Of a stretch of 58,344 nt of DNA, positions 1 through 58,344 are shown in pieces. The first letter of the stretch is position 1; each line of letters opens with the position of its first letter. The notes beneath the pieces are model-generated. The model had not been told where the DNA came from, made no database searches, and worked only from the letters and a program-made list of their open reading frames with translations. The stretch is from Eubacteriales bacterium. GTDB lineage: Bacteria; Bacillota; Clostridia; Oscillospirales; CAG-272. A program made the translations under genes and the position numbers. Location of the stretch: contig JAZSGY010000018.1 in assembly GCA_045532985.1 (NCBI GenBank), forward strand, positions 1-58,344. Direction: 5' to 3'.

Positions 1-1
1 C

Positions 2-649
2 GCATATCGTGCGCGTGATATCGGCTTTGACCGCGCTCTCATCGGCGGCTACGGTCATGACGACCGCGTCTGTGCATATCCTGCGCTTACCGCCCTTTTC
101 GATGCGGAAAGCGACGACCGCACCGTCCTTATCGTCTTAGCGGATAAGGAGGAGGTGGGAAGCGACGGCGTCAGCGGTATGCAGTGCGATCTGATCCGCG
201 ACCTGCTCGATGCGATCGCGGCTTCGGCAAACCTGAATCCTGCCGCCGTGCGTGCCGCATCCAAATGCCTTTCCGCTGACGTCAACGCGGCTTACGACCC
301 GAATTTTGCCGACGTTTACGAACGCCGCAACAGCGCAATGATCTCCTGCGGCACTACGCTCTCCAAGTACACGGGCGCACGCGGCAAATCCTCGACCAAC
401 GATGCCTCTGCCGAATACGTCGGTTATATCCGCCGCCTGTTTGCAAAGGAGGGCGTGCTTTGGCAGACCGCTGAGCTTGGCCGCGTCGATGCGGGTGGCG
501 GCGGTACAGTTGCCAAGTATATTGCAAAGCTGAATATCGACACCGTCGATATCGGTGTTCCCGTCATTTCGATGCACGCGCCGTACGAGGTGATCTCGAA
601 GGCAGACCTCTATACGACCTACGAGGCATTCGCCGCGTTCATCAAATAA
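2..649 (+). CDS. M18-family aminopeptidase, C-terminal part (5' end lies upstream of the window)
   Basis: Frame 2 is open from nt 2. The translation AYRARDIGFDRALIGGYGHDDRVCAYPAL...LADKEEVGSDG...VPVISMHAPYEV carries blocks typical of M18 aminopeptidases. The Met at 155 in the ORF track is internal. Confidence 0.8.
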   Translation, partial: AYRARDIGFDRALIGGYGHDDRVCAYPALTALFDAESDDRTVLIVLADKEEVGSDGVSGMQCDLIRDLLDAIAASANLNPAAVRAASKCLSADVNAAYDPNFADVYERRNSAMISCGTTLSKYTGARGKSSTNDASAEYVGYIRRLFAKEGVLWQTAELGRVDAGGGGTVAKYIAKLNIDTVDIGVPVISMHAPYEVISKADLYTTYEAFAAFIK

Positions 650-651
650 GT

Positions 652-1725
652 ATGCTTGAAAAACTGAAACGGGCAGAGGAGCGCTTTCTGGAAATCGAGA
701 GCAATCTTGCCGCCCCCGACTTGATGGCAAGCCCCGATAAATATCTGCAGTTGATGAAGGAGTACAAGAGCCTAACTCCTATTGTTGAAAAATACAGGGA
801 ATATATCGGGGCAGAGAATAATATGACAGAAGCCGAGGAGCTTTCACGCACCGCAGGCGGCGATACCGAGCTGCGCGAGCTTGCACAGGCTGAGTACAAG
901 GCTGAAAAGGCACGCGCCGAAAAATGCAAGGAGGAGCTGACCGTCCTTCTGCTCCCGCGTGATCCCGACGACGATAAAAACGTCATTATGGAGATCCGCG
1001 CAGGGGCGGGCGGTGAGGAGGCGGCGCTTTTTGCCGCCGACCTCTACCGTATGTATACGATGTATACGGCGGGTGCCTCTTACCGCACCGAACTGCTTTC
1101 CGCAAACGAGACCGAGCTTGGAGGCTTCCGCGAGATCTCCTTTCTGATCAGCGGCGAGAACGCCTTTTCACGCTTCAAATTCGAGCGCGGCGTTCACCGC
1201 GTTCAGCGCGTTCCCGAAACAGAGGCACAGGGGCGCATCCAGACCTCGACCGTCACCGTCGCCGTTCTCCCCGAGGTGGAGGAGGTCGACGTACAGATCA
1301 ACCCCGCCGACTTAAAGATCGAGACCTGCAAGAGCAGTGGGGCGGGCGGTCAGCATATCAATAAAACCGAATCTGCGATCCGCATTCTGCACGTCCCCTC
1401 GGGGATCGTCGTGGAGTGTCAGGAGGAGCGCAGTCAGTTCAAAAACCGAGACAAGGCAATGCGTATGCTCCGCGCAAAGCTATACGAGATCAAACAAACC
1501 GAGCAAAACGAAAAAATTGCATCCGACCGTAAAAGTCAGGTCGGTACGGGCGACCGTAGCGAGCGCATCCGCACCTACAATTTCCCGCAGGGGCGCGTGA
1601 CCGATCACCGCATCGGCTTGACGCTCTATACCCTCGATCGCTTTATGAACGGAGAGATCGCGGGGATGCTTGACGCACTTGCAACCGCCGACACTGCAGA
1701 ACGCTTGAAAGGGGCGACCTCTTGA
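652..1725 (+). CDS. prfA: peptide chain release factor 1
   Basis: 357 aa. It has the GGQ motif (SSGAGGQHINKTESAIRILH) and the RF1-type block VQRVPETEAQGRIQTST. It starts 3 nt after the preceding stop. Confidence 0.95.
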   Translation: MLEKLKRAEERFLEIESNLAAPDLMASPDKYLQLMKEYKSLTPIVEKYREYIGAENNMTEAEELSRTAGGDTELRELAQAEYKAEKARAEKCKEELTVLLLPRDPDDDKNVIMEIRAGAGGEEAALFAADLYRMYTMYTAGASYRTELLSANETELGGFREISFLISGENAFSRFKFERGVHRVQRVPETEAQGRIQTSTVTVAVLPEVEEVDVQINPADLKIETCKSSGAGGQHINKTESAIRILHVPSGIVVECQEERSQFKNRDKAMRMLRAKLYEIKQTEQNEKIASDRKSQVGTGDRSERIRTYNFPQGRVTDHRIGLTLYTLDRFMNGEIAGMLDALATADTAERLKGATS

Positions 1726-2768
1726 ACACCGTTACTTATCAGATAGAGGAAATAGACGCAAAACAGACCGATGCCGCCATCAGTCACGCGGCAGACGTTC
1801 TGCGCCACGGCGGTCTTGTCGTTTTCCCGACCGAAACCGTCTACGGACTTGGCGGCAATGCCCTCGATCCCACCGCATCCGCGAAGATCTACGCCGCCAA
1901 GGGGCGTCCATCCGACAATCCCCTGATCATACATATTGCTGATCCTAAGGATGCAGAGACGTATACTTATACAGATCTGCTATATTATTCCTTGGCAGAA
2001 CGTTTTATGCCGGGGCCGCTCACCGTCATTATGGAGGCGCGCGAAAACGTTCCGAAGGAGGTGCGCGCAGGGCTTCCGACGGTTGCTGTCCGTTGCCCCG
2101 CACATCCGCTTGCCAATCGCTTGATCCGCGCGGCGGGCGTTCCCGTCGCCGCTCCCTCCGCCAACCTTTCGGGCAAGCCGTCCCCGACCGAGGGACGTCA
2201 CGTGCGTGCAGATATGGATGGACGGGTCGACGTGATCCTTGACGGCGGTGCCGCATCGATCGGTGTTGAGTCCACGATCGTGAAGATCGAAAAGGACGGT
2301 GGTCTACTTTTGCTTCGCCCCGGAGGCATCACGGTCGACGATCTTCGCACCGTATGCCCCGATATCCGCGTTGCCGATGCCGTTACGGGTGCGCTGAAGG
2401 AGGGACAGACGGTCCTTTCCCCGGGTATGAAATACCGTCACTACGCGCCCGATGCGCCGCTTTTCCTTCTTGACGGCGACGCCGAGGCACGCATCGCGCA
2501 TATCAGGAATGCGAAGGGGCGCGTTGCCGTGCTTTCCTACCGTGAGGAGCTGTCCTTGCTTTCCGATCGGGACGATCTCATTCTGCTTGACGTTGGCGGT
2601 CGACAGGATACCGCAACGCAGGCACACCGTCTGTTTTCCCTGCTTCGGGATGCGGACGCGCTCTCACCCGACGTCATATTCGCCCCTCTGCCGTCTATGG
2701 ACGGAATGGGGCTCGCACTCTATAACCGAATGATCCGCGCCGCGGCACATCAAATCTTAAAACTCTAA
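1722..2768 (+). CDS. tsaC: L-threonylcarbamoyladenylate synthase (Sua5/YwlC long form)
   Basis: The TTG start overlaps the prfA stop (TTGA). YrdC-domain motifs are VVFPTETVYGLGGNAL and AAPSANLSGKPSPT. At 348 aa it includes the C-terminal Sua5 domain. Confidence 0.9.
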   Translation: MNTVTYQIEEIDAKQTDAAISHAADVLRHGGLVVFPTETVYGLGGNALDPTASAKIYAAKGRPSDNPLIIHIADPKDAETYTYTDLLYYSLAERFMPGPLTVIMEARENVPKEVRAGLPTVAVRCPAHPLANRLIRAAGVPVAAPSANLSGKPSPTEGRHVRADMDGRVDVILDGGAASIGVESTIVKIEKDGGLLLLRPGGITVDDLRTVCPDIRVADAVTGALKEGQTVLSPGMKYRHYAPDAPLFLLDGDAEARIAHIRNAKGRVAVLSYREELSLLSDRDDLILLDVGGRQDTATQAHRLFSLLRDADALSPDVIFAPLPSMDGMGLALYNRMIRAAAHQILKL

Positions 2769-2780
2769 AGCGAGGTACCC

Positions 2781-5012
2781 ATGGCAAGAAAAAAGAAAAA
2801 TGAAGAACCGCTTTTCATTCCCGAGGCGGAGGTGACCTATCAGCCGATCACCGAAACCATTGAAAAGAACTATATGCCGTACGTTATGAGCGTTATCATT
2901 TCGCGTGCGCTCCCCGACATCGACGGCTTTAAGCCCTCACACAGAAAGCTGCTTTATACGATGTATAAAATGGGACTTCTGACGGGACATCGCATCAAAA
3001 GCGCAAACGTCGTCGGACAAACGATGCATCTGCATCCGCACGGTGACGCCGCCATTTATGAAACGATGGTGCGTCTGACACGCGGCAACGAGGCACTTCT
3101 TCATCCCTTCGTCGACTCGAAGGGTAACTTCGGTAAGCAGTACAGCCGCGATATGGCGTACGCCGCCTCGCGTTATACTGAGGTCAAGCTCGATCCATTC
3201 TGTGCTGAGCTTTTCAGCGGCATCGATAAAAACGCCGTAGAAATGGTACCGAACTACGATAACACGACCACGGAGCCCGTACTGCTCCCCACCACCTTCC
3301 CGAACATTCTCGTGTCGCCGAACCTCGGTATTGCCGTCGGTATGGCGTGCTCGATCTGCTCCTTCAACCTTGCTGAGATCTGCGACGGAACGGTCGCACT
3401 CCTCAAGAATCCGAACGTCAGCGTTGATCGGATGCTCGACATCGTCAAGGCACCCGATTTTCCGGGCGGTGCGCTTTTGCTCTACGAGCGCGAAAAGATG
3501 AAGGAGATCTATACGACGGGTGTTGGCAGTGTCCGCCTGCGTGCGCGTTACAGCTACGACAAGGCAGAGAACTGCATTGACATTCTGCAGATCCCGTATA
3601 CTGCAAGCATTGAAGCGATCATGAAGAAGGTCAGTGATCTGATCAAGGAGGGCAAGCTCAAGGAGGTCGTTGACTTCCGTGATGCGATCGACCTCAACGG
3701 CTTCAAGCTGACCCTTGATCTGCGCCGCGGTGCCGATCCCGATAAGGTGATGGCAAAGCTCTACAAGCAAACGCAGCTCGAGGACAGCTTTGACTGCAAC
3801 TTCAACGTTATCATCGACGGCACGCCCCGCCAAATGGGCGTCATCGATATTTTGAAGGAATGGATCCGCTTCCGCACGGGCTGTTATCGCCGTGAGCTGG
3901 AATATGAGCTTGGCAAGAAGAACGAAAAGCTTCACCTTTTGCTCGGCCTTGGCCGCATCCTTCTTGATATTGATAAGGCGATCGCCATCGTGCGCTCGAC
4001 CGAAAAGGAGTCCGAGGTCGTCAAAAACCTGATGGAGGCGTTCGGTCTTTCGCAAACGCAGGCGGAATACGTCGCCGAGATCAAGCTCCGTCACCTCAAC
4101 CGCGAATACATCGCCGCACGGATCAGCGAGATCGAAAAGCTGCAGGAGGAGATCGCAGAGCTGGAATCCATTCTCGGTGACGAGCTGAAGCTGAAGGCGA
4201 AGATCGCCGCCCAGCTGACAGAGATCAAGAAAAAGTACGGAAAGGCGCGCAAAACACAGTTGATCTCACCCGAGGAGGTCGTCTATGAGGAAGAAGAGGA
4301 GGAGGTTGAAAACTACAACGTCCGCCTCGTTATGACGAAGGACGGCTACTTCAAGAAGATCACCGCACAGTCCCTGCGCGGCAACGACGTGCAGGCACTG
4401 AAGGAGGGCGACTCGATCGTCTATCAGGTCGATACCGACAACCGCGGGGAGCTTTTGTTCTTTACCAACCGTGGACAGGTCTACAAGAGCCGCGTTGCCG
4501 ACTTCGACCAGGTCAAGGCATCCGTTCTCGGCGAGTACGTACCCGCAAAGCTTGGAATGGATGACGGTGAAAAGCCCTTGATGTGCCGTATGATCTACGA
4601 ATACGATCCAAAGCATAACGTCATTTTCCTTTTTGAAAACGGAAAGGGCGTTCGCGTTCCGCTTTCGGCGTACGAGACGAAGGGTAACCGTAAGCGTCTG
4701 ACCTCAGCCTACTCAACGGCGTCACCCGCCGTCGGCATCATCTATGAGGATAAGAAAAAGGACGTGCTGATCGTCAGCGACGGCGGCAGGGCGATTTTGA
4801 TCGAATCGGATCTGATCCCCTTGAAGACCACGCGCACCTCCTCGGGTGTTACGCTCTTGCAGATCAAGGGCAAGCAAAAGGTCATCGAGGCAACCGATCA
4901 GTTCACTGACCGCTACGAGCACGCCGATAAGTACAGAAAGCGCAAGATCCCAAGCACGGGCTACAACCTGCTTGAAAATGCGTTAAAACAGCAAAGCATT
5001 GATTTTGACTGA
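2781..5012 (+). CDS. parC: type IIA DNA topoisomerase subunit A (ParC/GyrA family, ParC-like length)
   Basis: 743 aa. The N-terminal block is YMPYVMSVIISRALPDIDGFKPSHRKLLYTM...HPHGDAAIYETMVRL, and the catalytic Tyr context is AASRYTEVKL. A GAGGT RBS lies upstream. I saw no GyrA-box in the C-terminal domain, and the protein is shorter than typical GyrA. Confidence 0.85.
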   Translation: MARKKKNEEPLFIPEAEVTYQPITETIEKNYMPYVMSVIISRALPDIDGFKPSHRKLLYTMYKMGLLTGHRIKSANVVGQTMHLHPHGDAAIYETMVRLTRGNEALLHPFVDSKGNFGKQYSRDMAYAASRYTEVKLDPFCAELFSGIDKNAVEMVPNYDNTTTEPVLLPTTFPNILVSPNLGIAVGMACSICSFNLAEICDGTVALLKNPNVSVDRMLDIVKAPDFPGGALLLYEREKMKEIYTTGVGSVRLRARYSYDKAENCIDILQIPYTASIEAIMKKVSDLIKEGKLKEVVDFRDAIDLNGFKLTLDLRRGADPDKVMAKLYKQTQLEDSFDCNFNVIIDGTPRQMGVIDILKEWIRFRTGCYRRELEYELGKKNEKLHLLLGLGRILLDIDKAIAIVRSTEKESEVVKNLMEAFGLSQTQAEYVAEIKLRHLNREYIAARISEIEKLQEEIAELESILGDELKLKAKIAAQLTEIKKKYGKARKTQLISPEEVVYEEEEEEVENYNVRLVMTKDGYFKKITAQSLRGNDVQALKEGDSIVYQVDTDNRGELLFFTNRGQVYKSRVADFDQVKASVLGEYVPAKLGMDDGEKPLMCRMIYEYDPKHNVIFLFENGKGVRVPLSAYETKGNRKRLTSAYSTASPAVGIIYEDKKKDVLIVSDGGRAILIESDLIPLKTTRTSSGVTLLQIKGKQKVIEATDQFTDRYEHADKYRKRKIPSTGYNLLENALKQQSIDFD

Positions 5013-5023
5013 ACAAAAAATGG

Positions 5024-5054
5024 GGCACCTTGTATTTTTTACAAGGTGCCTTTT
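5024..5054 (+). terminator. rho-independent terminator after parC
   Basis: An 11-bp perfect stem pairs ggcaccttgta (5024-5034) with tacaaggtgcc (5040-5050). The loop is 5 nt and is followed by TTTT. Confidence 0.8.
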
Positions 5055-5118
5055 CGTATGGAATCGCACGCTTTTGCAAACGATAGATGCAAAGTATTGC
5101 GAAGTGAGGTCAAAAACA

Positions 5119-6429
5119 ATGAAAACAAAGCTTTTCTTACCGCTCCTTTTGCTTTCCGTTCTCTGTATATTCACAGGGTGCAAGAGCAACAAGGACGAGA
5201 TATATTACTTGAATTTCAAGCCGGAGGTCGCATCGGTATACGATGAGATCGCCACCGCGTATAAAAAAGAAACGGGTGTCAGTCTGCGCGTTGCGACCGC
5301 GGCGTCCGGCACCTATGAGCAAACCTTAAAATCGGAGATCGGAAAAACCGACGCTCCGACTATTTTCCAGATCAACGGTCCGCAGGGATACGCCGCCTGG
5401 AAGGACTACTGCGCAGATCTCTCAGAGACCGACATCTATAAGCACCTGAGCGATCCCTCGCTCGCTCTGCGTACCGAGAACGGTGTGTACGGCATCCCCT
5501 ACGTGGTAGAGGGCTACGGGATCATCTACAACGAGGAGATTACCGATAAATACCTTGCTCTTAAAAACCGTGCGACCGACATCCGCTCGATGGAGGACAT
5601 CAAAAGCTTTGCGACCCTGAAGGCGGTCGTCGAGGATATGACGCGTCACAAGTCCGAGCTTGGTATTTCGGGCGTGTTCGCCGCCACCTCTCTCAAATCG
5701 GGCGAGGATTGGCGTTGGCAAACGCATCTTGCAAACGTCCCGATCCATTATGAGCTGACCGAGGACGGAAAGGGGCTCACTACGATCCCCGATACCGCAG
5801 ATTTTCGTTATGCTAACGAATACAAGCAGCTCTTTGATCTTTACGTGAACAATTCCACCGTTGACAAGAAGCTCTTGGGGTCAAAGGAGGTCGCCGATTC
5901 GATGGCGGAATTCGCCCTCGGAAAGTGCGCGATGGTGCAAAACGGCAACTGGGCATACGGACAGATCTCGGGCATTGACGGCAACGTTGTCAAGGCAGAC
6001 AAGATCAAAATGCTCCCCCTCTATACAGGACACGATGGGGAAGAACGGCAGGGCATTTGCATCGGTACCGAAAACTATCTTGCCATCAACAGTAAGGCAA
6101 GCCCCGAGCAGCAAAAGGCGGCGGCGGATTTCCTCTATTGGCTGTACAGCAGTGATACGGGCAAGGAATTCGTAACCGACAAGCTGCAGTTTATCGCACC
6201 GTTTGACACCTTTGAAAAGGAGGATCGACCGAAGGATCCCCTGGGTGCCGAGGTCTATCGTTGGCAGGAAAAGGAGGACGTTCAGAATCTGCCGTGGACG
6301 TTCACCGTCTTCCCCGGTCAGAATTTTAAGAAGGATTTCGGTGCCGCTCTGCTTCAGTACGTGCAGGGAACGAAGACCTGGTCGCAGGTCGTCGACACCT
6401 TTAAGAATCGCTGGGCGGAGGAGAGCTGA
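5119..6429 (+). CDS. sugar ABC transporter substrate-binding lipoprotein (family 1 SBP)
   Basis: The ATG at 5119 follows a GAGG RBS. The signal peptide and lipobox are MKTKLFLPLLLLSVLCIFTGC. The ORF-track start at 4999 would overlap parC and its terminator. Confidence 0.85.
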   Translation: MKTKLFLPLLLLSVLCIFTGCKSNKDEIYYLNFKPEVASVYDEIATAYKKETGVSLRVATAASGTYEQTLKSEIGKTDAPTIFQINGPQGYAAWKDYCADLSETDIYKHLSDPSLALRTENGVYGIPYVVEGYGIIYNEEITDKYLALKNRATDIRSMEDIKSFATLKAVVEDMTRHKSELGISGVFAATSLKSGEDWRWQTHLANVPIHYELTEDGKGLTTIPDTADFRYANEYKQLFDLYVNNSTVDKKLLGSKEVADSMAEFALGKCAMVQNGNWAYGQISGIDGNVVKADKIKMLPLYTGHDGEERQGICIGTENYLAINSKASPEQQKAAADFLYWLYSSDTGKEFVTDKLQFIAPFDTFEKEDRPKDPLGAEVYRWQEKEDVQNLPWTFTVFPGQNFKKDFGAALLQYVQGTKTWSQVVDTFKNRWAEES

Positions 6430-7274
6430 TGGGACGTTCCTTGAAACGTTGGTTTCCCGTTTTCGTTCTGCCGCTTTCTCTTGCCTTTCTCATCGCCTTC
6501 GTTATCCCCTTTCTGTTCGGTATTTACCTTTCCTTCACGCGCTTTACGACCGTCGGGGATGCGAGCTTCGTCGGGCTGTCCAATTACGTGACAGCCCTGA
6601 CGAAGGATGAGAATTTTCTGCGTGCCCTTTGGTTCACGGTTAAGTTTACGGTGGTATCGGTGATCAGCGTCAACGTCGTCGCCTTTCTTTTTGCGCTGAT
6701 TTTGACGCGCGGCATTCGCGGAACGAACGTCTTTCGTACCGTCTTTTTTATGCCGAACCTCATCGGCGGCATCGTGCTTGGGTATATCTGGCAGCTCATC
6801 ATCAACGGCGTGCTTTTACGCTTCGGCGTCGATATCACCTACGATGCGACCTACGGCTTCTGGGGACTCGTCGTGCTGATGAATTGGCAAATGATCGGCT
6901 ATATGATGATCATTTATATCGCAGGGCTGCAAAATATTCCGCCCGAGATGGGGGAGGTAGCGGCAATCGACGGAGCAGGTCCCTTACAGATCTTGCGCCA
7001 TATCACCCTTCCGCTCGTTTCTTCCTCTATAACGATCTGTACCTTCCTGACCCTTACCAACTCCTTTAAGCTCTTCGACCAGAACTACGCCTTAACGGGC
7101 GGTGCTCCGGGGCGCGAAAGCTCTATGCTCGCACTTGATATTTTTGAGACCTTTTACGGCTCGGTCGGCAGTGAGGGGGTCGGGCAGGCAAAGGCGGTGC
7201 TCTTTTTCCTGATCGTTGCCGCGATCGCGCTGATCCAGCTGAGGATCAGCAGAAAGAGGGAGGTGGACGTATGA
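6429..7274 (+). CDS. carbohydrate ABC transporter permease (MalF/UgpA type)
   Basis: Multi-TM protein with the EAA-type loop EVAAIDGAGPLQILRHITLPL. Its ATG overlaps the upstream stop (TGATG). Confidence 0.9.
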   Translation: MGRSLKRWFPVFVLPLSLAFLIAFVIPFLFGIYLSFTRFTTVGDASFVGLSNYVTALTKDENFLRALWFTVKFTVVSVISVNVVAFLFALILTRGIRGTNVFRTVFFMPNLIGGIVLGYIWQLIINGVLLRFGVDITYDATYGFWGLVVLMNWQMIGYMMIIYIAGLQNIPPEMGEVAAIDGAGPLQILRHITLPLVSSSITICTFLTLTNSFKLFDQNYALTGGAPGRESSMLALDIFETFYGSVGSEGVGQAKAVLFFLIVAAIALIQLRISRKREVDV

Positions 7275-8101
7275 AACGGCGTGCAGCGAACCTTCTGTTT
7301 TTCATCCTGATGTGCGTATTGGCAGCGATCTTCGTCTTGCCGATTTTGATCGTTCTTTTCAATTCGTTCAAGGGGCAGTTTTTTATTACCTCCGCGCCCT
7401 TTTCACTCCCTACGGGCGATACCTTTGCAGGGGTGCGAAATTACGTGGCGGGTATTGAAAAGATCGGATTTTTCAGCGCCCTCGGTTATTCCTTCTTCAT
7501 TACGGTGACCTCGGTCTTTCTTCTGGTACTGCTTTCCGCAATGACGGCTTGGTTTCTCGTGCGTGTGAAAAACCGATACACCACGGCACTTTACTACGCC
7601 TTCGTGTTCAGTATGATCGTTCCCTTCCAGATGGTGATGTACACGATGTCCCGCATTGCCAACCTTTTGGGGCTTGAAAACCCCGTCGGTATCGTCGTTT
7701 TGTATCTTGGATTTGGCGCAGGGCTATCCGTGTTTCTCTTTTCGGGCTTCGTCCGCTCGATCCCGATCGCTATCGAGGAGGCGGCACAGATCGACGGCTG
7801 TAACCCCCTCACGATGTTCTTCCGTGTGATCTTTCCGCTGTTACGCCCCTCGGCGATCACGGTTGCCGTACTCAACGCTATGTGGATCTGGAACGATTAT
7901 CTGCTTCCGTATCTTGTCATCGGGACAAGGTACAAAACGATACCCGTCGCCGTACAATACTTGCAGGGCGGGTACGGATCCCGCGATATGGGGGCACTGA
8001 TGGCTATGCTGATCCTTTCGATCTTACCGATCATTCTGTTTTACGCATTGGCACAAAAGTATATCATTCGCGGTGTCGTCGCGGGAGCGGTGAAGGGATG
8101 A
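7271..8101 (+). CDS. carbohydrate ABC transporter permease (MalG/UgpE type)
   Basis: Multi-TM protein with the EAA loop EEAAQIDGCNPLTMFFRVIFPLLRP. It overlaps the upstream gene by 4 nt. Confidence 0.9.
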   Translation: MKRRAANLLFFILMCVLAAIFVLPILIVLFNSFKGQFFITSAPFSLPTGDTFAGVRNYVAGIEKIGFFSALGYSFFITVTSVFLLVLLSAMTAWFLVRVKNRYTTALYYAFVFSMIVPFQMVMYTMSRIANLLGLENPVGIVVLYLGFGAGLSVFLFSGFVRSIPIAIEEAAQIDGCNPLTMFFRVIFPLLRPSAITVAVLNAMWIWNDYLLPYLVIGTRYKTIPVAVQYLQGGYGSRDMGALMAMLILSILPIILFYALAQKYIIRGVVAGAVKG

Positions 8102-9585
8102 GTCAGGGGCGTCTTACACGCGGCGCGGGCGTGCTTTTGCCGATCTTTTCGCTCCCGTCGGACTACGGGATCGGTGCGATGGGCATGGCGGCGTACGGCT
8201 TCATTGATTTTCTCGTAGCGTCGGGACAGAAATATTGGCAGGTTCTGCCGATGGGACCCACCATTTTCGGTGACAGTCCCTATCAAAGCCCCTCCGCCTT
8301 CGCGGGCAATCCGTATTTCATTGATATCAATGCGTTGGTACGCGACGGATGGCTCTCCCGCATTGACAAAAATCTGCTCTATGCCGAGGATCCCTCGCGC
8401 GTCGATTACGCGCGCCTTTACCAAACGCGTCACCGCGTGCTGAGGCAGAGCTTTGAAGAAAGCATCAACCGTCTCGATCAAAGCTTCACGCAGTTTTGTA
8501 GCGATGCCGCGTGGTGGCTTGACGACTACGCCCTGTTTGCAACGCTGAAAAACGAGATCGGCGGCGGCGCTTGGACGGATTTTCCAAGCGATCTGCGAGA
8601 GCGTAGAGGGCGTGCGCTCCTCGCCTATAAGGAGGCACACGAGCGCGAGACCCTGTACCATAAATTCGTGCAGTATCTCTTCTTCTTGCAGTGGTCACGC
8701 GTGCGGGCGTATGCAAGGGAACGCGACGTTACGATCATCGGCGATCTTCCGATCTATCTTGCCTTTGACAGTGCCGACGTCTGGGCACGTCGGGAATTGT
8801 TTGAGCTGGATCCCGACGGCTTCCCCTCACGCGTCGCGGGCGTGCCGCCTGACCGCTTTTCCGAGGACGGTCAGCTTTGGGGAAATCCGCTTTACCGCTG
8901 GGACGTGATAGAGCGCGAGAATTTCGAATTCTTCCGCCGCCGCGCACAAAGCGCGGCAGAGCTTTACGACGTTTTGCGGATCGATCATTTTATTGGCTTC
9001 GTCAATTATTACGCGATCCCGCGGGGCGCCGCTACGGCGAGGGAGGGATGCTGGAACGACGTTCCCTATCGCGGACTCTTTGCCGCAATGGAGGAAGCTC
9101 CGCTTCGCTTTATTGCCGAGGATCTCGGCGTTTTAAGTCCGCGCGTAGAGCGGGCACTCACGGAGCTCGGCTACCCCGGAATGAAGATCCTTTCCTTCGC
9201 CTTCGATTCCGACCGTCAGAACGTCAATCTTCCGCACCATTTTACGGAAAATACCGTCGTTTACGGCGGTACGCACGACAATGAGCCGCTTCTTTCTTAT
9301 TTTGCCGCGGCATCGCATTCGGTTCTGGATTTTGCCGCGGATTACCTCGGCGTGCAAGAAAAAAGCCCCGCCGTGATCAGCGAGGCAATTATCAAAGCAG
9401 GGCTTCAAAGCCGTGCCGACGTTGCGATCTTTTCCCTTCAGGATTATCTCGGGATGGGGAGTGAATCGCGCATCAATACACCGTCGGTTATCGGTGGAAA
9501 TTGGTCGTTCCGCTTCGGCGTCGGCGATCTTTCAGAGGCTCTTTCGGAGCGGATGCGGCACCTTGCGGTGAGTGCAGGGCGTTAG
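8098..9585 (+). CDS. malQ: 4-alpha-glucanotransferase (amylomaltase, GH77)
   Basis: The start at 8098 (ATGA overlap with the permease stop) gives MSQGRLTRGAGVLLPIFSLPSDYGIGAMG. GH77 blocks are DLPIYLAFDSADVW, GVPPDRFSEDGQLWGNPLY, LRIDHFIGF and IAEDLG. The ORF-track start at 7882 lies inside the permease gene. Confidence 0.9.
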   Translation: MSQGRLTRGAGVLLPIFSLPSDYGIGAMGMAAYGFIDFLVASGQKYWQVLPMGPTIFGDSPYQSPSAFAGNPYFIDINALVRDGWLSRIDKNLLYAEDPSRVDYARLYQTRHRVLRQSFEESINRLDQSFTQFCSDAAWWLDDYALFATLKNEIGGGAWTDFPSDLRERRGRALLAYKEAHERETLYHKFVQYLFFLQWSRVRAYARERDVTIIGDLPIYLAFDSADVWARRELFELDPDGFPSRVAGVPPDRFSEDGQLWGNPLYRWDVIERENFEFFRRRAQSAAELYDVLRIDHFIGFVNYYAIPRGAATAREGCWNDVPYRGLFAAMEEAPLRFIAEDLGVLSPRVERALTELGYPGMKILSFAFDSDRQNVNLPHHFTENTVVYGGTHDNEPLLSYFAAASHSVLDFAADYLGVQEKSPAVISEAIIKAGLQSRADVAIFSLQDYLGMGSESRINTPSVIGGNWSFRFGVGDLSEALSERMRHLAVSAGR

Positions 9586-10562
9586 ATCCAGAGCAGGAGT
9601 GCCACAAGTGGCATCGTGCCGAGCGAGATCAGCGTGCTGACCGAGACCAGCTTTCCCGCATAGACCGAATCTCCGTCAAATTTCTCCGCAAACATCGAGG
9701 TAGCAGTCGCCGCAGGCGTCGCTGCGGAAAGCAGAATGACCGTCATAACGACGGGATCGTTAAAAACGGGGATCAGCATCAAGAGCTTGGTAACCGCCCA
9801 AACGATCGCGGGGGAGAGGATCATTCTGACGAACAAATAAATATACAGGTGAAGATCCTTGAAGGCACGCCGCCACTCCAGCTCTGCAAGACGCAGACCG
9901 ATCAGGATCATTGCAAGCGGCGCAACGAGTGCCTGCAATCCGTCGATCAGATCGTAGGGAACGCTTTTCAGCACGTCAATGAAACCGTACGCTGCGGGAA
10001 GCGGTGCCAGAAGACGGTTCAGCGGGGTCAAAAACAGAACAAGACCAACGTAGGTCGAAATGCTCGCGGGGTTCAAAAACATCTTGCGCGGGGACATATA
10101 GCTTCTGTCCTTCGTGTAAATAAAGCAACCGAGTGACCAGCAGAAGATGTTGAACACCATCACGTAGATCGAAGCGTAAATGGCGTATTCTGCGTTGAAA
10201 ATGGCACAGATCAGCGGAATACCCATATATCCCGCATTCGTAAAGACGGTCGCATATCGTAAAACGCGCAGTTGATTTTCCGGTCTGCCGCGGCGGTAGG
10301 TCAGAAACGCGATTGCGGTGAAGATCAGGTGGGTGATGAGCGAAAAGAGAAGGACAAGCAATGCACGCTTGAAAACCTCCATATCAAATTCGCGAATATA
10401 CCCCTTGATGATCAGTGCGGGCTGAGCCGCGTAAAGGATCAGATTGGAAAGGCCCTTGCCAAGACCGTCGGGCGCAAGCCTTGCCTTCGCCAGAAGAAAC
10501 CCCGGCACGATCATCAGCAGTAAGAGCGCCACCTTTGAAAAAAGAATAGAAATATCGATCAT
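9582..10562 (-). CDS. AEC (auxin efflux carrier) family membrane transporter
   Basis: 326 aa and about 10 TM, with a sequence pattern typical of the AEC/membrane transport protein family. A GAGGAG RBS lies 8 nt upstream. It is convergent with malQ and overlaps its stop codon by 3 nt. Confidence 0.75.
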   Translation of the reverse strand: MIDISILFSKVALLLLMIVPGFLLAKARLAPDGLGKGLSNLILYAAQPALIIKGYIREFDMEVFKRALLVLLFSLITHLIFTAIAFLTYRRGRPENQLRVLRYATVFTNAGYMGIPLICAIFNAEYAIYASIYVMVFNIFCWSLGCFIYTKDRSYMSPRKMFLNPASISTYVGLVLFLTPLNRLLAPLPAAYGFIDVLKSVPYDLIDGLQALVAPLAMILIGLRLAELEWRRAFKDLHLYIYLFVRMILSPAIVWAVTKLLMLIPVFNDPVVMTVILLSAATPAATATSMFAEKFDGDSVYAGKLVSVSTLISLGTMPLVALLLWI

Positions 10563-10588
10563 AATAAACTCCTCAAATCTTACAACTC

Positions 10589-10617
10589 AGTATACCACGC
10601 AAGACGAAAAAATGCAA
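10589..10617 (-). promoter_or_regulatory. putative sigma-A promoter of the AEC transporter gene
   Basis: On the minus strand this reads TTGCAT, a 17-nt spacer, then TATACT. It lies about 27 nt upstream of the ATG. Confidence 0.5.
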
Positions 10618-10646
10618 CCCTTTCGGTTGCATTTTTTGTGTTTGGA

Positions 10647-10675
10647 TTGACAAAAGAGGAAAAATGCCTTATACT
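10647..10675 (+). promoter_or_regulatory. putative sigma-A promoter of rhaA
   Basis: TTGACA (10647-10652), a 17-nt spacer, then TATACT (10670-10675). It lies 34 nt upstream of the rhaA ATG. Confidence 0.55.
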
Positions 10676-10708
10676 ATAAGAGAGTTATAAAATAAGGAAG
10701 GACCCTTT

Positions 10709-11953
10709 ATGAATTACAACGAAGCGAAAAAAACATATGCAGCGTTCGGAATTGATACCGATGCCGCGATCAAAAAGCTCAAGAGCATCCCCATTTCGGT
10801 GCATTGCTGGCAGGGTGATGACGTGATCGGCTTTGACCACGACGGCCCCTTGACGGGCGGCATCCAGACGACGGGAAATTACCCGGGCCGTGCCCGCACG
10901 CCCGAGGAGCTGATGGCAGACTTTGACCTGGCGATCTCGCTTTGTCCCGGCAAGAAAAAGCTCAACCTGCACGCCTGCTACGCCATTTTCGAGGACGGTG
11001 AATTCGTCGACCGCGATCAGCTCGAGCCGCGCCACTTCAAAAAGTGGGTGGAATTCGCGAAGGCACGCGGTCTCGGCATTGACTTTAACCCCACCTTTTT
11101 CTCGCATCCGAACATCAAGGACGGCTTGACGCTTTCCAGCCCCGATGCCGACGTGCGTCGCTTCTGGATCGACCACGGCCGCGCCTGCATCCGCATCTCT
11201 GAGTATTTTGCGCGGGAAACGGGAATCCCCTGCGTGATGAACATCTGGACGGGCGACGGCTTTAAGGATATCCCCGCTGACCGCATGGGGCCGCGCGTGC
11301 GCTACAAGGAATCCATTGAGGCGATCCTTGCCGAGCCGCACGATAAAAGCCTCGTCAAGCCCTGCGTGGAATCGAAGGTGTTCGGTATCGGTGTGGAGTC
11401 CTACACCGTCGGCAGTGCGGAATTTTCGCTCTCCTTTGCCGCAATGCACGAGGGATGCCTGCCCTTGATGGATAACGGTCACTATCACCCGACCGAGGTC
11501 GTCTCGGATAAGATCCCCGCGCTTTTGGCATTCTTCCCCGAGATTGCTCTGCACGTCACGCGCGGCGTTCGCTGGGACTCCGACCACGTCGTCATTCTTG
11601 ACGATGAAACGCGTGAGATCGCGAAGGAGATCGTCCGTTGTGACGCTCTCGACCGCGTTTATATCGCCCTCGACTATTTTGATGCCAGCATCAACCGCAT
11701 TGCCGCGTGGGTGGTCGGCATCCGCTCGATCCAAAAGGCGCTGCTTTCTGCACTCTGCACGCCTCACGCAACGCTCTCCGCCCTGCAAAACGAGGGCAGA
11801 TTTACCGAGCTTATGCTCTTGCACGAGGACGTCAAGATGCTCCCCTTCGGCGCAGTGTGGGAAAAATACTGCGAGGATGCAGGCGTCGTTGCCGATTCCT
11901 CCTTTTATCGCACCGTTGAAAAATATGAAAGGGACGTTCTTTTAAAGAGATAA
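10709..11953 (+). CDS. rhaA: L-rhamnose isomerase
   Basis: 414 aa. The N-terminal block IPISVHCWQGDDVIGFD and the overall length match RhaA. Confidence 0.85.
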   Translation: MNYNEAKKTYAAFGIDTDAAIKKLKSIPISVHCWQGDDVIGFDHDGPLTGGIQTTGNYPGRARTPEELMADFDLAISLCPGKKKLNLHACYAIFEDGEFVDRDQLEPRHFKKWVEFAKARGLGIDFNPTFFSHPNIKDGLTLSSPDADVRRFWIDHGRACIRISEYFARETGIPCVMNIWTGDGFKDIPADRMGPRVRYKESIEAILAEPHDKSLVKPCVESKVFGIGVESYTVGSAEFSLSFAAMHEGCLPLMDNGHYHPTEVVSDKIPALLAFFPEIALHVTRGVRWDSDHVVILDDETREIAKEIVRCDALDRVYIALDYFDASINRIAAWVVGIRSIQKALLSALCTPHATLSALQNEGRFTELMLLHEDVKMLPFGAVWEKYCEDAGVVADSSFYRTVEKYERDVLLKR

Positions 11954-13081
11954 ATGTTTACACATACAAACGAGCTGCTCGATTTTGGCGACAGCCTCGG
12001 TATTCCGTGCGCCGACCTTCTGATCTACCTTGACGGCAAGGAGGTCTATCGCACACAGCGCGGCGTCCGTGACGAGGCGGGCACGCCGATGCGCGGAAAT
12101 GAGCGCTACAATATCTACTCCTGCTCAAAGCTTTTTACCTGCGTTGCGGCGCTGCGCCTGATCGAGGAGGGGAAGCTCTCGCTTGACGATGAGCTGGCAC
12201 TCTACCTTCCCGCCTTCGGCGATATGCGCGTGCTTAAAAACGGCAGCCTTATCAAAGCCGAAAATCGCATTACGGTCTCTCAGCTTTTCACGATGACGGC
12301 GGGACTCTCCTATGATACGGGCAGTGAAGAGATCAAGGCAGGACGTCTTGCGACCGACGGGAAAGCCCCGACGCTTCCGATGATGGACTATATCGCCAAG
12401 ATGCCGCTTGCCTTTGAGCCGGGAACCGATTGGCGATACAGTCTTTGCCACGACGTGCTTGCCGCAGTGGTTGAGGTCGTCAGCGGTCACCGTTTCGGCG
12501 ACTACGTCAAAAAGATCATTTTCGATCCGCTTGGGATGAAGGATACGACCTTCCTTTTGCCCGAGGAAGAGGTGCAAGACCTTTGCGCGCAGTACCGCTG
12601 TCTTGCGGACGGCACCTATCAGAACGTCGGACGTCAGATACAAAGCTACAAATTTGGCAGTGAATACGAAAGCGGCGGCGCGGGTGCGATCTCTACGGTC
12701 AGTGATTATATCCGTTTTCTTGAGGGCTTGCGGACCGACAAGCTCATAAAGCCAAAGACCAAGCAGCTGATGCTCACCGATCACCTGACGAAAAAGCAGA
12801 TGCAAAGATCCTTCTGGGGGGCTAAGGGTTATACCTACGGCCTCGGTGTCCGTATGCCGCAGGCGGACTCGCTCCGCACCGACTACGGCTGGGGCGGCGC
12901 CGCAGGTGCCTATGCCGCGATCGATGAGAAAAACGGCATCAGCCTCTATTATGCCCAGCACGTTCTCACCTCTCCCAATCGTGACGTACGTAAGGATCTG
13001 ATCGAGGCGGCAAAGCTCGATCTCGGATTTGACGCCTTTCGTGCGGATATGTGGAAAGGCACGGGAAGTCATCTAGCATAA
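11954..13081 (+). CDS. beta-lactamase-related serine hydrolase (class C/esterase-like)
   Basis: 375 aa with an SxxK nucleophile motif (YSCSKLF) and a beta-lactamase-fold pattern. The ATG immediately follows the rhaA stop. Confidence 0.75.
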   Translation: MFTHTNELLDFGDSLGIPCADLLIYLDGKEVYRTQRGVRDEAGTPMRGNERYNIYSCSKLFTCVAALRLIEEGKLSLDDELALYLPAFGDMRVLKNGSLIKAENRITVSQLFTMTAGLSYDTGSEEIKAGRLATDGKAPTLPMMDYIAKMPLAFEPGTDWRYSLCHDVLAAVVEVVSGHRFGDYVKKIIFDPLGMKDTTFLLPEEEVQDLCAQYRCLADGTYQNVGRQIQSYKFGSEYESGGAGAISTVSDYIRFLEGLRTDKLIKPKTKQLMLTDHLTKKQMQRSFWGAKGYTYGLGVRMPQADSLRTDYGWGGAAGAYAAIDEKNGISLYYAQHVLTSPNRDVRKDLIEAAKLDLGFDAFRADMWKGTGSHLA

Positions 13082-13085
13082 AGAT

Positions 13086-13130
13086 CAAGGATCCAAATAC
13101 GTATTTCTCGCTTTGGATCCTTGTCCTCTT
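13086..13130 (+). terminator. possible terminator hairpin after the serine hydrolase gene
   Basis: A 12-bp stem pairs caaggatccaaa with tttggatccttg around a 14-nt loop. The T tract after it is weak. Confidence 0.4.
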
Positions 13131-13144
13131 TGTGCGCAACTAAT

Positions 13145-13176
13145 AAAAGGCGTTCCGTAAGGAACGCCTTTCGTTT
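13145..13176. terminator. bidirectional rho-independent terminator
   Basis: An 11-bp stem pairs aaaggcgttcc with ggaacgccttt around a GTAA loop. A and T tracts lie on both sides, and it abuts the stop of the GH127 gene. Confidence 0.7.
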
Positions 13177-15007
13177 ATTTTATAAGATGCCACACTTGCA
13201 TCGCACTCGCTCCGCGGTTTGCAAAGGCATGGTAGGGGATCAGCGTTGCCGTGATTGGCGTGAGTGCGTTTTTACGTTCGTAATAAAGCGGCGTGCTTTC
13301 CGTCGCCTCTCTGCGATAGGCACGTACCGTAAGCATCGGTACGCCAAGTGCCGCGTGTCGACCGACGCGAAAACGTGCATGCGCGTCAATGCGGATATCG
13401 CGCAGATTTTCGCCGTTGTCAACACCCTCGAGACAGTAAACGAACGGGCCGCGCGTTACGGCGTAGCGACCGCAATCGAAGATAACCTCGGGATGCGCCT
13501 CGATCAGCTTCGTTTTCATCGCGAAGTCAAGTGTGACCGATTCGCCATCGCGCAGATCGAAATAGGCGTACCCTTTTATCCTCTCGCCTTTGTAGCTGTC
13601 ACACCAACCGGGCACGCGTACCGCGATCCGCGTGTCGCCGCCCGTAACGGTGATCTGAATTCTTCCGTTGTAGGGATAACGCGTTTTTTGTGTCACGGTC
13701 AAAATCTTCCCATTGCGCTTGATGCTCGATCTGCTTTGCATATACTGATGCACGTAGAGCGTCTCGCCGTCGTCGGTATAAAGCAGATTCCCGATCGACG
13801 GAATAAACCGAACGATGTTTGGCGGACAGCAGGAGCAGTCGAAGACCGCCTTCCGTTCCATGATCGGTAAGCGTAGCGACCTACGCGGATTGGGATGCGT
13901 GTCGCGGGTATGCAGAGAAGGGATGATCTCAAGCGGATTCTCGTAAAAGAACGCTTTTCCATCAAGCGAGATCGAAGACAAGAATCCGTTATAGATCACG
14001 CGCTCCACGATGTCGGCGTATCGCGCGTCCGCTTCGAACATGAGCATACGATGCGCAAAGAGCGCAAGCGCAAGCGCGGCACAGGATTCGTTATAGGTGA
14101 TCAGATTCGGCAGATCATAATCCTTGGTAAAGCACTCGCCGCACGCGGATGCGCCAACACCGCCCGTGATGCTCATTCGCTTGCATACGATATTCTCAAA
14201 AATTGCATCCAGCGCCGCTTTCAACTCGGCATCCTCTGTCAGCAAGGCAACGTCGGCCATCGCACAGTAAAGATAAAGCGCGCGCACGGCGTGCCCCTCT
14301 GCCGTTCTTTGCTCACGTACAGGAATGTGCGACTGCATATAAGCATATCCATGACCGAATTCGGGCTCTTCTTCGTTTCCGCGCATATCAATAAACGCCT
14401 TTGCAAGTGCAAGGTGACGGCGCTCGCCTAAGCAGAGATAGAGCCGAACCAATGCCAGCTCGATCTCCTCGTGACCGGGCGTTTTGAATCCCGTATCTCT
14501 TTGAATGATAAATCTCTTTTCGATGTAATCGACGTATTTGCACATCAAGTCAAGAAATCTGCGTTTTCCCGTTGTCTCGTAGTAAGCAACTGCCGCCTCG
14601 ATCAGATGACCCGCACAGTAAAGCTCGTGACAGTCGCGGTTCTGAAACCGTTTTTCGGGTGCGACTGCCGTAAAGTAAATATTGAAATAGCCGTTTGCAT
14701 CTTGATTCTTTTCGATTTCGTCAATGACTTGCTCAACGATTCTCTCAAGCCTCTTGTTCGGCTTTTTTGCGATCAGATAAGCAACGCCCTCGATCCATTT
14801 TGCAACGTCGGAGTCCCAGAAAATATGCGGTTTATTCGGCATTCCTTCCTTCCAATCGCATCGGAAGGCATCGAATCGTCCCGTCTCCTTAAAGCGGTCG
14901 TAAACTGCATACACGGTCGTCTTTCTGATCGTGTCCTGCTTTTCCTTCCAAAAACCGCCCGTAATCTCGGTCGCCGAAAAATCGATTCTTTTCATTTTGC
15001 TTCTCAT
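13175..15007 (-). CDS. glycoside hydrolase family 127 (beta-L-arabinofuranosidase, DUF1680)
   Basis: The start at 15007 (MRSKMKRIDF) lies 7 nt after an AGGAG RBS. The Cys-rich motif FDCSCCPPNIVRF and the (alpha/alpha)6-type N-terminal region are typical of the GH127/HypBA1 family. Confidence 0.85.
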   Translation of the reverse strand: MRSKMKRIDFSATEITGGFWKEKQDTIRKTTVYAVYDRFKETGRFDAFRCDWKEGMPNKPHIFWDSDVAKWIEGVAYLIAKKPNKRLERIVEQVIDEIEKNQDANGYFNIYFTAVAPEKRFQNRDCHELYCAGHLIEAAVAYYETTGKRRFLDLMCKYVDYIEKRFIIQRDTGFKTPGHEEIELALVRLYLCLGERRHLALAKAFIDMRGNEEEPEFGHGYAYMQSHIPVREQRTAEGHAVRALYLYCAMADVALLTEDAELKAALDAIFENIVCKRMSITGGVGASACGECFTKDYDLPNLITYNESCAALALALFAHRMLMFEADARYADIVERVIYNGFLSSISLDGKAFFYENPLEIIPSLHTRDTHPNPRRSLRLPIMERKAVFDCSCCPPNIVRFIPSIGNLLYTDDGETLYVHQYMQSRSSIKRNGKILTVTQKTRYPYNGRIQITVTGGDTRIAVRVPGWCDSYKGERIKGYAYFDLRDGESVTLDFAMKTKLIEAHPEVIFDCGRYAVTRGPFVYCLEGVDNGENLRDIRIDAHARFRVGRHAALGVPMLTVRAYRREATESTPLYYERKNALTPITATLIPYHAFANRGASAMQVWHLIK

Positions 15008-15148
15008 TTTGTTTCTCCTTTCAAGGTGCAAAAAAATGAAAACGGTTATGATTTTTATTGACATCTGAATGTCTCTATGATAGAATTATAGCAAAGAATA
15101 TGGATTTTTCAACCCCCATAAAATGAATAAAAGGAGTAAAAATCCGAC

Positions 15149-15913
15149 ATGTATGAAAGTATAGAATTTGAATACGGCGGAAAATTCAGCTCACGCGGCA
15201 AATGGTGTCACCCCGTACGCGTCTGTAACAGCTCGGAATTGATCATCGTTTTAGAGGGAAACGTCCACATCGCCGTCGAGGATGACGAATATCACCTTTC
15301 AGTCGGCGATATTCTCTTTATCAAAAAGGGGGAGCATCACGGTGGAATCAAGGAAAGTCGCGAGAGGATCTCCTTCTATTGGCTTCATTTTACAGGGGAT
15401 GACAACGGGATTTTTCCGTCACGTTTGATTCGACCTGTCGCTCCCTATCAGGCAGAGCTGATCGCACGGCAGATTTTACATTATGCAAATACGGAAGGGT
15501 ATCCTCGCGCCTCGGCTGATTATCTGCTCCGCGTGCTTTTGATGGAGCTTAGTCACGTCGGCGACGTCTCGGGCGACCGCATCTGCTCGGCTGTGCGCGA
15601 ATGGATTCGCATTAACTGCGACCTGCCGCTGAAGGTCACCGACGTCGCCATACAGTTCGGCTACAATGCCGACTACTTAAATCGCCTTTTTCGTATCACA
15701 TATCCCGAAGGACTCAAGGCGTATATCAATCAAGAGAAAATGGAAAGCATAAAGCGAGACTTGCTGAAGGGCTCGCTGACACTCTCTGACATTGCCGCCA
15801 AATACGCTTTTTTGGATTACAAGTATTTTTTGAAATATTTCAAATATCACGAGGGGATTTCACCGCAAAAATACCGCGCGCTTTACTATAATTTGCATAC
15901 CAACAACCACTAA
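15149..15913 (+). CDS. AraC family transcriptional regulator (cupin sensor + HTH)
   Basis: 254 aa. The N-terminal part is cupin-like. The C-terminal AraC HTH is VTDVAIQFGYNADYLNRLFR...GISPQKYR. It is divergent from the GH127 gene. Confidence 0.85.
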   Translation: MYESIEFEYGGKFSSRGKWCHPVRVCNSSELIIVLEGNVHIAVEDDEYHLSVGDILFIKKGEHHGGIKESRERISFYWLHFTGDDNGIFPSRLIRPVAPYQAELIARQILHYANTEGYPRASADYLLRVLLMELSHVGDVSGDRICSAVREWIRINCDLPLKVTDVAIQFGYNADYLNRLFRITYPEGLKAYINQEKMESIKRDLLKGSLTLSDIAAKYAFLDYKYFLKYFKYHEGISPQKYRALYYNLHTNNH

Positions 15914-15951
15914 AAAAAATACCGACAGAGCTTGTCTGTCGGTATTTTTTT
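15912..15951. terminator. bidirectional rho-independent terminator (araC-like gene / rpmF)
   Basis: An 11-bp stem pairs ataccgacaga with tctgtcggtat. It is flanked by A7 and T7 tracts. Confidence 0.8.
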
Positions 15952-15958
15952 AGAGGAA

Positions 15959-16141
15959 TTAAGCCTCTTTCTTTACGATTTCTTCACCCTTGTACGTGCC
16001 ACAGTTGTTGCAAACGTGATGAGCGAGCGTCAGCTCGCCGCACTTTTGGCACTTTACAAGATTCGGAGCATCCAGCTTAGAAACGCTGGAGCGTCTGGAA
16101 TCTCTGCGGGCTTTGGAAACTTTCTTCTTCGGTACTGCCAT
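15959..16141 (-). CDS. rpmF: 50S ribosomal protein L32
   Basis: 60 aa: MAVPKKKVSKARRDSRRS...CQKCGE...CNNCG (zinc-ribbon form). Confidence 0.95.
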   Translation of the reverse strand: MAVPKKKVSKARRDSRRSSVSKLDAPNLVKCQKCGELTLAHHVCNNCGTYKGEEIVKKEA

Positions 16142-16183
16142 TGAACCTACACCTCCTTGGTCGGTAGCGCTTTGCGCTTTATA

Positions 16184-16750
16184 TTATTTTTGATTATCCG
16201 GGTTTGCTTCCTGATCCGCTTGCATTTCTTCCCACAGCTTTTTGAGGGGAAGCATTCTCGGATCAATTTCGGTCATATCGCAGGAGCATTTTCCCTCGTT
16301 CAGGTTTTTGCCGCATTTCTGGCACAGACCCTTGCAATCCTCGTCACACAGCATCTTGGACGGGAAGGAAAGCTCTAAAAGCTCCAGAAGCTCGGCATCC
16401 ATATCGAGGAATCCGTCGTATACGATCGCGTAATCGTCCTCGTCTCCCTCCTTGATGTTGGCAAGCAACCCCTCGGGCACGACCGTCTTTTCAACGTCAA
16501 AGGAAAAGCTTCCGCAAACGTCGGAAAGGCAACGCGCACAGGGTGCTACGTAATCAATGGAAAGCGACAGAGTCATACGCATGTAGCCCGCCGTATTCGT
16601 GATCTCACCCTTCACGGAAAGCGGAGTGGTGAAGCGCACCATATAGAGGGCTGACGATACGTCGTTCTCGTCATACGCGGGACTCATAGAATAGTCGATG
16701 GTAAGCTGTCGGCATTCACCGGCAAGCAGAGAACGAAGATCGATTTTCAT
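16184..16750 (-). CDS. YceD/DUF177 family protein (ribosome-associated, upstream of rpmF)
   Basis: The start at 16750 (MKIDLRSLL) follows an AGGAG RBS. The C-terminal Cys cluster is CDEDCKGLCQKCGKNLNEGKCSC. The yceD-rpmF gene order is conserved. Confidence 0.85.
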   Translation of the reverse strand: MKIDLRSLLAGECRQLTIDYSMSPAYDENDVSSALYMVRFTTPLSVKGEITNTAGYMRMTLSLSIDYVAPCARCLSDVCGSFSFDVEKTVVPEGLLANIKEGDEDDYAIVYDGFLDMDAELLELLELSFPSKMLCDEDCKGLCQKCGKNLNEGKCSCDMTEIDPRMLPLKKLWEEMQADQEANPDNQK

Positions 16751-16908
16751 ACAGGGAACTCCTAAGCGATTCGACAAAAGGCACACTACGCGCCTTTTTT
16801 AGCCGTACAACTTATTATACACGGAATGATTTGCTTTGTCAAGGGATTTTTGAATTTTGCTTTCCGAAAAATCTGTTTTTTTAACTTTGAACTCTTTTGA
16901 TAAAGTAT

Positions 16909-16937
16909 TTGACAAAAGTGAGAAAAAGTAGTACAAT
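16909..16937 (+). promoter_or_regulatory. putative sigma-A promoter
   Basis: TTGACA (16909-16914), a 17-nt spacer, then TACAAT (16932-16937). It lies upstream of the 16971 ORF. Confidence 0.55.
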
Positions 16938-16970
16938 ATTAAAAGAATCTAAAAAGAACGGAATAAGAAT

Positions 16971-17621
16971 ATGAAGAAAGTCACGCGTGCGCTGAAAATT
17001 TCGATCTACTGCTTCTTGGGGATCTTTTGCCTTTTGGTACTGATCCGTATCGCTATGAACTCGTATTATCCGAAGGATATGAAACGCTTGAATTTTACGG
17101 ATGAGCTTGCCGCATACTATCAGGAGAACACCGAGCGGTTTCAGGCGTATACGCAAAAAATACGCGCCCCGTACGATGACCCGAATGAGGGCAATTTCTT
17201 TGCAAAGCACGTGATCGTCGTCCCCGACGGCGAGCATTTGCAGGTCTCTGTCCGCTACAACGACAGCACGCTAAAGGAGCTGTGTGCCGAATACGGCGAT
17301 CGCATTCTGAATCAGGATGGGAGCCTTAAGCTGACCTATCGGCTTTGCGTCAGCTATGGCGAAAAGGAAACGGTCACTTACGATATGTCTGACAGCTTCA
17401 TATCGGAGCGATTTATGTATCACTACACGAAGGTGATGTTTGACGGCGTTCCCTTTGCCGACGCCGTATGGATGCGCGTGGATATTTATCTGATCGACGG
17501 CGAAACCGAAAGACCTCTCGGATCGATACCCGTCTACGAAACCGTGGTCGAGGTCGACGGTCAGCCTGTTCCGTACAAGCAAAAGGAATACAAACTCAAA
17601 AAATCGGAGCGTCCTATATGA
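16971..17621 (+). CDS. hypothetical membrane-anchored protein
   Basis: 216 aa with a single N-terminal TM (ISIYCFLGIFCLLVLIRIA). I recognise no family. Confidence 0.6.
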   Translation: MKKVTRALKISIYCFLGIFCLLVLIRIAMNSYYPKDMKRLNFTDELAAYYQENTERFQAYTQKIRAPYDDPNEGNFFAKHVIVVPDGEHLQVSVRYNDSTLKELCAEYGDRILNQDGSLKLTYRLCVSYGEKETVTYDMSDSFISERFMYHYTKVMFDGVPFADAVWMRVDIYLIDGETERPLGSIPVYETVVEVDGQPVPYKQKEYKLKKSERPI

Positions 17622-18133
17622 TAGAAATGAATGAAAGCCCTACCCGCCAAAACAGAACGGCGATCCTTTTGATTGCGATCTTTTCGTCCTTTGCCGCGCT
17701 GTTTTGCTTGCTCAGCGGGCTGAAGGTCAGGTACGTCATCGTCTTTCAGCTTCTGTTTTTGATCTTTGGTGCGCTGGCGCTGTTCGTGTGGTACCGCTCG
17801 TATTATCTTTCGTATATCTATACCGTTACCGCCGAGTACGGTGCGCCACAGCTTCTTATCGTTCAGCAAAACGGAAAACGCCGTAGCGTCGTGTGCCGTT
17901 TGCGCCTTGATGAGATTCAAAAAATTACGCCCTGCACGTCAAGGTTTGAGCGCGCAGAGCGTGAATACAAATTCTATTCCTATTGCGTGACCCCGTTCCC
18001 CGCGCGCGCGCAGATCCTCTATGCCGACGGAGAATTTGGTGCCACCGCCGTAAAGATTGAGGCAAGCGATCGCTTTCTCAGCCTGCTTTCTCCGTATCTT
18101 TCGCAGGATGGCGACGAAAACGCCGCAGTCTGA
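17618..18133 (+). CDS. hypothetical 2-TM membrane protein
   Basis: The ATG at 17618 overlaps the upstream stop (ATGA). The protein begins MIEMNESPTRQNRTAILLIAIFSSFAALFCL and has a second TM. I recognise no family. Confidence 0.6.
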   Translation: MIEMNESPTRQNRTAILLIAIFSSFAALFCLLSGLKVRYVIVFQLLFLIFGALALFVWYRSYYLSYIYTVTAEYGAPQLLIVQQNGKRRSVVCRLRLDEIQKITPCTSRFERAEREYKFYSYCVTPFPARAQILYADGEFGATAVKIEASDRFLSLLSPYLSQDGDENAAV

Positions 18134-20315
18134 GTGCGTTGCACACCACGCAGAAGGAGGAAAGGCTCATAGCGAGTGCCGCATAAGAAGGCGGCAAATT
18201 CAAGCCGAACGCCCCTGCCGCAAGCGGAATCCCAATCGAGTTGTAGAATAACGCCCAAAAGAGATTCTGACGGATATTTCGCAGAGTCGCGCGTCCCAGG
18301 GCAAACGCATCCACAGCGTCCGACAGGGAGCTGCGCTTCAGCACCACGTCAGCCGATTCGATCGCCGCATCAGCCCCCGCACCAATCGCAATGCCAACGT
18401 TTGCCGCCGAAAGTGACGGGGCATCGTTGATCCCATCGCCGATCATAGCCGTCTTTCCTCGCTCTCCGAGCGAAAGGACGGCTTTTGCTTTTTCCTCGGG
18501 AAGCATTCCCGCACGCACCTCGTCGATTCCAAGCGTGCTTGCTACGTGCTCTGCCGCACGGCGGTTATCGCCCGTTAAAAGGACCGTCTGCATCCCCATT
18601 CGGTGCAGCTCCGCAACCGCGGCTCCGCTCTCCTCACGGACGGTATCCGCAACGCCGATCACGCCAAGGACGTCCTCGCCGACCGAGACGTAGACCGTGC
18701 TGGCACCGATCCTTTCAAACGCGTCTGCGGCATCGCTTAAATGCCCGTATTCAAGCTCATATTCTTCCATCAGAGCGGCGTTTCCCGCAAGGCAGGGCTT
18801 ACCCTCAACGCGTGCGAATACGCCAAGCCCCGCCAGCGTACAAAAATCGCTCACCGTGGGTCTATCCGTGGTGATGGACTCTGCCGCTTCGGTTATGGCG
18901 CTCGCAATCGGATGGAGTGAACCCGATTCCAGAGCTCTCGCGACTGTAAAAAGGCGTTCCGTGCTGACGCCGTCGGCACTTTTGGATCCGCACACCTTCA
19001 TTTCGGCGCGTGTCAGCGTGCCCGTCTTATCCATTGCAACACACCTGACGTGTCCGAGCGCCTCAAGCGCCTCGGCACTTTTGATGAGGATCCCCATCTG
19101 TGCCCCACGCCCCGTCGCCGTCATGATCGCCGTCGGCGTTGCAAGACCGAGCGCGCAGGGACATGATATCACAAGCACCGCGATCGCGTGTGAAAGGGCG
19201 GTTCCTATATCCGCAGCGATCCACCATCCGATAAAGGTGCCAAGCGCGATCAGCGTCACCGCAGGAACGAAATAACGGCTGACGGCATCTGCAAGCCTTG
19301 CGATCGGCGCCTTGCTTGCCGCCGCCTCACTGACCATACGAATGACCGCGGAAAGCGACGTATCCTCTCCCACAGACTCGGCACGCATCAGTACGGTTCC
19401 GTTGTAGACCGTGCATCCGCAGTATAGCTTATCGCCTGCACTTTTGTCGATCGGCAGGCTCTCGCCCGTGATGCTTGCCTCATTGACCGAGACGTCGCCT
19501 TCAAGGATCACGCCGTCAGCAGGAATACTCTCTCCCGCACGGATGCGCAGAATATCGCCAACAGAAAGCTCCTCGGTCGGGATCTCGATCTCCACACCGT
19601 CCCTTACGATGCGTGAATGGGTCGGTGCCAGCGCGGAAAGTGCGCGGATCGCCTCACTCGTCTTGTTTTTTGCGCTCCCCTCCAGCATCTTACCAAGGGT
19701 CACGAGCGTCAGGATCATAGCAGATGCCTCAACGTACAGCCCCATCGCATAGTCCGTAGCGTTTTCCGATTGAACGGCAGCAAGGATAAACAGCACGACA
19801 CCATGCAAAAATGCAACGCCCGATCCGATCATGATCAGCGTATCCATATTGGGACTGCGCCGAAGGACGGCAAAAAATCCGCGCACGAAATAATGTCGGT
19901 TAATGACGATCACGGGAATCGCCAAGAGAAGCTGTGCTCCCATATAGATCAGCGGATGCACGCTCGGCACGAAAAGGCTCGGTAGCGGCGCGTGCAGCAT
20001 ATGGTGCGCCATCGTCAGATAGAGAAGCGGTAGTAAAAAGAGAAGTGAAAGCAGAAAATTCCTGCGATTGTCCTTTACCTTCTCAATGACGGGCGACACG
20101 ACTGCCGCTCTGTTTTCCTGTACGTTGGCAGAAAAGCCCGCACGCGCAACCGCCTCTATGATCCTTTGCACGTCGCAGGAATGCTCGACGCGCATGCTGT
20201 CGGTCAGAAGGCTGACGGCAACCGATTCGACTCCGTCGAGTGCCGAAACCGCCCCCTCTACGTGCGCGGCACACGCGGCACAGCTCATTCCCTTGACTCT
20301 GAACGTAGTTTTCAT
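18078..20315 (-). CDS. copA: copper-translocating P1B-type ATPase
   Basis: The start at 20315 (MKTTFRVKGMSCAACAAHVE) follows an AGGAG RBS. Motifs are the HMA domain GMSCAAC, the CPC motif (SCPCALGLATP), DKTGT and GDGINDAP. The ORF-track extension to 20567 has no support. Confidence 0.92.
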   Translation of the reverse strand: MKTTFRVKGMSCAACAAHVEGAVSALDGVESVAVSLLTDSMRVEHSCDVQRIIEAVARAGFSANVQENRAAVVSPVIEKVKDNRRNFLLSLLFLLPLLYLTMAHHMLHAPLPSLFVPSVHPLIYMGAQLLLAIPVIVINRHYFVRGFFAVLRRSPNMDTLIMIGSGVAFLHGVVLFILAAVQSENATDYAMGLYVEASAMILTLVTLGKMLEGSAKNKTSEAIRALSALAPTHSRIVRDGVEIEIPTEELSVGDILRIRAGESIPADGVILEGDVSVNEASITGESLPIDKSAGDKLYCGCTVYNGTVLMRAESVGEDTSLSAVIRMVSEAAASKAPIARLADAVSRYFVPAVTLIALGTFIGWWIAADIGTALSHAIAVLVISCPCALGLATPTAIMTATGRGAQMGILIKSAEALEALGHVRCVAMDKTGTLTRAEMKVCGSKSADGVSTERLFTVARALESGSLHPIASAITEAAESITTDRPTVSDFCTLAGLGVFARVEGKPCLAGNAALMEEYELEYGHLSDAADAFERIGASTVYVSVGEDVLGVIGVADTVREESGAAVAELHRMGMQTVLLTGDNRRAAEHVASTLGIDEVRAGMLPEEKAKAVLSLGERGKTAMIGDGINDAPSLSAANVGIAIGAGADAAIESADVVLKRSSLSDAVDAFALGRATLRNIRQNLFWALFYNSIGIPLAAGAFGLNLPPSYAALAMSLSSFCVVCNALRLRRFRRHPAKDTEKAG

Positions 20316-20413
20316 AAATACTCCTTTTGCGGCAGTGAACACTGTAATTTGCCCATAGACATCTAAATTATAGCACCGCAAAAAAATAAAGTCAAGGAAA
20401 AACGCCGTAGCGC

Positions 20414-20442
20414 TTGCATAATTCCTTGAGGTGTGGTATACT
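20414..20442 (+). promoter_or_regulatory. putative sigma-A promoter of the PPIase gene
   Basis: TTGCAT (20414-20419), a 17-nt spacer, then TATACT (20437-20442), with TGg immediately upstream of the -10 (extended -10). Confidence 0.5.
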
Positions 20443-20475
20443 GTTTTTCGTAAAACAAAAGAAGTGAGGAACGTT

Positions 20476-21210
20476 ATGCGCAGATTGAAATTTCTATCGT
20501 TTTTGCTTGCTCTCCTGTTTATGCTGCCCCTTTGCTTGAGTGCTTGCAGTAATACTGATGATGACAAAAAGAAACCCGTGGCACCCCCGAAAATGGAGGA
20601 CCTCGATTTTTCCGACGTATCGCTTGATGAAATGGAAGCCTCCGACGTGAAAACGGAATACGTGAAAATTGAAGTTGAGGACTATGGAACGGTTATTATC
20701 CGTCTGTTCCCCGAGGTCGCACCGATCACCGTCGCCAATTTTCAAAAGCTGGTTTCCGAGGGCTTTTACGACGGGCTGATCTTCCACCGCGTGATTGAGG
20801 GCTTTATGATCCAGGGTGGTGACCCGCTTGAAAACGGTACGGGTGGCGCGGATGAGGATATCAAGGGTGAGTTTGCCCTCAACAATTTTGAAAACAATCT
20901 CGAGCATATCCGCGGCGTGATCTCCATGGCGCGTAGCGGTCATCCCTATGAAGTCTATCTTCCTTATTATACTTATGAAGAGATGGGGCTCACCTTCGAG
21001 GATTTTGAACCCTTCTACAATTCCGCATCCAGCCAGTTCTACATCGTACATAAGACCTCGCCGCACTTAAACGGTAACTACGCGGGCTTCGGCTACGTCG
21101 TGTACGGTATGGACGTTATCGATGCCATTGCCGAGGTTGAGACGAACAGCAGTGATAAGCCGCTGACCGACGTCGTGATCAAAAGCGCAACCTTTATGAA
21201 AAAGAAATAA
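20476..21210 (+). CDS. cyclophilin-type peptidyl-prolyl cis-trans isomerase, lipoprotein
   Basis: The start at 20476 follows a GAGGA RBS. The signal peptide and lipobox are MRRLKFLSFLLALLFMLPLCLSAC. The cyclophilin block is FHRVIEGFMIQGGDP. Confidence 0.9.
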   Translation: MRRLKFLSFLLALLFMLPLCLSACSNTDDDKKKPVAPPKMEDLDFSDVSLDEMEASDVKTEYVKIEVEDYGTVIIRLFPEVAPITVANFQKLVSEGFYDGLIFHRVIEGFMIQGGDPLENGTGGADEDIKGEFALNNFENNLEHIRGVISMARSGHPYEVYLPYYTYEEMGLTFEDFEPFYNSASSQFYIVHKTSPHLNGNYAGFGYVVYGMDVIDAIAEVETNSSDKPLTDVVIKSATFMKKK

Positions 21211-21212
21211 TC

Positions 21213-21244
21213 AAAACGCCTTGGCTTCGCCAAGGCGTTTTGAA
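21213..21244 (+). terminator. rho-independent terminator after the PPIase gene
   Basis: The stem pairs aaaacgccttggc with gccaaggcgtttt and is followed by a T tract. Confidence 0.75.
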
Positions 21245-21246
21245 AT

Positions 21247-21277
21247 ATAAAAAGCGATGTGTCACCACATCGCTTTT
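21247..21277 (-). terminator. rho-independent terminator after rpsR
   Basis: The stem pairs aaagcgatgtg with cacatcgcttt around a 4-nt loop. A T tract follows on the minus strand. Confidence 0.75.
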
Positions 21278-21281
21278 TGAA

Positions 21282-21533
21282 TTAGTCGCTGACGTAAGGC
21301 AGCAGAGCAACCGTGCGAGCACGCTTGATCGCAGTGGTCAGCTGACGCTGATGCTTTGCGCAGGTGCCGGAAACACGGCGGGGAAGGATCTTTGCACGCT
21401 CAGAGATGAACTTTCTCAGACGGGCAACGTCCTTGTAATCGATTTCTTCTACTTTCTCGGTGCAGAAAACGCAAACCTTTTTTCTTCTGCGATTTGCACG
21501 GAAAGCAGGACGCTGTGTATCGTTTCTATCCAT
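21282..21533 (-). CDS. rpsR: 30S ribosomal protein S18
   Basis: 83 aa: ...[51 protein letters not shown]... Confidence 0.95.
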
Positions 21534-21617
21534 TTTGGTAGACCGTTTACCTTTCCACCCGCTGATTTACAATTGCTTTCCGTCATAGCGGGTTTTTGAC
21601 GGAAAAGGAATGTTTGA

Positions 21618-22097
21618 TTAGAAGGGCAGGCTTTCGTCGCCCTGCATTTCTTCAAATGCTGCGTTGCTGCCGCCGGCATTCGAGGAAGCGTTGCTGCCGT
21701 ATGCATCAGGAGTGTACTGCGACTGATTGTCAGTACCTGCAGACTCGCTCGATCTGTTGGAATCGACGAAGGATACCTCGTCGGCAACGATGTCGGTAGC
21801 GTAGTGCTTTACACCCTGCGGGTCAGTCCAGTTACGGTTCTGCAGCTGACCGCAGACTAAGATCGGACGGCCCTTCTTAAAGTAACGGGCAACAAATTCA
21901 GCCGATTGTCTCCATGCGACAATGTTGAAGAAATCCGCAGTGGGCTGCTGACCGTTCTGATCGTTTGAACGTGCAAAACGACGCTGCACCGCTATCGAAA
22001 ATCTACAAACCGAAATACCGGTAGGGGTCTGCTTCAGTTCGGGATCTGCAGTGAGATTTCCAACCAAAATTACCTTGTTAAAACTTGCCATTGTCAC
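21618..22097 (-). CDS. ssb: single-stranded DNA-binding protein
   Basis: 159 aa with an OB-fold N-terminus (NKVILVGNLTADPELKQTPTGISVCRFSIAV), a Gly/Ser/Asn-rich linker and an acidic C-terminal tip DESLPF. Confidence 0.95.
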   Translation of the reverse strand: MTMASFNKVILVGNLTADPELKQTPTGISVCRFSIAVQRRFARSNDQNGQQPTADFFNIVAWRQSAEFVARYFKKGRPILVCGQLQNRNWTDPQGVKHYATDIVADEVSFVDSNRSSESAGTDNQSQYTPDAYGSNASSNAGGSNAAFEEMQGDESLPF

Positions 22098-22121
22098 ACA
22101 TCCTTTCAGTTGATAAGGGAA

Positions 22122-22451
22122 TTATTCCGCTGCTTCTTCTGCAACGGGAGCCTTCTTTTCCTCGAGTCGAATGACATTTGCACGCAGAATACCGTCGGTA
22201 ATACCGAAGATACGCTTCAACTCAGCAGGGAAAGCAGGTTCGCTCTTGAAGGTAACGTTGACGTAGCAACCCTCGAACATATCGTTGATCGGGTAAGCCA
22301 GTCTGCGTTTGCCCCACTCGTTAACTTCCGTAACGGTACCGTTTTCGGCGATCAACGAGGTAAACTTTTCGATCAACGCCTTCTGATCCTCTTCAGCGAG
22401 AGTAGCGTTGACTACGAACAAAGTTTCGTAAGAACAAATCTTCTTCTCCAT
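22122..22451 (-). CDS. rpsF: 30S ribosomal protein S6
   Basis: 109 aa: YETLFVVNATL...VNEWGKRRLAYPI. The rpsF-ssb-rpsR gene order is conserved. Confidence 0.93.
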   Translation of the reverse strand: MEKKICSYETLFVVNATLAEEDQKALIEKFTSLIAENGTVTEVNEWGKRRLAYPINDMFEGCYVNVTFKSEPAFPAELKRIFGITDGILRANVIRLEEKKAPVAEEAAE

Positions 22452-22534
22452 TGTGTTACACCTCCTTATGGTCTTGTGGCCGCTCGCGCGGCAAGGAGAC
22501 GGACTGCAAATCGGGCAATCCGTACTAAAACAGA

Positions 22535-22563
22535 ATTATAGCATACTTTTATTAGCATGTCAA
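22535..22563 (-). promoter_or_regulatory. consensus sigma-A promoter of the rpsF-ssb-rpsR operon
   Basis: On the minus strand this reads TTGACA, a 17-nt spacer, then TATAAT. It is followed by an ~80-nt leader before the rpsF ATG. Confidence 0.7.
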
Positions 22564-22589
22564 GCGAGAAAATGAATTTTTTGTAAATT

Positions 22590-23876
22590 TTACTGTTCCG
22601 AACCTTCAAGAGCGCCGTTTTCGTGATCCACAGGCTGATTTTCGGAGACAGTTTCCGCTTTTTCCTCGATCTCCTTTTTGAGGTCCTCAAATTCCGCGGT
22701 GCGGAAATCGTAGCCGATATAATCCTCCGTGGTCGTTGGCAAGCCGCGCCGAACGAAGATGTGCGCCATGATCTCGCGGATCTCGATCTCAACGGTCGCG
22801 CAAAGCGGAATCGCGATCAAGGCACCACCAAAGCCGAGCAGACCGTATCCGATGATTAGAAGCGGAAGCGCGAGTGCAGGGGAGGGGCGTAGCTTCTTGC
22901 GCAAAACGAAGCGCGTAAAGGCTTGATGCCGCAGGATCTGCAGTCCAACGACGATTGCAAGCAGGATCCAGGCGTGTAAGGGTCTGTCAAGCAGTAAAAC
23001 GACGAGAACGGAGATCGCCGTTGCAAGGAACGGACCGAAATACGGAATCAGCGTAAAGATAAAGATAAGGATCGAAATGATGATGACGAGGTAGGTAGGG
23101 ATCTGCAGAATGCGTGCCCCGACGTAGCAAAGGATCGCAACCAAAAGCGAGCCGATCAGCCGCGCGAAGATGAACTCCATCATATCGGTATACAGACGCT
23201 TGCAGAAATTCAGCACGCGCGGAACCGCCGCACCGTGCAAAAAGGCAGCGGTGATCTTGCCGAAAATGCGGTTGAACATCGGGCGGGAAAGAAGGAAATA
23301 GATCGAAATGATCACGCCGATGATGAGATTGAAGGTCTCGCTTGCCAGCGTTCCCGCAATCGAAAACGCCTGATCCGAATAGTTCGCCGTTACCCATCCC
23401 TTTACGACCTCGAGCGTCTCGTCAATGATGGTCTTGAGAATGGAGGAGGATGCGCGCAATCGCTCAATGAAGGCAGTGGTAGAGGAAACCGTATCGCCAA
23501 ACGCCTTCTGAATGATATCCTGGCTGGAGGTGAGCGGCGGAATGACGCCAACGACGATGATCGCAAGGATGCCCGCAAGGATCAGATAGGCAAAAACGAC
23601 GGAAAAAATAGAAACCAATTTTCTCTTGTGCTTTTTGCATTTTGCAAAAATGCGTCCGAACAGCTTTTCGAGCATCAGCACCCACGGAAACTGGATGAAC
23701 GTGATCACGATGCCGTAAAGGATCGAACGAACCTCCGCAAGTAACCGACCGAGAAAGGAGAAGATGTCTCCGAGATTGAAAATGAAAAGCGCAAAGAGAA
23801 ATGCAAACGCAAGAACGAGAAGGACGTAGACCGATATGGATACGTATTTTTTATTCAGGCTGATCTTCACGGCCAT
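22590..23876 (-). CDS. AI-2E family transporter (UPF0118/PerM-like)
   Basis: 428 aa, about 8 TM, with a hydrophilic C-terminal tail. It is a paralogue of the upstream gene. Confidence 0.8.
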   Translation of the reverse strand: MAVKISLNKKYVSISVYVLLVLAFAFLFALFIFNLGDIFSFLGRLLAEVRSILYGIVITFIQFPWVLMLEKLFGRIFAKCKKHKRKLVSIFSVVFAYLILAGILAIIVVGVIPPLTSSQDIIQKAFGDTVSSTTAFIERLRASSSILKTIIDETLEVVKGWVTANYSDQAFSIAGTLASETFNLIIGVIISIYFLLSRPMFNRIFGKITAAFLHGAAVPRVLNFCKRLYTDMMEFIFARLIGSLLVAILCYVGARILQIPTYLVIIISILIFIFTLIPYFGPFLATAISVLVVLLLDRPLHAWILLAIVVGLQILRHQAFTRFVLRKKLRPSPALALPLLIIGYGLLGFGGALIAIPLCATVEIEIREIMAHIFVRRGLPTTTEDYIGYDFRTAEFEDLKKEIEEKAETVSENQPVDHENGALEGSEQ

Positions 23877-25146
23877 CGCCTCCTTCCTTTAGGGTTCTGG
23901 ATTCGTTTTCGTTGTCGGTGACCTGTTTTTCACCGTTTTTATACGCCCTGATCTCGGCGGCAAAATGGAAGGTCTCCGTAAAGGTCATATCATACAGCTC
24001 AGGGGTCGTCGGAAGCCCTTGCTTTGCAAGCCGCTTGTTGATAGAGCGGCGCGATAGCTCGATCAGAACGGTAAAGACGGGAACGCCGATCAGCATACCG
24101 ACAGGACCGAACAGCCCCCCCATTACGGTGACTGATATGATGACCCAGATGCCGGGAAGTCCGACTGCGTTTCCGATGATGCGGGGCGCGATGATGTTTC
24201 CGTCGATCTGCTGTGCGATCAGTATGATGAGAACAAACCAAAGCGCGTGGATCGGACTTTCCAGGAAAATAATGATAAAGCTTGGAACCGCGCCGATAAA
24301 GGGACCGAGATAAGGAATGATATTCGTCAGACACACGATCACGCTGACAAGCGGATAGTACGGGAATCTCAAGATCATCAGCGTGAAGAATATGATAATT
24401 CCAAGACAAAGCGAATCAAAAATGACGCCGATAAAATAGCGACCAAAGGTACGGTTTGCAAACGCGACCGTATCAACGAGATGGATCAGCATCTTCTTGG
24501 GCAGAAAGGCGGCAAATACCTTTTTTGCGCTTGCGATCAGATGCTCCTTCCAGAGCAGGAAGAAAAATGCAAGGATAAAGCCCAGCACCAAGCGGACGAA
24601 TCCCAGCAAAAACGCGCCGCTCAAAGCCCCGATCTTGTCGATCATATCCTTAATCAGCGCTTCCTCGCGCAGAATACTCTCAATCGCGTTTGAAATGTTC
24701 GTGATGGGGAAGTCGATACCAAAACGTGCGGCAAAATCACCTACGATGCGCAGAATATTGTTGACGTTGTCAAAAAAGCCCGTCTTCAGCTCAGTCCAGT
24801 TGGTTACGATTTCAGGTACGACCAAGAACAAAAAGAGAGAGAAGATCCCGCCGACCACAAGGAAGGTGAGCGGCGTGCAAATGTAGCGAATGACCTGCGG
24901 CGTTAGGCGCTTGGATTTCTTTCTGCGGAAAACGGTGCGCTCCCAGAATTTCAGGATCGGATTACAAATATAAGCAATGATCAACCCGTAAACGATGGGA
25001 AGTAAAATTTCAAAAAACCGCGCCAAAAGACCGCCGATCATACGGAGGTTCAGGATCAGTGCCAAAGCAACGATCGCAATGGCAATGACGGCGCAGGCAT
25101 ACAGCGCAATGGTCGTGTATTTTTTATTCCATTGGAATTTGAGCAT
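23851..25146 (-). CDS. AI-2E family transporter (UPF0118/PerM-like)
   Basis: 431 aa and multi-TM, with the block NIIPYLGPFIGAVP typical of the family. An AGGAAGGA RBS lies upstream. It overlaps the downstream paralogue by 26 nt. Confidence 0.8.
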   Translation of the reverse strand: MLKFQWNKKYTTIALYACAVIAIAIVALALILNLRMIGGLLARFFEILLPIVYGLIIAYICNPILKFWERTVFRRKKSKRLTPQVIRYICTPLTFLVVGGIFSLFLFLVVPEIVTNWTELKTGFFDNVNNILRIVGDFAARFGIDFPITNISNAIESILREEALIKDMIDKIGALSGAFLLGFVRLVLGFILAFFFLLWKEHLIASAKKVFAAFLPKKMLIHLVDTVAFANRTFGRYFIGVIFDSLCLGIIIFFTLMILRFPYYPLVSVIVCLTNIIPYLGPFIGAVPSFIIIFLESPIHALWFVLIILIAQQIDGNIIAPRIIGNAVGLPGIWVIISVTVMGGLFGPVGMLIGVPVFTVLIELSRRSINKRLAKQGLPTTPELYDMTFTETFHFAAEIRAYKNGEKQVTDNENESRTLKEGGDGREDQPE

Positions 25147-25225
25147 CTCGTTTCCTTCCTTGAATATAATTCACCAAACACCATTATAACAAATAAAGAA
25201 GGAGTTTGCAAGGACTTTCCTGAAA

Positions 25226-25262
25226 AAACGAAAAAAGAACGCGCCGTGCGCGTTCTTTTTTC
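25226..25262 (-). terminator. rho-independent terminator after the 927-aa lipoprotein gene
   Basis: A GC-rich stem pairs aagaacgcgc with gcgcgttctt around a 3-nt loop. A and T tracts lie on both sides. Confidence 0.75.
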
Positions 25263-25268
25263 GTTTGG

Positions 25269-28052
25269 TTAATCGATGATGCCGAGCAGTCTTTCAACGA
25301 GAAGTGCCGTTTCAAGCTCTGTTTCGGTTGCGTCTGCTCTGAACTGAGCGATCTCAGCATTTACAGTCGCCTTGACGGCATCAGTGGATGCCGCATATTT
25401 TTCCTTCAGCTTCGTCCACAGCTGCGTTTCTGCGTCGTTTTCAATGATGTATTCAGCAGCGCTCTTCATCAGGCGGGATTCGAGAACCGATCTTGCCAGC
25501 TCCTTTGCGGTCTTCTCGTCAAAGTTACCTTTGCTGGCAATGACGAGGTTGGTAAAGGAGATCAGCGTGTCAAACGTGTGTGCTTCCTTCACAAACTCGT
25601 TTTCCCACTGACGCTCGAAGGTGTCGGTGTTCTGCTTGTATTCGTCAACGAGATCGTAGAGAAGGGTGAAATACTGCTCGATGATCGCGTTGCTCATATC
25701 CTTGTACTGCTCTGCGATCTCGATCTTGTTCAGCACGTCCTTCAGAATACCAACGACAAGATCTCTCGTCTCGGGGGAGGCGGCACGGTAGATCGCGCGG
25801 AAGCTTGCCTCGGTTTCGGTATCCTTCGTCTTGTAATAAGCGTCAAGATATGCGTCAATGTCGAACTTCTTGTCAAATTTCACGTTGAGGATGCGGGGCG
25901 GGAGATTTACGTAACGTCCCTCGTCACTCGTCAAACGGCACTCGATCGAGATCGTAGCGCTCAGGTTGGTTGCCATCGCGTCGGTCAACGTGAGTCTTCC
26001 GTTTTCGTATTTGATCTTGTCAGCACCCTTCAGGATCTTGACCGTGAAATCGGAATCGGGAAGCGTCAGGATCGAGTAGGTTCCGCTCTTCGGGTTAAAT
26101 ACCTTTACGTCAAACAGACGAAGGTCGACCAGCTTGACGCCGTTCGGCGAGACCTCAACGGTGTCGACGCGGTTGCTGTAACCGAGAATGGCGGAGGTAG
26201 TGGGAGAAGTGTAGTCGTAAAGGACCGAGGTCTGTGCGTAGGCACGCTCAAGACGGCCTGCGAAGCGCCACTGAATGCTCTCGTGATGCTTCAGTGTAAG
26301 AGAGCCGACGCTGATGCCGTTCGAGATCAGCATACCCTTGACGTTGCACAGCTCAAGCGAGGTGTTGATCCTGACGTCAAAATTGCCGTTCGCGTGGTTC
26401 GGCATATGGGTCTCGTTCTTACCGGACTGATTGATGGTGATCGAATTGTTGAGCTTGAAGGAGAGCGTTCCGATGTACGCTACGTCGTCCCCGATCTTCG
26501 TGCTCTGGGTTCTCGATACCGTGTAGTCGCGGTAGGGCGTCTCCTCGTCCGTGAGCGTGTAGGAGACCTTGCTCGTCACCGTGCTTTCAAAGGAGAGCGT
26601 ACCGAAGCCGTTGAGGAAGAAGTCCTCGATTGAGAAGCTCGGCGTAAAGATGACGTCAAAATTCTTCGTGCCGGCGTGTACGTCCGACATGATCTCGACG
26701 TAGTTCTCAGAGGTGTCAAGCGCACTTGCAAAGCCGATGGCAATATCGTTCATCGTCTTGCCCAGCGCGTTCTGATCCGAATAAAGCACCTCGTTTACCT
26801 TCTTCGCAAAATCCTTGGCGTCGATCTGCTCGTTGCCAACGAACGCGGTGAGGTTCAGACCGTAGGTCTCTGTGATGATGATCGGGTTGTACTGGATCTT
26901 CTGGTACGTACGGCTGCTGCCCTGCTTCTTCGCCTGCGCGGTGAAGTTCACCTCGGTATTCACCTTGTAGAGGAAGGTAGCGTTCAGAACGAAGTTGTCG
27001 CCCGTTACGTTGAGCGTATAGCTTCCGTCGCTATTCTTCTCAATGTCCATCATCGTTTTTTTGCTGTTGCCGTTGCCCTTTTTCGCACTGCACTGCTCAG
27101 CCGCAACGATCGCCGCGGAAAGCGTATAGCGGAAATCCTCATCCTCCATCAGTGCGACCATAATAGGACCTGCATCCTGTACCGAAGCGGTGCTGCGACC
27201 TGCCTCAATGACGATCTCGTATCCGTCGCCGTCGATCGTATCAAGCTCCACGACGAAGTTTCCGTTATCGTCCGCGTTTTCCTCAATGACCTGCTGCGAC
27301 AGCTCAATATTGAAATTCAGCGTGCTGATCGTATCGACGTAGCCGTCAAACGTGATGCCCTCGGAGAGAACCAGTGAGTAGCTGTATCCCGACTTGAAAT
27401 TACCGACTGCCGTGATCTCAAACACGCCGGCGTCGATAAAGGTTACGTTAAAGGGAACGGCATCGCCGTTGATGTCAAAAAGCTCGATCGCCGAGGCAAG
27501 CTCAGCGGGCGGCAGCTCGGATCTTACCGCGATCGCAAGCTCGGCAGGGCAGTTTTCAAGCTGTGCTACCGTCTGTACCACCATATCGCCGATCTCGTCG
27601 GTGTAGAAGGAATCCCCATCCTCGTCCTCGACGTCGGTATCCTTGATGGCTGCGTTGTTTTCAACGGTGATCGTTGAATCGTTGGTCGGGATCGCCTCAA
27701 ACTCCGCAATCAGTCCGATATCGGCCTTCCCGAACGTGAAGGTGTAAGCAAGCTCCGTCGACAGAGAATTGTGCTTGGCGTCCAGCCACTGCTTGAATTG
27801 GTATCCCTCGTCAGGCGTAGCGGTCACCGTGACCGAATCTCCTTTTTTGTACGTGCCGCCCGTTTTGTCGACCGATCCGTTACCGTATACGCTGACGGTC
27901 AGGTCAAACTCGGTTTCCTGCTGCTTCAGGACGGGCATGTCGTCGTCATCCTGCGTACCGCAGGCGGCGAAGCCCAGAAGACAGGTCGCAAAAGACGCGA
28001 TCACAAGGATCAGGGAAAGTATTCTGCGAAAAGTTTTTGCGGATTTCATCAT
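25269..28052 (-). CDS. large secreted lipoprotein of unknown function with an InlB B-repeat-like (Listeria-Bacteroides repeat) domain
   Basis: 927 aa with an AGGAGG RBS. The signal peptide and probable lipobox are ...LILVIASFATCLLGFAAC. Residues ~45-115 (LTVSVYGNGSVDKTGGTYKKGDSVTVTATPDEGYQFKQWLD) resemble the Flg_new/InlB B-repeat. The rest is unassigned and the C-terminus is helical. Confidence 0.8.
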   Translation of the reverse strand: MMKSAKTFRRILSLILVIASFATCLLGFAACGTQDDDDMPVLKQQETEFDLTVSVYGNGSVDKTGGTYKKGDSVTVTATPDEGYQFKQWLDAKHNSLSTELAYTFTFGKADIGLIAEFEAIPTNDSTITVENNAAIKDTDVEDEDGDSFYTDEIGDMVVQTVAQLENCPAELAIAVRSELPPAELASAIELFDINGDAVPFNVTFIDAGVFEITAVGNFKSGYSYSLVLSEGITFDGYVDTISTLNFNIELSQQVIEENADDNGNFVVELDTIDGDGYEIVIEAGRSTASVQDAGPIMVALMEDEDFRYTLSAAIVAAEQCSAKKGNGNSKKTMMDIEKNSDGSYTLNVTGDNFVLNATFLYKVNTEVNFTAQAKKQGSSRTYQKIQYNPIIITETYGLNLTAFVGNEQIDAKDFAKKVNEVLYSDQNALGKTMNDIAIGFASALDTSENYVEIMSDVHAGTKNFDVIFTPSFSIEDFFLNGFGTLSFESTVTSKVSYTLTDEETPYRDYTVSRTQSTKIGDDVAYIGTLSFKLNNSITINQSGKNETHMPNHANGNFDVRINTSLELCNVKGMLISNGISVGSLTLKHHESIQWRFAGRLERAYAQTSVLYDYTSPTTSAILGYSNRVDTVEVSPNGVKLVDLRLFDVKVFNPKSGTYSILTLPDSDFTVKILKGADKIKYENGRLTLTDAMATNLSATISIECRLTSDEGRYVNLPPRILNVKFDKKFDIDAYLDAYYKTKDTETEASFRAIYRAASPETRDLVVGILKDVLNKIEIAEQYKDMSNAIIEQYFTLLYDLVDEYKQNTDTFERQWENEFVKEAHTFDTLISFTNLVIASKGNFDEKTAKELARSVLESRLMKSAAEYIIENDAETQLWTKLKEKYAASTDAVKATVNAEIAQFRADATETELETALLVERLLGIID

Positions 28053-28110
28053 TCGTTCCTCCTAAATGATCTCCTTAAAATAATATCTGCAAGCGTAGAA
28101 GCTTTAACGA

Positions 28111-29550
28111 TCAGCTAAGACCGCCCATGCCGCTCTGCGCCATCTTAACGGTTGCGGCAAGCGTGTTCATAATGTTCTCGTAGGTATCTCTGCTGTTGAT
28201 GATGTCCTGAATGGTATCGCGGGACACGTATTTGGTAACGATCTCCATTTCCGAAAGCGCGTAAAGCAGCTCCTCGACCGAATCGCCAAAGGAGTAGGTA
28301 CGGTCCATTACGTCCATCAAATGACCGAGCGTGCCGAAGTGATCGAGTGCCGAGCTCAGCGTATCACCGCCCTCCTCGCCGCCGTCCGTCATCGCTATCA
28401 GGTCGGGAAGTGCGGACAGAAGCACGCGGATGACCTCTGCCACCTGCTCGCTTTCGTTTTCCTTCTGCTCGTTGGTCAGCGTGTCGGCATCCTTGAATTT
28501 AACGCTCGACTCAAGATCGGTCTTCGTTTGCTCATCCAGCTTCATTGCGGTGCTCACCATTCCAAGCCCCTTGCTGAGGAAGCCGCCAAGCACGTCGGTC
28601 AAAAGATCGCTGTCGATCATTCCGTACATTGCGGCGTTAAGCTTCTCATCCATTTCATCGGAGATGTCACCGTCAACGAAGGTGTCGATGAAATCCTCCA
28701 TATGGATATCACAGTAAACGTAGGACGCAAGCGTTACCGCAGAGTTTAAAAGCGCGTCAAGATCGTTGATGGAATTGCCCTCGTATGCGGTATCGATCGG
28801 CGCCATCGAATAAAGGCTGTTCCAACCGATATTGCTCGTCAGCTTGTAGAAGATGCTGTCGCAGTAGGGCGACATATACTCGTTTGCCGTAACGAGCATA
28901 GGGAAGAACTCGTCGACCATTGCCAGAATATCGCCGTCGTTCTTGGAGCCTTCTTCCTCGGGGATCTCCTCCTCGGACTCGCTTGCCTCCTGGCGTTGAC
29001 AGTAGACGATCGCCTCCTTCGGGATCGAATCAACGGACGATCCAACGAGGTTTAAAAGCGTAAAGATCGGTGACGTAAGGACTAAAAGCAGGATCGCACC
29101 CGTCAAGAAGCCAAGCACCATACCGATCGGCTTCAGCGCCCATTTCTTGGTGTCAAAGCGCTTGACCCAGATGCGGTAGGGGAAGTAAAAAATAACCTTG
29201 ACGATCAGGTAGATCGGAAGAAAAACGAGGGGGAGCGCAACGACGAGAACCAATCCTTCGCCGATCGCAAGCAGCGCGTCAGCGGGAACGTTCACCTTTT
29301 CAAGTGTCTCAAACAGAGAGCTCAAGAGATTCTGGATCGATGCATCCGCAACGAACGTATTGATCAGGATCCCCGCTGCCAAGAAGGAAAGAAGCAACGA
29401 GGTAACGATCGCGACGAGGTTGAAAATGTTTTTGTAGATCCCCTTTCGCATCGAGATCAAAAGACCGATGAGTGCAAAGACGAAAAGACCGATCGTCAGA
29501 TAAAGACCGATGTTCTTCGCCTGTTCCAAGTACTGTTCGTAGGCTTCCAT
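28111..29550 (-). CDS. multi-pass membrane protein with an acidic soluble C-terminal domain (possibly a CvpA-like N-terminus)
   Basis: 479 aa with about 4-5 N-terminal TM segments, then an acidic stretch (EASESEEEIPEEEGS) and a helical domain. It lies 58 nt upstream of the 927-aa gene on the same strand. Confidence 0.7.
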   Translation of the reverse strand: MEAYEQYLEQAKNIGLYLTIGLFVFALIGLLISMRKGIYKNIFNLVAIVTSLLLSFLAAGILINTFVADASIQNLLSSLFETLEKVNVPADALLAIGEGLVLVVALPLVFLPIYLIVKVIFYFPYRIWVKRFDTKKWALKPIGMVLGFLTGAILLLVLTSPIFTLLNLVGSSVDSIPKEAIVYCQRQEASESEEEIPEEEGSKNDGDILAMVDEFFPMLVTANEYMSPYCDSIFYKLTSNIGWNSLYSMAPIDTAYEGNSINDLDALLNSAVTLASYVYCDIHMEDFIDTFVDGDISDEMDEKLNAAMYGMIDSDLLTDVLGGFLSKGLGMVSTAMKLDEQTKTDLESSVKFKDADTLTNEQKENESEQVAEVIRVLLSALPDLIAMTDGGEEGGDTLSSALDHFGTLGHLMDVMDRTYSFGDSVEELLYALSEMEIVTKYVSRDTIQDIINSRDTYENIMNTLAATVKMAQSGMGGLS

Positions 29551-29598
29551 AAAAGTTAAATAAGCACCTCTTTCCGAAAATATAATCCACTAAGTAAC

Positions 29599-29627
29599 AG
29601 TATAGCACAGGTTTTGGTAAAAAGCAA
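29599..29627 (-). promoter_or_regulatory. putative sigma-A promoter of the 479-aa/927-aa gene pair
   Basis: On the minus strand this reads TTGCTT, a 17-nt spacer, then TGcTATACT (extended -10). Confidence 0.45.
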
Positions 29628-29845
29628 TAGGGTACGGCAAATTTTCATCCCTAATATATAAAGATAGATCGTCATTATTTTAACGAGACCGATCCTCCAT
29701 AGGGGGACGAAAAAAGTCGTTTTTGTCCATATAATTTTGCAAAAAATCCATTGTTTTTTGTTGCCGTATCCCTTATAATTATGATATGGATCCTTCTGTG
29801 TTTCAAAGATCCCTCAGTTATTTTTGTAAGTTGAAAGGTAAAAGA

Positions 29846-30607
29846 ATGATGAGACTTTCTGTTTGCGTTCCCTTGATGTTTCGCGGCGTTGATATCTGTG
29901 ACGCAATTCAAACGGTAAGCGAGCTTGGCTACGACGGGATCGAGATCTTCGATTGGAAGCGCTATGATCTTGACCGTGTTAAGGCGGCACTTGACGCCCA
30001 CGGTGTTGAGATGGTCGGAATGTGCACCTCGGAGTTCCGAATGAACGCACCCGAGTTCCGTAAGCCCTGGCTTGACGGCTTCCGCGAGAGCTGTGAGGCG
30101 GCAAAGAAGCTCGGCGCAAAGTATCTGACCACGCAGGTGGGGCAGGACACGGGCGCGCGCCTCGATTTTCAGCATCAGTGTATCGTTGACACCCTCAAGG
30201 CGGCAAAGCCGATCATTGAGGAAACGGGCATCGGCGTACTGCTTGAGCCCTTGAACACCTACCGCGACCACAAGGGTCACTATCTCTGGTCCTCGCTGGA
30301 AGCGGCGGATATCATTCGCGAGGTGGACCACCCGAAGGTCAAGATGATCTACGATATCTACCATCAGCAGATCATGGAGGGCAACGTGATCCCCAACATC
30401 ACGAACAACCTTGACTGCATCGCGCACCTGCACGCCGCAGGTCACCCCGGCAGAAACGAGCCGTGGAACGGCGAGACCAACTACAAGTTCGTCCTCGACG
30501 CCGTCGCCGCCGCAGGCTACAAGGGCGCATGCGGCCTTGAGTATATGCCGAAGCTCGATCCCATCGAGAGCCTGAAGACCGCAATGGATCTTTACGGAGA
30601 CAAATAA
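29846..30607 (+). CDS. hydroxypyruvate isomerase-like sugar phosphate isomerase/epimerase (xylose isomerase-like TIM barrel)
   Basis: The start at 29846 (MMRLSVCVPLMF) gives 253 aa. Blocks are GYDGIEIF, LLEPLN and GHLHAAG-type metal ligands (CIAHLHAAGHPGRNEP). Confidence 0.8.
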   Translation: MMRLSVCVPLMFRGVDICDAIQTVSELGYDGIEIFDWKRYDLDRVKAALDAHGVEMVGMCTSEFRMNAPEFRKPWLDGFRESCEAAKKLGAKYLTTQVGQDTGARLDFQHQCIVDTLKAAKPIIEETGIGVLLEPLNTYRDHKGHYLWSSLEAADIIREVDHPKVKMIYDIYHQQIMEGNVIPNITNNLDCIAHLHAAGHPGRNEPWNGETNYKFVLDAVAAAGYKGACGLEYMPKLDPIESLKTAMDLYGDK

Positions 30608-30620
30608 TTTCAAAACGCAA

Positions 30621-30655
30621 AGAAGCGCGTGCCGCACGGCACGCGCTTCTTTTTG
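30621..30655 (+). terminator. rho-independent terminator after the hyi-like gene
   Basis: A 13-bp GC-rich stem pairs agaagcgcgtgcc with ggcacgcgcttct and is followed by TTTT. A second hairpin with a T tract follows at 30660-30689. Confidence 0.8.
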
Positions 30656-30719
30656 TATAACAGGGACGGCGGAAGCTGTCCCTGTTTTGCATATCAAATC
30701 TTCTTTTTCTTCAAATGGT

Positions 30720-31175
30720 TTAATCCGTAATATCAGTTATTAACCATTGCCCGTCTTTCTTTTTTAAATGAAAATATGATATTTCATCTTCCTCTTGCTG
30801 CGTATCGGGAAAGGTAATTTTTGTACTGACTTCAGCCTCTTCTCCATCAATTGATATTTCAATGATTTCCACTTCCATAAAGTCACCGTCACTTGTAGCT
30901 ACGCCAAGCGAAAAAACAGAAGCAAAAATGGTTGAAGCATCATATCCTGTGAAAATTCCAACCAAGTTGAGCATGGATTTAATAGCGTTTTTTTGTGCTC
31001 CTGTCATATATTCCATTGCTTTTTCCACATCGCCGTCATTATATGCTTCTGTAAATGACATGATGCAAATTTCTATTTTTTCTTCGTCACTGGGTTCTTC
31101 TTTTATTAAGTCGCAAGCGGTGAAACACAGTACCGTAATCGTTATCAGTAAAGAAATCAGGATAAATTTTTTCAT
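30720..31175 (-). CDS. small lipoprotein, unknown function
   Basis: 151 aa with the signal peptide and lipobox MKKFILISLLITITVLCFTAC. The mature part is acidic. Its start overlaps the upstream gene's stop (ATGA). Confidence 0.7.
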   Translation of the reverse strand: MKKFILISLLITITVLCFTACDLIKEEPSDEEKIEICIMSFTEAYNDGDVEKAMEYMTGAQKNAIKSMLNLVGIFTGYDASTIFASVFSLGVATSDGDFMEVEIIEISIDGEEAEVSTKITFPDTQQEEDEISYFHLKKKDGQWLITDITD

Positions 31176-32026
31176 TGCAGAACCTCATTTGGTACCGTGG
31201 TTATCTGTACCTTGTTCTTTGAAAATTCTTTTAAGGTCGAAACGATCATCACAAATGTTACTACATAAAGTGAAACAAACAAGAAGCCTGTAAAATTAAG
31301 CCCTATTTTGAAAATCCCGGATGATCCCAGTTCTCCATTCGATATTCCACCCATCGTATCCATAAAAGCTCCATTTATGAGCATTGAACCGAATTTTATA
31401 ACGAGAAAAAATGAAAAATGGATTATGAAACTGCAACTCAGACATACAATTTCCATGATCAGCCAGCGTTTGCTCGTGCTTCGTGTAAGCATGGGCCATA
31501 AAAGAAAAAACGGAGAAATTGAAATTGCCATAGTAGCAAAATTGTAAATTAATGTTATGACAGAAAGGATTAGCATAACGGTATTGATTGTTTCCAATTC
31601 AGTTTGGGCAAAAGCATCCGAAGTGGATTTTATAAGCGTTTTTCCCCATGAAACACCGTTAAATATTTGTTTCATTGACAACGATAATTTAAGTTCTTCT
31701 CCTACTGAAGATAACGGAATGGAGATTTTAATGCTGTTGGATGACCAGAGCAGTACTAAAAGGAAAGAACAAATAAGAAGAATGAAATATTTGGAGTATA
31801 TTTTTCGTTCGAGTGGTGTTCGAGAAATGGACTCGTCGAAAATAGAGGTAATATGTAGCCTGTTCTTTGTTACAACCAAAAAATTGGATATTTTTTGGAT
31901 GAAGGTGCCTTTGGTTTTGGTTTGGGTGTTCGGTGATGTAAGATTTTCCGATTCAACAACCGTATTACATGAAGGGCAAGTTGTATCTCCTTCATTCAGT
32001 TCTTTGCCGCAATTTTTGCAAATCAT
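31172..32026 (-). CDS. zinc-ribbon domain multi-pass membrane protein, unknown function
   Basis: The start at 32026 (MICKNCGKELNEGDTTCPSCN) lies 6 nt after an AGGAG RBS. A CxxC...CxxC ribbon is followed by about 4-5 hydrophobic segments. The ORF-track start at 32110 has no RBS. Confidence 0.7.
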   Translation of the reverse strand: MICKNCGKELNEGDTTCPSCNTVVESENLTSPNTQTKTKGTFIQKISNFLVVTKNRLHITSIFDESISRTPLERKIYSKYFILLICSFLLVLLWSSNSIKISIPLSSVGEELKLSLSMKQIFNGVSWGKTLIKSTSDAFAQTELETINTVMLILSVITLIYNFATMAISISPFFLLWPMLTRSTSKRWLIMEIVCLSCSFIIHFSFFLVIKFGSMLINGAFMDTMGGISNGELGSSGIFKIGLNFTGFLFVSLYVVTFVMIVSTLKEFSKNKVQITTVPNEVLQ

Positions 32027-32212
32027 AATAGTGCTCCTTTGACGTTGATGTGTCTCGCTGTTTTGACCCCCACAACTTTTTAATTCCCCCTTTCGAATAT
32101 TTGGTGTCAAAATGCGATTTATGACAACATTATACTCTATATATAGACAATTGTCAAGATGCAGAGCATAAAATAAAATAGGATTATAAAAATAATTTTG
32201 TTTGGGGGACTT

Positions 32213-32419
32213 ATGATTTCATACGAGCCGTTTTATAGAACGATGAAAAGCAAAGGAATATCAACCTATAAGCTTGTCAATCAATTTGGAGTGAGCAGAA
32301 GCTTGCTTGATAGGTTAAAGCATGATAAACCTATCAGCACCGTTACGGTGGACGATCTCTGTAAATTTCTTGATTGCAGAGTTGAAGATATAATGGTATA
32401 CAAAAAAGATTGCGATTGA
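32213..32419 (+). CDS. small helix-turn-helix (XRE/Cro-like) transcriptional regulator
   Basis: 68 aa from the ATG at 32213, with a GGGGGA RBS. The HTH region is ISTYKLVNQFGVSRSLLDRLKH...TVDDLCKFLDCRVEDIM. It is divergent from the zinc-ribbon gene. Confidence 0.7.
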   Translation: MISYEPFYRTMKSKGISTYKLVNQFGVSRSLLDRLKHDKPISTVTVDDLCKFLDCRVEDIMVYKKDCD

Positions 32420-32538
32420 GGCGTTTATCAAAGCGCCTATATACCTATGTATCCGAATATTATCTAAAAAGTCTGTCGTATGTCGTAGAACCGTATACAG
32501 CATAAGTCGAAAAACATTGACAGAAAGTACAGAAAAGA

Positions 32539-32584
32539 ATAAAAAAGAGGGAGCAAGTCGGCGCGAAGCCGAGTTGCTCCCTCT
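32539..32584 (-). terminator. rho-independent terminator after ruvB
   Basis: A long hairpin pairs agagggagcaa with ttgctccctct and has an inner GC stem. T6 follows on the minus strand. Confidence 0.8.
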
Positions 32585-32624
32585 TGCGATTTGGGGCGTA
32601 ATTGATCTGTTTGGATTCTTTCCG

Positions 32625-33680
32625 TTAATTTTCTTCCTGAAAAATAGAAGCTTGACCCGATATCTCGCGGTAGGGAATCCCGAGGTGGTCGTAGGCGAGG
32701 TGTGTCGCGCAGCGACCGCGCGGAGTGCGCGCAAGGAAGCCGATCTGGAGCAGGTAGGGCTCGTAGACGTCCTCGATCGTAATTGCCTCCTCGCCAATCG
32801 TTGCGGCGAGCGTATCAAGCCCAACGGGGCCGCCGCCGTAGAATTCGATGATGGCGCGGAGCATCCGTCTGTCGGTGTTGTCGAGACCGAGAGCGTCGAT
32901 CTCAAGCATCTCAAGGCCGTATTTGGCGACCTCCTCGGTGATGCTTCCGTCGCCCTTAACGAGGGCAAAGTCGCGGATACGCTTCAGAAGGCGGTTGGCG
33001 ATACGCGGCGTGCCGCGACTGCGCGAGGCGATCTCAAGCGCGCCCCTTTCATCAATGGTGATGCCGAGGATCGAGGCAGAGCGATGCACGATGCTCGCAA
33101 GCTCCTCCTTCGTGTAAAGCTCCAGCTTCAGAATCACGCCGAAGCGGTCACGCAGCGGCGTGGTGAGCTGACCTGCGCGCGTGGTGGCACCGATCAGCGT
33201 AAATTTCGGCAGCGGCAGACGAATGCTGCGCGCACTCGGCCCCTTGCCGATGATCAGGTCAAGGGCGTAGTCCTCCATTGCGGGGTAGAGAATTTCCTCA
33301 ACCGTTTTTTGCAGACGGTGGATCTCGTCGATAAAGAGCACGTCACCCTCGTTGAGATTCGTGAGAATGGCGGCGAGGTCACCCTGCTTTTCAATCGCGG
33401 GACCCGAGGTAGTGCGGAGGTTGACCCCCATTTCCGCGGCAATGATGGCGGAAAGCGTGGTCTTACCAAGCCCGGGAGGGCCGTAGAGAAGCACGTGGTC
33501 GAGCGAGTCGGCGCGGAGCTTTGCCGATTCGATATAGACCTTCAGATTTTCCTTTGCCTTCTCCTGCCCGACGTATTCGGACAGCGTGCGCGGTCGCAGA
33601 TTGTTTTCTACCTCGTTTTCGGCAGAGAACTGCTCGGTGGATACGATCCGATTTTCAAAATCAAATTCGGTGGTTTCCAT
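32625..33680 (-). CDS. ruvB: Holliday junction branch migration DNA helicase RuvB
   Basis: 351 aa with Walker A ([13 protein letters not shown]), Walker B (LFIDEIHRL) and the block LIGATTRAG. Confidence 0.96.
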
Positions 33681-33692
33681 GAAAGCCCCTCC

Positions 33693-34313
33693 TTATCCCG
33701 CAAAGCGCTTGAGCGCCGCGGTAATGATCTGCTCGAGCGTCAGATTCTGCGTGTCGATGCCGCGCAGAACGTTTAATATCTCCGAGCGGCTGTAGCCGAG
33801 GACGGTGAGCGCGTCGGTCGCCTCCGCAAGCTTGCCCGAGGGGGCAGTGCCTGCCGTCTCCCGCACGGCGGCGGGCATTGAGGTGTCGGTGGCACCCGTC
33901 ATGACGTCCTTTGAGATCTTATCCTTCAGCTCCAGCACGACGCGTGCGGCGGTCTTTGCGCCGACGCCCTGTGCCTTCGCAATACCCTTGACATCCTCGG
34001 TGCAAACGGCGTAGGCAAAGCGGTCGGGCGTCATGATGGAGAGGATCGCCATCGCCGCCTTGGGACCGACACCCGAAACGCCGATCAAAAGGCGAAAGAG
34101 ATTCAACTCAGCCTGCTCCTTGAAGCCGTAAAGCTCCACGCCGTCCTCGCGCACCTGCAGATAGGTAAAGAGCTTTACCTTTTTATTTTCCATACCGCCG
34201 AGCGCCTCCGACGTGTTCAGGCTGACGGTGAGTCGGTAGCCGACACCGCCGCAGTCGATCACAGCCGCCTGCGCCTCACGCAGGGCGAGCTCCCCGTTTA
34301 CGTAGTAGAACAT
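33693..34313 (-). CDS. ruvA: Holliday junction DNA-binding protein RuvA
   Basis: The start at 34313 (MFYYVNGEL) gives 206 aa. The HhH motifs are LIGVSGVGPKAAMAILS and KAQGVGAKTAARVVLELK. Confidence 0.93.
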   Translation of the reverse strand: MFYYVNGELALREAQAAVIDCGGVGYRLTVSLNTSEALGGMENKKVKLFTYLQVREDGVELYGFKEQAELNLFRLLIGVSGVGPKAAMAILSIMTPDRFAYAVCTEDVKGIAKAQGVGAKTAARVVLELKDKISKDVMTGATDTSMPAAVRETAGTAPSGKLAEATDALTVLGYSRSEILNVLRGIDTQNLTLEQIITAALKRFAG

Positions 34314-34314
34314 A

Positions 34315-37029
34315 TTATTCTTCCTCTTTCTTTTTTCGTTTTTGAACGCGGCGGATGACGAGCTCCGTCGCAAGCGTACAGAACAGCAGGGAAAGACCAA
34401 TCCCCGTCAGAATATTGCCTGTTTTATATTCCTCGGGCGCGTAGTGCAGGGTGACGGTATGCTCGCCGTCGGGAATATCAAAGGCGAGCAGGGCGTCCAG
34501 CACCTCGTAGGTCTCTGTGGGCTTGCCGTCAACGCTGACCTGCCAGCCCTTATCGTAGGCGATCGTCGTCATCAGGGTGTTTGCACCGCTCTTGGCAGTG
34601 ACCGTACCCTCAATATGGGTGGGGGAGAAGTCGGTGATCACAAGACCGTTTTCCTTGAAGCTACCGAACACGTCACGGTAAAGGTCGGTATCGAGGGAGT
34701 AGATATATCCCTCCGTATGATCGAAGAATGCGCCGTCTTCATCGGTGATATTGACGGTGATCTCGCCCTTCGTTCCCGAGGGGATCCTGCCGAGTAGCTT
34801 TGTACCGCTCGTTTTATCGGTGAAATATTCGCCAAGCTCCGTGCCGTTATGTGCGATCGTTACGGTTCGGAAGTAGCAGCTGGGGGCAAAGAAGTAAAGC
34901 TCGCCCCCGTCGGACAGATAGGGGAGGGTCAGCGTGCCGCTTTCCCCCTCGGTCACGGTGTAGCGGTTGCCGCCGACGTAGAGGGAGCGCGTAAGGTTTT
35001 CGGTCTTGGTCCTGCCGCCTACCTTGGTAAAGAGCGAAACGCTCTCGCCGTACATCGCCGAGACGATCGCATTCATCTTCGGGAAGGGGGAGCCGTAGTC
35101 AGCGTAGATCATACCGTCAACGCGATCCTCGGCATCCTCGGGAACGTCGAGATGCAGCTTTCTTACCTCGTCGCTGACGGCACATCCGAGACCGAAGACG
35201 TAGGGGTTTTCGTAAATATCGACCTCGCCCACGGTCGTGACGTAGGTGTAGACCGAGGAGACGGGCTTGCCCTTTTCGGTAAGCAGATATTTGATATCAA
35301 GAAGACCGTCCGCAACGGCAGAGGAGCCGGCAGGATACATCGAATAATGCGATCTTGAAAGGATGCCAAGGTGATCGAGAAACGCGATCGTATCGAGATT
35401 GAGGGTTGAGGTCGAGCCGGAAAGCCCGTAGTAGCCGAGCGAGAAGGGCTCGTTCGTTTTCTTGCCGCCCGTTTTTTCCATGCGGTAAAAGCCGCCGTCC
35501 TTTTCCTTGACCGCATCGACAGCATCCTGCCAGTATTCCTGCACCTCGGTGTAGGAGGCACGGGAGACGATTACGACGTCCTGATCAAGGCAAAGACTCA
35601 TATAGAGCCCCGACAAAAGCGTCTCGAGAAGAACCGCCAAAAGCAGAAGACGGGAAAAGAGGCGTTTTTTGTTCGGAAATCTGCGAGAAAACAGGAGCAA
35701 AAAGCAGTAAAGCGCCAGAAAGATAGGCGATACGAGCAGAGTGATCCAGGCGTAGCGCCACACGTGATCAAAGACAGCCGCTAAGACGAGAACGAGAGCA
35801 TATACGGCGGCGACGGTCGGAAGGAAGGCGGCGCGTGCCCTTTTTACGTGCGCAAAGACCTCGCACGCCATAACGACGAGGAGAAAGGAGAGCATAAAGG
35901 CGTAGCGACAGTTCATCCAGATCGGCTCCTTGAAGCCGTGCCAGACGAGGTCGAGCATCCGAATCGAGAAGCACGCAAGGAAGCACAGCATCAGCACGCC
36001 GTGGCCCACGCGCTGGCGCAGAGGGATACTGCGACAGGCAAAATAGAAGGGTACAAGGAGGATCGTCAGCATACCGATATAGGATGCGGGAAGCCCCTCG
36101 GGGCGAAGCGTATCGTACGCACCAAAGAAGAATTTTGCGAAAATATCAAGCAGATCGAAGCGCGAGGTGAAGGTATAGATCGCCTCGGTAAATTCGGTCT
36201 TGCCGAAGGTCAGGGAATAATACGCGGGAAAGAGCAGGCACGCGGTGCAAAGCAGTGCGATCGCCGAGCAGGCGGCGACGCGCAAAACGGCAAACGGTAG
36301 CTCACGTACGCGACGCGCCCTCGCAAACCAATAGTAGAGCGAGTAAAGCAGAACGAAGATACAGAGCATATAGCCGATATAGTAGTTTGCGAACACAGCA
36401 ATGAGAAAGCTGAAGAGGTAGAGCTTGTAGCCTCTGCCGTCAATAAGACGCTCAAGTCCCAGAAGGATCAGCGGCAAAAGCGCGTAGGCGTCAAACCACA
36501 TCGTATTGCTTTGCAGCGTCATCACGAAGCCCGAGAGGGCGTAGAAGGTCGAGAAGATCAAAACGGCGGTGCAGCCTGCCTTGCGGCGGTATCGTGCGTT
36601 CAGATAGATGCCCGCAAAAAGACCCGAAAGACCGCATTTGATGAGAAGAATGAAGTAGATCGCTTCCGTGATCATGGATTTCGGGAAGAGTGCAACGAGG
36701 TAGGAGAGTGGGCTTGCAAGATAATAGGCGAACATGCCCGTGAACTCACCGCCCATTGCGCGGGAGAAGGAATAGACGAGCGAGCCCTCGCCGTAGATCC
36801 AATCGCGGAACGCCTCGAAATAATAGACGTATTGGGCGTTGAGGTCAAGCACCAGCACAGAGCCGCCAACCCCGGGCAGACACCCCCACGCGGCGAAGAT
36901 GATCATCATCAGAAGAAAAGGGGTGGCGAAGCAGAGCGCAAGATATGCGTTCGGTCGCCGCGCGTGCAGATCTGCAAGACGGTCACGGACGACTCCGTAG
37001 CGGGTTTTCAGGTTGTCACGGATCTTCAT
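34315..37029 (-). CDS. YfhO family membrane protein (GT-C-type glycosyltransferase-like)
   Basis: 904 aa with more than 10 N-terminal TM, a large extracytoplasmic domain and one C-terminal TM. The block is GSLVYSFSRAMGGEF...ASPLSYL...LLIKCGLSGLFAG. Its stop lies 1 nt from the ruvA start. Confidence 0.85.
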   Translation of the reverse strand: MKIRDNLKTRYGVVRDRLADLHARRPNAYLALCFATPFLLMMIIFAAWGCLPGVGGSVLVLDLNAQYVYYFEAFRDWIYGEGSLVYSFSRAMGGEFTGMFAYYLASPLSYLVALFPKSMITEAIYFILLIKCGLSGLFAGIYLNARYRRKAGCTAVLIFSTFYALSGFVMTLQSNTMWFDAYALLPLILLGLERLIDGRGYKLYLFSFLIAVFANYYIGYMLCIFVLLYSLYYWFARARRVRELPFAVLRVAACSAIALLCTACLLFPAYYSLTFGKTEFTEAIYTFTSRFDLLDIFAKFFFGAYDTLRPEGLPASYIGMLTILLVPFYFACRSIPLRQRVGHGVLMLCFLACFSIRMLDLVWHGFKEPIWMNCRYAFMLSFLLVVMACEVFAHVKRARAAFLPTVAAVYALVLVLAAVFDHVWRYAWITLLVSPIFLALYCFLLLFSRRFPNKKRLFSRLLLLAVLLETLLSGLYMSLCLDQDVVIVSRASYTEVQEYWQDAVDAVKEKDGGFYRMEKTGGKKTNEPFSLGYYGLSGSTSTLNLDTIAFLDHLGILSRSHYSMYPAGSSAVADGLLDIKYLLTEKGKPVSSVYTYVTTVGEVDIYENPYVFGLGCAVSDEVRKLHLDVPEDAEDRVDGMIYADYGSPFPKMNAIVSAMYGESVSLFTKVGGRTKTENLTRSLYVGGNRYTVTEGESGTLTLPYLSDGGELYFFAPSCYFRTVTIAHNGTELGEYFTDKTSGTKLLGRIPSGTKGEITVNITDEDGAFFDHTEGYIYSLDTDLYRDVFGSFKENGLVITDFSPTHIEGTVTAKSGANTLMTTIAYDKGWQVSVDGKPTETYEVLDALLAFDIPDGEHTVTLHYAPEEYKTGNILTGIGLSLLFCTLATELVIRRVQKRKKKEEE

Positions 37030-37213
37030 TCGAAATCACCTTTCGAATGGATTTTTCGAGCGTTTCACGCGGCAGAAGGAGATCGCGGCCGCAGCCGACG
37101 CATACGATGCGGATATCACTGCCCGTCCGCAGAACGCGGAAGTGTGTGTTGCCGCAGGGGTGCTTCTTTTTCAGCTCGAGCGTATCGCCTACGTTAAAGC
37201 GAATGATCTTCAT
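37016..37213 (-). CDS. DUF951 family small protein
   Basis: 65 aa: MKIIRFNVGDTLELKKKHPCGNTHFRVLRTGSDIRIVCVGCGRDLLLPRE. An AGGAG RBS lies upstream. It overlaps both flanking yfhO genes (20 nt and 14 nt). Confidence 0.8.
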   Translation of the reverse strand: MKIIRFNVGDTLELKKKHPCGNTHFRVLRTGSDIRIVCVGCGRDLLLPRETLEKSIRKVISNEDP

Positions 37214-39563
37214 CCTCTGCTCCTTTCTTTTTCAAAACGGTTCGTTCACAAATGCAGTATCCTGCAATCAGCACCAATGAGCATACCGAAAGAACCAAGC
37301 CGACGGTAGCTCCGCGTGCGCGGTAAGTCAAGGTTACGGTATGCGCGCCCTCCTTGATCGGGAAGGTGATATAACCGTCCCGATCCTGCGTGAAGGGAGT
37401 GCGCTCCCCATCAATTTCAAGAACGAAGTGTCCGTCAAACGGGATAGACGTGATCGCTTGCATATCCGACGGGGCAAGAAGCTCCGCTGTGATCCTCGCA
37501 CCGTCGCGTCCGACGGTGGACGCCGTGTCAGAGAGCAGGGAGAGGGCGGTATCGACGTCCTCCTCCGATACGGTAAAGAAGGGGGAGAAGTTGTCGGGGA
37601 AATAAAGGATCGCGCCCTCGTTGAGCGTAAGAGAGATCAGATATTCCTCGTCCTCCTCGGGCGTTCCGATATAAAGAGCGCCGTTCTTATAATCGAGGGC
37701 GGTGCCGTTGACCGTCAGGACGAGGCTCTGCTTTTCGGGAGAGGGAAGCTCGAAGTAGAGCGCGTCGCCGTTGCCCTTGACCGAGAACAGCATAAAATCC
37801 TTTGGATTTTCCGCACGGTACAGCGTATATCCCTCTACCGTTTGTTGCTCCAGCTCGTCCAGAAAGTTTTCGGGTCTTGCGTATGCAGGCACCGTTACGG
37901 GATCGGCAAGTGAAAAGGGGGTGTCGAGGATCGCCGAGAGTCGCTCATTCACACGGGCGGCGGCGGATAGAGAGGAGATCGTCGAGCCGACTCCGCAGGC
38001 GTACGGTGTCGCACGCAAAAAACGGGAAAGAGGATCGGCTGCCGTATTTGCAGAGGAGGTGACGGATTGAATAAGGACGTCGACGGCTTGCAAACTCGGT
38101 GCGCGGTCAAGCGCAAGCGTATCCTCTACGTCCCCGTACGGCTCTGCCGTGCGCTCGTATAACAGATTTTTCGAGAGGGCATACGCGCAAGAAAAGGAAG
38201 AGATGCATACGGCACAAAGGAGGGCGACGGCGGTATATCGGCGCAGTTTTGCCGACGTGCGCTCAAAGCCGATATAAAAACAGACGGTGACGGCAAGCCC
38301 CGAAAGGATCGGGAGCCACACGCCGTAAATATCGTGAAGGACGAAGTAGGTAAGCTGATCGGCAGAGGGAAATTCAACGTGTAGCTTTTGAAAAAGCGTC
38401 AAAAGGAGAAGCAGACCGCCGAAGGAGCATAAAACGACGGCGCGTCCGCGCGCGCTTGCGCGGCGGGGCATCGCTTCGGATACGAATAAAAGTGCAAAAA
38501 AGAGCAAAAGAACGCTCCCGTATGGCGGAAGATATCCAAACGCAAGGTTAAACGACAAAACTTTATAGATCGGAAAAAGTACGACGCCCGACAGAAGAAT
38601 GAAAAGGAACGCCCCCGACGCTATGCGGCGAAGGAGCGGGAGTCGCTTCGTCGCGAAAAAGACGGGCAAAAGCAAAAGCACGGGCGTGCCGAGCGAGAGT
38701 AGAAGCGCGCCCCCCTCAAAGGGTACGAAGCTGCCCGAAAAAAGCGTGGTCAAAGCAGATGAAAAAGGAATCGTGAACCAACGGAAATCTGCGGTTACCG
38801 ACCGCTCCGCATACAAAAGGAGCGCAGGAATGACACAGACAAGCGAGAGCGTCACGCCGCCGACGGTAAAGCCTAGCGTGTAGAAAAGCGTCGATCTGCG
38901 AAAGGATGCCGATGCAAAGGCATATAGAAGAAGGATCGCAAAAAAGAGGATCGCGCGCGGCTCGGATGCGAGGGCAAGCGCAAGCACGAGCGCGTAGACA
39001 ACGCCGAATCTCCTTTCTCTTGCAAGCAAAAATGTGAGAAAAAGCAAGGGCAGATAAAGTGCGAAATCAGAATAAACGAGCGCAGAGGCAAGCGAGAGCG
39101 TGGGAGCGCCCAAGGCGTAAAGAACCGAAAAGATCGGCAAAAAAGCAATCGGCAGGCGCGAGGCGCGACGTAAAAGGAGAGCGGTGAAAAGTCCTGCAAA
39201 TCCGCATTTTAATGCGGAAATCAAGGATAGCGCCGAGACGATCCCGCTTTCCTTAACGAGGATCAAAAGGTAAGAGAAGGGCGAGGCGGCGATGGAGAGC
39301 ACGTCCCCCGAAGCTGCACCGCCAAGACCTGCGGCGTAAAAAAGCGAGCCACCGCTTTTCAGAAAACGGTGAAAGGCGACGTAAGAGCGGAAGAGCCCGT
39401 CGTCCGCAACGAACGCGGTCTGCTCACCAAAGGGGGCGATATCAAAGCGCAGGAGCAAAAGCAGATACAGAAAAAAGGGAAGGAGAAAGCACGCCGCGTA
39501 CACGCCGTATTTCATTGTGCAGGGAACGCGGCATCGGGAGATCCTTATCGTCAATTTCTTCAT
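37194..39563 (-). CDS. YfhO family membrane protein, paralogue of 34315-37029
   Basis: It has the same architecture as the other yfhO gene and alignable blocks (GGSLFYAAGLGG...ASPFSYL...LISALKCGFAGLFTA). I chose the start at 39563 (MKKLTIRI) because GGAG lies 6 nt upstream. The alternatives 39584 and 39515 cannot be excluded. Confidence 0.75.
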   Translation of the reverse strand: MKKLTIRISRCRVPCTMKYGVYAACFLLPFFLYLLLLLRFDIAPFGEQTAFVADDGLFRSYVAFHRFLKSGGSLFYAAGLGGAASGDVLSIAASPFSYLLILVKESGIVSALSLISALKCGFAGLFTALLLRRASRLPIAFLPIFSVLYALGAPTLSLASALVYSDFALYLPLLFLTFLLARERRFGVVYALVLALALASEPRAILFFAILLLYAFASASFRRSTLFYTLGFTVGGVTLSLVCVIPALLLYAERSVTADFRWFTIPFSSALTTLFSGSFVPFEGGALLLSLGTPVLLLLPVFFATKRLPLLRRIASGAFLFILLSGVVLFPIYKVLSFNLAFGYLPPYGSVLLLFFALLFVSEAMPRRASARGRAVVLCSFGGLLLLLTLFQKLHVEFPSADQLTYFVLHDIYGVWLPILSGLAVTVCFYIGFERTSAKLRRYTAVALLCAVCISSFSCAYALSKNLLYERTAEPYGDVEDTLALDRAPSLQAVDVLIQSVTSSANTAADPLSRFLRATPYACGVGSTISSLSAAARVNERLSAILDTPFSLADPVTVPAYARPENFLDELEQQTVEGYTLYRAENPKDFMLFSVKGNGDALYFELPSPEKQSLVLTVNGTALDYKNGALYIGTPEEDEEYLISLTLNEGAILYFPDNFSPFFTVSEEDVDTALSLLSDTASTVGRDGARITAELLAPSDMQAITSIPFDGHFVLEIDGERTPFTQDRDGYITFPIKEGAHTVTLTYRARGATVGLVLSVCSLVLIAGYCICERTVLKKKGAEDEDHSL

Positions 39564-39677
39564 AACTGCTCCAAACGGTTTCAAGGTTATTTACATAAAT
39601 ATAATTATACGCGTATTTGACGCCGATGTCAAGCAAAAGAATCGGCTCGGAAAATTATTTTTTTCAGCAGACGGATT

Positions 39678-39710
39678 TTGACATAATCCGCACGCATCCT
39701 CGCATATAAT
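39678..39710 (+). promoter_or_regulatory. spoIIG-type promoter with an over-long spacer
   Basis: TTGACA (39678-39683), a 21-nt spacer, then TATAAT (39705-39710). It lies 50 nt upstream of the spoIIGA ATG. Near-0A-box sequences sit at 39616-39622, 39627-39633 and 39677-39683. Confidence 0.55.
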
Positions 39711-39759
39711 GGTGGCAGTCGCTTCGGCGACGGACGAAGGATTTGAAAGGGAAGCTCAA

Positions 39760-40641
39760 ATGCAGGTCGTATACGGTGACGTGTTGTTTCTGATCAATTT
39801 TTGTATGGATCTTATCGCGCTGAATCTGTGCGGGCTTTTACTGCACGCAAGGCGTCGCCGCCTGCGGCTTTTGATCGCCGCCGCGATCGGCGGGGTCTAT
39901 TCGGTTGCCTCGGTCTTTTTTGAGGGGAGCGATGCGCTGACGCTTCTGCTTTCTCTGGCGGTGGCGGCGGTGATCTGCGCGGTCGCTTACGATTTTTCAA
40001 GTCTGCGGCGATTTTTCAGCATCATTGCCGCATTCTTTAGCCTGTCCTTCGCACTCGGCGGTGCGATCACAGCGCTTTATCAGCTGCTTGCCCGCCTTTT
40101 TAAGGAGCAGCCACTCCCCGCGGATTTCGGAGGGCGTATGACGCTGTTCATCGTGATCTCCGCTCTTGCATCGGTCTTGGTCTTTCTGATCCAGCGTGCG
40201 CTGTCGAAAATGACCGAGCATACGGTAGCGGAGCTTTTGATCAGCATCGGAGATAAAAGCAAGCGCCTGAGTGCTCTGCTTGACAGCGGCAATCTTTTGC
40301 GCGATCCTGCGGGCGGAACACCCGCGATCGTGCTTCGCTTATCGAGCGTGGCGGAGATCCTTCCCGCGGATATACGCCGTTTTGCGCAGGGCGGTATACA
40401 CCGAATGATGGGAAATCTGTCGAGTGACAGTATGCGACGCATTCGACTGATCCCTGCGGGTGGGATCGGAAAGCAGGAGCTTTTGCTCGGCGTGCGCGCG
40501 GACAGCATCCGCATTCTGACGGTTCGGAAAAACGGAAAGACAGAGGAAAAAGAGGTGGAGGCGATCCTCGCACTCTCTTGTGATAACGATGCGGATCTTG
40601 GCGAATTCGATGCCATTGCTCCCGCATCCTTAGCGGCGTAA
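39760..40641 (+). CDS. spoIIGA: sigma-E processing aspartic protease SpoIIGA
   Basis: The start at 39760 ([21 protein letters not shown]) gives 5 TM plus a C-terminal domain with the [11 protein letters not shown] motif. It lies directly upstream of sigE. Confidence 0.9.
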
Positions 40642-40663
40642 TCTTTATCTTTGGAGGATAGAT

Positions 40664-41389
40664 ATGAAACGGTTCAGGGCTTGGTTTTGTCGGATGTTCA
40701 TAAAGCTGCGCTCCTTCTTTTTACGGCGAAAAAGGAGCTGGGGGCAGGTCTATTATATCAACGGAAGCGAGGTCTTGCCCGCTCCCCTCAGTCAGGAGGA
40801 GGAAGCGGAGATTCTTGCGGCGCTGGAGGAGGACACCTCACTGCGTGCCGTTCTGGTCGAGCACAATCTGCGGCTCGTCGTTTACATTGCCAAAAAATTT
40901 GAAAGCACGGGGATCTGTATCGAGGATCTGATCTCGATCGGCAGCATCGGACTGATGAAGGCGATCAACACCTTCCGCGCGGACAAAAACATCAAGCTGG
41001 CGACCTACGCCTCGCGCTGTATTGAAAACGAGATCCTGATGTATATCCGCAAAAACAGCGCAAGACGCAGAGAGGTCTCCTTTGACGAGCCGCTGAACGT
41101 CGATTGGGACGGAAACGAGTTGCTTTTGTCCGACGTGCTCGGAAGCGAGCCCGACGTCGTATGCCGCCGTATAGAGGAGGACGAGGAACGCAAAATGGTG
41201 CGCGGCGCGGTCGAGGGGCTCGAGGAGCGTGAGCGCGTGATCATTGAGCTTCGCTACGGAATGAACGGCGGACGGGAGAAAACGCAGAAGGAGGTTGCGG
41301 ATATGCTGGGGATCTCCCAGTCCTATATTTCGCGCCTTGAAAAGAAAATTATGCAAAGACTGCGCCGTGAGATGGCAGGAAAACTCTAA
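40664..41389 (+). CDS. sigE: RNA polymerase sporulation sigma factor SigE (pro-sigma-E)
   Basis: 241 aa. The pro-sequence is followed by [18 protein letters not shown]. Sigma-70 regions 2 and 4 are present (GLMKAINTF..., [21 protein letters not shown]). Confidence 0.93.
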
Positions 41390-41417
41390 AAAAGAAAAAA
41401 CTTTTTTCAAAAACCCC

Positions 41418-41446
41418 TTGCAAAACTAAAAAACGTGTGTTATAAT
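41418..41446 (+). promoter_or_regulatory. putative sigma-A promoter of rpmE
   Basis: TTGCAA (41418-41423), a 17-nt spacer, then TGtTATAAT (the -10 is at 41441-41446). Confidence 0.6.
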
Positions 41447-41486
41447 AGGGCGTATTGTGAATAAAATTCTAAGCGAGGTGTAAAAA

Positions 41487-41690
41487 ATGAAAGCTGGAAT
41501 TCATCCCGAATATCAGGAAGCAACGATCAAATGTGCTTGCGGTGCAACCGTTGTAACTCGTTCCGCTAAGGGCGATATGAACGTAGAAATCTGCTCCAAG
41601 TGCCATCCTTTCTTCACCGGAAAACAGAAGTTTGTTGATGCCGGCGGACGCGTTGATAAGTTCAAGAAGCGTCTTGAAATGGCGAAATAA
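41487..41690 (+). CDS. rpmE: 50S ribosomal protein L31 (Zn-binding type A)
   Basis: 67 aa: MKAGIHPEY...CACG...[12 protein letters not shown]. Confidence 0.95.
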
Positions 41691-41700
41691 TGCAAGCAGA

Positions 41701-41734
41701 AAAAGGCGTGGGGTAAAACCTCACGCCTTTTTTC
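41701..41734 (+). terminator. rho-independent terminator after rpmE
   Basis: The stem pairs ggcgtgggg with cctcacgcc around a 5-nt loop and is followed by T6. Confidence 0.8.
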
Positions 41735-41752
41735 GCTGAAACGGAGGTTTTT

Positions 41753-43000
41753 ATGGAACGCAATCAAACTGCACAAAAGGCAATCTTGGTCGGGATCGCC
41801 GCGAAGGCGGGCGACCTTTTGTCGGTTGAAAAAAGCCTCGACGAGCTGGAGCGCTTGCTGGAAACGGCAGGCGGAAGCGCGTTTGCCCGCTTGGTGCAGG
41901 TAAGGGACGCAATGGACGTGCGCACGGGGATCGGTAGCGGAAAGGTCGATGAGCTGCGCGCGCTCGCTTCGGCAAACGAGATCGGGCTTGCGGTCTTTGA
42001 TTTTGAGCTGTCACCCTCGCAGATCCGTAATCTTGAGGACGCTCTTGACGGCGTATCGGTCATCGACCGCAGTATGCTGATCCTTGACATTTTTGCCCTT
42101 CACGCCGTCAGCGGAGAAGGAAAGATACAGGTAGAGCTCGCACAGCTCAAATACACCGCTCCGCGTCTTGTCGGCAAGGGCGGCAGTCTTTCGCGTCTTG
42201 CGGGCGGTATTGGCTCGCGTGGCCCCGGTGAATCTCAGCTCGAGCTTGACCGCCGCCATCTGAAGCGCAGGATCGACGCGCTGGAGGCGCAGATCGCCGA
42301 AATGGAGAAAAACCGCGCCACGATGCGCGCGGCACGTATAAAAAGCGGGATCCCCACCGCCGCGATCGTCGGATACACGAACGCGGGGAAGTCCACTTTG
42401 CTCAACCGCCTGACGAATGCAGGCGTGCTTTCCGAGGATAAGCTGTTCGCAACGCTTGACCCGACGACGAGGCGTCTGACACTTCCGAGCGAGGAGGAGA
42501 TCCTTCTGACCGATACGGTCGGCTTCATCCGCAAGCTGCCGCATCACCTGATCAAATCCTTCCATTCAACGCTTGAGGCGGCGGCACAATCGGATATCCT
42601 GATCCTCGTTGCCGATGCCTCGGATCCCGAATGCGGGGAGCAGATCGCCGTTACGCAAGCCTTGCTGGAGGAGCTTGGCGCCGCCGATAAGCCCACGCTT
42701 CTCGTCTACAACAAGTGTGACGCGGTCGACGGGGAGCTTCCGTCGGCGCAGGGACAAACCGTCTATATGTCTGCGAAGGACGGATCGGGGCTCGATGCCT
42801 TTTTTGCGGCACTCGAGCAGACCCTGGCGGCAGGAAAGCGCCGCCGCGAATTGTGTTTCCCCTATTCCGATCAAGGGCGCATCAGTGGTCTTTACGACGT
42901 GGCAAGGGTCGAGAGCGTCGAATATGCCGATGACGGCGTCCGCGTCGTTGCAACGATGGACGCAAAGACCGAGGGGCTTTACCGTAAGTATATTGTCTGA
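41753..43000 (+). CDS. hflX: GTPase HflX
   Basis: 415 aa with G1 (GYTNAGKSTLLN), G3 (DTVGF) and G4 (NKCD) motifs and the HflX N-terminal domain. A GGAGG RBS lies upstream. Confidence 0.92.
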   Translation: MERNQTAQKAILVGIAAKAGDLLSVEKSLDELERLLETAGGSAFARLVQVRDAMDVRTGIGSGKVDELRALASANEIGLAVFDFELSPSQIRNLEDALDGVSVIDRSMLILDIFALHAVSGEGKIQVELAQLKYTAPRLVGKGGSLSRLAGGIGSRGPGESQLELDRRHLKRRIDALEAQIAEMEKNRATMRAARIKSGIPTAAIVGYTNAGKSTLLNRLTNAGVLSEDKLFATLDPTTRRLTLPSEEEILLTDTVGFIRKLPHHLIKSFHSTLEAAAQSDILILVADASDPECGEQIAVTQALLEELGAADKPTLLVYNKCDAVDGELPSAQGQTVYMSAKDGSGLDAFFAALEQTLAAGKRRRELCFPYSDQGRISGLYDVARVESVEYADDGVRVVATMDAKTEGLYRKYIV

Positions 43001-43016
43001 AAACGAGGGAACTTCA

Positions 43017-43640
43017 ATGGAAGCGTATACCACAGTGCGGCAGCACGGAACTGCCGAGATTGAGGAAAGAAAGTCAGTCTTTATCGGCAACGCCGCGCCG
43101 GTCGAGAGTGAGGCAGAGGCGATCGCCTTTATCGAAAGGATCCGTGCCTCTATGCCCGATGCACGCCATCACGTTTACGCGTATCTTCTGCGTGCGGGAA
43201 ATACGACGCGTTACAGCGACGACCACGAGCCGCAGGGTACTGCGGGTATGCCCGTGCTTGAGGTGATCCGTAAGGCGGGATGCACCGATACCGTCATCGT
43301 CGTCACGCGCTATTTCGGCGGCATTTTGCTTGGAACGGGCGGGCTTTGTCGCGCCTATACCGCCGCCGCCGTTGCGGCACTCGGTGCGGCAGAGATCGTT
43401 ACACGCCGCCCTCTGACCGAGCTTGCCGTCGAGTGCGGATATTCCGAGTATCAGAAGCTTTTGGCGGAATTTCCCCGTATGGGTATTATGGTCGACGGGA
43501 CCGATTTTGCACAAAACGTTTGCGTAAGACTCGCCATTCCGAGCGAGAATACGGCGGTTGCTGTTGAAAAAATGACGGAGATCTGTGCAGGCAGGCTCAA
43601 AACCGAGGAGATCGGCTGTCGCTTTGACATTTTTTCGTAA
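43017..43640 (+). CDS. yigZ: YigZ/IMPACT family protein (UPF0029)
   Basis: The start at 43017 (MEAYTTVRQHGTAEIEERKSVFIG) gives 207 aa with the blocks ARHHVYAY and DDHEPQGTAG. The ORF-track start at 42609 overlaps hflX. Confidence 0.85.
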   Translation: MEAYTTVRQHGTAEIEERKSVFIGNAAPVESEAEAIAFIERIRASMPDARHHVYAYLLRAGNTTRYSDDHEPQGTAGMPVLEVIRKAGCTDTVIVVTRYFGGILLGTGGLCRAYTAAAVAALGAAEIVTRRPLTELAVECGYSEYQKLLAEFPRMGIMVDGTDFAQNVCVRLAIPSENTAVAVEKMTEICAGRLKTEEIGCRFDIFS

Positions 43641-43717
43641 TTTCAAGGCTAAAAAAGTGTTTTTCGGTTTTTGGCCGTATTTTAAAGTAAAATGTTAGTT
43701 TTTTGAAAGGAGAGCGT

Positions 43718-44728
43718 ATGGAAAGGATCAGTGACGTCTTTTTAAAAAGAGAAGCGGAAAGCCTTTCTCGCTATGCATTCCTCAGCGCAAGCACGGCGGG
43801 GCGAATGACTCCCTGTGAGCCGTCGGATATGCGTACTGAATTTCAGCGCGACCGCGACAGGATCTTACATTCCAAGTCCTTCCGACGCTTGATGCATAAA
43901 ACGCAGGTCTTTTTATCGCCGCGCGGCGAGCATTATCGCACGCGTATGACGCATACGCTTGAGGTTACGCAGATCGCGCGCATCATTGCCCGCGCGCTCC
44001 GCCTCAACGAGGATCTTGCAGAGGCTGTGGCAATGGGACACGACCTCGGTCATACCCCCTTCGGTCACGCTGGAGAGGTGGCGATGCGCCGTTGCTTTGA
44101 TCCGAATTTCGCACATTACGAGCAAAGCCTGCGCGTTGTCGATCTTCTCGAAAACGACGGAGAAGGGCTGAATCTTACCTACGAGGTTCGGGACGGAATC
44201 GTAAATCACACGGGCGAGCATATGGCAAAAACGCTTGAAGGTGTGGTTGTCAAATATGCAGACCGAATTGCATATATCAATCACGATATAGACGACGCAT
44301 GCAGGGCAGGGATCCTGCATCCAGAGGATATTCCCGCGGAAATACGCGCCGTTCTCGGCGACGGATACAGTGAGCGTATCAATACGCTCGTCAGTGCCGT
44401 GATCGACGGAAGCGCCGATCAACCGAAGATCGGAATGACTGAGCCCGTCGGCACGGCAATGGATTCGCTCCGCTCCTTTTTGTACGCAAACGTATATTCC
44501 AATTCCGCGGCAAAGGCGGAGGATGCGAAGGCACAGGAGCTTTTGCACCGTCTGTACGATTATTTCGTAGAGCGGCCTGAGCAAATGCCGACCCTTTACT
44601 TCAATAACATTGAACGCGACGGCGTCGGTCGCTGCGTTTGCGACTTCATTTCGGGAATGACGGACCGCTATGCGGTCGAGCTTTACAATAAGCTCTTCGT
44701 TCCGCAGGTATGGGGGCATAACGCATGA
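43718..44728 (+). CDS. dGTP triphosphohydrolase-like HD-domain protein
   Basis: The ATG at 43718 follows an AAGGAGAG RBS. Blocks are FQRDRDRILHS..FRRL..KTQV, RMTHTLEVTQIAR and HDLGHTPFGH. Confidence 0.88.
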   Translation: MERISDVFLKREAESLSRYAFLSASTAGRMTPCEPSDMRTEFQRDRDRILHSKSFRRLMHKTQVFLSPRGEHYRTRMTHTLEVTQIARIIARALRLNEDLAEAVAMGHDLGHTPFGHAGEVAMRRCFDPNFAHYEQSLRVVDLLENDGEGLNLTYEVRDGIVNHTGEHMAKTLEGVVVKYADRIAYINHDIDDACRAGILHPEDIPAEIRAVLGDGYSERINTLVSAVIDGSADQPKIGMTEPVGTAMDSLRSFLYANVYSNSAAKAEDAKAQELLHRLYDYFVERPEQMPTLYFNNIERDGVGRCVCDFISGMTDRYAVELYNKLFVPQVWGHNA

Positions 44729-46503
44729 TCAGAAACGAGGTTTTGAGCGAGGTGCTCGCACGCACCGAGATCGAGGGACTCATCTCGGGCTACGTGACGC
44801 TACGCCGCGCAGGGTCGAATCTGTCGGGACTTTGCCCCTTCCATAGTGAAAAAACGCCATCCTTTACGGTTTTTCCCGCTACGAATAGCTTCTACTGCTT
44901 CGGATGCGGGGCGGGCGGCGACCCCGTCACCTTCGTGCGCCGCATTGAAAATCTCGATTTCGAGGACGCGGTCGAATTTTTAGCGAAGCGGGCGGGCATC
45001 ACGGTTTTGCGGGACGAGGGACGCCGCCGTGCGGACGAGCCCCGATTTGACCGCAATCGCTTTTACGAAATGAACAGGGATGCCGCGCGCTTCTTCCACA
45101 GCGCTCTTTTTGCGGATACGGACGATGCGCGGGCGGCACTTGCTTACTTTAAAACGACGCGCGGACTCTCCGATGCAACGATCAAGCATTTTGGGCTCGG
45201 TTACGCGCCGAACAGCTTTGACGCGCTGACGAATCATCTTTTGAAAAAAGGGTATACCGAAAAAGAGCTGATTGCGGCGTATCTGTGTGGGAAAAGTGAG
45301 AAAAACGGAAGGCTATACGATTCCTTCCGCAATCGCGTGATGTTCCCGATCATTGACGTAACGGGCAACGTGATCGCCTTCGGCGGCCGCGTCATGGACG
45401 ACAGCAAGCCGAAATATAAGAACACGTCGGACACTCCCGTGTTCAAAAAGAGCAAGCATTTGTTTGCCCTCAATTATGCGCGGCATACGTGCGGTGAACG
45501 TTTGATCCTATGCGAAGGATATATGGACGTAATCGCCCTGCACGTTGCGGGCTTCACGAATGCCGTTGCGACGCTCGGTACCGCCATTACGGCGGAGCAG
45601 GCACGTATTATGAGCCGATATACCAAAAAGGTCATTATCACGTACGACAACGACGAAGCGGGACAGCGAGCCTCCGACCGCGCGATCAAGATGCTGGAGG
45701 AGGTCGGAGTCGACGTTCAGCTGCTTCGCCTTTCGGGTGCTAAGGATCCCGATGAGTATATCCGCACCTTCGGCAAGGAAAGCTTTGCAAGGGTGCTGGA
45801 TGCAAGTCGCTCGAAATTTGAATACAATTTTGAGCGCGTGCTTTCTGCACACAACATTGCCGTTCCGCAGGAGCGCATCAAGGCGTTAATGGAGCTATGT
45901 GCCATCATCGCGGAGATCTACTCCTCGGCACAGCGTGAGGTCTATATCAGCGAGGTCGCAAAGCGGCTTGAGATCGAGGATCTGAACAGCATTCGCACCG
46001 AGGTCGAGCGTATGCAAAGGCGTGCCGTGCGTGAGAAAAAGAAAAACGACGACCAACAGATCCGCCAGAACACGGTTGGCTACGGTGACCGCGTCAATCC
46101 CGATTTCGCAAAGGATCCGGGAATCGCAAGAAAGGAAGAAGCAGTCCTCGGTCTTTTGATGCTCTATCCCGAGCATCGCAAGATCGCCTTTGCCGATCCG
46201 CCGCTGTTGACGGAGGAGGACTTCTTCACAGCCTTCGGACGGCGCGTGTTCTGCTTCATCCGTGACGCCGAGCGCGAGGACGGCTTTGAAAATGCGTCCC
46301 CTGATGCCGTATTTGCACCCGAGGAGGTCGGGCGCATGATGAAAATGAAGCTTGCGAGAATGCAGCTGACCGAAAACGGGGAGGCTGTTTTCAGAGAAAG
46401 CGCCGAGCTTTTACGGCTTGACGTGGCAGAACGGCGGGACAGTGAAACGGTATCCTCCGTGGAGGATCTTACGGCGTTTCTTGAGCGGATGCGCGGGAAA
46501 TAG
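44725..46503 (+). CDS. dnaG: DNA primase
   Basis: 592 aa with the zinc finger CPFHSEKTPSFTV...YCFGCGAGGD and the TOPRIM motifs EGYMDV and YDNDEAGQ. It overlaps the upstream gene by 4 nt. Confidence 0.95.
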   Translation: MIRNEVLSEVLARTEIEGLISGYVTLRRAGSNLSGLCPFHSEKTPSFTVFPATNSFYCFGCGAGGDPVTFVRRIENLDFEDAVEFLAKRAGITVLRDEGRRRADEPRFDRNRFYEMNRDAARFFHSALFADTDDARAALAYFKTTRGLSDATIKHFGLGYAPNSFDALTNHLLKKGYTEKELIAAYLCGKSEKNGRLYDSFRNRVMFPIIDVTGNVIAFGGRVMDDSKPKYKNTSDTPVFKKSKHLFALNYARHTCGERLILCEGYMDVIALHVAGFTNAVATLGTAITAEQARIMSRYTKKVIITYDNDEAGQRASDRAIKMLEEVGVDVQLLRLSGAKDPDEYIRTFGKESFARVLDASRSKFEYNFERVLSAHNIAVPQERIKALMELCAIIAEIYSSAQREVYISEVAKRLEIEDLNSIRTEVERMQRRAVREKKKNDDQQIRQNTVGYGDRVNPDFAKDPGIARKEEAVLGLLMLYPEHRKIAFADPPLLTEEDFFTAFGRRVFCFIRDAEREDGFENASPDAVFAPEEVGRMMKMKLARMQLTENGEAVFRESAELLRLDVAERRDSETVSSVEDLTAFLERMRGK

Positions 46504-46542
46504 GATGAATTGTAAAAAAACGATACATAAAGGAGATATGCT

Positions 46543-47640
46543 ATGAATACGGAAGATAAGAAGTATGACGTGCACGATCTGATCGAAAGCAATAAAAACG
46601 GCGGTCTCACGGGCAGCGATATGATGGAGGTGCTCGAGGACATCGATTACGATCTTGAGCAGATGGAAAAAATGTATGAAACGCTGGAGAGCAACGGCGT
46701 TGATGCAAACGAATACCCCGACGGAAGTCAATTCCACGACGTCGAGCCCGAAAGCGATGCCTTTGAGAATCCCGAGGAGATGGAGAAGCTCCTGGCGCAG
46801 GAGGGGCTTGCGATCGACGACCCCGTGCGTATGTATCTCAAGGAGATCGGTAAGATCCCGCTTCTGGATGCAGAGCGTGAGATGTATCTTGCCGAGCAGA
46901 TCAGCCTCGGCGACAAAAAGGCGAAGGACGAGCTCGTTGAGGCAAACCTGCGTCTTGTCGTCAGCATTGCAAAGCGTCACGTCGGTAAGGGGATGTTCTT
47001 CCTCGATCTGATCCAGGAGGGCAACCTCGGTCTGATGAAGGCGGTAGAGAAGTTCGATTACCGTAAGGGATATAAGTTTTCCACCTACGCGACCTGGTGG
47101 ATCCGTCAGGCAATTACGCGTGCGATCGCGGATCAGGCGCGAACCATCCGTATTCCCGTCCATATGGTCGAAACGATCCATAAGGTCTCCCGCACGGCGC
47201 GCCAGCTTCTGCAGGAGCTCGGACGCGAGCCTACGACCGACGAGATCGCACATAAGCTCAATATGACGGTCGAAAAGGTGCGCGAGATCATGAGGATCGC
47301 ACAGGACCCCGTTTCGCTTGAAACCCCGATCGGTGAGGAGGAGGACAGCCATCTCGGCGATTTCGTGGAGGATAACGATTCTCCCGCACCTGCCGAAACG
47401 GCATCCTATTCTTTGCTGCGTGAGCAGCTTTGCTCGGTACTTCACACGCTGACCCCGCGTGAGGAATCGGTTCTCAAGCTCCGCTTCGGTCTCGAGGACG
47501 GACGTCCCCGCACGCTTGAGGAGGTCGGTCGCCGCTTCAACATCACCCGTGAGCGTATCAGGCAGATCGAGGCAAAGGCGTTGCGCAAGCTGCGTCACCC
47601 CAGTCGCTCCAAACTTTTGCGCGATTATCTTGATTATTGA
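46543..47640 (+). CDS. rpoD: RNA polymerase primary sigma factor
   Basis: 365 aa with region 2 ([17 protein letters not shown]), [10 protein letters not shown] and region 4.2 ([30 protein letters not shown]). It follows dnaG, as in the macromolecular synthesis operon. Confidence 0.96.
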
Positions 47641-47906
47641 TCTCGGGCAAAACAAACAAATGTTTTGAATGGTTTTTGTTGATTCTGTAGGTTTTTTAGG
47701 GGCAATTGCACAAAAAAACACGTTTATTTTGGTCAGTAGTTCCTAAAAAACATTGTCATAGGAATCCAAAAGCCTTACGAAAAGAAAAAAATCTGCCGAT
47801 CCTTGTAAATTTCGCTTGACATTCGGCAACTTTTTGTGTAAAATATATAGAGTATTGATATATGTGATAGGCGAACCCCGTCACTTGATTCACAGGAGGA
47901 TTACAA

Positions 47907-49553
47907 ATGAAAAAACGGCTTGTATGCCTGTTGCTCGTGCTTCTGATGCTGCTTTCAACCCTGCTCGTGGCTTGCGGCGACTCCGATGAGGCGCCGAAGG
48001 ATACGCAGAACCGCACGGCAACGACGTTGAATTTCTGGATCATTTCCGAGAATAAGGTATCCGCTACCGCAAAGGCGCTGATTCAGGACACCTTCAATGC
48101 GTATACGGAAACTACATATGCCACGCATATTGAGTTCAAATTCCTCACCGAGGATGAATACAGGACCAAGCTTGACGCCGAGATGGCTGACGCCAAGAGC
48201 AAATGGGGCGGCTATATCAGCGGCGACGGAAGCACGATCACGACTTCACTCGGGCTTACCTATCCCGCTGAGGCGGACGGACAGGTCGATATCGTTCTGA
48301 TCACGAGCGAGGAGATGCTCAAGACCTACGTAGAGCAGGGGCATCTTCAGTCGGTCACGAAGAGCGTGAACGAGAAATTCACCGAGATGAAGAGCATCAT
48401 CAAGGGCTGGCTCGACTACGCGAAGGTGAACGGTGAGTACTATGCCGTACCGAACGCAAGCTTTGTCGGTGAGTACACCTATTTGATGGTCAACCGTCAG
48501 GTTGCGGATCATTTCCAGCTGAACCAGAGCGACTTCAAGACCCCCGGCGATATCGCTAAGCTTGTAAACGATTTCTTGAAGTACGGATATACTGAAAAGA
48601 TCGACGGCAAAACGGTCGTTCCGATGCTTTCCTCCTTTGAATATCCTACCGTCCGTTATTGGTCGGCTGACAACGCTCCTTCTATGATGGGCTCGCTCTA
48701 TACGGCAGGAGACGGCTATGGCTACGGTGCTACCGTTTCGAATCTTTTTGAGAATGCCGATTATCGCACCTACCGTGAGATGATCAAGACGCTTGATGCG
48801 AACAACGCCTACGTGACCGACAGCGAGACTGAGACCTTTGCGGCAGCTGTTGTAAAGGGTGATTACGAGAGCCGCTTTGACTATCCCGAGGATGAGTATT
48901 ACCGCATCATTCTCGATTACCCCCGCCTGACCGAGGAGGAGGTATTCGACTCTATGTTTGCAGTCTCCACCTACTCGAAGGATGCCAACCGCGCGATGGA
49001 GATCATCAGCGAGCTGACGACCAAGACCGATCTGCGTAACCTTCTGCAGTACGGTATCGAGGGAATTCACTACGAGGTAGACCCCGTCCACGAGAATCTG
49101 ATCTCCTTGATGAAGGAGGTTCCCGCGGATCAGCAGTATCTGATGAACATCGAGTACACGGGTAACGTTTTCCGTGCATATGCTTGCACCGATTACGGTA
49201 TGACCGCTGACACGATGAAGCATCAGCGTCAGCAGTACGTTGAGAAGAGACTCGACGTATTCTACGGCTTGGACGAGAGCGCCTTTACGACGATCCTTGA
49301 GAATCAGTACGACAACGCAAAGCTTATGCGTTGCGTAGAAAAAGCAGCGGGCTACGAGGAACGCCTTGCCGCTTGCGAAACGCTTGCGGATTATCAGGCA
49401 GAGCTCGATGCAATCGTTCTTGAGATCAAGGCGGAGCCTTGCTTCGATATGATCCGTAAGGACCGTGACATCAACGACCAGGCAGATCCTTCAACGCTGG
49501 CGGGTGCGATCCTTCTGTGGGTCCAGAACGCCAAGGCGAACGCAGGCCAGTAA
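47907..49553 (+). CDS. large extracellular solute-binding lipoprotein (family 1 SBP, ~550-aa class)
   Basis: 548 aa with the signal peptide and lipobox MKKRLVCLLLVLLMLLSTLLVAC. An AGGAGG RBS lies upstream, and TTGACA-17 nt-TAAAAT lies about 70 nt upstream. No permease or ATPase gene is adjacent. Confidence 0.8.
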   Translation: MKKRLVCLLLVLLMLLSTLLVACGDSDEAPKDTQNRTATTLNFWIISENKVSATAKALIQDTFNAYTETTYATHIEFKFLTEDEYRTKLDAEMADAKSKWGGYISGDGSTITTSLGLTYPAEADGQVDIVLITSEEMLKTYVEQGHLQSVTKSVNEKFTEMKSIIKGWLDYAKVNGEYYAVPNASFVGEYTYLMVNRQVADHFQLNQSDFKTPGDIAKLVNDFLKYGYTEKIDGKTVVPMLSSFEYPTVRYWSADNAPSMMGSLYTAGDGYGYGATVSNLFENADYRTYREMIKTLDANNAYVTDSETETFAAAVVKGDYESRFDYPEDEYYRIILDYPRLTEEEVFDSMFAVSTYSKDANRAMEIISELTTKTDLRNLLQYGIEGIHYEVDPVHENLISLMKEVPADQQYLMNIEYTGNVFRAYACTDYGMTADTMKHQRQQYVEKRLDVFYGLDESAFTTILENQYDNAKLMRCVEKAAGYEERLAACETLADYQAELDAIVLEIKAEPCFDMIRKDRDINDQADPSTLAGAILLWVQNAKANAGQ

Positions 49554-49563
49554 AAAACAAATC

Positions 49564-49593
49564 AACCGGACGGATCAAACCGTCCGGTTTTTT
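49564..49593 (+). terminator. rho-independent terminator after the SBP gene
   Basis: A 9-bp stem pairs accggacgg with ccgtccggt and is followed by T6. Confidence 0.8.
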
Positions 49594-49603
49594 AGAGGTG
49601 CAT

Positions 49604-50560
49604 ATGGCAAAACGCTTTGAAAAAAACGCACGCGTTGGGTTTATCGGTGACAGTATTACCGCCAACGGTCTTTTCGTTGCATACCTTTTTGATTATTATC
49701 AAACGCATTTTCAGGAGGATCGGGTCAAGCTGAACGGTGCGGGGATCCCCGGCGGCGCCGTATGGACGGCAGAACAGTATTTTGATGACTTTTTGCGTTT
49801 TGATCCAACCCACGCCGTTATTATGCTGGGAATGAACGATATCTGGCGCGGACACTATGCGGAAAATGCAACTCCCGAAATGGTGGCGCAAAGAAAAGAG
49901 CGCATCCCGATCTACAAGGAGGGAATGGAGAGGCTGATCCAAAGGCTTCTTTTGCTCGGGATCGGCGTTACGCTCTGCTCTCCGACACCCTATGACGAGG
50001 GGCTACTGACCGATGTCGAATGCCTGCACGGATGTGCCGACGCCCTGCGCCTTTGCAGTGAAATTTGCCGCCGCCTTGCCGAAAAATACGGGCTTGATTT
50101 CATCGACCTCAATACAGAGCTTTGCGCTTTGAACGAAAAATTACACGTGATCGACCCGAAGCTGTCGGTTGAAGGACCCGACCGCGTGCATCCGCACGAT
50201 CTGGGTCACGCGGCAATCGCGCGCGTCTTTTTGCGCGCGCAGGGATTCAAGGACGTCGCGCCCCCGACTCCCGAAGGAATGATCGACGGCACCGTCGCGA
50301 TGCCGCTGTGTGACAAAGGACGCCGCCGTCTTGAATCCGAGCGTATCATTCGCGAGATCTACGTGGGGGAGGCGCATCTTCTGCGTGAGGATTATCAGCT
50401 CTCCGTAGGGGAGAGGATCGCACGCGTGGAAGCAATGAAGGCACGCGGCTATACCTCGGATTTTCAAAAACGGCTGGCTGAGCATTATCTCACCTACAAG
50501 TCAAGGGAGGATGCGCTCTACCGTGAGCTGTTGCAGCTGACGGATGCTCTTTACGAATAA
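49604..50560 (+). CDS. SGNH/GDSL family hydrolase
   Basis: The start at 49604 (MAKRFEKNARVGFIGDSITANG) follows an AGAGGTG RBS. SGNH blocks are I (GDS), III (GMNDIW) and V (DRVHP). Confidence 0.8.
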   Translation: MAKRFEKNARVGFIGDSITANGLFVAYLFDYYQTHFQEDRVKLNGAGIPGGAVWTAEQYFDDFLRFDPTHAVIMLGMNDIWRGHYAENATPEMVAQRKERIPIYKEGMERLIQRLLLLGIGVTLCSPTPYDEGLLTDVECLHGCADALRLCSEICRRLAEKYGLDFIDLNTELCALNEKLHVIDPKLSVEGPDRVHPHDLGHAAIARVFLRAQGFKDVAPPTPEGMIDGTVAMPLCDKGRRRLESERIIREIYVGEAHLLREDYQLSVGERIARVEAMKARGYTSDFQKRLAEHYLTYKSREDALYRELLQLTDALYE

Positions 50561-50596
50561 AAAAAGGAAAGCAGATTCTTCTGCTTTCCTTTTTTG
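50559..50596. terminator. bidirectional rho-independent terminator between convergent SGNH genes
   Basis: A 10-bp stem pairs ggaaagcaga with tctgctttcc. It is flanked by A6 and T5 tracts. Confidence 0.8.
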
Positions 50597-50611
50597 CGCG
50601 TTTTTGGGTTT

Positions 50612-51409
50612 TTACCACTTCGCACCGACGTTATGAAAGGGCTTGCCGATGAAGCCGACCTGCGCAAAATCCTCAGGGTTGTGACGAACGATAAAATCTA
50701 TATAGCTTTCTACCATCCGTGCGGTCAGGGCGTAGCCTGCGGCATTCAAATGACCGCCAAGATAGAAGCGACGCTTGAATTCATCGTCATAAACGGGCGC
50801 GTATTGATAGAGGTCGATGACGTAGGAATATTCAAAGTATTCTGCGAGGGCGTACATCAGCTCGCGGTGCTGTAAGACCGCCGTTTGATCCGCGTGACCG
50901 TCGTTCGGGAAGGTCATAAAGAAGAATTTTGCCTTCGGCTGCATGCTTTTGATGCGCTGCACGATCTGCGCGTAATAGCCCGCAAAGGACTTTTTATTCT
51001 GCGTGTAATCCTCTTTACAGATATCGTCAACACTGCCGGTCTGTTGCTTCTGGTTCAGAATATCGTTGACACCGAGCGCCATAATGTAAGCTTGACAGAG
51101 CTTGCTCGGGTTCCAAAAATCCATATCGCGCGCAAAGGACTCGCAATATGCCTTCGCAGTCATACCGCCCTTTGAGAAATTGTAGACGGTAGCCCCCGTG
51201 CTACGTGCGATATACTGTCCCCAGGAATACTCAAAATAATCGTGGTAGCCCTTTTGACCTGCCTCGTTGAGCGACTCAAATTCACCGGAGGAAAGGCTGT
51301 CTCCAATACAGGCAACGGTGCGGAAAATACTGCAAAAGCCGCCGTCTGTGACGATCCTGTCAAGCGGCTTTTCGTTTGGATCTGATTTGATATACTCGTG
51401 TATGTTCAT
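50612..51409 (-). CDS. SGNH/GDSL family hydrolase
   Basis: The start at 51409 (MNIHEYIKSD) has an AAGGAA RBS upstream. SGNH blocks are I (ACIGDSLSSG), III (GVNDIL) and V (GGHLNAAG). Confidence 0.8.
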   Translation of the reverse strand: MNIHEYIKSDPNEKPLDRIVTDGGFCSIFRTVACIGDSLSSGEFESLNEAGQKGYHDYFEYSWGQYIARSTGATVYNFSKGGMTAKAYCESFARDMDFWNPSKLCQAYIMALGVNDILNQKQQTGSVDDICKEDYTQNKKSFAGYYAQIVQRIKSMQPKAKFFFMTFPNDGHADQTAVLQHRELMYALAEYFEYSYVIDLYQYAPVYDDEFKRRFYLGGHLNAAGYALTARMVESYIDFIVRHNPEDFAQVGFIGKPFHNVGAKW

Positions 51410-51544
51410 ACCATCATTCCTTTTTTGTGATCTTGAATTGTTTGAAGAATCAGCGGTTACGGTCAGTTTAGCACAGAATCGAAAATCTGTCAAGTTCAAA
51501 ACCTCGGAAAAACGTCAAAAAACCAGTTTTTATACTTTATATAA

Positions 51545-51573
51545 TTGACAAACAGAAAAAACAGTGTTATAAT
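51545..51573 (+). promoter_or_regulatory. consensus sigma-A promoter with extended -10, upstream of the TIR-LRR gene
   Basis: TTGACA (51545-51550), exactly 17 nt, then TGtTATAAT (the -10 is at 51568-51573). It lies 35 nt upstream of the ATG. Confidence 0.7.
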
Positions 51574-51607
51574 GTAGTATCAATTCTATTAAAATGGGGT
51601 AATTATT

Positions 51608-53266
51608 ATGGCAGATCAGACTGCAAAAGCAACGAACGAAACCGTTTCGACGGCGGAGGAATTTCCGTTGATCCAAACTAAATTTGAGGCTTATACCGGT
51701 GGCGAACCGTATCTTTTCGTGAGCTATTCTCATCGGGATACGGCGAAGGTGTATCCTATTTTGGACGCCTTGCACGATAAGAAATACCGCATCTGGTACG
51801 ATGAGTCCTGCGAGAACGGAAACGATTTCAGAGATGAGCTTCGCCATAGGATCGAGGGGTGCTCTGCGGTCGTGCTGTTCGTTTCCAAGGCATCTATGTC
51901 CTCTCCCTTCTGCGGTATGGAGATCATTGTAGCGCGTGAAAACGGAAAGAGACTGTATCCGATCTATTTGGATGACGTTACCTCGGTTCCGCCCGCATTC
52001 GAGATCCTCCTCGCGAATACCCACCACAGCACGACGGAGAATATGGATAAGCTGATGAAGTCCATGGTCAGAGATCTTCCCGCAGAGGCGATGGACAGAT
52101 TGACCTTGTGTGACGGAAAACTTGAAAAATGCGAGGATAACGGTAAAATGATCGACGTCGACGAAGGTGTTCGTGTGATATGTGCTGGCGCATTCAAGGA
52201 CAGAAAGCAATTACATAAGATCACTCTCCCCGAGAGCTTGGAGGAGATCGAGGCCGAGGCATTCCGCGGTTGTAATAATCTTGAGGAAATGCACATTCCT
52301 CAAAAGACCGTACGCGTCGGCGAAAGTGCGTTCCGTGACTGTGTGAATATGAAGAAGCTCACGGTCGAAAACGATTGCATCAAAATCGGCGAGCGTGCCT
52401 TTGAAAACTGTGCAACGCTTGAGGACGTGAAATTGCCGGACGGACTCACAGAGCTTTACGGTGGCGTTTTTAACTCTTGTAAGAGTCTGAAATCCATCCA
52501 TCTGCCCTCAAATCTTACGATCATCGGCGAAAACGCCTTCTCGGACTGTGTCGGTCTTGAAAAGGTTGTGATTCCGGATACCGTTACCAAAATCGACGAC
52601 CTGGTATTTAACGGTTGTATCAATCTTACCTCCGTCGAACTTCCGAACGGTGTCAGAAAGATCGGCAAGAGTGCGTTTAAAAACTGCAAATCATTGACGA
52701 AGGTTACGATCCCCACCTCTGTGATCAGCATTTCCGATGCTCCCTTCAGAGGCTGTGAGAACCTGAAATCCATTAAGGTTGAACCGAAGAATATGCACTA
52801 CAAGTCGGAGCCGAACAAGCGCGACGGTAGCGATTTCGTTCTGTTCAATAAAAACAAATCCACGCTGATCGCATATCCCGCCAACAGCCGTGAGGTTCAG
52901 TACGACGTTCCCGACAGCGTAACCGTGATCAGCGACTGGGCTTTCTGCGACAGCAAGAAGCTGAACCGTATCACGATGCCCGACAGCATCCTCGAGATCG
53001 GTGAGGGAGCTTTCTGCAACTGCGCCCTGCTCGATGAGATCGAGATCCCCGACAGCGTTGTGAAGATCGACGATTGCGTATTCAGGGGCTGCACCAGCCT
53101 TGATACCGTCATCATTCCCGATTCCGTCAAGGATATGGGTTGGGGCATTTTTGACGGTTGCGAAGACAAGGTGGTCGTTTACTGTAACGAAGGCTCGCTT
53201 GCACAAGAGTACTGCCGCCGTAACGGAATCAAAGAGGCTCGTATTTCTGAAAAGAATGAAGACTGA
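51608..53266 (+). CDS. TIR domain / BspA-type leucine-rich-repeat fusion protein (cytoplasmic)
   Basis: 552 aa. The TIR blocks are YLFVSYSHRD, RIWYDE and VLFVSKASMSSPFCGMEI (Glu105 is codon 51920-51922). Thirteen LRR_5-like units of about 23 aa follow (IGxxAFxxCxxLxxVxIP). There is no signal peptide and no TM segment. Confidence 0.85.
   Translation: MADQTAKATNETVSTAEEFPLIQTKFEAYTGGEPYLFVSYSHRDTAKVYPILDALHDKKYRIWYDESCENGNDFRDELRHRIEGCSAVVLFVSKASMSSPFCGMEIIVARENGKRLYPIYLDDVTSVPPAFEILLANTHHSTTENMDKLMKSMVRDLPAEAMDRLTLCDGKLEKCEDNGKMIDVDEGVRVICAGAFKDRKQLHKITLPESLEEIEAEAFRGCNNLEEMHIPQKTVRVGESAFRDCVNMKKLTVENDCIKIGERAFENCATLEDVKLPDGLTELYGGVFNSCKSLKSIHLPSNLTIIGENAFSDCVGLEKVVIPDTVTKIDDLVFNGCINLTSVELPNGVRKIGKSAFKNCKSLTKVTIPTSVISISDAPFRGCENLKSIKVEPKNMHYKSEPNKRDGSDFVLFNKNKSTLIAYPANSREVQYDVPDSVTVISDWAFCDSKKLNRITMPDSILEIGEGAFCNCALLDEIEIPDSVVKIDDCVFRGCTSLDTVIIPDSVKDMGWGIFDGCEDKVVVYCNEGSLAQEYCRRNGIKEARISEKNED
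52163..53191 (+). repeat. protein-level tandem array of 13 BspA/LRR_5-type leucine-rich repeats within the TIR-LRR CDS
   Basis: The recurrent AF/VF-x-x-C-x-x-L cores are GAFKDRKQL, EAFRGCNNL, SAFRDCVNM, RAFENCATL, GVFNSCKSL, NAFSDCVGL, LVFNGCINL, SAFKNCKSL, APFRGCENL, WAFCDSKKL, GAFCNCALL, CVFRGCTSL and GIFDGCEDK. The units have diverged at the DNA level. Confidence 0.75.
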
Positions 53267-53283
53267 TCCCATCGGAGGAAGTT

Positions 53284-54426
53284 ATGAGCGCTCTCGTTAA
53301 AATTAAGAATGCGGTATTTGGCTTCGTAAAAAAAGAAGTTGTATTATCCATTGCCATTATTGCTGCAATTATTACCTGCTTTTTCGTACCGCCCGACATC
53401 GAGTACCTGGGCTATTTCGAGGAAAAGACCCTGATCGCCCTGTTCTGTATGCTATCGGTCGTCGCGGGCTTGAAGTATACGGAAGTATTTGAGTTGATCT
53501 CAAAGAAGATGATCGGTCTGTTTCATACCAGAAGATCCGTAATATACGCGTTGGTTTTCGGTACGTACTTCTTTGATATGATCGTTGCCAACGATATGTC
53601 ACTGATCACCTTCCTGCCGCTTGCGTATATCGTTATGCACTCCACAGGCAACGATAAGTATTTGGGCGTGACCTTCATCCTTATGACGATCGCGGCAAAT
53701 ATGGGAGGTATGATCACTCCTTACGGCAATCCGCAGAATTTGTATCTGTTCTCCTTCTACGAAATGGGCTTGCTGGATTTTCTGTCCGCTTTGGCGGTGC
53801 AGGCGGCGACGATCCTCGTGATGCTGTTCATCAGTGGATTGTTTATCAAAAACGAAGCCTTGCATCTGGTGAACGATAAGGAGCTTAACATCAAGAAAAA
53901 GAAGCTCACCGTTTACGTTTTGCTGTTCGTTATCGTGATTCTGTGCATATTCCGCGTGATCAACCATTGGATCGCGCTGGGAATCGTTGTCTTGACGATC
54001 CTGATCATGGACAGAAAGCGTTTCAAGGAGGTCGACTACGCACTTCTTGCTACGTTCTGCGTATTCTTCGTTTTTTCGGGCAATATCGCAAGAATAGAAG
54101 TCATCAGCGATTTCATTAAGAGCATTGTTGGCGCAAGCGGGGAAAACGTTCTGATAGCGGGTATCGTTTCCTGTCAGTTCATCAGCAACGTTCCTACTGC
54201 AATATTTCTTTCGAAATTCACCGACGTTGCGTATGCCGCCGATCTTTTGGTTGCAGTCAACGTTGGATCACTGGGCATTATCATTTCCTCTTTGGCAAGT
54301 CTTATTACCTTAAAGGAATACTTGAAGCATCAGCCGAAGGGCTTTAAGCGCTATATGCTGATGTTTACGGGAATCAACACGGCATTTTTGATCGTGCAGC
54401 TGTTGGTTACGTTTTTACGGCATTAA
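53284..54426 (+). CDS. ArsB/NhaD-superfamily (citrate-transporter-like) anion permease
   Basis: 380 aa and about 10 TM. Blocks are ANMGGMITPYGNPQNL and VDYALLATFCVFFVFSGN. A GGAGGA RBS lies upstream. It starts 17 nt after the TIR-LRR stop. Confidence 0.75.
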   Translation: MSALVKIKNAVFGFVKKEVVLSIAIIAAIITCFFVPPDIEYLGYFEEKTLIALFCMLSVVAGLKYTEVFELISKKMIGLFHTRRSVIYALVFGTYFFDMIVANDMSLITFLPLAYIVMHSTGNDKYLGVTFILMTIAANMGGMITPYGNPQNLYLFSFYEMGLLDFLSALAVQAATILVMLFISGLFIKNEALHLVNDKELNIKKKKLTVYVLLFVIVILCIFRVINHWIALGIVVLTILIMDRKRFKEVDYALLATFCVFFVFSGNIARIEVISDFIKSIVGASGENVLIAGIVSCQFISNVPTAIFLSKFTDVAYAADLLVAVNVGSLGIIISSLASLITLKEYLKHQPKGFKRYMLMFTGINTAFLIVQLLVTFLRH

Positions 54427-54443
54427 ACGAAAAATGTATAATA

Positions 54444-54478
54444 ACGAGGGGCGACCGTCACGGTCGCCCCTCGTTTTC
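54444..54478 (+). terminator. strong rho-independent terminator after the permease gene
   Basis: A 14-bp GC-rich stem pairs acgaggggcgaccg with cggtcgcccctcgt around a 3-nt loop and is followed by TTTT. Confidence 0.85.
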
Positions 54479-54577
54479 GTTATAAAGGGAATAGAAAAAT
54501 CCAATTTTCCGTCTTTGCCAATATATTTCTTCTTCATTTGGGAAATAATAACGGTGAGTACAAAAACGGAGGTATAT

Positions 54578-55240
54578 ATGTTCAAACACGAAAAACAGTT
54601 ATTCCATCCCGTAGGGGTCGAAAGAGCAAACCCGCAGTATGCGGTTCTTCTTCAGGAGCAGCTTGGCGGCGGTAACGGGGAGCTGAAGGCGGCAATGCAG
54701 TATATGTCGCAGAGCTTCAGGATCAAGGAGCCCGAGATCAAGGATCTGTTCCTCGATATTGCCGCAGAGGAGCTGGGGCATATGGAGATGGTGGCGCAGA
54801 CGATCAACCTGCTCAACGGCCACGACGTGGACGCAACGAAGGTGCAGGCAGGCGAGGTGCAAACGCACGTTCTGCTTGGACTGAATCCCGGGCTGATCAA
54901 TTCCTCGGGATATTCGTGGACTGCGGATTACGTTACCGTCACGGGTGACCTTTGCGCCGATCTGCTCTCCAACATTGCGTCCGAGCAGAGAGCCAAGGTG
55001 GTTTACGAATATCTCTACCGTCAGATCGAAGACAAGAAGGTCAGGGAAACCATTGATTTTCTTCTCAATCGCGAGGAAGCGCACAATCAGATGTTCCGCG
55101 ATGCCTTCAACAAGGTACAGGAAACAGGCTCCAACCGTGATTTTGGCACGACCAAGGCGGCAAAAATGTATTTTTCCATGTCAAACCCCGGACCGAACGC
55201 ATTCGCAACGGGTGAAACTCACGCGCCGTCATTCAACTGA
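54578..55240 (+). CDS. manganese catalase family protein
   Basis: The start at 54578 (MFKHEKQLFHPV) follows a GGAGG RBS. The di-Mn ligand blocks are GGGNGELKAAMQYMSQ and AAEELGHMEMV. 220 aa. Confidence 0.85.
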   Translation: MFKHEKQLFHPVGVERANPQYAVLLQEQLGGGNGELKAAMQYMSQSFRIKEPEIKDLFLDIAAEELGHMEMVAQTINLLNGHDVDATKVQAGEVQTHVLLGLNPGLINSSGYSWTADYVTVTGDLCADLLSNIASEQRAKVVYEYLYRQIEDKKVRETIDFLLNREEAHNQMFRDAFNKVQETGSNRDFGTTKAAKMYFSMSNPGPNAFATGETHAPSFN

Positions 55241-55333
55241 ATTTCGAAAGGTCACCGGCAATCTTTTGGCGGTGACTTTTCATATCGTGCTTTTGAAAAC
55301 TACTTTAGCCAAGAATGAGAAAGAGGTGTTTTT

Positions 55334-58344: not shown

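Follow-up and report, generated by a model that had tools for sequence, protein, structure and literature searches.

Fusions of a TIR domain to leucine-rich repeats (LRRs) are otherwise known from animal and plant immune receptors. A gene encoding such a fusion lies in the window (the whole 58,344-nt stretch of DNA analyzed here), and it raises the question of what a bacterium does with this combination: whether the TIR is an enzyme, whether the protein acts alone, and whether it serves defence. The features on which the answer depends are the following, in window coordinates.

51545..51573, + strand: operon promoter, TTGACA, 17 nt, (TG)TATAAT; 12/12 match with an extended -10 TG
51608..53266, + strand: TIR-LRR gene, ATG start, 552 aa, soluble cytoplasmic protein
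51704..52012, + strand: TIR domain, residues 33-135 (Pfam TIR_2, AF2 model, Foldseek)
51920..51922, + strand: GAG codon of the predicted catalytic glutamate E105 (by alignment), with F101 four residues upstream
52013..52138, + strand: linker and N-terminal LRR cap, residues 136-177 (AF2), with no NTPase domain
52139..53233, + strand: BspA/LRR_5-type solenoid, residues 178-542, 15 units in a 23-residue register
52829..52888, + strand: 20-residue insertion after unit 10, residues 408-427, which breaks the repeat register
53274..53279, + strand: permease ribosome-binding site GGAGGA, 4 nt before the ATG, inside the 17-nt spacer
53284..54426, + strand: permease gene, ArsB/CitMHS, 380 aa, about 10 transmembrane segments; the conserved operon partner
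54443..54475, + strand: strong intrinsic terminator, 15-bp stem with 11 G-C pairs, then a T-run

A preliminary description of this DNA had given the TIR-LRR gene the coordinates and length listed above, and these stand. Pfam recognizes a TIR_2 head and BspA-type LRRs within the single 552-aa chain, and the AF2 model of the full protein has a mean pLDDT of 86.4 and a pTM of 0.69. The survey for the same fusion that the description had proposed recovered this architecture in more than 120 homologue clusters, at 74-100% identity; no paralogue was found within the window. The expected cytoplasmic location was borne out, as neither a transmembrane segment nor a signal peptide was found in the protein (maximum KD19 of 1.19) or in 120 homologues, in which the N-terminal KD12 maximum is 1.12 and LPXTG occurs in 0 of 120. 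Likewise in agreement with the description, Pfam gave no match to NB-ARC, NACHT or any other STAND NTPase between the two parts; AF2 places there only a short helix (146-156) and a beta-hairpin cap (strands 165-168 and 171-175). This stretch contains the invariant block D156-L157-P158...M162-D163-R164-L165-T166.

The identity of the head was confirmed by the Pfam TIR_2 model (PF13676), which matches residues 37-130 with E=8.3e-18 (65.5 bits against a cutoff of 28), and the ThsB_TIR model also passes, marginally (23.2 bits against 21.2). The TIR region modelled alone with AF2 (pLDDT 84, pTM 0.81) has the flavodoxin-like TIR fold and retrieved 94 PDB matches at E<=1e-3 in Foldseek, the best 50 of which are all TIR domains. 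The best structural matches among those listed are NADase TIRs, namely SARM1 (E=5.6e-7), AbTir (7uxu, TMt 0.74), RPV1, RUN1, Roq1 and SPARTA; RPS4, RPP1 and BtpA are also matched. When the isolated TIR region was used in a word-indexed search for homologues, it found nothing but fragments belonging to this family and a single match at 35% identity; the outside relatives of this region came from an exhaustive search of representatives.

E105, the residue that the preliminary description had placed at the catalytic position, aligns with the glutamate of the W-x-x-x-E motif in AbTIR (8g83/7uwg), BtTir (7uxr), AtTIR (3jrn) and RPP1 (5teb), and is invariant in 34/34 orthologues, where mean TIR identity is 83%. 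In the AF2 model it lies near the start of a helix (residues 104-111) at the alpha-C position. The catalytic glutamate is E208 in AbTir and E230 in BtTir, and a tryptophan at the position of AbTir W204 correlates with cyclase activity (preprint 10.1101/2022.05.07.491051). F101 occupies that position in our protein, where the residue is aromatic and at least 90% conserved; with phenylalanine instead of tryptophan, the product could be plain ADPR. Judged from these alignments, the TIR carries a complete NADase-type active-site signature (the invariant E105 with an aromatic residue at -4) and is apparently active and NAD-cleaving.

The repeats are of the BspA/LRR_5 type, as had been proposed: the LRR_5 model (PF13306) matches in three stretches with E=5.8e-82 (272 bits against a cutoff of 27.7), and Foldseek matches include 4gt6, 4fs7, 4h09, PcpA and TpLRR (E=2e-15 to 1e-7, 26-28% identity). 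The earlier count of 13 repeats needs revision, as the strict 23-residue register shows 15 units, 12 of them canonical and the first, tenth and last degenerate. The insertion that interrupts the register is a highly conserved beta-hairpin in which VLFNKNKS is invariant. Variability within the protein is highest at the concave positions of the solenoid. The lateral face (repeat positions 13, 15-17, 20 and 21) is strongly conserved in a repeat-specific manner, under a constraint equal to that on the hydrophobic core (dN/dS 0.05), and this is consistent with a fixed ligand or partner. Positive selection on the concave face was considered and rejected, as dN/dS there is about 0.28, against 0.05-0.09 elsewhere.

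The TIR-LRR gene is the first gene of a two-gene operon and is co-transcribed with a permease gene of the ArsB/CitMHS superfamily. This follows from the promoter, the 17-nt spacer bearing GGAGGA, the fact that no terminator was found between the two genes, and the intrinsic terminator that closes the unit. An identical perfect promoter is present in a close relative (L047), and this consensus promoter suggests constitutive expression of the operon. Across related loci, promoters matching at 11 or more of 12 positions lie upstream in 15/24 of those without an upstream gene designated c2 (described below) and in 0/20 of those with it. Rfam found no riboswitch or other leader RNA in the 135-nt leader of L047; for the window operon it gave three sub-threshold matches, which were discarded as chance.

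The partner is a polytopic permease of the ion-transporter superfamily comprising CitMHS, ArsB and NhaD. The Pfam CitMHS model matches it with E=5.6e-26 (91.9 bits against a cutoff of 31.9), the NhaD equivalog only weakly (29 bits against 80), and ArsB models fall below their cutoffs; 10 hydrophobic segments are found in an orthologue (L001) that is 94% identical to the window permease. CitMHS is the only domain recognized by Pfam, with no soluble nucleotide-binding or signal-binding domain, and single-sequence PDB searches with the permease gave no match.

A permease gene lies downstream of the TIR-LRR gene, on the same strand and 3-64 nt away, in 38/46 related loci, and two of the eight loci that lack it there are contig ends. 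The pairing is kept with three permease subtypes (c1, at 68-94% identity; a class at about 45%; and the ArsB-like c10), and it is kept while the other neighbours vary. In reverse look-ups, both permease homologues tested have a TIR-LRR gene before them. Among distant members, P0243 (TIR identity 47%) has a CitMHS gene downstream, and P0300 has an ArsB/CitMHS gene immediately upstream, with the order swapped. Pairwise identities of TIR-LRR proteins and permeases are correlated (r=0.60, 595 pairs). The two genes have been co-inherited in at least 46 lineages of gut Clostridia with changing flanks, and the permease is a conserved operon partner that the preliminary description had missed. Its reading of the TIR-LRR protein is thus borne out only in part: the domains and the location agree, but the idea of a single-polypeptide sensor-effector is not supported. 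This pairing has not been described before; in the literature searched we found neither a bacterial TIR-LRR_5 fusion nor a TIR-permease operon.

In 20 relatives, about half of the total, c2 directly precedes the pair, with a gap of -4 to 26 nt in 19/20 loci. It encodes a 637-aa membrane protein with a TrkA_N-like domain and a RyR domain, the latter recognized by a PDB profile match (E=5e-6) and by Pfam RyR in 6/20 members (best E=6.5e-5); a single-sequence PDB search with c2 gave nothing, and only the profile search worked. Residues H543, W546, H584 and D604 are invariant in c2. Ligand residues comprising His, Trp, His and an acid allow RyR/R12 domains to bind or hydrolyse 2'cADPR and 3'cADPR made by TIRs (PMC13232231, 2026 preprint). 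The RyR-domain protein adjacent in these relatives is suggestive, but it is not a described Thoeris effector. Homologues of c2 and of two further neighbours, c3 and c4, are absent from the window, where the c2 profile found nothing in a six-frame translation; the best pointer to a cADPR-type signal thus lies in relatives only.

In some relatives the downstream partner is instead a DHH phosphoesterase (P0239/L070) or c16, a non-homologous membrane protein (L027/L045). For c3 (1459 aa) and c4 (678 aa), searches of Pfam, PADLOC and NCBIfam gave nothing beyond a weak match to DUF6055 in the region of an HExxH motif, and a PDB search with the c3 C-terminus was uninformative. NAPRTase, an enzyme of NAD salvage, was dropped as a direct neighbour; it occurs in the flanks of two loci, and the gene directly upstream in L020/L029 encodes a transglutaminase-like protein, not NAPRTase. 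As the preliminary description had noted, no partner of a named TIR system (SIR2/SLOG, CD-NTase, STING, Argonaute or reverse transcriptase) was found nearby.

We favour, tentatively and at somewhat less than an even chance, a module with Thoeris-like logic: from NAD the TIR would make a nucleotide signal, and the targets of this signal would be membrane partners. In this conserved, membrane-associated module of two genes, the TIR-LRR protein would be the sensor subunit, located in the cytoplasm and generating the signal. Its LRR would hold the TIR inactive until a trigger binds; the TIRs would then self-associate and convert NAD+ to an ADPR-derived nucleotide, with NAD+ depletion also possible; the product would act on the permease in the window, and additionally on the RyR-domain protein in relatives; and the flux of an ion or anion across the membrane would change. 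The enzyme activity and its product, like the trigger and the target, are inferences on our part, the nucleotide signal being suggested by the RyR domain of c2 in 20 loci, its four invariant residues and the DHH partner in P0239.

A two-gene Thoeris layout, with a TIR and a transmembrane or ion-channel effector, is established (preprint 10.64898/2025.12.03.692087). The present operon resembles it in placing a TIR gene with the predicted catalytic glutamate beside a membrane protein in a short operon, in just passing the ThsB_TIR model and, in relatives only, in having a neighbour with a RyR domain, a domain that recognizes Thoeris signals (PMC13232231). It differs in that a large LRR is joined to the TIR, a fusion unmentioned in the survey 10.64898/2025.12.03.692087, in that the ArsB/CitMHS partner has no known signal-binding domain, in the lack of a defence-island context (island location was a selection criterion of that survey) and in an inheritance that looks vertical. 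PADLOC ThsB models match the TIR-LRR protein far below threshold (E=2e-5 to 0.03), NCBIfam ThcB4 reaches 19.8 bits against a cutoff of 220, and no adjacent effector with a recognized signal-binding domain (SLOG, Macro or similar) was found in the window.

Of the solved structures, those of the 2'cADPR producers AbTir and BtTir (preprint 10.1101/2022.05.07.491051) match best in sequence (7uxr, E=0.0096; 8g83/7uwg), and AbTir shares the fold and has its catalytic glutamate aligned to E105; however, identity is about 20%, Trp204 is replaced by Phe101, and in those proteins the TIR is combined with a coiled coil instead of an LRR. In BcTir/BcTpr, too, an operon of two genes combines a TIR with a solenoid repeat that serves sensing or regulation (preprint 10.1101/2023.05.26.542521); there the TPR is on a separate protein, whereas in the present operon TIR and LRR form one chain and the partner gene encodes a permease. 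Plant TNLs and animal TLRs also hold TIR and LRR classes in one polypeptide, and plant TIRs are among the structural matches, but a protein without an NB-ARC/STAND NTPase is not a TNL, and one without a transmembrane segment or extracellular LRR is not a TLR. The repeats, moreover, recur every 23 residues and belong to the bacterial BspA/LRR_5 class, and the order is TIR then LRR, about 45 residues apart. The LRR_5 structures noted above, from BspA-type proteins of oral and gut bacteria, share repeat class and fold, but several of these entries are described as cell-surface proteins, whereas the TIR-LRR protein is cytoplasmic with an N-terminal enzyme domain. As for c2, it shares the RyR signature (R12, PF02026) and the His/Trp/His ligand residues with phage RyDEP, a small soluble anti-defence enzyme (PMC13232231); in contrast, c2 is a host membrane protein with a TrkA_N-like domain and, in relatives only, shares an operon with the TIR gene.

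Such a module might be a response to infection or stress that is fixed in the chromosome, or it might be a signalling pathway outside immunity; in our estimate the two are about evenly balanced. The family looks vertically inherited, given its slow, RpoD-like divergence (72% identity, against 74-75% for RpoD, in L027/L045), a dN/dS of 0.05-0.28 with purifying selection in all site classes (calculated from only those 11 pairs with unsaturated dS), its absence from mobile collections, and housekeeping flanks. Searches of phage, plasmid and IMG/VR collections did not find the family; they returned only generic LRR-only matches below 40% identity, none of them in IMG/VR. GC contents of 0.50 (TIR-LRR gene) and 0.45 (permease gene), compared with 0.52 for the window, give no clear sign of recent transfer, and the whole window is core chromosome. 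The 148 flanking ORFs at 41 loci are mostly housekeeping, with sparse PADLOC matches, none on more than three ORFs, and no enrichment of defence islands was found; PADLOC matches on the TIR-LRR protein itself are weak and to the TIR only. The preliminary description had marked a role in defence as inferred and allowed equally for a regulatory one, a caution that proved justified, while the defence-island association by which it proposed to judge the idea is absent among these loci. What would be expected of a defence system is thus lacking: there is neither an island context nor a mobile-element link, even the concave LRR face is under purifying selection, and the PADLOC matches are weak.

These observations bear directly on the possibility of stand-alone abortive infection, in which the LRR would sense a phage protein, the TIR would deplete NAD+ and the cell would die, with the permease unrelated or dispensable. 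We regard this as unlikely. The permease linkage outlasts changes in flanks, permease subtype and gene order, and the island-free flanks, the absence from phages, plasmids and IMG/VR and the divergence at about the pace of RpoD all point the same way. The variability of the concave LRR positions would suit a phage sensor, but their dN/dS of only about 0.28 indicates no positive selection. The intact E105 remains in its favour, as do the single-protein TIR systems that defend E. coli (PMC11350192) and SpbK-type TIR NADases that are triggered directly by a phage protein (PMC12847820).

A specific non-immune form of signalling, which we consider unlikely, would be a vertically inherited bacterial second-messenger pathway composed of an LRR-gated TIR cyclase, a cADPR-type nucleotide, a RyR protein as its reader and an ion or anion permease. 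If true, it would be a prokaryotic counterpart, and possibly an evolutionary antecedent, of the animal cADPR-ryanodine-receptor axis, and the window would carry its minimal two-gene form.

The direction of signalling could also be reversed, with the permease as input, importing a small molecule that the cytoplasmic LRR senses and that switches on the TIR, much as NOD receptors respond to ligands brought in by SLC15 transporters. The tight coupling within the operon and the joint inheritance agree with this, a permease without a signal-binding domain is no obvious effector, and the conserved lateral LRR face fits a fixed ligand or partner. Against this, c16 (L027/L045) or a DHH enzyme (L070) can take the place of the downstream partner, as would be expected of interchangeable effectors more than of a dedicated importer; the RyR-domain partner speaks for a nucleotide signal made downstream of the TIR; and LRR_5 domains are not known to sense small molecules. 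On balance we find this quite unlikely.

Improbable, in our view, is a non-enzymatic regulatory subunit whose TIR and LRR serve purely for protein interaction, binding the permease and adjusting its activity in the manner of accessory subunits of other transporters. A scaffold would not need the invariant catalytic glutamate and surrounding motif, the closest structural matches are enzymatic TIRs, and the RyR and, in one case, DHH neighbours are both nucleotide-handling; what such a subunit would explain well is the housekeeping-like conservation under strong purifying selection, the lateral LRR face constrained like the hydrophobic core, and the suggested constitutive expression. A secreted or surface host-interaction factor, either a BspA-like adhesin or a TIR effector like Brucella BtpA/TcpB, which reportedly interferes with host TLR signalling, is highly improbable: relatives are gut MAGs and the window holds a bile-salt-hydrolase-family gene, as expected of a gut commensal, the LRR resembles cell-surface LRR_5 proteins and partially matches the NCBIfam HupY/LrrG adhesin, and BtpA is among the structural matches, but the HupY match of 128 bits is far under the 1250-bit cutoff, the operon partner is an inner-membrane permease and not a secretion system, the 23 cysteines in our reading suit a reducing cytoplasm, and the secretion signals or anchors in homologues that the preliminary description had named as the sign of an adhesin occur in 0/120.

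Bacterial TIR enzymes are currently seen almost entirely as mobile anti-phage parts and are surveyed via defence islands. The TIR-LRR family shows signs of an active TIR, yet this TIR is fused to an LRR, is encoded in an operon with a transporter, and has housekeeping-like conservation in many uncultured gut Clostridia. Its loci lie outside defence islands, and screens based on such islands would therefore miss it. RyR domains have just been shown to recognize TIR-made cADPR isomers (PMC13232231), and the system formed by the TIR-LRR protein, c2 and the permease allows a test of host-encoded RyR domains as receptors for TIR signals, and of bacterial TIR signalling beyond immunity, in the control of membrane transport.

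The TIR-LRR gene shares a transcription unit with a permease gene, and the elements identified in the sequence of the window are:

51545-51573, + strand, perfect promoter, TTGACA-17-(TG)TATAAT
51608-53266, + strand, TIR-LRR gene, an ORF of 552 aa
51920-51922, + strand, GAG codon of E105, the predicted catalytic Glu
within the 17-nt spacer between the two genes, + strand, ribosome-binding site GGAGGA
53284-54426, + strand, permease of the CitMHS/ArsB superfamily, 380 aa, the next gene after TIR-LRR
54443-54475, + strand, terminator with a 15-bp stem, closing the operon

No terminator was found after the TIR-LRR stop codon. The promoter, the terminator-free spacer with its GGAGGA and the terminator after the permease therefore define a bicistronic operon, which replaces the single-polypeptide system proposed in the preliminary description. 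We tentatively interpret this operon as a Thoeris-like signalling module, a reading to which we assign somewhat less than an even chance.

The longest ORF of the Mn-catalase gene that follows (54434-55240) would overlap the terminator; as the Pfam alignment covers this ORF from residue 49 onwards, translation probably starts at the Met near 54575. L047, a locus from a close relative, aligns colinearly with either flank at 92-94% nucleotide identity, except that a 2.0-kb segment with two divergent GDSL-hydrolase genes (window 49594-51595) is absent and 438 unrelated bases (L047 9551-9988) take its place, with the breakpoint 12 nt ahead of the TIR-LRR ATG. The perfect promoter is present in both, with a leader of ~35 nt in the window versus ~135 nt in L047; no Rfam family was found in the latter.

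A scan of species-representative genomes recovered 46 loci whose orthologue aligned along most of its length at 68-89% identity; all are on MAG contigs of gut or rumen Clostridia labelled Acutalibacteraceae, Oscillospiraceae or similar. A same-strand permease lies 3-64 nt downstream of TIR-LRR in 38 of them, and contig ends account for two of the other eight. None of the window's other neighbours is kept at these loci. The permeases fall into three subtypes (68-94% identity, about 45% identity, and ArsB-like), the position being kept in all, and a reverse look-up from two permease homologues found TIR-LRR directly upstream of both. The link extends to more distant family members: in P0243 (47% TIR identity) TIR-LRR is followed after 20 nt by a CitMHS gene, and in P0300 an ArsB/CitMHS gene lies immediately upstream instead. 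Pairwise identities of TIR-LRR and permease correlate (r=0.60, 595 pairs), with means of 72% versus 54%, TIR-LRR evolving more slowly. The pairing stays constant in otherwise changing surroundings. Set beside this retained partner, a stand-alone NAD+-depleting abortive-infection protein appears unlikely; that the permease imports the ligand sensed by the LRR would accommodate the pairing and is, in our judgement, quite unlikely. The signalling module remains our preferred reading of the pair.

The ORF and its domains agree with the preliminary description. Pfam TIR_2 covers residues 37-130 (E=8.3e-18, 65.5 bits versus a cutoff of 28) and LRR_5 matches in three stretches (E=5.8e-82), scores far above chance level. 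ThsB_TIR scores slightly over its Pfam cutoff, PADLOC matches are weak and TIR-only, and the Thoeris-TIR match in NCBIfam is partial and far under cutoff. The placement of E105 at the catalytic-Glu position also held: phmmer searches against solved structures aligned it with the W-x-x-x-E Glu of AbTIR, BtTir, AtTIR and RPP1, and it is conserved without exception in 34 full-length orthologues. The catalytic residue is E208 in AbTir and E230 in BtTir, both bacterial TIR NADases, and E208A is inactive; Trp at the AbTir W204 position correlates with cyclase activity (preprint 10.1101/2022.05.07.491051). This position is occupied by Phe101, aromatic and conserved among orthologues; the product may be cyclic or non-cyclic. 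The AF2 model of residues 25-180 (pLDDT 84, pTM 0.81) has enzymatic TIRs as top structural matches, namely SARM1 (E=5.6e-7), AbTir (TMt 0.74), RPV1, RUN1, Roq1 and SPARTA TIR-APAZ. Judged by these features the TIR domain looks catalytically competent, and we hold it very unlikely that TIR-LRR is a non-enzymatic regulatory subunit. At E<=1e-3, 13,700 representative clusters match the TIR domain; its nearest outside relatives (P0177-P0311) carry 2-7 tandem TIR domains in proteins of up to 2,330 aa, several with at least one predicted TM segment.

The full-length AF2 model (pLDDT 86.4, LRR above 90) matches the LRR_5 structures 4gt6, 4fs7, 4h09, PcpA and TpLRR, and the LRR is a BspA/LRR_5 solenoid. 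Its strict 23-residue register gives 15 units, 12 of them canonical, and unit 10 is followed by an insertion of 20 residues that is conserved. As previously proposed, no NTPase was found between TIR and LRR in the 552-aa protein, the linker being only ~45 residues. Neither this protein nor 120 homologues contain a hydrophobic segment, signal peptide or LPXTG; the protein is cytoplasmic, as predicted earlier, and the LRR-adhesin match in NCBIfam is partial and far under cutoff; a secreted host factor can practically be dismissed. The lack of an NTPase rules out a TNL, NLR or Avs, the lack of a TM segment a TLR, and the lack of an export signal a BspA adhesin; the protein belongs to no PADLOC system.

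In 20 loci a gene for a protein of ~640 aa (c2; for example L001:8076-9986), absent from the window, abuts TIR-LRR directly upstream, with a gap of -4 to 26 nt in 19 of them. Ahead of c2 the same operon often encodes c3 (1459 aa; L001:3622-7998; 10 loci) and c4 (678 aa; L001:1589-3622; 6 loci). The N-terminal part of c3 contains five TM segments and its C-terminal part a Cys-rich motif and, after it, HELTH (HExxH), with a weak DUF6055 match; in c4 two TM segments were located near residue 470-510. Apart from that match, no Pfam, PADLOC or NCBIfam family was found for either. A near-consensus promoter (at least 11/12) precedes TIR-LRR in 15 of 24 loci without c2, being perfect in 12 of these, and is missing from all 20 c2 loci. 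The module occurs in two configurations, of which the window has the short one, and the relatives reveal the larger operon as ancestral.

In c2 the TM segments are N-terminal and the RyR domain is C-terminal; a TrkA_N-like region is also present. Its profile matches RyR-domain structures in a PDB profile search (E=5e-6), and among 20 members Pfam recognises RyR in 6 (best E=6.5e-5) and TrkA_N in 3. RyR/R12 domains bind or hydrolyse 2'cADPR and 3'cADPR from TIR enzymes, using His, Trp, His plus an acid (2026 preprint, PMC13232231). The invariant H543, W546, H584 and D604 of c2 may correspond in type to the residues with which phage RyDEP, a RyR-domain enzyme, binds and cleaves cADPR isomers, a mapping drawn from motif spacing, not structural alignment; it is the relatives, and not the window, that supply the RyR argument.

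Distant family members have further partners. The P0239 locus (L070) encodes a 511-aa DHH phosphoesterase downstream of TIR-LRR in the permease's place, and upstream a Ser/Thr kinase of 1097 aa that contains ankyrin repeats and an SH3_3 domain. A transglutaminase-like protein is another neighbour in the family. The P0300 cluster (L068/L069), which looks like an elaborate multi-gene system, has large genes for an unknown protein of 817 aa, a Transglut_core protein of 1416 aa, the permease, TIR-LRR, a further TIR_2 protein of 1098 aa and a Tubulin_2 protein of 1013 aa. At the P0243 locus (L067) a distant c2-like/TIR-LRR/CitMHS trio is preceded by genes for a protein of >1135 aa, a GH25 lysozyme and an Endonuclea_NS_2 nuclease. 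This context may be toxin-related or prophage-like and differs from the housekeeping surroundings of close orthologues.

Proteins that combine a TIR with a repeat sensor form a known class of architecture (PMC9153377). The Thoeris layout of a TIR gene with an adjacent TM or ion-channel effector is established, with 29 putative types in a survey that required defence-island enrichment and mentions no LRR, RyR-domain effector or permease/transporter partner (preprint 10.64898/2025.12.03.692087). LRR features are seemingly absent from the bacterial TIR systems studied in an E. coli survey (PMC11350192). The data establish the domain identities, the signature of the active site, the structure of the operon, the conserved linkage and, in relatives, the RyR domain; for the proposed signalling module we infer enzyme activity, product, trigger, the permease as target and physiological outcome. 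The LRR would restrain the TIR until a trigger is bound; TIR domains would then assemble and convert NAD+ to an ADPR-derived nucleotide, possibly with NAD+ depletion alongside. This nucleotide would act on co-encoded membrane proteins, the permease in the window and additionally the RyR-domain protein in relatives.

In terms of evolution, TIR-LRR is unlike a typical defence gene. In L027 and L045, where RpoD lies on the same locus, RpoD is 74-75% identical versus 72% for TIR-LRR, and in one clade the pair occupies the same position in five species, behind a conserved upstream gene block. No association with defence islands emerged: the 148 flanking ORFs (41 loci) encode mostly housekeeping functions, with signal peptidase II and pseudouridine-synthase among the families matched, and PADLOC matches are sparse, none exceeding 3 ORFs. 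Phage, plasmid and IMG/VR collections yielded no family members. The dN/dS values are 0.09 (TIR), 0.05 (LRR core), 0.05 (repeat-specific lateral face) and 0.28 (concave face), in 11 pairs only, as dS is saturated for most pairs; these 11 pairs give no sign of an arms race. The conserved lateral face is a likely binding site for a fixed partner.

The window itself belongs to the core chromosome (topoisomerase, GH77, P-type ATPase, YfhO, HflX-type GTPase, dGTPase-DnaG-RpoD, Mn catalase, choloylglycine hydrolase, PurC), in which no tRNAs were found. At 34315-39584 (- strand) there is a tandem of two genes for membrane proteins of the YfhO family (904 and 796 aa). A choloylglycine (bile-salt) hydrolase family gene (55334-56284, CBAH E=1.7e-93), 0.9 kb downstream of the operon, is consistent with the organism having a gut origin. 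The evolutionary data lean towards a non-immune signalling role for the module, and prior knowledge of bacterial TIRs leans towards a chromosome-fixed immune role.
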